A stretch of 61,845 bases of DNA, the filler included, from Basidioascus undulatus (lineage: Eukaryota), in NCBI GenBank assembly GCA_000826855.1. It is 5 parts of 5 records of this genome, joined end to end, with 100 filler letters (N's around TTAATTAATTAA, not from the genome) between each part and the next. Parts side by side here need not be neighbours in the genome. Positions count along the whole stretch, not along the records: positions 43,492 to 54,170 come from JTLS01001523.1; 4 more parts are not named here. The stretch is one strand, 5' to 3'. Below, piece after piece: positions 1-61,845 of the stretch. How positions within the stretch are numbered: the first letter of the stretch is position 1; each line of letters begins with the position of its first letter. The notes under the pieces were generated by a model. The model did no database searches. It saw only the letters and a list, made by a program, of their open reading frames with translations, and was not told the DNA's origin. Made by a program: the position numbers and the translations under genes.

Positions 1-867
1 TGCGCAGCGAGCAGCCGCGGCCGCTGCGCGATGCGAGGAGGTGACTGCCAAGCGACCGCATGCCGCTGTGCTCTCCTGGCATTTCTCCAGTCCCTGCGCA
101 GTTAAGCGAAAACGCGCATGACCGCGACGTCGGCTGTTCTTGTCCCTTTAAGTGCTTTGCTTCCAAGGTCCCGAACAAGGGGTAATTAATGCTTTATGCA
201 TGGGCAGGGAGGCACCCATGAGCTTCAGATCCGCACGACCGGGCCGTTCGCCGTCTCAGGAGCGAAGACTTACGGCCCTCCTAGTTCTTCCTACGTTTAC
301 GTTCTCTCAGACCCAAATGTCCCGATGTGAGTAAATCTCCTTTGCTTAGTCTCTGCCGGACTTTCGTAATCCATCTCTAACTGCCGTTCTCATCGACAGT
401 TAACTCCATCCGCGCATCAGTGCTGCCTTGGCAGGCGTGGTCTTCGCGTTGTTCCTCGGGGGCGTGTTGGGTGCGGTAACGGGCTGTTGGATCCGCCGTG
501 GAGGGGGTGGAAAGTTCGGGAAATGGGTGATGACAGGCCCTTCTCCAGGGTTGGGAACGCCGTGGAGGGGCACAGGGATGGAAGAGCATGGGTGAGGGAG
601 GGGCATGAAGCGCTGCCTCTAGAGAGGGAGGAGGTGTAAAGGGCAGGCATGACATTGCGGATTCTGATGTGGATTTCTGATATATGTGAAACTAGACGGA
701 TAATGACAGCTTGACCACATCAGAGAACGTGCTCTCTGGTCTCTGTACGTACGTCGCGACCATTGCTCGCGTTCCTCTTTCATCGGCATGACGGCATAAG
801 TGCTAAAGCAAACGCCGATGTAACCGACATACATGTTGCATCTTTAAAAAGAGTTTTCCGCCGCTCT

Positions 868-1250
868 CCCCAGTATTATTTCGCGGAGGGCAACATAACT
901 TCTCTCGTTGCACGGTTCCTGTGAGCATCATCTACTTCATCAATCCAGACCCCGGGATTAACATGTATATGGTAATGGGAGGCTTCAAGGTCCACAAGGG
1001 GGTGGTTGCACCGCATTCCAAGTTCTTCGCTGACATGTTCAACATCGGCACCCCGCCGACATCTGCGGACTACGTGGTCCAGATCCCGGAGCAGACGGTG
1101 AACGGGTTCACATTGTTGATGCAGTGGATTTACGATATATAGTATAGTTTAATCACAGCTTTGCCCAACTGAATGCAGTCTCATGGCCTCTAACGCACAC
1201 TTTGGGACCATTCACATGCTTGCTCGACTGGGCGACAAATACGAGTAAGC
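868..1250 (+). pseudogene. BTB/POZ-domain protein gene, probably degenerate (ends approximate)
   Basis: Fragments PQYYFAEGNITSLV, GFKVHKGVVAPHSKFFADMF...FTLLMQWIYD and MLARLGDKYE match the basidiomycete BTB pattern (YF.DGN...F.VH..VL...S.FF.DMF...L.DKY). I found no clean start or canonical donors linking the pieces. Confidence 0.55.
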
Positions 1251-2596
1251 GCTGGATAAGAGGTGTAAAAAGTGCTGACGCTTATGGTTGGCGCACTCGT
1301 GCTTGACTCAAACGCAGCATCCCCAAGTTCTATGAAGTGCATTTCGACATGCTCAAGGATACTTTCGACAGAAGCGTGCAAGCCTTGTCGCTGCACCCGC
1401 CCCACAATTTCATACAGCAGGCGTCCATGAATCTCTCTACCTTGAAGGGCTCGCTGCTTCGATCGAGTTCCACCAGGAGGGCTTGTGGGTTTCGGCGATG
1501 ACCAAGTTACGAGACGCCCACATGCAGGCGATCAAGCCGGAGCATGTCGAGAAGGTCGGGATCCTCGGCTGGCTTCACATTTAAGCATGCCGCGAATCGG
1601 AGTCTGTACCTGCTACAACGGTGTGGGGGCAAGTAGAACAGTAAGGTCTTACACTCAGGCAGGCACTGATGCTAGCTCATAGGGAATGAGGAGAGCGCCG
1701 AGCTATCTGAGCTATCTGAGGGGAATCCAAGGGCAGTCTGCAGCTGTAGTAGGAGAGAATGAGTCGTCGGTAATTTGGGAGTGCTGTAACGTCGTTTTTT
1801 TAGCATAACTTCCGTGCGTTGTTTTGAGCAGTTCTCGCAGTCTCCACGTCGACGACAGCGTTGACTGCGCTCAACCGGTGGACTGGCGCTGATGTGCTGA
1901 TTTTGCGAACGACCTTGAAGCCCTTTCAGGGAGGTGCCCCATGGGAACCTGTATGCCCTGGAAACAGGTTTGGGAGGGTACAGCTGACTCGGAAATAAGG
2001 AGCGCAGCGCAAGCAGGTGAACAGCCTTGAAACACGTTCTGAAAACGCGGTAGACAGGGCAGCGAGCATGCGCGGCCCAGAGCGACCGCTCGTCGCCGCC
2101 TCGTGGGGAACTTTCCTGTCTCCATTGGACACACATTTGGGTATTGTAAACTAAAATATGGCTCCAAAATGTTCATGCAAGTAAGTGATCCTGCAGGCAG
2201 TTAATCAAGCGCGGTGCGAGCAGTTGTGTAGGCGAAAGGGCCGGCCTGGACCCGTCGGACTGCCTCGACTGACGTACGGTCCGCGCCCATGCAAGATGGC
2301 CCTGGCTGTGCTTCTCAAGCTTGGCCTCTCGCCCTATCCCTCGTCCCCCGTCTTCACCTCCCCGCGCACGGCGATCCAATTATTTTCATTCAATCACGCC
2401 TAGGGGACTTATATTCTCCCCATTCCCGACGATCAACTCAACGTGCACGTCCGACACACCCACACACGCCACCCGCAGCCTCAGCGCTCTATCTCCCTAC
2501 GCTCCTCATCAGCAGCTCCACACTTGAACGCCCAACCCGCCTTCTCTTTCCGACGTGCGGGCGCTCAGAGCTCTCGCGCACCGCCCCAGACGTTCC

Positions 2597-4680
2597 ATGA
2601 GCGCAACTACCACGGCGCCCCCGCCCCATCCTCCTCCAAGCGCGAACGCGCCGGGCGCGGGCGGAGGCGGGAACGGGGGCGCGGACGGGGAGGAAGCGCG
2701 TGCGATTATCGCCAATTTGCGGAACTGGTGGAAGGCGTTTGGGAAGAAGAAGGCGCCCAGCTGTGAGTTGTGTCTTTCGTATCATCTGCTCGAGATTAGG
2801 ACTTGCGTGCGCCCTTGGATGAGAGCAAGGAGGACAAGGGCGCAGCTTGGCCCAGCATCCCGGACGTCCGGTTCGCGCTGCAGATGTCCGCAGGAACACA
2901 TCACCATTAAAAGCGGGGTATCGCCTTGATCCTCGAATACTGCACATCGCGCGCATACTCATCTCTTTTAACTGGGCATTCTCTCACAACCCAATCTTTG
3001 GGCACTTCACCCTCCTCACGCTTGTCCCACCGAACCATCTAGCAGCCGCCCAAAGAACGCCTTCCTAACTTCACCCTCTCCTCCCATAGCAGCCACCACC
3101 GCTCCAGTCTTCGGCGTCCCACTGGGCGAGTCCCTCCGTGTTGCGCAGGTCGTCATCACCACAGCCGCGCCCAGGAGCAGCGAGCACTACGTCTGCGGCT
3201 TCATTCCTGTCGTAGTGGCGAAATGGTGCGTCCATCTGGCGGGCAGGCAGTAATTGTGCGGGCTCTGACATGGTGGCGCAAGCACAGCGGGTTGTATCTG
3301 AAGGAGAATGGTGCGTATCGGACAAGCAGGGTGGAGGAATTTTGAGACTAATGGCGTGGGTGCGCAGCGACGGATGTTGAGGGCGTGTTCCGAGTGTCGG
3401 GCTCGACCAAGCGGATGAAGGATCTCCAAGCGCTCTTTGAGACGGGTCCCAAGGTACAGTCGTTCGTCCTCAGCACGGCTTCGCAACCCGCGCCTGAACA
3501 GCTCCCTCGCAGTTCGGCAAGCATCTCGACTGGCGTAAAACCAACTTCACGCCGCACGACGTCGCATCCGTCTTCCGGAGATACTTGACCAAGATGCCCG
3601 AGCCGGTCATCCCGCTCGAGCTGTATCCCGAGTTCCGGGATGTGCTCAGTGCGTGACTTCCACTCATTTCACTTGCCAACATGAAGCTGACTGGCAAGAA
3701 CTCGCACAGCAACTAAGCCATTCGACCATGCGGCGGCGATTGCGACGTACAAGCGGCTCATAGCAAAACTGCCACGGGCGAACCAATGCCTGCTCCTCTA
3801 CGTGCTCGACCTCCTCGCCGTGTTCGACCGCCAGTCGGAGCAGAACAAGATGAACGCTTCCAGTGCGCTGTCCGATGTCCAAGTCATGCCTGCGCGATAT
3901 GCTGACCTCAGGCGCGCGCTGCCCACCTTACAGATTTGGCGGTCATGTTCCAGCCCGGCATCATCTCCCATCCTCAACACGACATGGCGCCCGAGGAGCT
4001 CAAGCTCAGCCAGGAGGTCCTCGAGTTCCTCATCCGGAATCAGGACCACTTTCTCCCCGCCCTCATCGTTCGTCTTTACTTCGTCTCCACCTATGCCCTC
4101 CCATCCATTCACTTCAGCCTGACACCGCCTCTTCTATCTCACCCAGCCCGCTCTCATGTCCACCCCATCCCACTCCGACCTCTCGCCTGCCTCCCGACGT
4201 CCAGCCAAAGGGAACGAGCCGTTCATGGTCCCGTCCGATTCCGACGAGGACCCCCCGCCAGGCGGGTACGAGCTGCGGACGAACCCGCGCCCGGGCGCCG
4301 CGTCACCGTCCTCCAAATCTCTCTGCGGGGCGTCCTCGCTGCTGCGCTCGAAGACGACGCACTCGCGCGGCGGCCGGCGATCAGACGAGGCGTTGCCGAG
4401 CGGCGGAGGGAGCCCGGCGGAGAGGGACGAGGTCGGCGCGCGCGCCACGGGCAGTCCACGGCTCGGCGGCGCGAACGTTACGAGACGGAGCACCGCGCCC
4501 AGTCGGAGACGGCGGGTTGCCCCGCGTGCCGAGGGGAGCCCGGGGAGTTCGTTCCGCGCTAGGGGGGGGGATAGCTTGGGCGGGACGTCGGCGACTACGG
4601 ACACGGGCACGGGCGCGAGCAGCGCGACTTCGAGCGGCGGCCGGCCCCATACGGCCAACCCCGTCCCAACAGCTTCGTAA
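2597..4680 (+). CDS. Rho GTPase-activating protein (Sac7/Bag7-like), multi-exon
   Basis: Spliced product contains PVFGVPLGESL...IPVVVAKCGLYLKENATDVEGVFRVSGSTKRMKDLQALFE...HDVASVFRRYLTKMPEPVIP...NKMNAS.LAVMFQPGII, a RhoGAP domain with the arginine finger (FRVSG). Low-complexity C-terminus ends at TAA 4678-4680. Confidence 0.92.
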
Positions 4681-5517
4681 CCTTCCCATCCTTTTCCCTT
4701 TTCCTTCCTTTCGTCTTGCCGGACTCTTCAGGCCCTCACGACCCAGGGTGTCTTCTTGTTTCCATTTCCGCTTTCTACGCTACACGAGAATCGCACAAGG
4801 ACGCTTCCCCCCCTCTTGTTCTGATTTTTGACGTCCCCGCATGATACAAACGCTTCCTGTTTTGCTCGCTTCGTCTCGCACTTTCGTTTGAACCCCTGAA
4901 GATCACACATACACTATCACCGTCCGCACGACCTTTTTGCAGCAGCAGTGCAGCATTCAGCGATCGCATCATGTTAGCATTTTGTCCGCATTGCTTAGGT
5001 GCTGCAAACATGCATCGCGTTGCTACCTAGGCTGAACTTCGAGAGATTGCTCTTGCTGAAAGCACAACTGTGCTCGGGGCAGTACAGCGTTCTTCCTGTC
5101 CTCAAGTTACTGAACTACGCTTGCTGACGGCCCGACGGGACGACCTGCAAGGAGTCGCGCAGCAGTGACTGCAGCGCGTTGATGGTGAGTTCGATGGGCG
5201 TTCGAAGTTGAAAAGGCGGGTGCAGCGAGCATTTGTAGCGTGCTTTCGGAACGAACTCGCGAGCTGCACGCATTCGCGAGTTCGGAAGGCGGTGGTGCAA
5301 TCAGGGCCTCGTAACTACAAAACTCATGACTGATTGGCTATCATGACTGGTATCACTGTCAAGCACTTCCTTCGGTGGGCAATCCTACATCAGTAAGACG
5401 ACAAACGCGATCGAGACTGACATTACTTCCCGACAGGTCGCCCGGATATTTCATGCCGAAGGTACACGTTTACCGAACTCTTTTTCATAGAGCTTGTCTT
5501 CTAAACCTGTGGATTCA

Positions 5518-6480
5518 GGTCAACTACAGCTATCCCAGCATCGTGAAGTTCACCTTCGCTTGGGTTCCAGGTCTTCAGCGGCTGTACGCTCGTACACGTG
5601 GTACGTGGATCAGGATGTTGCTTTCCTTTGCCGCTAAATTTGTCTTTGTTGCTATTGGGCAGTTCGGCGAGGGAGTCGGCTTGAACAAGGGCGTCAAGGG
5701 CCAAGAAGGCCGCGACCTCGGACAGTACTGGGAGTCTCTGGGCGGGCCAGAGGCGTACTTGGGTTTCGCTGTGCCAAAAGTACGCCTGGATTGCTTTCTA
5801 CTCAGGAGTAAAACTTCTTACAGGGATAACAGTGGCCGAACTAATTCATTGTCATCGGACCCAACGCCGTCTCTGACTCCTGGTGCTACACAATCGGCAA
5901 CCAAGTATGTTCTCTTGCCCTCCCGATTCCCTTTCCTTTCGCAGATATGAACACCTCTGACTCCCGATGTTTTTGAATCACAGTCTGGCTCCATCGCCCG
6001 CCTAGTCGCCGGAATAGTCGAGAACGGCTTGACGTCGCTTACTCCGCGCCTCAAGCCGTTCGAAGCGCACAACAGGCGGCTGCAAGCCCGCTTCGCCCAC
6101 TCGGTTTTCACCGCCGACGTGCGGTCCTACCACAAGTGGCGACACGCTGGCAACGGAAAGGTTATTTCTCCATCTGGAGGTTCCGGGAGTGCGTTCCTCT
6201 CCCCTTCTTCTTGCTCAACCTGCGCTGCGCCACGTTTTGCTCATCACGCCAGGATCCGGGAGCAATTGAGTTGTGGTGGCTCACTCGCAACATCCGGTGG
6301 GAGGCCTGGATTTCCGTCGCTCGCCGTGGTCCGCAAGAGAAGCGGGCGGGGACGCTGCAAGTCATCAACGTCACTGCGGTCCAGCGTAGGCGCCTGGCAG
6401 TGTGGTTCCTGCTCGCAGCTGTCCGCTCGCAGCTGTATTCGCAGCGACGCGGGCAGTACTGGGGAAGCCCCTCATCGTAA
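5518..6480 (+). CDS. hypothetical multi-exon gene or remnant, function unknown
   Basis: Protein-like segment VNYSYPSIVKFTFAWVPGLQRLYARTRGTW...YWESLGGPEAYLGFAVPK, with intron-like GTATGT...CAG and GTGCGT...CAG downstream. No recognisable family, and I could not confirm an intact frame. Confidence 0.3.
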
Positions 6481-7073
6481 GTGTTCGGATGACGGTCCAA
6501 CCCGGCTTCATTGCTAATCCTTCCCGTTCCTTTGCGTTTAATGCTGTCAACGTTGGCGGCTATCTTGAACAGCTTATCGGCTCCGTAGGGGGCGTCTAAA
6601 GTTGTAGCTTTAGGGGGCGCGGTTCAACAAACTGTGCAGCTGTCCTGATTGTGTCATATACTTCCGGTGATCCGTCGTTCTGCCACTGCTCCGGCCTGAA
6701 ATGGACATGTTTGCCTGCGAGTTTGCGGTATCCGAGCACAGTCGCGTGAGCAGTAATTTGTTCGACTCCATGGCTGCCGGATTGGACCATGGTAGAAAAA
6801 TCTGGAAAAGAAGAGAACGATCTCTATTCATTACCTGGGAAGTTTTCAATGCCACGGAAAAAGTGCTCTGGAACCCCTTCAGATCTTGAGATTGTGGCAA
6901 TCGGATAGTGCAAAGTGCAAGGCTGTGAGCTGGTCAACGCGCGAGAGTCTCTTCATTGGACAATACAATTACACAGTTAGAGGCATAGTCCAGCCAAATC
7001 AGAACACCGAACGCTCACAATAATCATCCCGAATCACTGTGCCTGTACGTCTTGCGGCAGTTCCATGCGATTT

Positions 7074-8241
7074 CTATCCAGCAAGGAAATGCCCGTTTTG
7101 CGCAGCACTTGATCCTGAGCAATGACGATTGTAATCTGTCGGAGAGCCCAAAGTCTCTGTCACGGTATACGACGTGGCGAAGAGATGGAAAGCGATCGCG
7201 TGAGAACGAGGTGACGGCGTCGGAAACGAGGTCGAAAAGGTAGCTGACTGAGTAAAAAATGGATCTCTTCTATCGTCGGATGCTCGAGTCCATTGATCAA
7301 GAGTAGTGCTTGTGGCGCACCGCCCACCAGACAGATGTATCGAAGGTGTGTGGCTAAGAACTCTTCTTGCTGGTCGTCGAGTTGATGACCGGGAGGTCGA
7401 GAACAAATAGCGGGTGCCCCATTTGTTGAAGGACTTGAAGCAAGGAAATCGAGGCATCGCCTATGTAACTTTAAAGCCAGCTCGGAAGTATCTCGAAGCA
7501 AGAAGATCTGATCTAGCCAAACCGTGGAGGAGAGGGCCGCTGTATTCACGGGTGAAGTTGCACTCAAGGTGCGTGAGTTTAGGGAGACAGAGGGAGAACG
7601 TCTGTGAGCCTGCGGACTTGATCTGATCCCTGTACAAAGGGACACTGGACTTGAGCTGATTTGAGAGGAGATCTAAAAGGCTGTCGGGTGCGATATAGGT
7701 TATGAGCCCGGTGAGACGGACGAGAGTCGAAGCCGACCCGCGAGGGTAGCCTGAAAAAGCTGCGGGACTACAGGTTGGAGCGCTAGGCCAGTCCGGCTGT
7801 CCGGCTCAAGAGACTCGAGCCTGTTGCAGAGGCTGGTTAGCAACACGAGGCCGGGGTCGGAGGGCGTGCCGGACCGGTACCCCTTAACTGTTGTGAGCCT
7901 GCCGATGAGCTTAGCTACTGGAACTCTTAGAGGCCGAGAGTTTGCTACGAAAGTTAGGAGCGCTTCCAGCTGTGTGTCTGAGCGTAACCAGACGTCCCGA
8001 TACAAGAACGGTGTGGCGAGTTCTTGGCTCCGAGCAGGCAAGACACCACTCCCAACGTACGCCCCACCTCTGCAACTGAAGCTTGGTTGGTACGCACCTT
8101 CCACTCCTTGGAGATGCAGACGATGTGCACATTGGTCGTTGCGGGCAAGGCCGATTCTGGCCCGTCGGGAACCGCCTCCAGAGGTATAGCCGTCGCGAAG
8201 AAGATGCGAGTGAGAAGCGCGGCCGGGAAGTAGAGAGGCAT
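7074..8241 (-). pseudogene. F-box-like/LRR-like gene, disrupted (3' end approximate)
   Basis: MPLYFPAALLTRIF...IVCISKEWK, then an intron, then ELATPFLYRDVWLRS: the typical basidiomycete F-box-like N-terminus. In-frame stop at 7700-7702 with further coding-like fragments beyond it. Confidence 0.55.
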
Positions 8242-10073
8242 GATCGATTGTGTGTCAAGTGAGAAAATAGTCTGGTCAGTCTGAGTGGGATCTGCGTCTG
8301 TTGATGGCGAGAGGATGGCGTGGTGATGGTGCGGAGACGAAGAGCAGCTGGGGGCGGCGGGTGGTTTCACGGCGCGCGGCTAGACACACCTTGTATTTTG
8401 GACTCGGAACCCACAGTGATGTTGGGTATATCTGAAACCTAATCAAATGCGTTCAGAATGCCGGTAAGCAAACTTGAGGGAACGGTAAATGGGATTGTAA
8501 ACAATCCTGTGCGTTTGTCCTGGCGGCGCTACGCAAGATACTTGTTTGGGGTAGAATGAGGGATAGTTACAGTTCTGAAAAATCAAGTTCTGCTTGACGC
8601 ACTTGTGGCACCCACTTGGACTAGCGCCTCCAAGCGAAACAAGCACTGTAACAGATTCACTGCGCGCTGCGAGGCTTCATGTCCAAACTGCACTGGAACT
8701 TACTGTCGAGAAAATATGTAGGCTTCCCTTTGTGTCTGACTGTCGGTTGAAAAGATTTGGAGAAACACATCAATAAACCTGACCTGTGCAACAAAGGTCA
8801 CAAGCTCGTGCGGTAGGAGAGCTGGTTGCTCAGTAGCTCAGAGATGATTCTGGGGTCCAACAGAGGCCTGCCAGTGGGAGCATACAACATCGCGAGACAG
8901 CCCACAGAGTGCAGATCTTTTGCTCCCCTCCTTATAACCTTTCCGGTAAGTCCCCGTTCTCCCTTTCTTGTGGCTGTGGGGTGGTCGTTCTAGCTAGCTA
9001 GCCCAACGCGGAACGCAACTCAATGCGTATGCCCAAGATCTTGCCAGGTCCATCGTCGGCAGGTAAGCAAAGCCAGGGAATGTCAAGGGTTCCAGAGATT
9101 TACATGAATAGTATCTTCCATCCAGGACTTCCAAAGTGGGCGGATTCTGCCTTACCGTGACGATGCGACGAAGTTTTTTCCAGTTGCCTGGTTGCCTGCC
9201 CGTTTCCTGACGTTTCCTGCCTTCCCCTCTAACCGCCCTGCCAGATCCACTTCATATACCAGGAGAGCCACTCAAGGTGTTCAATCATGACCCTGTCCGC
9301 TATCCGCACAGCCTCGTTTCCATCTAGACGCCCTATTCGGTCACAGCTTTGCATGCAGATGCGCAAGGAGAACTCAGATCGAACGGCGCAGGGACGCTCA
9401 GGAGGGCGGCAACGCCTCAGGATATTCTTGCAGTATCTGGACTTCCATTCATGACTAATTAAGTGTCTGTGTGGCACAAACAGAGCCAGAGGGGCAGACA
9501 GCGAGTAGCGAATGCTGTTGCTGCCCGATACATTTGGATCCATCGCGATTCAATCTTCTATCCCTCTCCCAGTACGAGCACAGTTCATAACTTACATGTT
9601 CAGATCTTCAGAATGCTGTATGGATTTCTAATTTGGATTCAGTCGGTTAAGAAGCGGCTGCATGCTTCATGTGCAGGCTGACTGTCACAGGCCTACTCAA
9701 GTGTCGACAAAGGACACCTCGCAAATACTAGCCCATTTACTGGCTCTGATTGCCAAAATACTCTCGATAATCTCAGATATAAAAAGCAAATTCTCTCGTG
9801 CGCTTTGTGTAGACAAAAGGGCAGGGGACAACTAAACATAACAAAAACTCAGCGAGCCAGTAGGCGGACCTCCCGCGGAATCAAGTTGATATCCGTCCGG
9901 CACTCGCGAGTCGCGCCGCACCTCGACACCTTGATCGCCACAAGTCACAGCTCTCGACATCCGCACCTTACCCTGCCGCATTCTCCTGCATTTTTATCAA
10001 CACACTATAAGAATCTCTTCAAGGGCACTCTACTACTCCCCCCTACCGCCAATCTCCCGAATCCTGGCTACGA

Positions 10074-12467
10074 ATGTCCGGCCGACCGCCTCCCACCGGG
10101 CCCGCCGCGCTCGACTCGCCCTCGCCCTCGTCCGCCCCGGCGGCGCGAGATCGCCTCCCGCACCCGTCAACAGGCAGGCGCTCCGAGATGAAGGAGATAT
10201 TGCTCGACCTGTCGGCGCGGTTCATTGTCAATCTGCCCGAGGAAGAGCTCGTCTCGCTCGAGCGCATCTGCTTCCAAGGTCAGCACGTCGTCCCAGGCTC
10301 TCAACACTGCGCTTGCTGAGGCCTACCGTCCTTACCGTCTCCAGTGGAAGCCGCACACTGGTACTACGAGGATTTTGTGCGCGAGGAGCGCCCGCACCTC
10401 CCGTCCTACAGCCTCAAGCCCTTCTCCGCCCTACTCTTCCAGACCTGCCCGCTCCTCTCCCAATGGTCGGGCGAGCACGAGCGCGCCTTCGCAGACTTCA
10501 TGCGCTACAAGACGCGCGTGCCCGTCTGCGGCGCCATCATGATCAACCCCGGTCTCGACAAGGTGGGTATCGTCCGAGCGGAGGCGTGGCGGGATGGATT
10601 GGAGGAAGACTGATGTGGCCACGCCCGGCGCACAGTGCGTGCTTGTCAAGGGGTGGAAGAGCTCGTCGGCGTGGGGATTCCCGAAGGGGAAGATCAACTT
10701 GGACGAGCCACAGCATTTGTGTGCTATTCGAGAGGTGCGTCCCGCTGGCATCAGGACTCGTTCGCAGTTCCCCGCGTCGGCTGATCCCGACAGTCGAGCG
10801 CTCGCAGGTCCTGGAGGAGACGGGATTCGACATCGCCGACCTCCTCCTGCCCGATGAATACGTCGACGTCGCGATCAAGGAGCAGCGCATACGCCTCTAC
10901 CTCGTCCCGAATGTTCCTGAAGACACGGTCTTCGAGACGCAGACGCGCAAGGAGATTTCGGTGTGTCCTGCCTCTTCCTTGGGTTGGACTTGGGGATGCC
11001 CAAATGTGCTTACGAGGGACGGGCATGCAGAAAATCCAATGGTTCAAGTTCTCCGAGCTTCCTACTTGGAGAAAGTCCCGCACGACCGCCATCGACGGCG
11101 GAAAGTTCTACCTCATCACGCCTTTCGTGGGGTGCGTCCCCCTCTCCCCTTTCCCCTCACTACCACCTCCATACTCATGTTTCACTCTCACAGACGCATC
11201 AAGTCATTCGTCAAGCAGCGCCGCGCTCTCATGCCCGCCCTCGCCCCGGCGCCTATCGACCTGGACGAAGGCTCCGCCACGCTCAAGGCGCTTCTCGGCC
11301 TGTCCGTCTCGGACGACGCCTCCCCCGCGTCCTCCCCGGAGTCTGAGACGCCTCCTGTCCCTGTCCGCATCTCCGAGAACGAGCACGAGCGGTCCCGCGC
11401 GCTGCTCGACACGCTCGGCGCATCCCTCGACCTTGGTCTGGCGCCTTCGACCTCCTCTTCCACTTCCACGTCCTCCCCGTCCTTCGCGCGCGAGTCGCCA
11501 CCGCACCTTAACGCGACGGCGACGGCGACGCCCACCAAGCCCTCGCCCATCGACGCGCTCTTCTCGTCCATCTCCTCACCTGCGCCCGCACCCGCTCCGG
11601 CCCCGCAGCAGCCGCCCTCGCCAATCACGGCGCTCTTCACCCCCTCCCTCGCCTCTGCCTCCGCCTCCGCTTCCGTATCCGCCATCCCCACCCCGACTCT
11701 CGCGCAGGCCACTGCGGCGGCGTCCCCCGCCTCCGTGCAGGGGCAGCCGGCCACATCCCCCATCACCGCCCTCTTCACGCCTTCCCTCACCCCTGCCGTT
11801 CCTGCGCCTACTCCCCCGAGGCAAGCCCCGACAGACCCACACCTTCAGCCGCCGATGCAGCCGCCTCTGCCGGCGCCGCCGCCTCCACCGCTGCAGAACC
11901 ACCAGCACAACCTTCCCTCGCCGTTTGGGGGGTACATGACGCGCTCGGCCCTGCCGCCGCCGACGCAGTTCTCGCCCGTCCCCTCGCCGGCGATGCACTC
12001 GCCTCATCAACTGCCCCCGCGTCCTCACCCCGCGCAATTGTGCGTCGTATTCTCTCTCCTTCCCGTTTGCGCCCCAGCTGTGGATCCTAACAATATCCTC
12101 CTTGCACGTTCTGTCCAGCCCGCCCGGCGCCTTCCCCCCTCCCGCCTACCTCCCCTTCTTCCCCGGCCCCGTCTCGCCCGCCGGTCTTCACTTCCTGCGC
12201 CACCCACCGCCGCCCTTCCTCCCCACCTCGCCGTTCCCACCGCCACCACCGCCATTCGCACGCGCCGCTCCTCCTCCCCACTCGCTTTCGGCCTCCCCGG
12301 CCTCCCCGCCCGCAGACCACAAGGCGTCGCTCCTCTCGCTCCTCCACCCCGCGTCCCCCTCGCCGGCTAAGCCGCCCGCTGCTGCCGCTGCGGGCAACGA
12401 CCTCCTTAAGCTGCTCAATACCGGGGCGGCTGCCCCCCAGGCACAGGCACAGGCGCAGGCAACGTGA
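10074..12467 (+). CDS. DCP2: mRNA decapping enzyme catalytic subunit Dcp2
   Basis: BoxA (LLDLSARFIVNLPEEEL..LERICFQVEAAHWYYEDF), YKTRVPVCGAI and Nudix box [30 protein letters not shown], followed by a long Pro/Ser-rich tail with leucine-rich helical motifs. Confidence 0.95.
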
Positions 12468-12984
12468 TTGGCTCCGTTTATGTGGCTGGACGGCTTCCAT
12501 TGTTCTGTCATCTTGCACCGCACGCTCGTTTCCGTGATTGCTCGTTTGACTTGAACTCTGACACGCACGTACCTTGCATACTCTTGCGACAGACATGTGC
12601 TGTAGCTACTGTTGCATTGTCGTACATCCACGCTCGTTTATGCCCCTCCTGCTGTGTGGTCTGTCGGGATCGAAGACGGTGCGCGCGCGTGGATGGACGG
12701 AGTGAACGCTCAACACGGGGTGGTCCGAGTCCCGATCCTTGATAGAACCAGTTGATAGCTATTGGTCGTTGACCAGGCATTAGGTGGCAATCAGCAAGTC
12801 GGCGTGATGTTCGCGGCGGGAGGAACTCGACAGATCGCGATCAAAAGCAATCAAAAGCAGCCACGCGACGCGCACGCGTCTGCCCCTGGACGTGCCTTCA
12901 ACTCTTGTCGTTCTTCTTCCTCTTCCCAACTTGACCAAGAACTGGACCTCGCTCACCCTCTCGATCACTAACCAGTCGAATATC

Positions 12985-14143
12985 ATGGGGTATCCATCTC
13001 CTGTGCAGCGCCTAGCCATCGACGCTGCCGAAGCGCTCGTCCGCTCCGCCATGGCGGGCAACGATCCATCACACGATTTCGAGCACGGTCCGCTCTCCCC
13101 CCTCTCTTCAACCCCAACCTACTATTTCATCGGAAATCTGAGAACTTGCACTCGAACTGCCCAGTCGATCGCGTCCGCCGCAACGCCCTGCGCATCGCGC
13201 GGAACTTGCTGGAAGCTGGAGAGGAAGTCGACTTGCTCTCGGTCGAACTCGCAGGACTGTTCCACGACGTACGTCGCTCCTCCTACATTACCTCAGAATA
13301 ATAAGTAATTTTGATATTTCGCACAAACCGCCGCAGCTCCTGGACGACAAGTACCGCACCTCTGCTCAAGCAGGCCTCACTGTCGCGGACCTCCTCGCGG
13401 ACTTCTTCGAGGCTCACGCGGACGCTGTGTCAACTGTCCGGATCTCTACTCGGTTGTGTCTCTGACTACGTATAATGAGCCAACGAGTGGTGGGAGGGAT
13501 AGGACCAGGCCGCTCTGATCTGCCGCGTTGCGGAGAACGTCTCTTGGAGCAAGGAGAAGGTCCGTCGGCAATCTTTCCTCTTCACTTCGACGCCCTCGGC
13601 TCGCCTGAAGCTGAACTCTCTTGATACTTTGATATGTGGGGTGGGGATAGCGAATGCACGCTGAGGGGAAGCTTGAGCCCTGGCATGAGACTTGCAAAGA
13701 GCTGCACTGCGTTCAAGATGGGGATCGGATTGAGGCGATCGGGGCCGTGTTCGTCGCCCTCTCTTCCTCTTCCATCTCCCGATAACTCTCTCCATTCCCT
13801 TTTTTAATTCCCCAGTCAAGCAAGCACTGGCCACTGAACCCCCATCCCCCAATGCAGGGGAATTTTCCGGTGTGCCGCCTACTCCGGGGCGTCCAGGCGC
13901 GGCTCGATCCGGGACTTCATAGACCACTTCCACGAGAAGCTATTTCTCATTGAGGGCCAGCGGTTGAAGACTGCTTTGGGGAGGGAGTTGGCCGAAGGAA
14001 GACAGGCAATCGTGAGTATTCGTTCTATCACAGGCTGTTGTGGTAGCAAGGGCAAGGACGAAGCTGATTACGCAAGGCCGTGGTGAATCCAGATGCGTTC
14101 CTTTATACAGGATTTGGAGCGGGAATTGAATTGCTTGGATTAA
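12985..14143 (+). CDS. HD-domain metal-dependent phosphohydrolase (YedJ-like)
   Basis: Spliced product contains NDPSHDFEHVDRV...LAGLFHDLLDDKY...VSWSKE...ELHCVQDGDRIEAIGAVGIFRCAAYSG...HFHEKL, ending LERELNCLD*. Confidence 0.88.
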
Positions 14144-15974
14144 CGGATTCATCGGGGCACGGGTTGTTGTCGGTAACCGTTAGACGTGCGAGGTTGCGGA
14201 CCGCGAGCGCTCCCTGTCTTGCCGAGGAGCCTGCCGATGTTTCTAGCCTGGAATGGACGCTTTCGTTTGGATCGGAACTTTGTACGAAGATTGATCTCAG
14301 AGGAAAGGCAGATGATCAACTGCAAGCAACGATATCCCATACCAACTCACCGTCCTCGCACTGAAGGCGCTACGGTCGAGAGCGCAGTGCCCTCGGCAAT
14401 GGAGTACTGATGAGCGCAAAACCCAATCAATTGGACTTACTCAGGATATGTATACATGCTTACTATGATCCAATCAGGTTTCCATGCATCGGCTTGCGAA
14501 GCGGGCGAATGGCATATCGCCACTTGGTTCTCATGTCTTGCTGTCGCATCATCTCGTTATCTTGAGTAGAAAGAAATAAGAAGAACCCCTAATAATGATA
14601 TCCATATCATGTTTTCATCCGACTCTGGGCGGTCTAGACTCGCAAGTGGAACAAATGGTAATGACCGAGCAGGTGCACGTCTGTATCCTTCAATGCAAAG
14701 TACACTCTGAGCGCCCGTCATCAAGGTAGACTTCATCTTTCTCTTTTGAGGGTTAGTAAACTTTAGGGAACCTTCGAGGAATGCAGCAGACGGCTCGTCG
14801 CCTGCAGGCCAGGATAATCTGCAAACAGGCTCTGGATCACTTACGGCAAATATGCCCAATGCGTCGGGGAATATGTGGAGACCAGCAAGGCGAAAGATGG
14901 AAAATACAAATTAATGCCCTTGGAGCAACATAGAATAATGGGCATGCGGACTACCGCAAACACACGCGTTGGGCAGCCCGCAGTGGTTGTTCGGCACGCT
15001 TTCTGAGTAGCATGAAGCGATGCGTGCGAGAACCAGAGCCCGCCAGGGACAAGCAGCTGGGCGGTGCTTCACGTATAAGCATGTTTGTTTTTTTACTGTC
15101 CCCGTCCTCACGGTTGATGAATGAGCTGACGAGGGAGTGAGCATCTCAGTGCGAAACCCACATCGACAGTGTACAGTCTGCTCTGCACCAGGTGCTTCCT
15201 GATGCACTACAATGCAATTAATCCTTCGGCCAAACGGGCTTATCTTGAGCCTCATAACGCACAAAGATCTCTCCATGCAGACAGCACATTGCTGAGCCTG
15301 CTGTCGATGCTGCCAGTTGAGTACAACGGTGTAGTACCGCTTGGCATTGACCTGGGAGCTACGCGCTTCCCATTAGTGGTACCTCTTCCTTCTATAGACT
15401 GCTGTATTGCTGGTGGTAAACACGTACTTGAATAAATTATGCTGGCAGCATCATGCTCTTGCAGTTTGTTGCAGTTGAAGCTTGGTTGAGGGCAGTGAAT
15501 CGCGCAAGTACCGCGTCGCTGCTGGATATTTCAAGCGAGAAAAGGGCGAAAAAAGTGGAAATGGATGAGATCGATCAGAAGTGGAGGTCGGCCGCAAGTT
15601 CGGCCGGCCGCCGGCGCGGGAAGGCAACAACGCGAAGATCAAGATCAGTTCATCTCGACACGGCAGCTGTACGCTCGCTGTACGCTCGAGTGCGACGCAT
15701 CTTCTCGACTGTTGCTCCTGCCGTCACCTAGACTTTCCAGCTAGCTCGTCCGACCGGCGCCCCAGTCGAGTGATCACCCCACTCCGGGCACACAGAACAC
15801 ATACAGAGCATATATATCCACCGAGGCAGCATACACACAGTCGTTACTCTCCAGCCTACGCGCCCGATCGACCCCCACCTTCCCCTCTCGGCGCATATCC
15901 GCTGCTTCTCGCACACGATACACCAGCAGCTCTTTCCCCCACCACACCCCAACCCTCTCCCGCCTCCCGCCGAC

Positions 15975-17554
15975 ATGGACACCGTCCTCGAAGTTGTCGA
16001 CACGTACGCGCTCGACTGGGCATGGGCAAAGCTCTTCCCTGGCGCGCCCGTACCCGCATGCACCCTCGCCGGCCTCGCAGACGCAGCGTCGTCTACCTGC
16101 CCAGGCTTCTCCTCCATCGCCAACGCCACCCTCTCCTCCGCAAAATCATTCCCTTATATCGACTGGGATAATCTGCACTCGCCGTGGGAGCACGCGAGTA
16201 TCTTTGCGCGAGACAACATCGTCCGACAATTTGCGAGCCTCACTCTCGTGACCTATGTTGGCATCCACTTCCTCTGTGCGTCTTTCCCTCTTAAAGGAAT
16301 CGGTCTTTCACAGATGGCAACTTATTTGTAACTCGATACCCGGGCAAATGCACAGACTTCGTCTGCGCTGCGGCGTCATACTACCTCGTCTTCGATCACG
16401 ACATGATGAAGCACCCGCGCTTCCTCAAGAACCAAGTCCGCCTCGAGATCGAATGCAGCCTGCGCGCGTTCATGCCGCTCACGTTGATGACCGTGCCCTG
16501 GTTCATCGGCGACGTCCGCGGCTACTCGCGCCTGTACGAGCACGTGGACGACTACGGCTGGGGATACTTCTGCTTCTCGATCGTCTGGTTCATCGTCTTC
16601 ACCGACTTCTGCATCTACTGGGTCCACCGCCTCGAGCACCGCCCCGAGGTGTACAAGTGGCTCCACAAGTGCGTTCTACCTGTCCTCCGTGTCGATGTGG
16701 TTTCAGCGGCTGACTGCGTGGACGACGACGCAGGCCTCACCACAAGTGGCTCAGTGCGTTCCTCCTTCGCGCTGCCGTGTTCTCTCAGCGACCTTGGACT
16801 GACAGTCTTGCTTCTCGTCTTGCAGTCCCTACCCCCTTCGCTTCGCACGCATTCCACCCGCTCGACGGCTACCTCCAATCCGTGCCGTACCACCTCTTCA
16901 TCTACCTCTTCCCGCTGCACAAGTACCTCTACCTCGGGCTTTTCGGTTTTGTCAACCTCTGGTCCATTCTCGCGAGTCCTCTTTTTACTTATTATCTGCT
17001 GCTGCTAGGTGGCGGACAGTTGTGGCGTTGGAGCACTCGCTGACCTGACCTGTCTGTCTGCCTCCTTCGCACTTTGCTCGGTTCCATAACAGATTCAGTG
17101 CGTTTTGTCCGTTCTTCGGCTTCATGCCTGCGCTCACCCATCTGACTCCGTTATTGCTCACAGCGACTCGGACATGATCTGTGGCCACCCCCTCGAGACG
17201 ATCGTCAATGGCCCGTCTCACCACACCTTGCACCACCTGTTCGTCCTCTTCTCATTTCCCCCTCCCTCATGTCCGTTTCAACATGCCTAACTTAACGTGT
17301 TGCCTCGTATCCAGATACTTTACCTGTCCGCCCTCTCCCCTCCCCCTCTATCCTCCTCCCCTCTCTCTCCCTCTCGCGCCGACTTAACGTTCTTAACTTG
17401 GATTTCTCCGGCAGGCAATTACGGTCAATATTTCACCTTTAACGATCGTGGATTCAAGTCGTACCGCCAGCCGGAGAAGAGCCTTGACCCGATGCTCGAG
17501 GTCAAGGCGCTGATGGCAGCGGAGCAGAAGGCGAAGGAGGCCAAGTCTCAATAG
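15975..17554 (+). CDS. ERG3: C-5 sterol desaturase (lathosterol oxidase)
   Basis: [22 protein letters not shown], His boxes HRLEH, HKPHH and HHTLHH, plus [17 protein letters not shown] and NYGQYFT. Confidence 0.96.
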
Positions 17555-17950
17555 ATGCACATAGCACCTGTTCTTCTTTTCCTCTGTATATTTCACACTC
17601 TTAGTCTATTTAGGAAGCGGATGGACTTGGTTGCCCTTCTTGCATGCGCTCTCCCTCACGTCGTCTCTATCTTGCATCTGTGTTCTATCCTTTTTGGGTC
17701 TTCGTTGTACAGCATTACCTCATTCCCCTTACACCCACCTAGACACTATACCCGCCGTATTCCCAGTAGCAGCAGCACACTGTGCCACATTAGCCTTCCT
17801 GCTGCCGTGTGGTCGTGTGGGATTGCAAAGAGTGTGCATCCCACGTCTTGGCTCACATTCTGGCTTTGGACTCAGACTGAATTTTCGGTCAACTTGAGTG
17901 ATGAGAGCAAATCAACCCGGAGATACACCCTACAGCGTCAGAGTTCCAAG

Positions 17951-19038
17951 TTATGCATCGTCGTCGAAGTCCGGGCGCCTGTATTCATGGCGATCGCGTT
18001 CCCATTCGTGTGCCCTCTCATCGTCGTGAGACCTCCCCCGCTCATCCCGCCCACTGCTGTGTCTCCTATGCGCACGCTCGTGCTGCTCATCCACGTCCTC
18101 CCCCCTATCCCGCTCCCGTGCGTAGGACCTCCTCTTCCGCTCCGGGGATCCCGAGCGCTCACGCCTGCTCCCGCCCTCGCTCCTCCTGCTTCTTCGGTGC
18201 CCCTCCCGAGCTACGTCCTCCTCGTCCAACCGCCTCCTTGGCGAGTGCGACCTCTTCCGCCGACCTCCGCTTCCCGTGTCCTCCCTCTCCCTCTTCGCCC
18301 TTTCCCGATCCGGCTTGTACGTCATCTTCTGCCCGCACTTCCCGCACAGCACGACCTTGACCAGTGCGCGCTTGCGCTCACCGCGCTCCTCGTACGCGAA
18401 CGGCGTCTCGTACGCGCGGAGGTCGGGCATGGGGGCCGAGGACGAGGATGAGGATAAGCGCGCCATGTCGTGGTGAGGACAGCGCAAGTTGGCGCACGTC
18501 GACTCGCCCGTGCCCGCGATAACCTCAGCCTCGGTTCGCCAGCGGAGAGCGATCTGGAATGGGAGTCGCGATGGGGGAAAAATCAGCGTTGAAGGATAAA
18601 GTAAGCACCGCAGCATGACATGGCACGCCCGGCCGCGCACCTGCCGAGTTTTCCAGTGCTTCAAGTCGATGATAGCGAACTCTCGGAATAGGCTCGCATA
18701 AAACTTTTCAGCGACTTCCTGCTCCCATCGAGCCGCCGCTGCCGCCTGTTCAGGCTCGTCCAGCTGGTTGCCATCCTCACGAATGAACCTGGCCCGCCCG
18801 CCCGCTGGCGTGAGTCACGCCGATGACTTCTTAGGATGTAAGAAGTGGGATTAACGCACTTGTGATGCCGCTTCAATACGTCCAGCTCCGTCGTCACTCC
18901 CTCCCCGCTATCCCTGCGCGGCGCGCGGTCGTAGATGTGCTGGGACGCGGCAACCTGGCGCTGGTGGCGCTCGTAGGCGGTTTCGCCGCGAAGCGTATTG
19001 CGCTGGTACGGCTTGAGACTGCTGCTGCTGCCGCTCAT
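17951..19038 (-). CDS. FRA10AC1: FRA10AC1 (folate-sensitive fragile site protein; spliceosome-associated) homolog
   Basis: TAYERH...TELDVLKRHHKFIRE...WEQEVAEKFYASLFREFAIIDLKHWK..IALRWRTEAEV..GTGESTCANLRC...FAYEERGERKRALVKVVLCGKC, then an R/S/E-rich tail. Confidence 0.92.
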
Positions 19039-19956
19039 GGGGGTGAGGTGAGAATTGGAGGAAGACAATCGTTTTGAGATGATAATGAGGAGCGATGAAG
19101 AGCTGTGAGCGAGATGAGCTTTCGGTCCGAGCGCACGCACACGTGATGTGATGCTGAGCGCCATGCAAGCAAAGCAGCAAAGCGCGGTGCTGGCGAGGAG
19201 TAAGAAGCTACAGTGTCCTGATCCCGTTTTGTTCACTCGCCGCCTAATCAATACCATATCTTTTTCCTGGCAAAAACGATCCCGAAAGGGTGGCCCTCAA
19301 AGTCCAAAAATCAATAAGCTGTATTTTACAAAAAAAATTGGTGACCGCCAAAATTTGGCCGCACCCCATACTACAGCCAATTGGTGCCTAGTATACACTA
19401 GTAACCTTAGTATATTATAATAGAAACTGTTGAGTCGAACAAAATTGTGCGAGTGAGTGAAAAATGTTGGAAGTCAAGTCGTCGAAGGGCGAGGCTCACG
19501 TCGGGGCAGCTTGCTGGCGAGAGAAGACGCTCTTCCACTTGTTCTCTCAGTTCATATTGCCCCTCCATACCATGCAACCTAACAAGCGTGGTCGACCACC
19601 TAAATCAAATTTAAGATCTCAGAAACCCCTCAGGAAAGATCCTCCTCCTCATACCTCATCTTCCGACATGCAACCAGGACGGTATCAACAACAATTTGGA
19701 TCTCGCGTTTAAGATGCGTCCATCACATTTTTCCGACAACCCGTATCTGGAGACGCAGGTTGAGAGGACTTGGGGGGCGAAAAGATGAGCAAGAAGGCGG
19801 ATGCTGAGCTGTGCGTGCATCTGGCCAACAACCGCAAATGCTCAGTGCAGGCCATGCTCAGCATAGAATCTGATTTGAACTAGATGCCCTTTGTATACAT
19901 GTGTCTGTGAAACTAACATTTGTTTTCTGTGCGGTGTACAGAGCCTCAAAAAATAT

Positions 19957-20039
19957 TGGCACCAAGCGGGTTTGAACCGACGAGCTTGGTATCATTGGCC
20001 AAAAAGAAAAACAGACGCGACCACTGCAGCATTCTTGCC
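19957..20039 (-). pseudogene. decayed tRNA-like element (pseudo-tRNA)
   Basis: Minus strand GGCAAGA..GCTGCAGTGGT (A-box-like)...GGTTCAAACCC (B box)...TGGTGCCA, followed by a T6 terminator. Acceptor and T stems are mismatched and no anticodon arm is recognisable. Confidence 0.45.
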
Positions 20040-20401
20040 CTCTATTATGCTGTTGTTGTTTCTACAAATCCCAGCGCCGCCGCGAGCTTGCATCCACATG
20101 AGCCGCCCAGCGTCAGGGGGGACCGCCCGCGAGATCGGATCTTGAGGTCAAAAATTTGGCCGCACCCAAAATTTGAGCTACTAAGACCGGACCTCGTTTT
20201 TTGGGCTTTTCAGATGCCAACAAGCAAGAATACGCATCTAGACTGCTTAAATTATAAGCGAGACGCGAGACCGAGCCTTGGTTTACATTTGGTGTCCAGC
20301 ACTGTAGAAACAATGTATGAAACTCTCAAGAACTATCGTCTCGAAAGCACAAGGTGATGCGAACAAAACTAGAATACGACAGCGCAAGTCGACAGCAAGT
20401 T

Positions 20402-20766
20402 CACACTTTCTCGCGCGTCTCAGAAAGCGCACACTTTGGGGTTGGAAGTGTGCGGGTATTCTCTGGGAGTGAGGTGCAGCCGAACAGTCCATGCATTTTG
20501 CGAAGAGGAGTCTGGGAATCGATGATGGAAGGCAGAGCAAAAAGGAGAGGAAAGAGGGACGAGGGGCAGGCGAAGTAGAAAGTGTGCGTACAAATCGATC
20601 TCCAGAGGTCCATTTTCTTCTCGCGGGGCACACTTTCTAAAGAAAAAGTGGAGAGCTCGAGAGTGAGGGCTACCGAACGCGCCCGCGAGCTTTGTGGAGG
20701 GAGAGAAAGTGGGCACTTTCTCGCGCGCGGGAGAGTGGGGAGAAAGTGAGGCTGCCGAACGCGCCA
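20402..20766. repeat. cluster of short inverted and direct repeats (CACTTTC/GAAAGTG and AGTGAGG..CCGAAC motifs)
   Basis: CGCACACTT/AAGTGTGCG (20428-20454), AGAAAGTGTGC/GCACACTTTCT (20577-20638), GAGAAAGTG-GG-CACTTTCTC (20703-20722), CACTTTCTCGCGCG twice, and AGTGAGG..CCGAAC three times. Confidence 0.7.
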
Positions 20767-21271
20767 TGATCAGTTGGATTGTGCGCTGTCTTCGCCGGGG
20801 CTCCTGCCACTCAATAAGTTGGCCGTCGTAAAGGTCTAACCCCCTAGCCATGTTTGGAAACAAATGCTTTGGTCTCCAGTTTCAATCAACTAACATCGGA
20901 CGAGCATGGGTGAGCGAAGCTGGCGTTGAAGTCGCAATGATGTGAACCTCCCAACCCCCTGACCGCAGAAGCCTGCGATAGTCCGCAGACGTCGGTGCAT
21001 GGGGGATGTGCCATGCAGCAGACTAGTAGGCAACAACCAGCTTAAAGCTCGTTCAAAAGGTTACCAGGAATGGCTTGAAGCTTTGCCTTGCTATCGCCCG
21101 GCAGCAAGCCCGTCTGCCCGTCTGAGAATGCAAAGACATTCGCCACACTCTTAAGGTAAGTCAGCAGTGCTAAAAGGTTTGCTGATCTAAAGTAAAGAGA
21201 CAGTGGTACAATGCATACAGAACGAAATCGGCAAGCAGCATGATGTATGCACGCCTACTCAACGACGGTCG

Positions 21272-22593
21272 TCAGAACACGACGACGCTCTCTACCTCGA
21301 CCTTCTCAACCTGCACAGCCAAGTCCTGCACGCTCATTGTACCAAAGTCAACGGTACGCTTCCCCACATCTTTTCTTAGAAAGAAAGGCAAGATACGTAC
21401 TGCGCACTGCCCGAGCATCACTATCTGCAGCGTGTTTGCGCCCTCGCGCACGAGGGGCGAGATGTCGACCTTGCTCTGCAGTGTGGCCTGTGCCCCAGAG
21501 AGGCAGAGTCAGCTTGAGCTTTATGGTATAAAGAGGCCAGAGTCTCAAGGGACGGACAGGGTAAAGCGGCGGGGAGAGAGGCAGGTGATGCAGCCTATTT
21601 ACGATGGCGGAGAGACGAGCGTCTGCAGGGCATGGTGCAGGGGAGGACACTGTCGAGGAGGAAGGAGGGGAGGCGAACGAAACGCAGGAGAGGCGGAAGA
21701 GCGTCGAATCGGGTTGAAGCCTGTTTGTTCGCAGAGTCCGCTGGGATCAGCCTCCGGCAGTCCGACCAGAAATAGCTGCTGTAATACGGACGGAAGATAG
21801 GCAAAGAACGCACCTTCGACCCTCCCTGCTCAAGTGCATTCCCACCTTCTGCCACTCTTCGCCCTCAATCCTCCACCGCACTTCCTTCACGCATGCACGA
21901 TCCTCCCCTCTCACCTCGCCAAGCACGTCAACGCGTTCCATCAGAACCTCCCCTTCCGCGCAACCATGGGCGTCTTCATCATCCTCCGCCAACGCACCCG
22001 CGAGGTAGCCGTCCAGGGCGCTTAGAGCGCGCTCGAGCGTCTGGAGGCGCAGCGATTTGCGCGAGGGCGCGTAGGGCAGGTGAGGCAGGACAGGGTCGAG
22101 GAGGGGCGGCGGTGGTGGCGGCGCGGCAGGGAAGAGCGCGGAGAGGGAGGAGACGAGAGTGGACTGTGTTGGGGCGAGTTGAGGATTCGGGTGCAGGACA
22201 GTCTGTAGGTGATGAGGTATGAATGGCAGAGCTGCCAGAAGAGATGGAGGATTGCCCACCACGCACCTTGATCTTGTCCCTCCACCTCTCCCGCAGCCCA
22301 TCAAACTCGGGCAGGGCGTCCGCGCTGGGCACATTGAGCTTCGCAATGTGCTGTGCACTCGAGGCGACGAGCTCGGGCGTGAGCGCGGCGTCGAGGAGAT
22401 CGGAGGGGGTCGACGCGGGTGCGAGGCGGGTCGCGTAGGACAGGAGCCATGCGCGGCTCGGGTCGGGGGTGGGTGCGCCGGAGGGGGGCTGGTTGAGAGG
22501 TGCAAATGGGGTCAGCGCAATGCGATTTGTGGGCGAAGGATGAGGAGCGCAGGGACGGACTGCCAGAGCTGGAACGGCGGTTGAGACGGACAT
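21272..22593 (-). CDS. hypothetical protein, multi-exon
   Basis: GC-rich coding exons: MSVSTAVPALAVRP...LRERWRDKIK | TVLHPNPQL...WQKVGMHLSREGR | ...LHHLPLSPPLYPVRPLRLWPLY | KVDISPLVREGANTLQIVMLG | ...EVESVVVF*. No confident family. Confidence 0.7.
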
Positions 22594-22864
22594 GGGGCTG
22601 CCTACGACGGCGAAGAGTATTCGCTCTCTTCAAGAATGACCGCTTTTTGTGAAATTGGCTAAGTTGACATTGACGAGCTGGTTGACGAGAGCAGAAATGT
22701 AGGAGGGAGAAGGGAGAAGGTGTCCAAGCGACCCGGAACGCGTCCGAGTCGCCCGCCCAACGCCCGCCGGTTGTGCCGGCCACTCCCTCCGCTTGCCCAC
22801 CGACCATCAACCGGGCCTGCTCCTCTTTCCTGCTGCATTTCCCCTCCCCGTCGACGCATCCACC

Positions 22865-23633
22865 ATGGCGCATGTCCCACCCAATCCCACATCCGCCCCT
22901 CCTCCCACCCTCCCCTACCCGGATCCCCCAACACCCGAGTCCGAGCTCGCGTGGGCCAAGTCCGCGATTTCCTCCGCTGTACGTTCCTCCGTGCCCGCGC
23001 ACATCCCGTCCCGCGAGATCTCCGACGCGCAAGCACTCGCGCTTTTGCGGGCGCTGCGCAAGCTCAAGGATGAGGGGACTGGGACGCTAAAGAACTTTGC
23101 GCTGATGAAGGCCGAGCGGACGCCTCCGACACGGGTGCGTCCACCGACGGTGTTCTTCACCCATCTCCTGCTAGGCATGCTGATCCACGCCCACCTCACC
23201 GCGAACACCACGATCAGGATCAGCATTGCTATCGTCTTTCAAAGATGCACTCCACAGACCCAAGCCTGTCGCGCCCTCCTTGAATCCGACGTCTCCAGCG
23301 CATCCGCCTCGTGCGCCCCCATGGCCCGCACCCATCCGCAGAGCAGCTGCGGGATCTCGTGTCGGACGAGCTAGTCCAGCGCGCGCTAGGTCCTTTTGCC
23401 AAGGCGGTGGAGAGGGAGGCGGGGCGCGAGGCGTGGAAGGTGTGCGTGAGACGGTTGGAGGAGGGATGGGAGAGGCAGAGGGCGCGCAGGGAAAAGGTGG
23501 CTTCGCTCGCGGGCGAGCTGAAGGATTGGACGGTGAGCATTGCCAATTTCGGTTGACGGTGGGATGGGGAACGCTGATTCCCGACTGTTTGGGGTAGGCG
23601 AAGCTCCAAGGCGCTGGAGGCAGGGAGGGATGA
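22865..23633 (+). CDS. hypothetical protein, divergent from the previous gene (internal splicing uncertain)
   Basis: MAHVPPNPT...ELAWAKSAISSAV...LALLRALRKLK, then a helical segment AEQLRDLVSDELVQRALGPFAKAVEREAGREAWKVCVRRLEEGW. Canonical donors at 23135 and 23533. Confidence 0.55.
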
Positions 23634-24254
23634 GGATCGGATGGACACTTCAGAGCACGCCGGCTTCATCTGTGTTCTTTGTGCCCTAGTGTTCCCGTGT
23701 ACTCTAACTCTGTGTTGTAATCAATCTCACGTATCTTGATCATCCTGTCACGGTTAATCCGGGCGTGAGCGCCGCGTGTGCCAATGCCGTAGACTGCTGC
23801 CTCAGGGCGCATGCTGCTTCCTCGCCTACGGGGCTTAAAAGCTTCGAGACTGTCTGTTGCTATCACTCACGTACACAACACCCGCATCAAGAGCGAAGCG
23901 GTCACATTCCCCTGCGGAAAGAGCAGTGCCGCTCAGGCTTGCTTGGGAGTTGTCAATTGCCCCGTGGCGTCCTTTAATGTTGCCCGAACTGTTCCGCCTT
24001 ATAAACAAGCCTTGCACAACGAGAAATGGAACAAATCGGCATCGGACAAGATAGCAGAGTGAAATGACCCGCCACGTTGATGCTTCGCGTCCACGCGTGC
24101 CTGAGCTACCAGCCTCGGTACCTTGCATTCAAGTTGCCTTCGTCCGCCATGATCCTGGGGCTCGCTCCCTCTCTCGCCTTAATTGACCCTCGCCAGCGTC
24201 CATCCTTCCTGCGGTGAATAGGGACCGCAAACAGACAGGCTCCCCCAATATGCG

Positions 24255-25056
24255 ATGGGTTGTGCATTATTGTGCTTCCCCAAATCGGTGTGTATACCCC
24301 CTACTCTCCCCTTCCTAGGCGCCCAGACGCGACGCCTGACGATCCGGCTCGCTTGGCTCTCAGTCTCGCTCTCATCCTCATCCTTGTCTGCTCCGCCCTC
24401 GTGTACACATATCACTTTGCGCTCCTGTGCGTGGCCCGCTCCCGCTCCACCCCCTCATCGGTCTTTGCTCATCGTCCCCCGCCCCCCGCCCAGCTTCGCC
24501 GTCCAGCGCTTCGTCAGAGGCTGGCACCCTTGGCTGTCCGGTCCGCCTCCGCCGGGCGTGATCGTCCTCCATTCGCATCCTCTCTTCTTTGTCCTCAAGA
24601 CCCTCACTCTCTCGGGGGCACTCACGTCCACGGCCGCCCTAGCCGGGCTGCTCCTCCCCTCCCGCCCCTTCCTCCTCCCGCACATCGTCCACCTCGCCCT
24701 CGACATCCCTGCCGCTCTTACCCTTTTCATCTGGCTCGTCGCGGCCACCTTCACACCCACCGGAGGCGCCAGCTCGCTGTGCGACGCTCACGGTTGGCGT
24801 GTTAGGGCCGCCGGCGCCGGGATCCCCGAGGCGGCCAGGTGCGAGGGGCTGTGGCCATGGGTTCTGGGTGGGGCGGTGGGTTGGGCGGTGTTGATTACCT
24901 TGTTGAAGGTGCGTGCTCTCGTCCTTGAAGAGGTCAGGAATGTCCAGAGTGGAACGACTTACAGGGCGGGTGGTTCAGGTCCACCTTGCCGTCACGCTGT
25001 GGACGGTGTACCGCAGCGGGAGATGGAGAGGGCCGTACCAGGCTAGCTGGGCCTGA
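24255..25056 (+). CDS. hypothetical integral membrane protein (about 4 TM segments)
   Basis: Hydrophobic stretches FFVLKTLTLSGALTSTAALAGLLL, LALDIPAALTLFIWLVAATF and WVLGGAVGWAVLITLLK|VHLAVTLWTVY, with a paired-Cys loop. Ends PYQASWA*. Confidence 0.65.
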
Positions 25057-25664
25057 CCCCACCTGCTTTCGTTCCCATTTGATGTCTTGTCCCTCACCTA
25101 CGTTCGTCCTCCTCTCCGCATTGCTTACCCTCGCACCGTCGGCTTCATGCCCCTGAACCACCCTACGCCGAACCCTGTGCGTATGTGTCCAGGTTGACAT
25201 CCTCACTTTCACTACTTGCTCCGAATCTCTCGACCACATAGATACGCACCGCTATCGCATTACCATAAACCCCAGCAGTCCCCTTCTCATCTGCACCATC
25301 TTCGTCATTGCCCTTGATGTCCCAACTTTCGCCTTTCTCCTTCCGCCTTCGTCATTATCTTGCATGCAAATACGAACGATATCCCATAGACATCACATAC
25401 ACGTAGTAATCGAGAATATCATCGGATTCACAGGAAGATCGGTGGAAGACTGGCTGAAAGCATGTGTCGGTGCCATTCACGCTGTTCTTCTTCAGCTTGC
25501 CAGATATGAAACAATCCACACCATCTTCCGAATGGTTGGGCACAACCGTACCACATATGATCCCAGCCTGACAATAGGCATAGATATCAACACTACTGAA
25601 GGCTTCGTGGGAGGTATATCAAGCAGATGCCAAAAACATTTAATTAACGCCTTTCTTGTCGTGA

Positions 25665-25736
25665 AGCTTGATGGCGCAGGGGAAGCGCGGTGGGCTCATA
25701 ACCCACAGGTCTCTGGATCGAAACCAGATCAAGCTA
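25665..25736 (+). tRNA. initiator tRNA-Met (CAT)
   Basis: 72-nt cloverleaf with acceptor AGCTTGA...TCAAGCT-A and an A1:U72 pair. Anticodon arm GTGGG-CTCATAA-CCCAC has three G:C pairs and the T-loop reads GATCGAAA. T-run terminator follows. Confidence 0.97.
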
Positions 25737-27073
25737 TCTTTTTTTATTTCAGTTTGTCATGCTTGATCTACCTTTTTCTGGGCGTCAGTCTCTCGTTTTG
25801 CTGTTCTATCTTTTTCTATACTGGCGATGATTGTTGGCATCATTGGAGCATCCCAGGAGCCTCTTGACAGGTGAATGGGACTCATGGCATAATGGTTGTA
25901 GGTGCCTGCCTGCCTTGTGCCCTGTTGGTCATTAAGTTTAGTAATGCTGCAATCTGTCTGCACTCGCCACTAATGGAGCTGTAGCTGGCTTTCAAGCTGG
26001 CATGCATGTTAACAACATAATTGCAATATTCCATATTTTTGTGTCTATCTGCCTGATTCACTATGAGCTGAACCTCTGGCAAGGCTGTCCCCTGTTTTGG
26101 TCTTGGTTTTCAGGTTTTATGTGGCCTTGAAATGGCATTGAGCCATCTTTAGTGACCTTGGAACCTGGAAAACTTAGAACTGATCATCCACAGCCACTGG
26201 CTTGCACTCCTTTAGTTTTGCATTGCCATTTACTGCTTCACTTTATGCTGCATCTGTCAATTCAAGCCTGCAAAGTGTAGACAGCTTGTCAGCTCATTGT
26301 TAACCTCTTTATGAACCTGCACCAATGTGCAAAAAACCAGTGCACACACTCTCTTGTGCAGAGCAGTCTCAGATGTCATCCTGTGTAGTTGGTTGCTCTG
26401 CTCTATCAGGCCTATGTGAGTCTTCTGTTCTGAAACATGTAAATGTGCAAGCAGTCTCTCACAGGGAAGTCTTGCCCTGAGCACCTTCACACCCTCTGCA
26501 GACATACAGGAGGACCTAGGCATGGTTACACTGAGTGCAACACAACAGCTTCTGGAAAACATAGCATGAGAAGTAGTTACCAAGCTGACATGTTCACAAT
26601 TGCAAATTTGTGTTGCAGAAGCTGCTCATCTTAAGCTAGTGCAGCATTTAGAAGCATGAAACAAACATGTTTGGTGTACTAGTAGCATAGGTGAGCAGTG
26701 GGGGTCTGGTTCTGGGAACAGCAGAGGAGCAACAGCAGGAACAGTAATGGAGCTAGAAAGGAGCAGGAGTCTAGGCTGGGAATCAAGCAAAAGATGCCCG
26801 GGGGTCAAGAGCGTAAAGCCTAGGTTCAAGAGTTCAAAAGCCTGGAAGTTGCAGGCTGCAATGCATTATGGGAGGGCTGCAGCATGGAGTAGCAATGAGT
26901 GGGGAGGAAACAGTGGAGATCCTTCCTTGTAGTATGCACCTTGTTTTCCCTACTGGATGGTGACTATATGATAAGTACCGTAGTTACTTATGGCCCTTGT
27001 GCAGAAGTGGCCCTTGTTTCCCTCTTCATTAAACAAGTGGTCAGATATATGAATTGGGAACCAACTATCTAAG

Positions 27074-27159
27074 CTCTCCTTAGCTCAGTTGGAAGAGCGC
27101 GAGACTGTAACGTCAATCTGATCATCTTGAGGTCCCTGGTTCGATCCCGGGAGGGGAGA
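27074..27159 (+). tRNA. tRNA-Tyr (GTA) with ~13-nt intron
   Basis: Acceptor CTCTCCT/AGGGGAG (C1:G72), D arm GCTCAGTTGGAAGAGC, anticodon arm CGAGA-CTGTAA[intron]A-TCTTG, T arm GGTTCGATCC. Confidence 0.95.
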
Positions 27160-28019
27160 TATTTTGGTAATTTTCGTTACTTTTCACTGCATTGATTCTG
27201 CATTGTTTGCAAAGAACATAAGTCGAAGTGCCAGTCAGAGAAGCATGCAACATGGCTGGAAACTGGCAGTTGATAAAGAAGCACCATACCCAGATTGGTT
27301 GGGTCAATATGGAGGTTGAGACATACACAAAAGCATGCCAGTCAGCAACAGTGTACCTGGGCCCATTAGGCAGAGACAGAGGGTAATACTAGTAGGACTG
27401 CAGAGGTTCTGCATGGCAATAGATATATATACTCAGCCTCAGCCCAGTGCAAGACCAGTTTTCTAGCCTTGTTGTCATCCTTGATGTGGTGTGGCCACTT
27501 CTTGTCCAGTTTTGCCCTTGCAGCAGTGGGAGGGACTCACCATGGTCCAGCAGTAACCCTCTTTCATCTGGACCTTGGTGATGTTAGCAGTGTTGAAGCT
27601 CTGGTAGTAATCATCCTCATGCTGAACTTGTGCACCTGTTGAGCTTATAACTTGCACACCCAAACACAACTGAGATTTGGGCATCAATAATGCAGGGTCT
27701 CTTATACCTGAACCCCTCCCCTGATTATGTAAGGAGGTAGCCAAATCTGGGGGTCCCTGAACCTGAAGTTAATTTTCAGCACTGTGGTTGTCAGGACTTG
27801 ACTGGGTAAGACAGACTGCAGCGGGGATTACCAGCAGGGTTGGTGGCAAGATGCAGGATGTTGGCGAGGAATAGAGGACAAGGTTAAGAGGAGGGCAAGA
27901 GAGAACAAGACTGGATGAGGGACAGGGGAAGAAGGGAGGGGGGGTTCTTATACTGTGGAGAGACAAAGGGAGGCCAGGAGTACAATAGCTTGATGGAAGG
28001 GACAAAGGAAGGCAAGGAG

Positions 28020-28119
28020 NNNNNNNNNNNNNNNNNNNNNNNNNNNNNNNNNNNNNNNNNNNNTTAATTAATTAANNNNNNNNNNNNNNNNNNNNNNNNN
28101 NNNNNNNNNNNNNNNNNNN
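28020..28119. other. assembly gap with TTAATTAATTAA spacer
   Basis: N-run, TTAATTAATTAA, N-run, 100 nt in total. Identical to the other three spacers. Confidence 0.98.
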
Positions 28120-28242
28120 CTCAAGAACACTTAAAAGGTGTCCTGCATCGCACCTGGACTTTTCCACCCATCTCACCCTCTTCCCAACAGTCCCTCGACA
28201 CTCCCATTCACTCGTTCAATCGCATACATCCCTCCTTCCGAA

Positions 28243-29319
28243 ATGCGTTCCCCTCTCTACCTCTCCGCCTTCGCCGCCCTCGTCGCCGTCTCCTTTGTCC
28301 AGGCTCAGCTCGCGGACGTCTGCGCGACTGTCGCCCTCGGCAGCATTGCGAATGTTGACCTCGCAGCAGGCAACTCCGCCCTCGTCCTCAACGCTGTCGC
28401 GGCGGCGCCCGATGGTCTTGTTGGGTTCCTCAACGGCCTCGCGAACGTCTGTCTCTGTGTCGACGCCCTGAACAGCGCCACCAACAACGTTGCTCAGGTC
28501 ACCGCCAGCGTGCAGCTTCGTGAGTCCGACTTCCACTTTCGATGGTCTCGGCAGCTCTTTCTGAGAGGTGGAGATAAGTCGGCGGCATGGGACTCCCCAT
28601 CACCGTTCAAGTCGACCTCAACGTTCCTGCCGACGCTGCCATCGACGCTGTGAGTCTCCCCGAACCGTGCAGAGCGCGAAGAGATGTACTTATTCTGCTA
28701 CGCTGTGTAGGTTCTCGGCGCGAACACCGAAGGCGGAGCCTGCCGTCGCAACCCCTCCCTTTCCCCCACCTCTCCCGACCAGTGCACTTGCGCGCAGCCC
28801 TCGACGATAGCCCGCAAGCGTCGTCTTGCGCAGACGCTCATGCTCACCGGCCCCAAGTCCGAGTGCCCCAACAAGAAGACCCGCTGCCCGATCGCCGGTA
28901 TGACCGACGACGAGGACGCTTTCGAGTGCCTTGACGTGAGTGGGGGTTTAATATTATCGTTTTCTCGAAACGTTCCTCTGACGCGACTACTCGTGTATCA
29001 GACTCGCGTCGAGCTCGAGTCTTGCGGTGGCTGCGCGAGCATCGGCAGCGGTCTCAACTGCATGGAGGTCGCCAAGCAGACAGAGGGCGTCGACACCTTT
29101 GGCATGCAGTGCATCAAGTCCAAGTCTGTCCCAAAGCCCCTCGTTGCTTTCCATCTCAACTAATCACGCATTCCCATCTGCAGGTGCACGGTCACCAAGT
29201 GCAAGGCCGGCTACCGCCTGTCCGTCCGCACCCAGTCTTGCGTTCCCTTCTGTACGTCGTTGGCTTGATTATTAACCTGAAAAAAAACATCTCTGATCAT
29301 TATGCACCTTCTCATAGAA
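28243..29319 (+). CDS. secreted cysteine-rich PriA/CPL1-like protein
   Basis: Signal peptide MRSPLYLSAFAALVAVSFVQA, an N-terminal CLCV motif, and C-terminal CPNKKTRCPI...FECLDTRVELESCGGC...GLNC...CIKSKCTVTKCKAGY, the PriA/CPL1 Cys pattern. Confidence 0.88.
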
Positions 29320-29814
29320 TCGCCTCACTTCCTGAACACTCCTTGGGCGTCTGGCGACCTTGAAACATTCACACATTCGTTTCTGGATACTTTTGCTTCT
29401 CGTGCATATTCTTTCATTTGTGGTCACTATCTATATCCCGGAATAAATCGGTCATGCTGCGATCGACGCGCATAAATTTTCACTGCGATGACTCGTGCTG
29501 TGCAGTGCTGTCGTGTCACGCCAGCGGGCATTCTTGAGTGGTGGACCGTGCGCTGCACATGGCTCGCAAACGGATCTGACCACTGCAACCGAAGCCGCAG
29601 AGCGCGCGTTGAACAAACTTCACTGCCGATTGGGTTTTCTACGACCAACTCTTGCAGAAAGAAATATGGGCGAGTCCCAAACACCTGGCGACTGCTGGGA
29701 AGTTTGATATCAAAATGACGTCAGATTTGCGTGAAGCAAGAAGACGTCTTCTCGTCGACAACTCTTCTCTCCTCCTTCCTCCAACCCATCCATCACCATA
29801 CATCAACCACAGTT

Positions 29815-30505
29815 AACCTTCCTTACTCTCCACTACTCAACCACGTCCTCCCTCCCCGCTCTCGCTCCCCTCTCATCCCTCTCCCCAACCATCCTCCGCA
29901 TCCCCGCCCACCCGCCGTTTCCCAACACCTCCATCTCTGACCTCCCAGCAGTGATCTATCGCCCATTCTCCGACACGTCCGAGAAGCATGCGACCTCCCT
30001 CGATCCCTTCGCAATCGAAGAGCTGGTTGAGAAGAATGGATTCGAGCCGGCTTGGAGGTTCGGGATGTATGATTTCGATCATTTTCATTCGACGTGCGTG
30101 TCTTCCTGTCGCGTTCAATGCGCCTACGGCGAATGGCTTAGTAATACTCACACGAGCAGGACTCAGGAGCTTCTCATACCGTACCGCGGCCACGCCACCC
30201 TCATCCTCGGCACGACGCACCGCGTCGACGTGCGCGCAGGCAACGTGCTCCTCCTGCCCGCGGGGCTCGCGCACCGCAGTCTGAAGCAGGAAGACGGGTT
30301 CAGCATGGTGGGAGCCTACCCTGCTGGGTCGAAGCAGTGGGATACGTGTAGGGGTGGAGAGAATGGGGTGGAGGAACGGATTAAGGCGTTGGGCAAAGGA
30401 GGCGTGTGGCGAGACCCGGTTTATGGTGGGGTGAAGGGCACGCCTGTGGGAGATGCGTGGGACCTGGGAGGGGATGAGAAATTATCCATCTTTGATGATG
30501 CATAA
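29815..30505 (+). CDS. YjlB-like cupin-domain protein (5' end unresolved, possibly decaying)
   Basis: LPNHP..VIYR...NGFEPAWRFGMYDFDHFHSTTQELL..YRGHATLILG...VRAGNVLLLPAGLAHRSL...FSMVGAYP...WD...DPVYG. No in-frame ATG found. Confidence 0.8.
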
Positions 30506-31885
30506 TAGAAGCAACTCGTGCTATGTACCTGGGGACTGGGTGGCTCGGCACGTCCGGTCTTCAACATGCCGAGACCGCCCAGGCAGCTTTATCCAACATG
30601 GGATGGTCCCTTAGGAAACCTGGGTGTATTGGAAAGTTTCTCAGATTGGGGTAAGAGTAAGAGTTTTGACCACCTCGGCAGCTTGCACGAGCGTCGGTCT
30701 TTTAAAAGAACGGCGTCGACAACGCGCACGTGAGCGCAGGGGGCCTTGTCCTGAACTTGTACAACGGACACAAGAACTAGCGTCCAAGCAGCAAGAAAGT
30801 AATAAAGTTTAGCCTCAAGTAAGGATGTTTTGCAGAACTGACCCCCTCCCGTCTGCCACACAGGCGATTGTGAGTCCGGGCATGAAGGCCGCACAGTTAG
30901 TCTGTGCTTCTTCCATCACGAGATCGAAAAAAGTCGCAGAATCAGGATTGTAGGAGGTATCTCTTGTTAGTTGGCAGCATCCGGAACGGCCAACATTCAA
31001 GTTCTAAGATGCAGATGCAGGAAGGGCGCATGCAGATACTTGTGGTGCCTGAAACGTACGGTGGAGATCCTAAAGCAATGAGAAACAATGTCCCAATATA
31101 ACGGAGCCAACAAGAGCTAAGGTCAGATAAAGAGGTGTCATGCTCAGGCATGTTCGGCGCAGACTGTCCTGCTGGGAAAGACGATCACTACCAGGCTCTC
31201 GGTGCTGGTACTTAGGCTTCAAAATTTCTCTCAGCACCAGCATACACTTGGTCACCGTCACATTTCTTCACTGAGCTGCCTGCAGTTCTGCGAGTCCGGT
31301 TGCCGTGCCCTCATGCAGATTTCAAATGAAAGAGGTACAGTCCGTTCCTGATCGAACCCGTCTCATTTTGGCCTTACTCGAGCTCCTTTTGTAAGCCTCA
31401 CAGCTCACTTGCCTACGGCCAAATTTGCAGTGCTGCCGCCATAAAAACGATGGAAACACCTCATCAGCGAGTTCCGCTGTTCCGGCCCGAAGGCCGGTGG
31501 GCTACACAGTAGGCAGGACTCTCCAGCTTCACATGAAAGTTGAGGTTGAGAAGCAGCCCGTCCGCAACATATATTCCAACGTTCAAAACTGCAGGATCGT
31601 ACTTTCCAGATGCGGCCAGCACTCAGCGGACGAGGAGCCGGAGGCGGTGCAGCGGCGGTCTAATCGCACGTTTGCTGATGCTGACGGACGTTCTAGCACC
31701 GGCCGTCTTTGCCCCTGATTCAGCTGGTTCCGTCGTTTCATTCCCCTTCCGGCCTTGCCTTCTTGCCCTTGGCCCTCGCTCCATCACGCCCTTGCACGAC
31801 CTCACATTCCACGACCCCTTACGCTCATAACGCGTCTATACGCCCCTCCCCCTCCGCCCAACACCCTCTGCCGAATCGCTTGATC

Positions 31886-32882
31886 ATGCTCGCTGCGCCG
31901 CTGACGCTCCTCCTCGCCGCCGCCGCATCGCTCTCGTCCGCCGCGCCGCTGCTCAAGCGGGATGTCGGGGTGGTGGCATTCGGGGCTCCGGTATGCCAAC
32001 CCATCAAGCACGCAGACGATAGGGCGTTGCTTATGTGGGTGGATCTGTGGACGGGGCAGATTGTGTCCGCGAAGCCGCTCAACGTCGTAGACCCGACGGC
32101 GGACGAGGACGTGCCCGTCAGCCTGAGCGCGAACGGCTCACTCGCGCTCTTCGGGTCTGGCGAGTCGGGGTACACTGAAGTGCAGTTCGACTTCCTGCCC
32201 TCCAACAGCTCGTTCATGTGCGTGCACCCTCTGTCCACCCATGCTATCTACCCCCTCCCCATCTAACACCTTCGCGAACAGGGCATACAAGCCGACGGAC
32301 GAGCTCAAGTATGGTGCGTTGCTGTCCACCTCTAACCCCTACAGGCGTTATTACTGACTGCGGGCTCTAACCTACAGGCCACCTGGCGCAGCACGGCAAC
32401 AGCAGCGCGCACGTAACGGTCAACTGGCCAGGGCGCGCCTCCGGCCAGACGCCGTACTTCTCTAGCCCGTTCATCTCGGACGACTCGAGCCAGGTGCGCT
32501 ACGGCCCTCTTCCCTCCATCTTTATTCTCGACCAACTCACACTCCGCTCTTTGCGCGTCGGTAGATGCTCCAAACGTTCCAACTGTACGTCTCCCCCACG
32601 GGGTACCTTCGGGCCCCTAAGTGCGCCTCGCTGAACGCCGCTGTTCTGTTGCTCGCATAGGAACACCACCGACGGGTCGATCACCTTCCTCGGCGCCCCC
32701 GCATGGGGTCTCCCCGGCTACACTGGGCCGTTCTACCCGGAAGAGCCGGCAGGGACGGGCGCGCAGCTGTACGCATGCACCGTATCGACCCTACCCCCCA
32801 CTCAGCCGGCTAACCACCCCTTCGTCCCACTCACAGGCTGCACCTCACCAACTCCACGACCGCCAAGCTGATTCTCGGCTAG
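31886..32882 (+). CDS. small secreted protein of unknown function, multi-exon
   Basis: Signal peptide MLAAPLTLLLAAAASLSSA followed by APLLKR (Kex2-type dibasic site). About seven short exons with canonical introns, ending TAKLILG*. Confidence 0.75.
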
Positions 32883-33156
32883 GACCACTTACGAGCACGC
32901 ATTTTCTTTTCACCTCGCCTCTTCTTAGCACGTCTATTCTTTCATGACTGCATCGCTTTCACGATTCGGACATTACTTTTTCTCTCTGACATCGTATCTT
33001 CTGCCCTGTAATCATTCTTATCTTCTTCTCGGTCACGCTTGTACGACACGGACTTGTAGCCTAGGAATCACTTTGCAATGAAATGATGGAACGATGGAGC
33101 AACTGTGACTGTGTGCCGCTGAGGGGTCTGGTCGCGTGGAGCAGAGCCGTTCAGGA

Positions 33157-35706
33157 TCAGCTTATCGCTGTTCTCACAGCCCCCACGCAGTAGCACATGG
33201 CAATCGTGCCGTCGTGCAATCTCATGACCCCGACCCTGTCCCCGACGGCCCCGCCGCCAGCGCATCCTTCGCCCCCTCCAGCTCCTTCACCATAGCAGTA
33301 TACGACACCGTGCGCATCAACTCGAAAACATGGTCGCGCGCGCCCGCGGTCGTGTCGACCAAGCTCGGTTTGCGCTCCGCCAGCTTGAGCCCGACGACGC
33401 GGACTTTGCCCGTCCCGCGCGCCCACGCGCACCGGATTTCGCGCCCGTGCAGCGTGACGTGCCAGAGGCGGGCGTTGGAGAGCTGTGGGGGTATGCGGCG
33501 GGCTTTTATCAGTAAAGGAAGGGGAGGAAGGGAGGAAAGAGACTTGCTATCCGGACTTCAATATACTCCGGTGAGAAGAGGAGCAGGAACGGCCCGTCGA
33601 CAGCTGCGTCTCGGACGGTCCCTTCCCAGCGGACGACGTGCGCCCGTCGGAGCGGGGCACCCGTGCAGCTGATGAAGACGCCGAGCGCTGTGGGTCCCGA
33701 GTCCTGCAGCGTGAGCGAGCAATCGCAAACCAAGCAATCTCGGTGCGAGACGCACTGTCGTAGACAAGCAGATACTCATCCTTCGCAGACGGGAAGATCC
33801 CGAGCGGGCGTGAGTCAAGGACAAGATCGCGCAGGGCACCGAGCGCGCGGGCGTGGTCGTACGCCATCTCGCCGGCCATCTTGATCTCGGGGACCTCGAG
33901 GGTGCGCGTCGGTCTGCGCGCCGGGATCGTTGCGTATCAGCAGCTGTCGACGGAGCGGGAGTGGGAGATGAGACGCACTCGAGAGGGTTGATGAGCGTGA
34001 AGCGGCCTTGGGAGAGGAGCGCGATCTTGCTCGTGCCGGGGAAGCAGATGTCGAGAACCTCTGCGGGGATGTTGAGCGGCTGCGAAAGAGCGGGTCAGCC
34101 TGCCAGTGCACCACTCGAGCGTCGCGGTGGATTGCTCAGCGACGCACCGACCCATAGTCCTTCACCCAGTCCTCCCGCTTCGACTTGAGGTTGAGCGACC
34201 GGAGCAGCGCGTCGCTGCGCGCCTTGATCGTAAGCGGCTGGAGTGCGCACACCGTCTGCTGATGAAAGCGGCGATTTGAGGCATAGACGACTGTTCCCCA
34301 CCCCAATCCCCATCAGCTCTCTCTCTCTCTTTCTCTCCCGACCGTGTAAAATCACCAAGCCTCACCGATAGTGCGGTTCTCCACTGTCCCCGCACGTACA
34401 AACAGGACCTTCTCCGACCCGCGGTTGAGCGTACGCCCCCCCGGCGTGCGCCGTGGGCCCTGCGCCGACGTCGGAAGGATCTCCTCGAGGTCGTACGCCC
34501 ACAGGACGGTGTCGCACAGGACGAGCATGATGCCGTGCTTGGGGAGGACGAGCACCTGCTCCACGGAGGGGAGCTTGATGACTCGGCGCATGGCTGCGTA
34601 GAGTGCCACAACTCGTCAACTGGGGGTTCCTGTAGCTCGAGTAGAGGAGAGAAGACGCACAGGAAGGGTCGCCTCGATAACTGAGGAACACGCCGGTCGG
34701 ACAGGAGATGGCGATGAAGTCGGATTGGGACCAGCGGAATGGGCACGCAGACGTGACGCGCCCCGGCGCGGTCCTGTCGATTTCGAACCCGGGGGCTTGC
34801 CGAAAGGTGTTGGAGGAGATGGTCGAGACGGAGAAGATCCGGTTCGCTTCGATCCTCGCCCGCCGAACGGCAATCGCGTCCCGGATCTGCCGGCGACAGC
34901 AGACGAGTCAGCTACCCACACGAAAGGGGGAGTTTCGCAACTCGGACAGCGTCGCCTCACCGCTGTCTTCCACCGGTCCCGCTCGCGCTCCGACGATGCG
35001 TACAACTTGTACTCCTTCCCGCTGCCGAGGTGACGGATACGGAAGCCATGGACGACGCGCTCGGGCTCGATCTGGGTGAAGAGGATGCGGGAGCCTAGTT
35101 TCCCGCACCGCGAGAGCAACGAGTAAGCGAGCTGTCGGAGGGAAAATGGAAGTAAGGGAGAAGGACCGTCTGCACGGCGCTGTGTATCGAACACGCATGC
35201 GGTGCGGTGCGTCGGGGAAGGGTTGACCTTGTCCAACCCGAGGAGCTCGAGGGGTATTGGCTATCCATTCCTCCATTCTCGTCAGTCATCAAAGCGACGG
35301 CGAAGGTCCGCACGCAAGACCACATGAGCTCACCCGTGACGTTACAGCATATTTGACCGACCTGCCGTGTTCTTGCGCCTGGGTCATGACGACTGGTTCG
35401 TGCACGCCGCAAATCTGTTCAGCGACAGCCGAAACAAGGTGTGGAAAATATGCGGGGAAGGAAACGCACGGTAGTTGTCGAAGAGGACGACCTGGTAGCC
35501 GTTCCAGCCGTGGGAGAGGTAGTTGTCCAGCAGGCTCTTCTGGCGCCATCTGGGGAGATTCGCAACCAGCCAGCCAGCGGGTCAGTCCGTGCCTGCGCTA
35601 CCCTAAGGACATGAGCAGAGAGGAGACTCACAGCAGCCCATCATGCACCAGCGTCCTCGTCTCATCAAGCAAGTTCATATCCTGCCCCTTCCCCCATCTC
35701 AGCATC
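33157..35706 (-). CDS. PH-CNH domain protein, Rom1/2- or Tus1-like Rho GEF family (5' part lost in gap)
   Basis: PH-like IRHLGSGKEYKLYASSERERDRWK. CNH motifs MRRVIKLPSVEQVLVLPKHGIMLVLCDTVLWAYDL, RPLGIF..KDEYLLVYD..GVFI and VRWEG......GPFLLLFSPEYIEVR. The DH domain is not visible because of the gap. Confidence 0.85.
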
Positions 35707-35806
35707 NNNNNNNNNNNNNNNNNNNNNNNNNNNNNNNNNNNNNNNNNNNNTTAATTAATTAANNNNNNNNNNNNNNNNNNNNNNNNNNNNNNNNNNNNNN
35801 NNNNNN
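35707..35806. other. assembly gap with TTAATTAATTAA spacer
   Basis: N-run, TTAATTAATTAA, N-run. Confidence 0.98.
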
Positions 35807-36234
35807 GGGGGGGGGGGGTTTGGGGCGAGAAAGAGGAGAGATGCGTGAAGAGAAGCGAGCATGTACCAACAGCGACGCCGCAAATCTGTCTTTTTATTGA
35901 TTCCAATCCTAGAATGCGAAGCGATGCGAACGTAGCGAGACTGCCCGCAGTCATGTGCGGAGATGTTTCAATCGCTTTCTGGCCAGATCGTGACGCCGAT
36001 TGTACTCGCGCAAAGAAGACAGGGTATCTCGCATGTGTCCTCCCGCAAAATATTCTATTCTTCGTTCCTTTTCCTCTCCAGGTCGTTGATCAAGATTCAA
36101 CACTTTCAATTCCAGGGCGGCCTGTCACTCACCGCCCGCGGCAACATGCTGGCGCCAACATCGAGCTCGAGCCTCGCAACCATCGCACTTAACCCTGCGC
36201 AACATCCAAGAAGAAGCGATATCTATGCGAATGC

Positions 36235-37558
36235 ATGAGCCTGCACGTCAGCCCGAAACAAACGCTACCGTTGGTCCAGTCTGGTGAATGCGATATCTTT
36301 CTCGGCCAACCAGGTGCCTTTACGCGTTGCACACATCAAGCTGACCGCTGCACCATGAGGGTCGTCTTCGCCTTCATACTCGAAAAGGGTCTCGAGCTCG
36401 AAGTCGCTGGTCTTCTCGCCGGCCCCGAAGTGGCGCAATGATGGGAGGCGTGCCTTGGACGTAATTTCGGGCCAGCCGCCGAGAAAAAAGCTCTAATACC
36501 AATCGCGGCAGTCAGAATTGTAGACAGGGATTTGAAGAACCAGGTCGTCAATGAGGGGGTGCGAGATGAAGTTCAGAGCGTCGTCGAAACGTTCATTGGG
36601 GCAGACTTCCAGATGGTACAGAACCGGGCAAATGCTGCCCAGGCGTTCAAAGTTGACCAGGCCATCACAGCACTCGAGGTGAAGACGGGTAGGGCGCCCC
36701 CTATGACCAGGGGTACCTCTGTAAGGCAAACTTCGGCATAACGTCCGAGCGTCAGCGACAGCTCCTCGAGCGAAGCAAGAAGAGCGTCTTTGGGATGGCC
36801 GTGGCCGACTGGCTCGAGTGGCGTTCGTGGGAGTCGAAGCTGAATACTCTAAGAAAAGGAAGATCAAAGCGACACTCGGGACCAATCGATGGACTCTCCG
36901 TTGTACAGCTCAGACCAAGACCAAGGACCTCGAGCTGTTTGCATCGCGAGAGTGTAGCGAAGATGTCCGTCGGTTGTGAAACCACCGCGATCTCGATATG
37001 CCGGAGCGATAGAGAATGTATCATAATCAAGCTGATGAGGCTGTCGGAGCAACACAAAAGCGACGCTAGATTGGCGAACCCTGGAAATGCGAACGTGACA
37101 CGCTCAACGCTGTCTGCAGCTCCGAGGACGCGTGCGACCTCGGCCTCGGCGGCGCTATTCAAGAAGTCCTGCCGGTCTGCCATTACACGTCCAGCGCGCG
37201 GACTTCCCGTCCCGCTTTGGCTTCATCGCGAGAGTCGCGGTCCAGAAGGTGTCGAACGAGACTGCGAACATGAGCGGATGTGCGCAGGCGAGAGTCCGAA
37301 GAAGCAGCGGCGACGCAATGTCCTGCAACGCCCAACGGCAGGATGGTTACTGGTGAGTTTGCTGGTAGCTTAAGCTGGATAAGAAAGAATGCCGTACCTT
37401 CCAGAGCTTGCACACTTAGCCAGGCACCGGAGAATAGTCCGAGTCGGGGAGGCCAGGGTAGCCCGAACCCTCGACGGCGAACTCGAACATGCGGTACCAG
37501 ACTTCATGTGGGAGTGCCGGGAGTACTTCCACGCAATAACAACTGTGTGGGCGGGCAT
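36235..37558 (-). pseudogene. F-box-like/LRR-like gene, frameshifted (3' end approximate)
   Basis: VLPALPHEVWYRMFEFAV...(frameshift or stop at ~37416)...VCKLWK then an intron. Downstream LRR-like LRHIEIAV...LSRCKQLEVLGL...FDLPFLRVFSF is split across frames. Confidence 0.6.
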
Positions 37559-38792
37559 GCTGGCGAGTGTAAGTATAGGTGGATTGAAGGCGCAGAGTGA
37601 TATGGCGAACTGGCGGGTGACGATGGTAGGTGGCAAAAGACAAAGAACGACGCCGCCAAAACGCGGCGTTTCGGGCTCTGCGTTGATTCTCGAATGGGGT
37701 TCACATGCTCAACCACTCATCGCCTCATAAACAGTCTAATAAGACCGTGGTATAATCCAGGTACAGTTGGTAGACTATCGTCAAACCCGGAGAAACGGAC
37801 GATCCGTGAATGAAAGAGGGTAAGATTCATGGCTCCTTCGTCTCCCTCCTCTCAAACCCGCCCTGAGAGTTACAAACCGAATCAAATTCTCAAAATGATT
37901 AACCACAACGTGTTTTAATGTTCTCCTGCTCCCTCTCAAAAATAAATAAAATGATCCCCATCGACGGCTACAGGCTCTCGTTGATCGGTCCCCAGCCCAA
38001 ATTTATCTTACCTGCATGACTCTCCTAAAGGTGCACCCAAGATACCGTGGTCGAACGGTGGTGTCACCGTGGTGCTCGTTAAGCGCTGCTTCCTCCGCCA
38101 TGGTCCTCCGCCGGCGCCGTCGCAAAAGTGTGATAGTAAGCTTTCATGAAAAGTTAAGTCTCCGATATGCAACTTGCACTGCTCACACACAATCGCTGCG
38201 TCCTGCTCCTACCGCTGGCTTGACGCGCCCTTCACTCAGCGTATGCCCCTCTGTGTGTCCACCACCGCCCTTCACCGAACCTCACAGCACAGTAATAGCA
38301 ATCGGACGGGCAGAGTGTCATGCTTTCAGTCGAATCAAATCCATCCCATCCCAAATCAAATCTCCAGCTCCTCGTCCCAGTCCTCCTCGACGGGAAAGTC
38401 GCCCAACGTCGCGTGCTCAGGCCAAATGAGCAGCCCAATTTGTTTTTGCACTCGAGATACCTCACGCCCAGTCGATCCAAGTCAGTCAATCGGTATCCCA
38501 CTTTGGGTGTCCGTGGAGGTGATGAACTTGTGATGAACAGCGAGAACAGCCGGAGTGAAGGTTTGTATGATGTGTTTACCATGGACATCTTGTTTGTTGG
38601 GGAAGCGAAAGGCACAAAAGAAGGCGAGCCTGAGCCGGACGCGCCGCGCAGTTGCACGCGCGCATTTCTCGCAGGGGAAGGGGCAGCTTTCGCCTCGTCT
38701 CGCCGCAGAGCATCAACAACTCGCGTATCGCCACCTAGCAAAAGTAAGCCCTAGGGATATATACGATTCATAACCACAAAAAGCGATAAAAA

Positions 38793-38885
38793 TGGACGTT
38801 CCCGGGATTGAACCGGGGACCCCCTCAAGTCCATTTGACAGTTCAATCTGCAAATGAGATGTGATAGCCACTACACCAAACGCCC
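38793..38885 (-). tRNA. tRNA-Ala (TGC) with ~20-nt intron
   Basis: Minus-strand acceptor GGGCGTT/AACGTCC with the G3:U70 Ala identity pair. Anticodon arm TCTCA-TTTGCA[intron]T-TGAGG, T arm CCCGG-TTCAATC-CCGGG, T-run downstream. Confidence 0.93.
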
Positions 38886-40421
38886 AGGTTGGGAGACATG
38901 GTCCATAAAATTTTTAAAAACACATTCTCTGAACATGAACATGCTTGCGACGGTCAGGCAGCATACAGTCCGCTTTGCTGAAAAGAAGTGCCAAAAAGCA
39001 CCCTCAAATACCATGACCTAGATTTCCACAAGAGTCCCAGTGGTCCCTTTGCCCTTTCAAAGTGTTTCTCAGACCCGCCTGGGGACCATGTTTGTCCTAT
39101 AGATAAGCTCAAAAATCAGAAGTCAAAGTGGTGTCGTGGGCAGCAGCTTGACTCTCTGTCATGGCTGTGATTAATCTGGGGTTGCTGTAGTGCTGCAACG
39201 GCACCCGTTGTTCATAGGCTTTGGCTGCACTGGAATATGTCTTCCCTTCCAATGTTCAAAAGCAGCGAGACATCCCACTCTAAGTGTCCAGATCCTCAAG
39301 AGATCCAGCTATGGCTTGGAACATCATGAAGTAGCTATCTGCACCCCAGGCCTTCAGCTAGACATACTAACGCCGGGGTTTCCTTGGATCCAAAGACTGA
39401 CATTGCCCTCTCAAAATGGTTTGCAGAAACACCTGAGCCATACTTTCATTTCGAAATTCTCGGGAGTTAACCCTGTAATGTACAGCGAGTGGGGAAGATC
39501 TTGCACTGCCTCGGGGATGCCTCCACGCAGTTAGTTTCAAGCGAACTTCCAGCGCATTACAAGCAAACTTCCAGCGGACTGCTAACATTCCGAAACTATT
39601 GGGCATAAATTGTTAAAACTGATCCCTGATATGTCAAAACAATCAGAAGACAACTGTGTGCTGTGCTGGATTGGGGCTTCACAGGGCCCTGGCAAACTGC
39701 GTTCCTCATTGTCCAGACGGCCTTTCAACCGCGACATTATACACATCTTCTTCCAACCCAAAAGTGGGGTTGACCTAAAATTCCTACAAAACAGACGTAC
39801 CTGTTTTGGAAAGGCTTGACGCAAGGTGCGAACAGGAGGTGATGGCAGCGAAGTGTCGACACGTCGTGATGCTCTGGGTGCCATAGCATCGGTGAAGCCG
39901 TTGATTCTGTGCTTCAGTATCACTTTAATTCACTCCATGGGAGCTATCACTGCCTACTACAATGTTTCTATTTGGGATTGCGGCTTTTTGCAGGCAGAGT
40001 TCCTGCCAGGCTGCGTGGCATTAGTGAGCAAGTTTTGCGCGCTTTCAGGAGACCCCGGTGCGAAGTTCGAATGACTTCACGAGAATTAGGAAGTACCCTG
40101 AAATAATCTTAAATCTCTATTTGGGGCATTGGTGAGTAAAATTGGTCACACCCTACAGCTGAGCTCAGTTTCATGGAAGAGAAGCCGACTAGTCTGAAAA
40201 GAGATGTCAAAGATGAATGCAGGAGAGGGAGTATAAGGAAAACATTCTTGAGTGATGCTCCAGGCTGCGTGGTGTCAACTACATGGCATAGGGCCACGCG
40301 CCCTATGAAGATCAGCCCGTGCCTGCCGATGCTGTGAAGTTGCCCCGGGTCGTCCCCCTTTTGTCTTCACACCACCATCCGCCCTTCCTGCCTCTCCTGA
40401 AGAACTGGGGATCAGCGCACC

Positions 40422-41221
40422 ATGTCTTCCAGCTCGAGCCTTAGCAATATTGCAACGTACCGCCCCTGCATACCCTGCTTCAACTGTTTGAAACTGCCGC
40501 CCGGGGGTGGCTTCAAGTTCAGCCAGTGTGGGCGATGCAAGCAGGATGCATTTTTCCCGTCCCGTCCCCTCCCCTCCAAAGACAGACCGCGTTCCTGATG
40601 AGGTCTGATGTCCTCTCAAAGTCTCGTACTGCTCCGTCGAATAAAGCGCAGACTGGTCAAAGCACAAGGCCGCATGCAAGCGCATCGGGCCGCGCACGCC
40701 GACCCCGAGTTCCCGCAGTCCTCCGCGGCTGTCTGGAGCGCCCTCCACAAGTGGTCTGCCAGGCACATAGAAGCGTTCATGATCGCCCTGTGTCTCGCCC
40801 TGGAGCTCCGAGAGAACCCCGCCAACTGATGCGAGCTAGCGCTCCTCATCCACCTCGTGCCCGTTGCCGGAGACGTGCGTCGCTTCGAGCCGGCCTGGTA
40901 CGCGATCTTTCCTCGGAAGAGGCGGAGGAAAGACTGGGCGAGGGCGAGGGACAGACCGTGCCGGAGAGTCTGGAGAATTCTCGCCAATGGAGTGCGCGTC
41001 CATTTCGGTTGAGATACAGAGCAGAAAGCTGATGCCGGTGCGGCCGTACCAGGCGTGGCGCAGGGTTCGAAGGGCACGTCATCCTCAGCGCTGACAAGGT
41101 CGTGATGCCCGTCGCCATTCCGGATCCAGAGGAAGACACTCTGAAGCGGCTTCTAGGCGCGTTCCTAGGCGCGCCGGGGCGATGGTGGGATGATCTGAAG
41201 GACAGGGTGCGGCGCGACTGA
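40422..41221 (+). pseudogene. MYND zinc-finger protein pseudogene
   Basis: CFNC...FSQCGRCKQ..SYCSVE*SADWSKHKAACKR. A stop sits where the CQ of the MYND motif is expected, no GT donor is evident, and later frameshifts and stops follow. Confidence 0.75.
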
Positions 41222-42077
41222 GAGGCCGGCTGAAGACCATCTGTACTCTCATCCATGAAAATGTGCCCTGCGTTGACATTCGCTTTCTGAAATTGTCTGA
41301 AAGGGTGCTTCACCTGACCGGCAAGCATATTCTCTCAGCGATTGTGGGAAAATTCGATACAGTTACCCTTCATCTGGAGCGGGAAGACTTCCACCCGTTC
41401 ACCGTGCAGTACAGAGTCAACTTGAGAAAATCTCGACAGGGGCAAATACGATCCGAGAACTGTAAAAGTGTACCAAAGGGCGAGGTTGTTGCAAACAAGA
41501 CCAGAGGAGCTACTTGCAGCTGTTCATGTTATGCCTGACGACGTGCCATGGGTGCTGTGCATGAGGTTGCCCTACAGACCGGCCCCGTGGACTAACACGA
41601 AGCTTGTCGGCATTCGCATTATTGTTTCAGTTTGTATCAGGCAGACAACATGTTAAAAAAGCGAATGAACAGTGGTGGTTCGATCGTCGCGCACGATCCG
41701 ACAGCACAGCGTCTCCTCCAATCCGCAATGTCAATGTCAACGTGTCCCCAGAGGTCATGATCCTCATTACTTCGCTCCGAAGAGAACGCAGCAATGGCAT
41801 GTGTGACAAGCTGTGCTGTCGACGGGCGCGAGACTGGATCGATGAAGGTCAGTAGGGTTCGCAGTGGCATCCATATTGGTCGATGGGAACGTAACACTCA
41901 CCTTAACTCGATGTAAGTCGCGCATAAATAACCTCCAATCCCTGTTCCTCTCCCACCCCTCCTCTCTGGCCCGACACCCTCCCACCCTCCTCCATCCCAT
42001 CTTCCGACCTCACAGTGCGCCCCATCCACTGCCCGTCCGATCCAGCGAGCTTGCGGCGCGCCGGCGCCAGCGCCGCG

Positions 42078-42429
42078 TTACCGCCCGCCTTCCGCCGGCG
42101 TGCCAATCATGGAGCTCACGCCATCGCGGCTAACCGGCTGCAAGCGGGTGAGCTCCTCGCGGCGGGCGAGCTGCGCGGCGTACTCGAGCTCGCGCTCCTT
42201 CTGCTCCTTCTTAAGCTCGCGGCGCGCGGCGTCGCGGATCACGCCTTGGTACATGGTCTGTTTCCCTCCCACACCATGGTCAGCTCCGAGGGCGGAATTG
42301 GGATTAAGGGGGAGCAGTAGGAGAGGCACGCACGTCCCGCTCGCGCTCCTGCTGGTAGTGCACGCCCCAGATCGTGATGAGCGCGAAGCCGAGGGACGCG
42401 CCGAACGTGAGCTTGGCTGCGCGGGACAT
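42078..42429 (-). CDS. PET117: cytochrome c oxidase assembly protein Pet117
   Basis: MSRAAKLTFGASLGFALITIWGVHYQQERERD|TMYQGVIRDAARRELK...QPVS, two exons. Confidence 0.92.
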
Positions 42430-42714
42430 GGCTGGGGTTGGTGGTGGTGGTGAAAAGGCAAGGATGTCAAGAAGCCTCGCGAAGCAAGAAGGCAGGCAGG
42501 CGGTATCTGGCGGCCGAGATTCGAGCCTGAAAGCAAGCAATTCGCGAATGGGCGTTTGGACCGAAAGCGCCGTCTGCGGCGGCCACTGCTAAGCTCATCG
42601 CCCTGCCCTCCTCCATCACCGCGCTCCTCCTCCTCTTCGCATCGTCCGTACTTACGCCCCGGCATACCGCTCTTTGAGACATCAAATTGACGTGTATATC
42701 TTGGACGACAGATA

Positions 42715-43318
42715 ATGGCTTCCCGCATCGCTGCCCGGCCCCTGCGCCTCACCGGTGCGTTGGCCTCGCAGGGGTGAGGGGGGAAGGCGCTGGCTGAGGA
42801 ACGGTCGCTGACGTCTGATCGTTGTTTCGCTGGGTGGGTGTGATTGTTGGATGTTGTATATTGGATTGGACGACACACAGCCGCTCTTGCGCGCCCGCAG
42901 CTCGCCGCTGCTGCCCCGCGCATCGCCGCCGCCGTCTCGTGCGTTGTCCTTGCCGTCTTCCTTACCCACACCTCCCTCACGCTCCTCCCCCTCTCCCTCT
43001 CCCCATACTCTCCCTTCCCCTCCGCCATTCCTCCAACCACCACCACCGGATCCCTCCAACAGTGCCCGCTCCTACTCGGACAAGCCCGCGCCGGCGGACA
43101 AGGCCGCGTCCATCCTCGACGCCCTCCCCGGCAACAGCCTCGTCTCCAAGACGGGCTCCGTCGTCCTTGGCACCGGCCTCGCCGCCGCCGCCGTCTCCAA
43201 CGAGCTCTACGTCTTCAACGAGGAGTCCGTCCTCCTCGCCGGCTTCATCGTCTTCTTCGGCTTCGTCGCCAAGATCATCCGCGAGCCGTACTCCAACTGG
43301 GCCAACGGCCAGATCGAG
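42715..43318 (+). CDS. ATP4: mitochondrial ATP synthase subunit b/4 (3' part lost in gap)
   Basis: Presequence MASRIAARPLRL..., then KAASILDALPGNSLVSKTG..LGTGLAAAAVSNELYVFNEESVLLAGF....AKIIREPYSNWANGQIE. Confidence 0.95.
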
Positions 43319-43391
43319 GTGCGTCCGCGGGGTGCCGGCTCTTTCGACGAACGGGCGTGAATGGCCCCCGGGGGGGGGGAGGGGGGGGGGG

Positions 43392-43491
43392 NNNNNNNNN
43401 NNNNNNNNNNNNNNNNNNNNNNNNNNNNNNNNNNNTTAATTAATTAANNNNNNNNNNNNNNNNNNNNNNNNNNNNNNNNNNNNNNNNNNNN
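43392..43491. other. assembly gap with TTAATTAATTAA spacer
   Basis: N-run, TTAATTAATTAA, N-run, following a poly-G tract. Confidence 0.98.
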
Positions 43492-43610
43492 TTGGAAGCG
43501 GGGAAACGGCATAGGGTAGCGCTCGTACGTCGGCGGGGAGGGGAGGGAGGCGCGGGCGCTGCTGGTCCCCCCCACGCCGAGGCCGAATCGTCCGCCCAGG
43601 GGTTGTCCAT
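43492..43610 (-). CDS. 5' end of an unknown gene running into the gap
   Basis: ATG at 43610 opens MDNPWADDSASAWGGPAAPAPPSPPRRRTS in GC-rich sequence up to the gap. Confidence 0.45.
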
Positions 43611-44059
43611 CCGCAACGACGAGGATGATCAGTTGAATGGGATTCGTGGAGATGCAGGGTGTACGTGGTCAAAGGGGCGAACTTGGGCAGCATGTGCGAT
43701 GAGGCTGTCGGCCGCCTGAGACTCGCGGATAAACCGGGGATTATAACCGGATGAAAGAGCGAGTGCCAAACAGCAGTCCGTGCAAAATGTACGAGGGTGT
43801 CCCATGTAGAGATCCGGGTAACCTCGTTTCTGGGTTGAAGCTGCGGCAGTGCACAGAAATTATTTATGCGTTCTAGACATGTATGTCAATATTGTATGAA
43901 TTTCCTAGAAGAGGTATTGCCTATTACGTCCCTTAGCGACTCTGTTACTTTGGCGAAAGACGCGGAGATCCTGAAAGGCTGGCTTGGCTTCATCTTCCGC
44001 AAGCCTGCTCCGAAGTGCAACTCACTTGCCATATCCACAACGTTCAGCTCAAATCCAGC

Positions 44060-44865
44060 ATGCCGAAACACCTTGAGCTTTCCACCGAGATCCTCTCCGA
44101 GATCCTCAAGCTCGCGTACGCCTCGGACCCTCACCCCACCAGCGCCGCCATCACCTCCCAACCGCGGCGCGGTCCGCTAGCAGCCTCCTCGTTTCGAAGC
44201 ATTTCAAGCTCATCTCTGAGCCCATCGTCTTCAAATCAATTCGCATCCACCATGCCAGGCACCGGAGATCGCTCCTCAGGCGCTGCACTCGCGACGCGGA
44301 CCTCGCACGCCACTGCACATCGATCGTCATCCGCAACGCAGTCTTGGGAGGACGAGAATCTCCCTCGCTTGCTACGTTGTCTCTCCAATGTCCGCTGCAT
44401 CGAGCTTGAGCTCCACGTCTATACCCCTTTAGACCACAATTTCCTTTTTGCAATGTGTGACATGCTCAAAACACTGAACCCGCTGGAGCTCACCTTCACC
44501 CTACACAACCAGTCATTCACTTGAACATGGAAGCGTCATACTCGTTGACCTGTCAAAGTGGGCTCCTCTATGCAAGCTGACTCTTTCTTGTCCGACTGCT
44601 CCTAAATCCTTCACTGTGCCTTCCAACTAGCGGAAGCCAACATCCACACCGTCTGCCTCTGCACTCCCCAATTTACGGAATGCAAGGGCTCTCACCTACC
44701 CACAAGTCAATGGGAATGTACGACTCGCTGCTCGATAATCCTTATATCTGCTCCCTTGAGGTCTCTAACCCTCAGCATGCGCATCCGTTCCTTGACCCTA
44801 ACAAGGGTCTCAGTGCTGCGTGGAGAGCATTGCAGCCTGGTGTGGAAATTATCGAGTTTGTTTGA
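44060..44865 (+). pseudogene. F-box-like gene, frameshifted
   Basis: MPKHLELSTEILSEILKLAY, then a frame change to SLLVSKHFKLISEPIVFKSIRI, then another to LPRLLRCLSNVRCIELEL. No plausible introns at the switch points. Confidence 0.65.
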
Positions 44866-45194
44866 GGACATCGCACTCCTGAGTGGAAGGCAGACCACGT
44901 CTCCCCTCCAATGCTCATGCTTGTGCGAATTTGTATAGGCGTATGTATTCCAGAAGTAGGAAAGGCCCCTTCAGTGAACATAAATCATGGGAACTGCAGA
45001 GGTTTTGGATCTAACCTAGTTAAAAAGAAACCTTTGTCCACATCTGGGTAAAATGCAAGCCTCGGGGGATTGCGGGCATGGAACCTGTCACCGCCTCGGT
45101 GTGCGGCCATGGTGGTTAGGCCTGCGTTCCTGGCGTTCTGCACTCCTGGATTCTCACCCACACTCCATCCTCTCATCGACGCTCAAAAGCTGAA

Positions 45195-46872
45195 ATGCCT
45201 CACCGCAATGAGCTCCCTTTCGAGCTCTGGATGAACATTGTGTCGCACCTCAATGAAGACGAAGACGGTCTCAGAGCCTGTCTCGCTGTTGCGCCTCTCA
45301 CCACCGCTCGCTTCGTGCACGACCTCGCATTCGCTGTCTTTTTCTCTTCGTTTAACCTGGAGGTCAGGGACCTCTAAATCTGGGCAAGGTTCCTTGGCCT
45401 TATCGGCAGGTTTTCCGGACGGCCCGAGTGCTGTGTCGTTCTGCGCGACGTCTCCCTCACCTTGGTCGCTCCGGAGTTTGGCTCGCATGCGGATTATCGC
45501 TGGGGTCCTGCGTTAGAACTGTTTATGAAGGGTACGTTTGGTTCTTCATTCTCACTTCCCTGTACGCTAGCAACAATGTGCTCATGCTCTTCCCTTTCAG
45601 CACTCGTTCACATTCTTTCCAAATCGCAATCCATGCGCAGCTTCTCATTCCAATGTCCCGAGACTTTCGATGCCTTCGTGAAGGTCGAGCATCTGCTCGA
45701 GATCCACCGTGTAGCCCCAAGTCTATCAGAAATTATGGTCTGGTAAGTCTTTCAGCAAAACCCTTCAGAGTCGAAGTTTACTGATTCACTATCAGAGTCG
45801 AATAGTAACCTCCGTTCTTTCGACGAGTCGGGATTGCTCGATCTCACCCCTTTCGCAGGTCTTTCGAAGCTGTCCCTTAGCCCCTGCTCGACCGGCCTTC
45901 CATGCCAACTTTTGCGGCTACCGCACGGCGTTGACATCTTGATGCTAGTTCGCATCAACTCGAAAGACATTCGGCGACCCATTGATCCAGTGATCGTCTC
46001 GCTGGACTTTTCGACGCTCTCGCAGTTTTCTCTCCACAAGACATCCATCTCGCCTCATGACATTGACCACCTTCTGCCGACAAAGCCACAGCGGCGCTCT
46101 CCTAGTACCAGCCGTCTCGCACTGGGGCTGGTGGGCGTCCGGTGCCCGACCTCCAGCACACCTAGAGGAATCTGTCGACCTGCAGTCCTTTGGCAAACCT
46201 CCGGTTCTTTCATTTTGGCCCTCACGAGGATGACTGCATCGCCCCGGGCGCCATGGAGGATATCGTCCGCGACTTTACAGCGTTTTGAGTTGCAATCCCA
46301 GCTCCAGCGCGTCACTTTCGGGGTCCATCACTATCTCGATGGCGCTTACCTCGATGTCGACGAGGCAGCAACCTTAGAATTCCTGAGCTCGAGGCGGCGC
46401 TTGCTACTCTCACCCGCCTGCGCATGCTTGACCTGTTCTGGCCCGAGCTCTCTTCGAGGAGCTTCTGCTTCCGGGAGAGCTTCTTGCAGTCAATCCAGAC
46501 CGTGGAAGTCCTCGTGATCACCGCCTTCCGTTCAATGGTGGGTAAGCCTTTCGAGGTACGCTGTCATCCAGGATACTTGCTTCATCAGAGAACTAACGAA
46601 ATGACCCCCCCCCCCCCGTCAGGCCTTTGCGATGGCAAAGGCTCTATCACACTTACCTTCGCTGGACACCTTTATCATCTAGTTCTCGGTGAATGTCCCG
46701 ACACATATCGAAACCTTCTTCGCTGAGATCTTGCTCAGGGGTCATCCGGGCTTGAAGCGCGTAAGGATTGATAATGACATGCACCACAGGAGGGACCTCG
46801 GGCAGGAAGACGGCGGGAAGGCCTCCTGTGGCGGGGTCCGGGTTGTTGAGGGAGAAGTTTCGGGCTACATGA
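45195..46872 (+). pseudogene. F-box-like/LRR-like gene with premature stop
   Basis: MPHRNELPFELWMNIVSHL...LRACLAV, TAA at 45375-45377, then fragmented LRR-like pieces (LDLTPFAGLSKLSLS; LQRVTFGVH; HPGLKRVRI). Confidence 0.65.
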
Positions 46873-48245
46873 GCTGGCTGATCATTTGTATATACTTGAC
46901 TTTGGTCAGTTGGGCCACGAGAATAGTTCAAGGCAGTGAAACACGTCGAGGTGCACCACAAGCAAAAGGATGGGTAATGGCTGGTCAGTGTTCAGTGGGG
47001 GACATTTGGATGGGTTTTAGAGGGCCAGGAGGCCGACAGGAACATGTGTCTCTGTGCCACCGATAAGCGCAACCTCGAGGGTTTGGCGGATCGAGGAGGA
47101 TTGGTTCGTTTCAAATTGTTGGGAAGTTAGGCATTCAGGAGACCCAACACAGGTCCGGGTTTCTCTGTTCCGTTTGCACGTCTTCGACGTCGTTTTCCAT
47201 GTCCGTAGCAGGGTCGAAACGCTCTAGCAAACCGATAAGGACACATCTTCATTGTTCACCACATTTTTATTTGGATATAAGGAAATTTCATAAAAAAAAC
47301 ACCATAGAAGTACAGGCACAACAGTAGGCAGCAACGGTCAGGCCCATCTTCCAAGCCAATCCTTCGTCAGGGTTCCTCGAAGAGTTCAAGTATCACAGCG
47401 ATGCTTTTCTGGGATAAATGGGGCCCTCGACGTCCGGCTTGACTTTCTGAACCACAAAGAGCAGCGCCATGCCCTGGCCGCAGCGTGCGTGCATCTGCAG
47501 AAGAGGTGGTATACGTCGGCACTTGATGGCAGATGCGATCTTTCCGGCGCTGCTACCTAGGAGACTCTATTCAGGAGGGTCCTTCATGGAGACCTAGCCA
47601 GGGCTGACGCCGAAGAGCGTGAAGCCCTTGTCCAGGTTTCAATGGCGTACTTGACAACAGACATCTCCAGTGCAGCTTGCCTGACCGGCCTGACCGGACA
47701 GCGTAGAGCCTCAAGGCTAAGACTGGCTGAACCTATGCTCTCGCTCACGTAGCCGTTTCAAAAACCTGCTCCTCAGGGTTGTCAGCAGCTTTGGTGACTA
47801 AGGTAGACGACGCGTTGAGCGACTTCAAGCCCCGATAGAAGCGGCAGGAAGGCGTTATTGGTGAAGGCGGCCCGACTGCGTTGACCCTAAAAAAATTGAA
47901 ATTTCACAAGGTTTCCTTTTTTACGAGGATGTTTTTCCTTGCCGAGTGGCGCCAATGTCACTCCAAGGAATTCATGCATTCAGGAACTGTCCAAAGATCG
48001 GCGCAATCTCGTCTTCGGGGCTTCAGTGGTATTAATAGAGAGACTGAACACTAAGAAAACCGCTGAGGTGGCTCTTATACGTACGGGCCGTGCACCCTTT
48101 TCAAGGCCGTGTACGGCGATGTGGCACTTCCCGGAGTCTGCGATGTGCGTCTTGTTGTCCACCCACCATCATCCCAGAGCAGAGCCTGCTACTCTCCGGC
48201 TCTCACCTACATTCAGCACAGCCAAAGCCTTTACCAACAGGGACC

Positions 48246-49086
48246 ATGTCGTCTCCGGCCTCTCCCGCCCCCGCGCTCCCCTCCGAGCTTCTCGCGTCCA
48301 TCCTGAAGGCCGCGACGCCACTCGCGGCGGACAGCAGCTCCTGCCTCTGCGCCTCGTCTGCCGCGACTTCGAGAAGGATATTACCTCTCTTATCTTTGGG
48401 AACCTGCACTTCGACAACGACCGGCGCGCCGCAGATGTTTGCTCGGCTCGCGCTCGCCCGTCCGGAGCTCTCAAGCAAACTCTCGAAGCTCGTCCTGCAC
48501 AACTTCGAACCTCTCCAGCCGCATGGTCCGCAGATCCTCGCAGTATGAAAAGGAGTTGGCGTCCTCGATCTCCGCTTCAACGACACGACCGACTGTACTG
48601 GATACGAGCGTTCGGAAGAAGGCTTCGCGATTTCACCCCCCGATGCCCTCGACCGCCTGTTCCGTGCGCGCCCGCTCCTTCGCCCGACGTCCGTCTCCAT
48701 CCATCGGCGGACTCCTCAACGTGCCGGCCCTGCTTACGGGATGGATTGGAGGGAACCTGCTCTAAATCATTCATGAAGTTTGGGGGGACGATCTCGAAGC
48801 GCTGCAGTGCGAGGAGACCTATCTTATACACGGTCTCGCCGATCATTCGGTTGCCGCTACGTATGGCTCCGTGATCATCGGCCCGCTATTCAAGACTGGT
48901 CAGAAGGTGGAATGCCTGCTCATTGCTCGAAATTTCCGCATTGCGTCACTCGAGTTCCTCGTGTACTCGCGTGGTCATCCGGAGAGAGGCCAGTTTTCGC
49001 TGAGCGCGAAGAACATCGAGTGCCTGCTTCGCGACGAGCCTGACGATGTGAAGGAGAGGGTGAGGGTCACTGTGGTCGATACTTGA
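48246..49086 (+). pseudogene. F-box-like gene, frameshifted
   Basis: MSSPASPAPALPSELLASILKAA, then a frame change to LLPLRLVCRDFEKDITSLIFGNLHF, then back to FARLALARPELSSKLSKLVLHNF, then a stop. Confidence 0.65.
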
Positions 49087-49414
49087 GAGTTGACTGGTTC
49101 TTCTTGTTCTACTGGCACGGGCACAGTGGGAGGGGCGGGGGAGAGAAAGGTTTGACTGTCGGGCAGCAGGCTTTGTTTGAAACAAATCGCACGTATTGTC
49201 CACAAAAAGCAATGACATATGCATGAATAAACGCGTTGTTGAAACTTTTGGGAAGGATTACCGCCAGTCTGGGTGAGGTAATTCGGAACGGTGGGCAGAC
49301 CTGGGCGAGTACAGGACCAGCCCACAGTCCATACTCTCCGAAGTTTTTTCCATGTGCAAAAATCTTGACGTCCACGTCCGCATGTATTGATGTGCCTCAT
49401 TGGCACCCTGCCGA

Positions 49415-51325
49415 TCAACCGCGCGCAGCCTCTTCCTCCTTCTTCTTCACCTCCTCCGAGACCTTCTGGGTCCACTATGCGCTCTCCTCAAGCGACAGAC
49501 CAGTGGTCGTCCCGCGCACGACCGCGTCGGGATCCTTCAGCGCGAATGGGTTCTGGTGCTTATCTTGGTTCAGCTCCGCCAGCGTGTGGTTTGTCTGGGG
49601 GGTTGGGGGTGTAATCAGCCTGTGCAGTCCGGGTATGAGGCTAATGACCGATACAACGTACAAATCGGTGGTTCGCCTCGTCTACCCGGACTTTGTATAG
49701 AATGTCAAGAATCTTGGCGTCCTCGGGCACACTCCAGTACTGTGCGCAGTCGTGTACGTGTGCCATGTCAGAACAAGCCTCGGAAAATGCTATAACGAGG
49801 ACAACAACATACCCGCTTGGCGATGTCCGGAGCCTGAAGGTTATCCCTGGAGAGATGGACATCCAAGAAAATTAGTGATAGACAGGTACGCCAAAGTACA
49901 CAAGAGCTAGAGGGTTAAAGGTTCCTATCACTCAGGCAGATATCCGTTCTCAAGTTCTTGGATGACGCGGGTGTAAGTGTAGATGGCTTCTTCTTCCACT
50001 GTGAGAAGGTACGACTTCTCAGTACAAGTTTTACAGTATAGCACAAAGGACCTACGGATACCGGTGAAACGTTGTCAAGTGCGGGGCGAGAGCAAGTACT
50101 GCCATGAGACTAGTCAGCTGAATATTGCGAAGGGCGTGTAGAAAGATGGCAGTCGACTGACAGCCACGAAGAATGCATTGTAGAAAACACCCTGGGCAGC
50201 GAGTAAGCATGCAGCGGAAAGATATACCATTTTTTCTTCGTTATGTTGATGAAGGTGCTGCAGAATGTCCGGCGACGAACAAGAGCATGAGAAACGTAAC
50301 CGCACAGAAGGGATAAGGACGTGGAACCATTGACAATGTAGGGAGTGGAAGAAAGACTGAACTCACAGCAAGTTCATCCGTTCGTTTTAGGCCTCTTCCT
50401 GTAGAGTGTGAAGCCACCCATTGTCCCGACGCTGCGGTGTCCGAAAGACTCAACTTACATAAGCTTGCTTGAAACCGTCACCGGCAGCGGCACACGCACC
50501 ATGCGACGAAAGCTATGGAGGTGACGGAGTGTCGCTGCGCACATACCAGCCATGCCGGCAATAGATCTGACGGCAAACGAAGTGAGGACGTGGGTTGGAC
50601 AAACAATGATCAGAGCCCAACGTCCTCGAGGAAGTGGACGCGGCGCAGCCAGTAGTCCGAGGATATATGGGCGTTCGGGTCAGATTTGTAGCTAACCGCC
50701 AGGCCACAATGTCAGGTTAAAGGAATTGAAGTGGCATTCCAGGGAGCTTATTCACCCTGTCAGACTTCGAACGCGGTCCGAAGGAACTTTACAAAAAGAG
50801 AAGTCACGCGATCCGACATGTCCCTCGGCTTGTGGTGCAGGACCATGGGACCCACTTTGAAAAGGACGAAAGACCCACGATGCCCATATTAGCTTATGTC
50901 AGGGATACCGATGAAGATGTACGTGTTCCATCCGCAAACTTGCCTTGACTTCTTCCGGGGTGCAGACTGGGTGCATGAGCATCCAGTATCCCGTTTTTTC
51001 GGGTGTGATTCCAAAGCGTCTTCGAACGAGCCGTGTTCTGGCAGCAAGTCAATCAGTCACAAATCCCGGTACTTTTGGGCTGTTGAAATTAATGGCCTGA
51101 AGCAGGCGCACCTTTGAAATGAGTATGCTCGCTGCCGTGGCCGACACGTTCGAGTGCCTCTACATTAGTAGGTTTGGCGGCTTTTTGTTGCTCGGATAGA
51201 TTCGAAGCGGTAAAGAAGGTCCGTTGTGCAGTACTGGCGGAAACAGGGCGTGAAGAGTAGGCGAACGATGCCTGTGGTAGCAATGCGGCTCGCAAGAGGG
51301 GGCGGGCTGGAATGGTCCGGAACAT
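49415..51325 (-). pseudogene. AOX: mitochondrial alternative oxidase pseudogene
   Basis: Presequence MFRTIPARPLLRAA, WMLMHPVCTPEE, WLRRVHFLE|SIAGMAGMCAATLRHLHSFR, RDNGWLHTLQEEA*NERMN, AQGVFYNAFF, YLLSPRT*QRF, EEEAIYTYT, APDIAK.YW, VRVDEANHRF, NHTLA...NPF. In-frame stops at 51089, 50387, 50075 and 49475. Confidence 0.93.
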
Positions 51326-52497
51326 GGCCACTGGTGTGTAAACGTTCAATGTAAGAGAGACGTTGCGAACGAAGAGACGTTTGGAGAACTCGACAGAGAC
51401 GCATTTCACATGCATCTTTATATCTTGGAGGGCTGCGTCGCTGCGATGGACGGAGGCAGATTCAGCTCAGAGCGGGGCAACAGTTGCGCTTCGTGCGTGC
51501 AGTGAAGCGACGGCCGAGTCGACGTTGAATGAAGCTCATGGGAGTCACTCCTCGCAGTCAGCGGGGAAACTGCTGCAACACATGTACATTTATACTCGGC
51601 TCTACTTCACCTGAGAGGGCTTGCTTCCCGTCATGACACCGTCACAATAAGTTCGTATGAAGTCGAATAGGGAAGCACGCAGAACGGCCTCCTGCTGCCC
51701 TTCTCGATGGCTTGGAAGAGACCACCGTCCCTCCACTGCTTGCTCCATCTTTCTCCATGCAGCGGTTCCGAAAATCAGACAGACCTGCGGTCCTGGTACG
51801 CAAACATCCGATTGTCTGCACCATCCATTTGTGGAGCTTTGGACGTCCGTGTAGGCCTGCTCGCGGCCGTGTTCTGGAAAACTGCTCAGTTGCGGTCGGT
51901 CGTCCAGCATGTCCCCGTTACGTACTTTCGTAGGTTAAACCACTACGCACTGCAATATTCTTCGTGGGCTTGCATGCGGCAATGGCGCTGTAAAGGCACC
52001 ACCCATAGTCAAGGGAAAGACCTGGCCGTCCTGCAGCCGCATTGCACAGCCTAGGAAACCCCGCGCAGACTCAGGGACTCCCGTAGACATTCCGCCGTGG
52101 CCTTGCCCAAATCTCATACAAGACCCACTGGTGTACCGATGTTGAAAAAATCAGTTGGCTTCATCAATGTTCACGATGGTGCCCGTGCGGCCCGCCTCCC
52201 TCCAGGCCAGCTTTCGCGTTCACTCGCATTCAGTCGACCGTTGGACTGCTAGCATTAGCTCCCGCGTCACTCCTGCACGCAATATGACGCCAGAAAGGAT
52301 ACCGCCGACCTTCAAGTCCGGTCCGGACCGTCTTGGAGCCCCAAGCTCCACCCGTCCTGCTCCGCGTCACACCTCCTTTGATGCGCAGGTTCTCCTCCCT
52401 GTCCCAGTCCAAGCAGCCCTTCCCACACAGCATCTCGCCACTTCTTGCCACTCATTCAGCCAAGAATCTATAATGCTCCTCCTCCTCCCGTCCCGTG

Positions 52498-54068
52498 TCA
52501 TCCCCCCAGCCCCTCAACGAGCACGACCCGATCCTTCTCCTCCCCGCTCTCCGTGCGCTTCCACGTCTCGATCCGCTCCCCGAACTGCGAAATGTCGAAC
52601 ACGCGGAAGCGTTTGTGGAACCTGTTCATTCCGTTCCGTCGAATTCGAGAGTTAGAAGCAAGGGGAGGAGAGGGTGGGAGGGAGAGGACGTGCCCGAGTT
52701 GGGAGTACCCCGAGAAGGACGACCCGCCGTCGAAGCAGATCCAGATCCCGTCGACGCGCTGTTTCATGCAGCGATGCTTGTCAGTTTTAAAGGAACAGCA
52801 ATGCAGGGATTGCGGAACCCACCTTGCAGTTCTAAATTCCCGAAAGCGCCGCACGCCGCGCAGTAACGAGCAAGTCAACACCCTTCTACTAGAAAGCCAG
52901 CGAGCGAGAGCTGGAAAATACGCACGTCCGTGATCTGCACCCATCGCACCCCCACATCCACCAAATCAGCGCCCTCCTCCTCTCCATTCCCCCATCTAAC
53001 ATCTAACCAACTCAACTCACATGGCAGTGCCCTACGCCCCCGCCACCCTCTTATCAGCCTCCTCTTGTCCCCATTCCCTCCCCCTTTTCCTGCCCACTAA
53101 CCAACTCACCGTGCGCAACGATCCTGACCTCCGGCACTGCCTCTCCCTCCCCCTGCTCGGTCCACTCCTCCCGCGCGCTCCGCAGCGCATCCCAGAACCC
53201 GCTGTTCTTCTTCGGCGCGCCGTCTAGGTCCAACGCGCTTCCCCAGCCCTCGAGTGGGAGGCCGGAGGAGTTCTTGTCCGCAGGAGAGTCTGTTTCCGTT
53301 CCATACATCCTTCCACAGTCAGGTTCCGTGAAGCTGGAGAAAGAAAGATAGAAAAGTAAAGACGTACCGTAGTACCTGTCCCGTCCACCCTCCCATCAGC
53401 CGCCCCACCCTCGCCCCTTCAACCAAAGAAAGAAGCCCACGCACTCCCGCATCGGAATATGCCCCCACAGCATCGCATTCGGCTTCGCCAGGACCTTCTT
53501 CCCCTCCCTCTCCTTCTCCTGCCTCTCCTCTTCCCTTCCCCGCCCACGCACGCGCGCCCACGGGCTCTTCAGGTCCTCCGCCCCGTCGGGCGTGAACGGC
53601 CGCTCGATGGCGTGCGTCCGCGCGGACTGCTCGAGGAACCAGGCTGCTTGACTCTGTTGGTGGGGAGGGGGCGGGGACGGGCGGGGGTGAGGCGAGGAAG
53701 AGGAAAGAAGGGGAGAGAGGAGAGAAGGAGAAAAGGTAGGGTGGAGGGGAAGGAGGGCAAAGGGAGGGTCGCACAGGTTTTATCCAATCATACTCCCTCT
53801 CTGACCCCCACGACAGCCACTGCCTCGGCGCGTAGTCGTGCGTGTCGATAAAGTACAGCGTCAAAAGCGGCGTTTTGGACCTGTCGTTCCATCTCAGATG
53901 CAGAAGGGAAGGGAAGCGGGAAAGGAAGACGCACGCATCCGGCGACCGCACCCTAACGACGTAGTTCCCCGCCCCGTCCACCTCGGCGGGCCCGACTTCG
54001 GCAAGGCTGTACGGCAAAGCGGAGAGGAGCTTCATCTGCTCGCGGCGGATCATGCTGCGCGCCCACAC
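52498..54068 (-). CDS. calcineurin-like metallophosphoesterase, Dcr2/Sia1-like (5' part lost in gap)
   Basis: LPYSL...GPAEVDGAGNYVVRV...LTLYFIDTH...YDWIKP.Q..WF...KPNAMLWGHIPM.EY...VAHGH...VDGIWICFDGGSSFSGY...RFRVFDISQFGERIETWKRTE. Confidence 0.88.
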
Positions 54069-54170
54069 CCCCGCCCAGTCAGTTTCCTTCTCCTCATACC
54101 AGCGAGGGGATGGGAGGGAGAGGGGAAGGGCGGCGAGTGGAGGGAGAGCAGAGGGGAGAGGAGAGAGGAG

Positions 54171-54270
54171 NNNNNNNNNNNNNNNNNNNNNNNNNNNNNN
54201 NNNNNNNNNNNNNNTTAATTAATTAANNNNNNNNNNNNNNNNNNNNNNNNNNNNNNNNNNNNNNNNNNNN
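54171..54270. other. assembly gap with TTAATTAATTAA spacer
   Basis: N-run, TTAATTAATTAA, N-run, following a polypurine tract. Confidence 0.98.
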
Positions 54271-54900
54271 GGAACCCGTTCAAGCTGAGGGTGGGTGGGA
54301 TGGGGTGAAGCTCGAGTGAAGATTTGTTTCGAGCGCCCCCGCGCGTATCGCTTCCCTATGCGCTATCCCGAGTAGTTTCCCCTGTTCTAGAGCACACGGC
54401 GTCCAGGATAAGAAAAAATCTCACTTCGTGGCTGTGTAACCGCACGGGAAGGCCACGGTGAAAGGGGCGGGTAAGTGACCGCGCACGGCGTTCTGATCCC
54501 CTCTTACAGCGGCTTCAATTGCGGGCCGCTTTCAGGCCGACGATCCTTGAATTTGTTCCGCCTTGTAGTCCAAAATTGCAACGGTCGTGCTTTTAATCGC
54601 AGATGACTGATTGGTCAGCGATGTTTCAGAAATCCACCGTTGCAGAAATCAAAGACTGAGTTACGCTATAAGATCACGTTAGAGAATGGATCAGAAGTTC
54701 GGATTCATGCTTGGCAGTGGACGCCACAGCGTGCACACTATCTCAGTCCCCGGAGCTCCCAGCTTGGCCCCGTGGGACAGCGTGCTGCATGCACGCGTCG
54801 GCCAGACCTTCGTAACTCACATTCGGCCATCGGATTCACCAAGTCTTTGCACGGAAGACCGGACAGTAGTCCAGCTTGTCCACCTCCTCCCACCTCACGT

Positions 54901-56363
54901 ATGGCTCGCAAGCCAACCCAGCGGCAGCGGCTTGCGCATCGCCTCTGGCTCACACGCGCCCTCCCCCTGGGTCTGTCTGCTCGCGCTCCTCGGCCTCTAC
55001 ACTCTCCAGCGTGCCCTCCCCCGGGACGCATACGCGTATCCTCCCGGTCGAGCGGGTGCCGAGGACGTGGTTGAGCAGCACGCGGTCGAGGTGAAGAAGT
55101 ACGACTGGCCGTGGGAGGCGATGTACGAGCCGTACGGAGAGCGCGAGCGCGCTGAGGGCCGTGAAGCGTATCTGCCACGGAAATACGGGCAGCGCTTTGT
55201 GATGTTCAATCAGCTCCGGGGGTCAGGGTACAACAACCAAGTGCGTGGTCGAGCTTCCCCCTTCCTCTGAAAAGTTTCCCTGGCTTCGCTTTACGTGCCT
55301 CTGCCGGCCGCTTACGCTTCCCTCCAAGCCCAAGAAATCCTCCTCCTCCATATGTTGAGCCTCCAAACGAACCGCACATACGTGTACTAGCCCCTCGTCT
55401 GGACGTCGCACTGGGGCGGCGGCGTCAAAGTCCGCCTGTCTTCCGTCTTCCCGGGCATCACGTTAACAACGTGCTTATGTCCGACCTCTGGGACGAGGTG
55501 TGCCCCGAATCGGAGCGCATTCGCGTACGGGTTACCGAGGAGGGGGAGGAAAGATTGGACGTCAGGCAGTGGGACCGCGTGAGGAAGGTGCTCGGTGCGG
55601 AGGAGAGGTGCCTGGAGGTGGTGGATTGGTGGATGATCTGGGACTGAGTTCTGCATTTCTTCCTTCTTCTTTCAATGCGAATCCAATTTCCCGGTGCCGT
55701 GACTTACAACTCTGAACATCGTCTTTTACCAACCTTCCCTCGAAGCCGAGTGGACGGCGTACGCAGCCTATCTGTCGAAATACTATCGATGGTCCCCGCA
55801 GGTGGTCGCCCTCGCGGACCGTACCCACATTCCACAACCTCTTTCCTTCCACGCCCTCCCACAATTCACCACCTTTGACGACCGCGAGCCCTACATTGCC
55901 CTGCACGTGCGCCGCGGAGATTTCGAGCTGCATTGCCAGTCCGGTGGGTCATCGGGGGTTCACTACTCGACGGCACTTTCTCTTCCCCCTCGACGTCTCC
56001 TCCTCCCCCGACTCGATCCACAGGCACTGCTATCCCTCCACTCCCGTTTGCTCTCCGTCCTCCGCACCCGCCTCACCCCGTCTCTCCGCACCCTCCTAGT
56101 CCTACACGACCCCTCCCCCACCGGACGCGCAACTGCCACCGTGCTGCGGGACGCTCTCGCGCCCGAGGGCGTGCGCGTCGTGCTCATCCTGGATACGGAA
56201 TCTGGATGATGACGAGAAGGAGGCGGGTGTCCAGGCGGATATCGAGCTGGCTAGGAGCGCGAGCGGGTTTGTGGGGAATGGGCATAGCAGCTTGACGGCG
56301 ATGATCGTTGCGCTGAGGCTTGACGCGGACGGTGGAAGGGTTGAGGAAGTTTTACTGCATTAA
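54901..56363 (+). pseudogene. GDP-fucose O-fucosyltransferase-family glycosyltransferase, disrupted
   Basis: N-terminal TM, FNQLRGSGYNNQ|AQEILL...NRTYVY*P, WDEVCP, YIALHVRRGDFELHC, HCYPS, DIELARSASGFVGNGHSSLT. TAG at 55388-55390 and several frame changes. Confidence 0.8.
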
Positions 56364-56957
56364 TCGAGACTAATTTTCATGGTCTTTGTAGTCTGTTGTG
56401 TGCCCTGTCGACTGGGTTGACTGGAGCACGTCGAAGCTGCCACGGTGAAGGCATTCGCTGCGTCGTCTTGATCAGTCATTACCCGCATCGGACTATCTTT
56501 CTTTCTCATGTCAGAGTATCGTCTCGCTGAAGCTCTCCTTTAAATGGCTTCCCGTAGCATTTTTCGACACAAGCTTTCGACACAAGATTCCAATCACAGA
56601 TGACCAGGCTGTAGACGCAGAGCTTCGCCAGCGTGAAAGACTTACAGTGTTGGATTGTGTGCTGCAAGGCGGGTGTACCTCGGGAAATTAACTATTTGAT
56701 AATTCCATCTGGATCGTTCCTTCCAGTGTAACCGTGCAAATTCGAGATGTTATCCTGCAAATCCAAAAAGCGGTTGAAAGCGGGCTGCGCATCACGGACG
56801 CTTCGCGGAAATCCGACGGACAGACTCGCGTGCCCGGCGCCATGAGTCGCCGCGCCGCGTCCGAGCCTGCCTTTGTCCTGACCGCCATCTACAAACCTTT
56901 CCATCGCCACTTTTCACCACTGACCCACATTCATCTTCAATAAATCGATCGAATATC

Positions 56958-57697
56958 ATGGCCGCGCCATCCGGAATCACCAAAGAGCTCATCGACATCT
57001 CCGGCAGCGGCGCCGACAACTTCGTTAAAGTCCCCTCCCCCTCCTCCTCCTCGTCCCATCTCTCCTCCTAGTCCCTATCCCTGTTCCCTACCATCATCTT
57101 CTCCGACACTCTTCCCACCTTCCCAGCTCTACTATACCGCCTACGACACCGCACGCCCGACGCTGTCCACCTTCTACCGCGCGCAATCCGCGATCGTGTG
57201 GAACGGCAACCCGCTCTCGGGCGCCGTCGCGTTCGGGCAGTTCATCGACCAGCTGCCCGACACGAAGCACGAGGTGCAGTCGTATGATTGCCATCCTATA
57301 GTCGGTGCGTCGCTGCCCTTTCTCATCTCGGCCATCTTCCCTCTCCGTGCTGACTCGGTACCTCCCGCGACGGGAACGCTCAGACTCTCCGCCAAACCCG
57401 CACCGTCCCCCCTCCATCCTCCTCACCGTCTCCGGGCTCGTCGCGCACGGCCAACCCGCGATCGACGCATTCCCCTCAGGGACGCCCGCAGGCTACACGA
57501 AGCCGCACCCGGAATTGTTGCCGCGCGTCTTCAGCCAGACGTTCGTGCTGCAACCGGAGGTCGGGCCGGTGGGCGAGACGAGTTACTTTGTGGCCGGTGA
57601 GTTGAACTCTCTCGCAAGTTAGAGAGGAGCTGGTGAGGCGCGGCGGCTGATACGAGAATGGCATCGGATAGGCGATACGATGCGCTTCGTTGGATAG
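56958..57697 (+). CDS. NXT1: NTF2-related export protein Nxt1
   Basis: ADNFVK|LYYTAYD..RPTLSTFY...IVWNGNP...LPDTKHEVQSYDCHPI...ILLTVSGLVAHG...PRVFSQTFVL...YFVA.DTMRFVG*. Confidence 0.9.
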
Positions 57698-59467
57698 ATA
57701 GATTGGAGGGCTTGCTTGTGAAGGAACTGGACGACTGGCATATATATTATCTACTTAGCTCACCTGCGCGATTGTGGGCTTTTGGACAACACTTATTTTA
57801 CAATCCGTCGTCTTGCACTCACCTGCCGTAACTCAGTTCGCAGCAAATCAATCGAATTTGCTCGACGCTTTTCGATGCAGTCGCCTATTCTGCTCTCGTG
57901 TTTTTCCATTGCGTGTCAAAGTTCTTATACTGCGTCCCGGGTGGCAGCGAGCAGATGCCACCTTGATCAATCGCGCTTTCGCTCGTTCTAAGATCCCGGT
58001 CTCGCCTTGACCTTCTGTCTCTCATGAGGGCCATCTAGTTGGGAAAGCGACTACATGCGGCCTTAAATAATGTCACTAATAAGCGCACATACCACCAGAC
58101 CCCTCTTCAGAAAACGCACACAAATAGGACCAGGTCAATGCCCACTGCTTCCCAACCAGCTCGCCTACCCTCTGAAACGCCAGACCTTTCGGTGACTTCT
58201 CGTGCTTGTCGCAGCTCAAATCCCTCCCCAGCAGACCTATCTTGGCCAAGCCAGGCGAAAGCGAGTCTCTTGTTACAGCCTGTGTACGATAGTGGCCAGC
58301 ATCGGCTTACGCAGCAACATTGCCGGGATGAGCATAGGGGAGTGAACCCAGCCGGCATGATGAGCACCTTCAGCCATGAGTTTCAGAGTTTTTTGGCCAA
58401 GGACCACCGTGGATCAAGTCGCTCGCCGAGGCTGAAAGAGCCCAAGATGTAATTTTCCGCTCCGTCAACATCGCCTGATCCGTTCATCCTCGGCGGGGTC
58501 CCTTCGACTCGTTCTGCAGTCGTATGTAGAACATTATGCGTCTGTTGTTGCATCGAGTGCCTGTGAATGTTCTGTGAAAGAGAGCTCATCCGGACGGAAA
58601 TGTGGCAAATGAGGTCAATCGGTCAGGAACGATCCTTGTAATCAGTGAGTTTTTCCGGAACTACAATTTGTCACTGGCTTTCGCTTTGCTTCAGGCGGAT
58701 CGAATTCTACCTACAGTCTAATTTGGTTTGATCATTGGGACCTTCAAGGCAGTCACTCAAGGTGTAAAATGCTTTGCTCGCTATTGGTGCCCGATTGGAA
58801 AGGCAGATCGACAGCTCGATCCCGATCCGGGCTACAAGCATCCTGCAACCGCAAAGGCTACCCTGCGCAACCCCCCGTCGGCGCATCGATGTCGCCCCGC
58901 TTATTTCCAAGTAAAATGGTTGCACGTGTGGCCGCGTGGTCCGCTCATGGGCCCTGCGCCGGTTAAAGGACAACGCCACTTACGAGCACTTACGGTGGGA
59001 CTGAGCGTTGCTGAGAGAGCAACTGAGCAAAACTTGCGAAGTACTACTCTTTGCAAAGGTGAAACCGGCTATCAGCACAAACGACATGCTCCTGCTCGGG
59101 AATGCCGGGCCGCAGAAGTCCGGAATGGTTTCTTGAAGTGGTTCGGCGGGAAGGGGAGGAAGCAGGAAGAGCTCTTGCCGGGAATAAGACTGGCCAGCGC
59201 CTGCTTGGGGCCGAGAACATGCTGGGTAGGGAGGCCTTGCCGATAGAGGAGCAGGTGAGTAGACGTGGCTTCCGTTGCTGTCACTGGGCATTGACCGAAA
59301 GATGGTCGTCTCCTCAGCTCAAATTCTTCCAGTAGGTACTAGAGAGTCCATAAAAACTTTGCGACGGTGATGAAGTTTCGACTATCAGTCACGCCTACTC
59401 AAAAGTCTGGTTGATTCTCGCATCACGTCTGGGCTGTGGCACTGACTTTTTGCCTTCGAGCAGCTCA

Positions 59468-59855
59468 TGATCACCAAGCGCCACAAGCGCGAGATTGTTT
59501 TCGTCACGAAGGAGTAAGCGAGGAACTGCTCGACTCACTCCCATCACCGTTCCTCAGGTTGCTAGCTTTCCTCGGTCCGCATCCTGATCGTCCCCTGCAC
59601 CCTGCCCGCCGCCAAGCGCTCACGTTTCATCCCGCACCCGCATGCCTTCAAACCCGCACAGAGCAAGACTGCAACGAATCCACGCTCAATCACGCGGATC
59701 TCGGCGGCCTGCTCTCGTGTGGCACTGACCGCCGCGCAGAGACGAAGCAGCTCAAGGCCGACGTGAAGGATGCCATGAGCGCGCGCAAGCCGCTCAGTGT
59801 CACGGCGGGCATTCGGTTCATGGGCAAGTCGGGCTTCTTGTACGTTCTGATTTGA
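59468..59855 (+). CDS. hypothetical gene fragment (3' exons)
   Basis: MITKRHKREIVFVTKE, a GTAAG...CAG intron, then LLAFLGPHPDRP...AETKQLKADVKDAMSARKPLSVTAGIRFMG. No family recognised. Confidence 0.3.
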
Positions 59856-61565
59856 CTCCGGGGCTCCTGCGTCTTCAGCATGCCTAACGACCGGATGGAC
59901 GGATCGGCTGTGCAGTTCGAAAGTCACTGCGGCTGATGTACGATTCGGGGTGCTGCGTTTAACCCCGTTGGAGGTACGCTGCATTGCAAGTGATTTACGG
60001 TGATAGTCAAGTTGAATCTTTAAGTTACACACGCAGCACCGCGACGGCCAAGTTTTCGCATTCGTTGCCATCTTCGGTTAAAAACGACGCATGCTGCTAC
60101 CTTCTTTGCACTATATTCCCCTAATTATACCCTGTCATCGCATTACTGTCGCTCCTTTAAAGACTACCACGGACTGTCGTTTTTTAGAAATAACATTAGA
60201 TCGCACCCGCATTAATTGTACCCCTAAGTGAGGAAAGATCACCTGCACTGCGCCAACAGCGCACCCCACATCACCACAACGCCACTGCGCTCACCACACG
60301 CGACGTGGTCACAGGTTTGCCTGCTTTTCCTACCCTTCCTAGTAGGAAAACCTCTGGAGCCGTTGTGAAAAGTTAATAGCCTGGCAAGTTTTTCGCAGCG
60401 GGAAAGACCCCGTGTAAAACAGTGAGAAACGACCACAACCACATCGCACACTGAGATATACTTGCAGGAAAAGAGAATCATTCAAAGGTGCTGATACAAG
60501 AAATAATGCGATATCCTAGAAATTGAAGCTGGTAAAAGCTCTTTTCCAGGTGCTCGCGCACAAACCGGTGGGCCATCGACCGCGAACTCTTACTGCGAAC
60601 TCTACCGGTAGCTGACACGAGTCCCAGTACAACCAGGTCACAGTCACAGCTGCACAGACGAGCGTAGGAATTGCCGAGAGTGCTTTGTATGTGTTCAGGT
60701 AGGTACACTGGCAAAATCCAGCTTATGTAAGCCGTGATTATCACCGTTTGTCACAGCAATTTTCAGTCAGCGTGTTCCGAACCGTGCGAAAAACCTCTTC
60801 GGGAGTAACATGTTTCTCCCCCGGAGGTTTTCCGCGCTACCCTCACAGGTCCTTTCGACTTGCAGAGGGTGGCGTGCATCTCGCAAACAGCGCGGCATGC
60901 GTGTCACAGTCGCAGCGTCAGGAATCAGTCGCAGGCGTCCGTCGCAGTACCTTGATAAGGTTGACTCTCCAAACTCCCCAGCTACTCGGGTCGTATCCCA
61001 AAACACAATCTCAAACCCACCCCAAACGCAAACGCAAACTGTGTACCCGGTGCAGGCTTCAGCTTACGTAGAGTTGGCGTTTTAGTCGGGGAAGCACAGG
61101 TGATTTTTAGCGTGGCACATGGGCTGCTGCTGATGGCGTTTTACATCACGCCTCACGGTCAGCGGCGATTTGAGCTCTTCGATGTATGCCATTCGAGCAA
61201 TGATGTGGAAAGTGCACAGTGGTTGGTTTGAGCTGGTACATAGGGCTGTTGAAGGGACTGATGAGGACAGCGAAATCTTGCGTGTCTGGCTGAGGTCGAG
61301 GTAATGAGCGGTGCCTGTTCAGTCAGGGTCAGTACACCGAAGGTGTAGCAGCATCCATGAATGCGCAGTCGGAACAGCAACTCGAAGATCATTCAGACGA
61401 TCTCCAGCGATCTCTGCCAAACGGCCGGTGGTAAAGACGCCCCGCTCGGTCAATACCTACGAAGCATGACCTTGGGTCGGACGGGCGGCGGTTATAAAGG
61501 TTTCCATCTCCAAGATGCTCAAGGTCCTTGAAACTCATTCATCCATGCAGAGTTCATTCCCATCC

Positions 61566-61796
61566 TCATTTCCCCGTCCAACCCCTCACCTCCCCGCCCA
61601 TGACCTGCTGCTCTCCGCCTCCCCATCCCCTCACGCCCCCGTCCTGTTCCGCGGGCGGTGGACCGTCCCGACTGACGATGCTCCGTAGCGGGGGGAGCTG
61701 GATTCCGTGCTGCGGGCTGCCCGCCTGTCCGTGGCCGCTTGGCGGGCGGCTCTGCTGCGGGGGGCCGCCCGCGGCAGGTGCGGTGGCGGGCGCGCT
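61566..61796 (-). CDS. 3'-terminal exon of a gene starting beyond the window
   Basis: Branch/acceptor GCTGAT...CTCAG, then APATAPAAGGPPQQSRPPSGHGQAGSPQHGIQLPPLRSIVS...WTGK*. GC-rich, with an LPPLRS motif common in fungal regulatory proteins. Confidence 0.5.
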   Translation of the reverse strand, partial: SAPATAPAAGGPPQQSRPPSGHGQAGSPQHGIQLPPLRSIVSRDGPPPAEQDGGVRGWGGGEQQVMGGEVRGWTGK

Positions 61797-61845
61797 GAGT
61801 TGAGAAACGGCCCCTGCATCAGCGTGTTCCTGCTTGGGACCACGG

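Follow-up and report, generated by a model that had tools for sequence, protein, structure and literature searches.

The alternative oxidase (AOX) gene at 51325 to 49415 on the minus strand of the window (the whole 61,845-nucleotide stretch of Basidioascus undulatus DNA analysed here) is very probably an unprocessed duplicated pseudogene, in a genome that also carries a second, apparently working AOX. We read it as an ordinary loss of a duplicate and not as loss of the respiratory bypass; loss of the pathway is very unlikely.

The gene model comprises 12 exons and 11 introns, with 1106 nt of exon from the ATG to the stop codon. It lies in a contig of 10.7 kb (43492-54170); the window consists of five contigs joined together, so neighbours outside this interval are unreliable as synteny. 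With 120 fungal AOX proteins as tblastn queries, the AOX segments came out complete and in order; each of the three minus frames over 49400-51333 matched the Pfam AOX domain PF01786 (E = 6e-10, 3e-12 and 0.002). Homology runs along the AOX domain, and no open reading frame covers the whole enzyme. The introns are 57-109 nt long (n = 11); eight have GT-AG ends, one has GC-AG ends, and two keep an AG acceptor with a dead donor (GG in intron 4 and AT in intron 9). Contigs from three sequencing runs were compared with the locus: two are DNA runs (X1 and X2), and the third (X3) is labelled 'DNA?' and was treated as RNA because its joints fall on splice sites and 9 of 30 bins are empty. Nine of the 11 predicted introns were spliced exactly in X3 contigs, while both dead-donor introns (4 and 9) were retained or cryptically spliced, as predicted.

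Nine lesions break the reading frame: three nonsense codons, four frameshifts and two dead splice donors. The exact bases of the frameshifts are approximate, being inferred from homologues about 40-50% identical. Exon 1 (51112-51325, minus strand, as for all exons and introns below) begins with the ATG and encodes an N-terminus rich in Arg, Ala and Ser, probably a mitochondrial presequence; it is joined to exon 2 in X3 (joint 51037/51112). Exon 2 (50944-51037) has a -1 frameshift near an A run at 50999-50994 and ends in the GC donor, which is used in RNA (X3 joint 50854/50944, GC-AG ends) and lies upstream of the frameshifted start (50854-50847) of exon 3 (50756-50854). Another -1 frameshift at the end of exon 3 leads to TGA 50762-50760 in the AOX frame. 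These three frameshifts, over 50999-50756, cancel, probably by chance; about 50 shifted codons are stop-free, and the AOX frame is back at exon 4 (50626-50691). The end of exon 4 falls inside the codon for the first Glu ligand (the equivalent of E123; trypanosome numbering is used throughout), which is thereby split by intron 4 (50567-50625) with its donor GG for GT. Exon 4 is also about 14 residues short of Agaricomycete AOX homologues, as a lineage trait or through an in-frame deletion.

Exon 5 (50500-50566; X3 joint 50431/50500) is followed by exon 6 (50367-50431), in which nonsense TAA 50389-50387 stands at the E160 equivalent, E162 is intact and H165 is replaced by Asn (AAC, 50374-50372). 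Exon 7 (50162-50257) has a frameshift near 50220-50216 and a cryptic GT donor at 50227. Exon 8 (50056-50098) contains nonsense TGA 50077-50075, at a site with Cys in 28 of 39 homologues, and Gln for H206 (50074-50072). The E213 and Y220 equivalents are intact in exon 9 (49929-49998), which is followed by intron 9 (49847-49928) with its donor AT for GT. Exon 10 (49813-49846; X3 joint 49739/49813) precedes exon 11 (49662-49739), where the second ExxH motif (E266 and H269 equivalents) is intact, and exon 12 (49415-49594) contains nonsense TAG 49477-49475. The transcribed 3' flank covers 49254-49414, X3 record 9 extending to 49254.

Both replaced His residues, H165 and H206, are His in 39/39 homologues, whereas Y198 is intact along with the Glu, His and Tyr residues named above. 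The six di-iron site residues of trypanosome AOX listed in the available part of PMC9246349 include H165, and the part of PMC4682143 available describes the two AOX His as stabilising the site via hydrogen bonds, not by direct iron binding. Of the four Glu and two His that PF01786 members have at the di-iron site, the pseudogene has Asn for H165 and an E123 codon spanning dead intron 4. Among the 41 columns in which at least 95% of the 39 homologues agree, the pseudogene departs at 9 (homologue median 0, maximum 2); since these very homologues served to define the columns, the control is partly circular. The original prediction, made from the window alone, had described an AOX gene with all segments in order on the minus strand, and had placed the TAA, the TGA and the Asn, at an iron-centre His, exactly where we found them. 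It had also counted at least four in-frame stops, of which three prove to be true nonsense codons; another two TGAs arise secondarily, TGA 50762-50760 from the frameshift ending exon 3 and TGA 49930-49928 from the TG of a divided Trp codon running into the donor mutated to AT. The two stops that it named and the His-to-Asn change stand, with the four frameshifts and two dead donors to be added.

A second AOX record was found in X1, X2 and X3 at 80% likeness, aligned over 49472-49597 with 24 differences in 126 nt and no gaps. Identity between the two loci is 81% in the last exon, and the second-locus records of all three runs share the 12 listed differences from the pseudogene. At the position of pseudogene intron 11, the second locus has an intron in X1 (joint 49597/49656), and X3 reads across it. 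The view of the second locus takes in the last part of exon 11 and a portion of exon 12, with the first ExxH motif and the N-terminal half outside it; the loose ends of this locus translate by hand reading to MVDLLYAVRA, RADEANHRFT and AAKIAKEVKE, and the second ExxH motif is intact. Such a partial view would allow for a second locus broken elsewhere, so that both AOX copies are dead. We consider this very improbable, because the visible codons are all sense and G/C-ending (28/28, vs 19/28 G/C-ending in the pseudogene) and Glu, the residue of the Agaricomycete set, stands at a column with Asp in the pseudogene. The length of the second-locus contig in X3 (record 10, spliced, 1372 nt) also fits a full coding sequence: 991 nt lie upstream of the aligned last-exon piece, leaving room for the 926 exon nt found upstream of exon 12 in the pseudogene. 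Its depth is 2401 vs 2-9 for the pseudogene, a several-hundred-fold gap that is suggestive only, contig depth being a poor expression measure. GC-ending codons number 84/85 in an ATP synthase b exon of the window vs 138/213 in the pseudogene core. From the 3' part read, the second AOX gene appears to be intact. Searches for its full sequence returned 0/28 candidates with exon 12 against longer proteins, 0/594 confirmed stretches in a metagenome scan with exon 12, no matches in a metagenome scan with a short motif, and 0/202 proteins with three lineage-specific peptide motifs.

The pseudogene itself is still transcribed. Intron 4 is kept in X3 record 12, which carries 50500-50691 unbroken, and intron 9 stays in X3 record 11, with a second X3 contig cutting it at a cryptic site close by. 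This cryptic cut (49924-49847, minus) has a donor four bases from the dead donor, in a contig of depth about 7, and the sole equivalent cut preserving the AG acceptor of intron 9 is a GA-AG intron. A GA-AG intron at 49924 is probably used in RNA, as seen in a single contig where an artefact is possible; its AG|GAA context resembles GA donors described in the available part of PMC7072748. The open reading frame in the RNA seen is 162 codons long, ended by TGA 50612-50610 in retained intron 4, and would be 194 codons if all introns were removed. The computed 162-residue peptide ends before all iron-site residues but one Glu codon at the E123 position.

Continued transcription, nine correctly spliced introns and a frame open through three compensating frameshifts could suggest that the RNA, or a mitochondrially targeted 162-residue peptide, is kept as a regulator tuning the working AOX. 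If true, this would be an AOX duplicate put to new use in a basidiomycete lineage that is under-sampled. We regard such a role as very improbable, since the depth is very low, identity to the other copy of about 81% at best would be poor for small-RNA targeting, a frameshift sum of zero has a one-in-three chance, and the 50 shifted codons scramble conserved sequence.

The second locus has the depth of a single-copy sequence in both DNA runs: 17.9 in X1 (record 3, 4963 bp) vs 18.7 for the window contig, and 45.1 in X2 (record 6, 62,587 bp) vs 39.7. Its origin in a contaminant, another haplotype or the subgenome of a hybrid is highly improbable, because its depth tracks the window contig in two runs of different depth, X1 and X2 each sum to about 34-35 million letters of contig, and the rest of the 5.5 kb compared shows no listed variant letters. 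The 62.6-kb contig moreover aligned with the window at 80% over the last exon only, with no flank or intron match, so the second AOX is another locus and not an allele of the pseudogene.

A paralogue is present in the same genome in all three runs (X1 record 3, X2 record 6 and X3 record 10). The pseudogene keeps its 11 introns, nine of them spliced in X3, and shares the last intron position with the second copy, as expected of a duplicated pseudogene; a retrocopy origin was rejected on the same grounds. The definition of a unitary pseudogene, with no other copy in the genome, does not apply. The original prediction had raised this case, an only copy whose death deprived the fungus of its respiratory bypass; the resulting absence of cyanide-resistant respiration would have been notable. 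A gene complete in outline yet dead would suit it, and AOX is absent from some fungi according to the available part of PMC10744626, but the second locus at matching depth in both DNA runs and its abundant spliced contig leave it very little chance. The same prediction had named an intact, expressed paralogue as what would overturn pathway loss; a second locus and a spliced contig were found, with full intactness inferred from the 3' part.

Contigs of X1 and X2 were aligned to 47800-53300 of the window (5.5 kb). All 240 sampled words were present in both runs, and one contig in each run covered the interval with no other letters and no gaps. The runs are possibly the source of the window and possibly from one strain, so that this agreement speaks for the material sequenced rather than for the species as a whole. 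As the contigs are identical over the lesions, assembly error is ruled out and sequencing error was rejected as their cause; the frame-breaking lesions are not sequence errors, and the call of a pseudogene holds. An 811-codon open reading frame in the window, with 19 Glu, 29 Gln, 5 Trp and 10 Cys codons, runs on without an internal stop and so speaks against a changed code; an altered genetic code was rejected on this basis and because the lesions are mixed (TAA, TGA, TAG, indels and donors). No other letter was found at any stop or other lesion in X3 contigs, including TAG 49477-49475, spanned by X3 record 9 with no other letter as a check on A-to-I editing under one condition, though contigs drop rare variants, so minority editing could go unseen. 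Rescue by RNA editing was rejected, since the stops are unchanged in RNA contigs and editing is unable to repair nine lesions. That the gene is functional, whether because of sequencing error, another code, RNA editing or recoding, is scarcely conceivable: the early frameshifts do cancel, with the frame back at exon 4, and the locus is transcribed and spliced, but the lesions are of mixed kinds, the DNA contigs agree, the RNA contigs show the same stops, the long frame reads ordinary codons without a stop, and invariant His residues are changed.

Three rough estimates of the age of inactivation, each resting on 2-9 events, suggest about 0.05-0.09 substitutions per site since then. Three nonsense codons, with 3.8% of single changes stop-making, give about 0.07; changes at 2 of 44 splice dinucleotide bases give about 0.045; and 9 changes at 96 nonsynonymous sites of conserved columns give at most about 0.09. 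The earlier description of the copy as recently inactivated is therefore no more than loosely right. The two AOX copies differ by 19% in the best-matching exon and at 12 of 30 nt in the loose-end part of exon 11 (hand count), and no other exon of the pseudogene aligned to the second copy at 80%. This divergence and lack of further alignment suggest that the duplication was probably older than the inactivation, two genes having coexisted before one died. Inactivation by RIP was rejected, the indices of the pseudogene being near the window average with at most a slight shift (TpA/ApT 0.83 vs 0.64; (CA+TG)/(AC+GT) 1.07 vs 1.21; CpG observed/expected 0.95 vs 0.97). Transversions are needed to explain the His and Glu lesions, and likewise 7 of the 12 differences listed against the second copy. 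In a tree of 40 rows (the pseudogene, 9 Agaricomycete proteins and 30 of 56 further AOX matches of at least 230 aa), the pseudogene grouped with basidiomycete AOXs (98/95), outside the Agaricomycete-plus-Tulasnella clade and on a long unresolved branch; its highest identity to the tree proteins was 48%. An Atlas query for lineage returned the ATP synthase b family only and no lineage.

Several observations concern the surroundings of the pseudogene. An expressed gene upstream contains three consecutive micro-exons of 11, 9 and 9 nt (53031-53021, 52934-52926 and 52831-52823, minus), which an X3 joint at 52760/53109 with 26 letters between fits; judged by motifs only, this gene resembles a DCR2-type metallophosphoesterase. 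Several open reading frames at 44061-46900 and 48248-48950 (plus) appear frameshifted and, judged by a motif and with a negative Pfam result, have F-box-like starts; one frameshifted F-box-like frame is covered by an unspliced X3 contig (48138-48781). Searches of Pfam and PDB with the pseudogene neighbours gave no identification. The pseudogene may be one of several decaying genes clustered here. Elsewhere in the window, Pfam matches at 16295-17005, 17954-18814, 28711-29160, 42081-43214 and 56944-57597 were to fatty acid hydroxylase (weak), Fra10Ac1, CPL1-like (weak), PET117 and Mtr2/NTF2, and PET117 and ATP synthase b are arranged head to head. The four 100-nt linkers at 28020-28119, 35707-35806, 43392-43491 and 54171-54270 are identical, each made of 44 N, a 12-nt all-frame-stop spacer and 44 N, and genes are cut at them, for example ATP synthase b (about 42720-43319).

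On the preferred reading of a duplicated pseudogene, the genome once held two intron-bearing AOX genes, one of which lost selection and then gathered the nine lesions observed. The promoter and most splice sites of this copy are still working and give the low-level spliced RNA represented by the contigs; with intron 4 kept, this RNA could encode at most the 162-residue peptide, and its scarcity is probably due to nonsense-mediated decay. The second AOX gene, whose locus and transcript were observed and whose full intactness and activity are presumed, would be the source of cyanide-resistant respiration. No report of a basidiomycete AOX pseudogene was found in the literature searched, mostly papers outside subscription. 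The present locus adds a basidiomycete case in which a second AOX was gained and then lost, and its RNA shows how the dead copy is still spliced; it also cautions against calling pathway loss from a single window.

According to the available part of PMC10744626, multiplicity of aox is rare in fungi, with cases in Candida, Neurospora and Aspergillaceae and a recognisable A. cristatus pseudogene; the available part of PMC10219456 reports aoxB alleles with frameshifts and nonsense mutations, as well as a pseudogene in A. tubingensis. As far as these parts go, the duplicate cases are ascomycetes, with aoxB pseudogenes or mutant alleles in A. tubingensis, A. niger and A. cristatus. The Basidioascus undulatus pseudogene resembles Aspergillus aoxB in being an intron-bearing second AOX broken by frameshifts and nonsense codons while the other copy (aoxA in Aspergillus) persists. 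It differs from the ascomycete alleles described there in its nine lesions vs one to three, and in the residual splicing with dead donors shown here; in addition, aspergilli lose the acquired paralogue, whereas the dead copy in Basidioascus undulatus may be the ancestral or the derived one. Compared with PF01786 and trypanosome AOX (PDB 3VV9), the pseudogene DNA still shows every segment and four of the six di-iron residues (E162, E213, E266 and H269). It departs from them in having Asn for H165, an E123 codon interrupted by an unspliceable intron and no open frame linking the parts. Coexisting AOX pairs cited in the available part of PMC10744626 include aod-1/aod-3 of Neurospora crassa and the tandem pair of Candida albicans. 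We found two AOX proteins, 73% identical, in Coprinopsis cinerea okayama7, so such pairs exist in basidiomycetes as well. Like the Neurospora, Candida and Coprinopsis pairs, Basidioascus undulatus has two diverged AOX genes in one fungal genome; unlike them, its pair has one clearly dead member.
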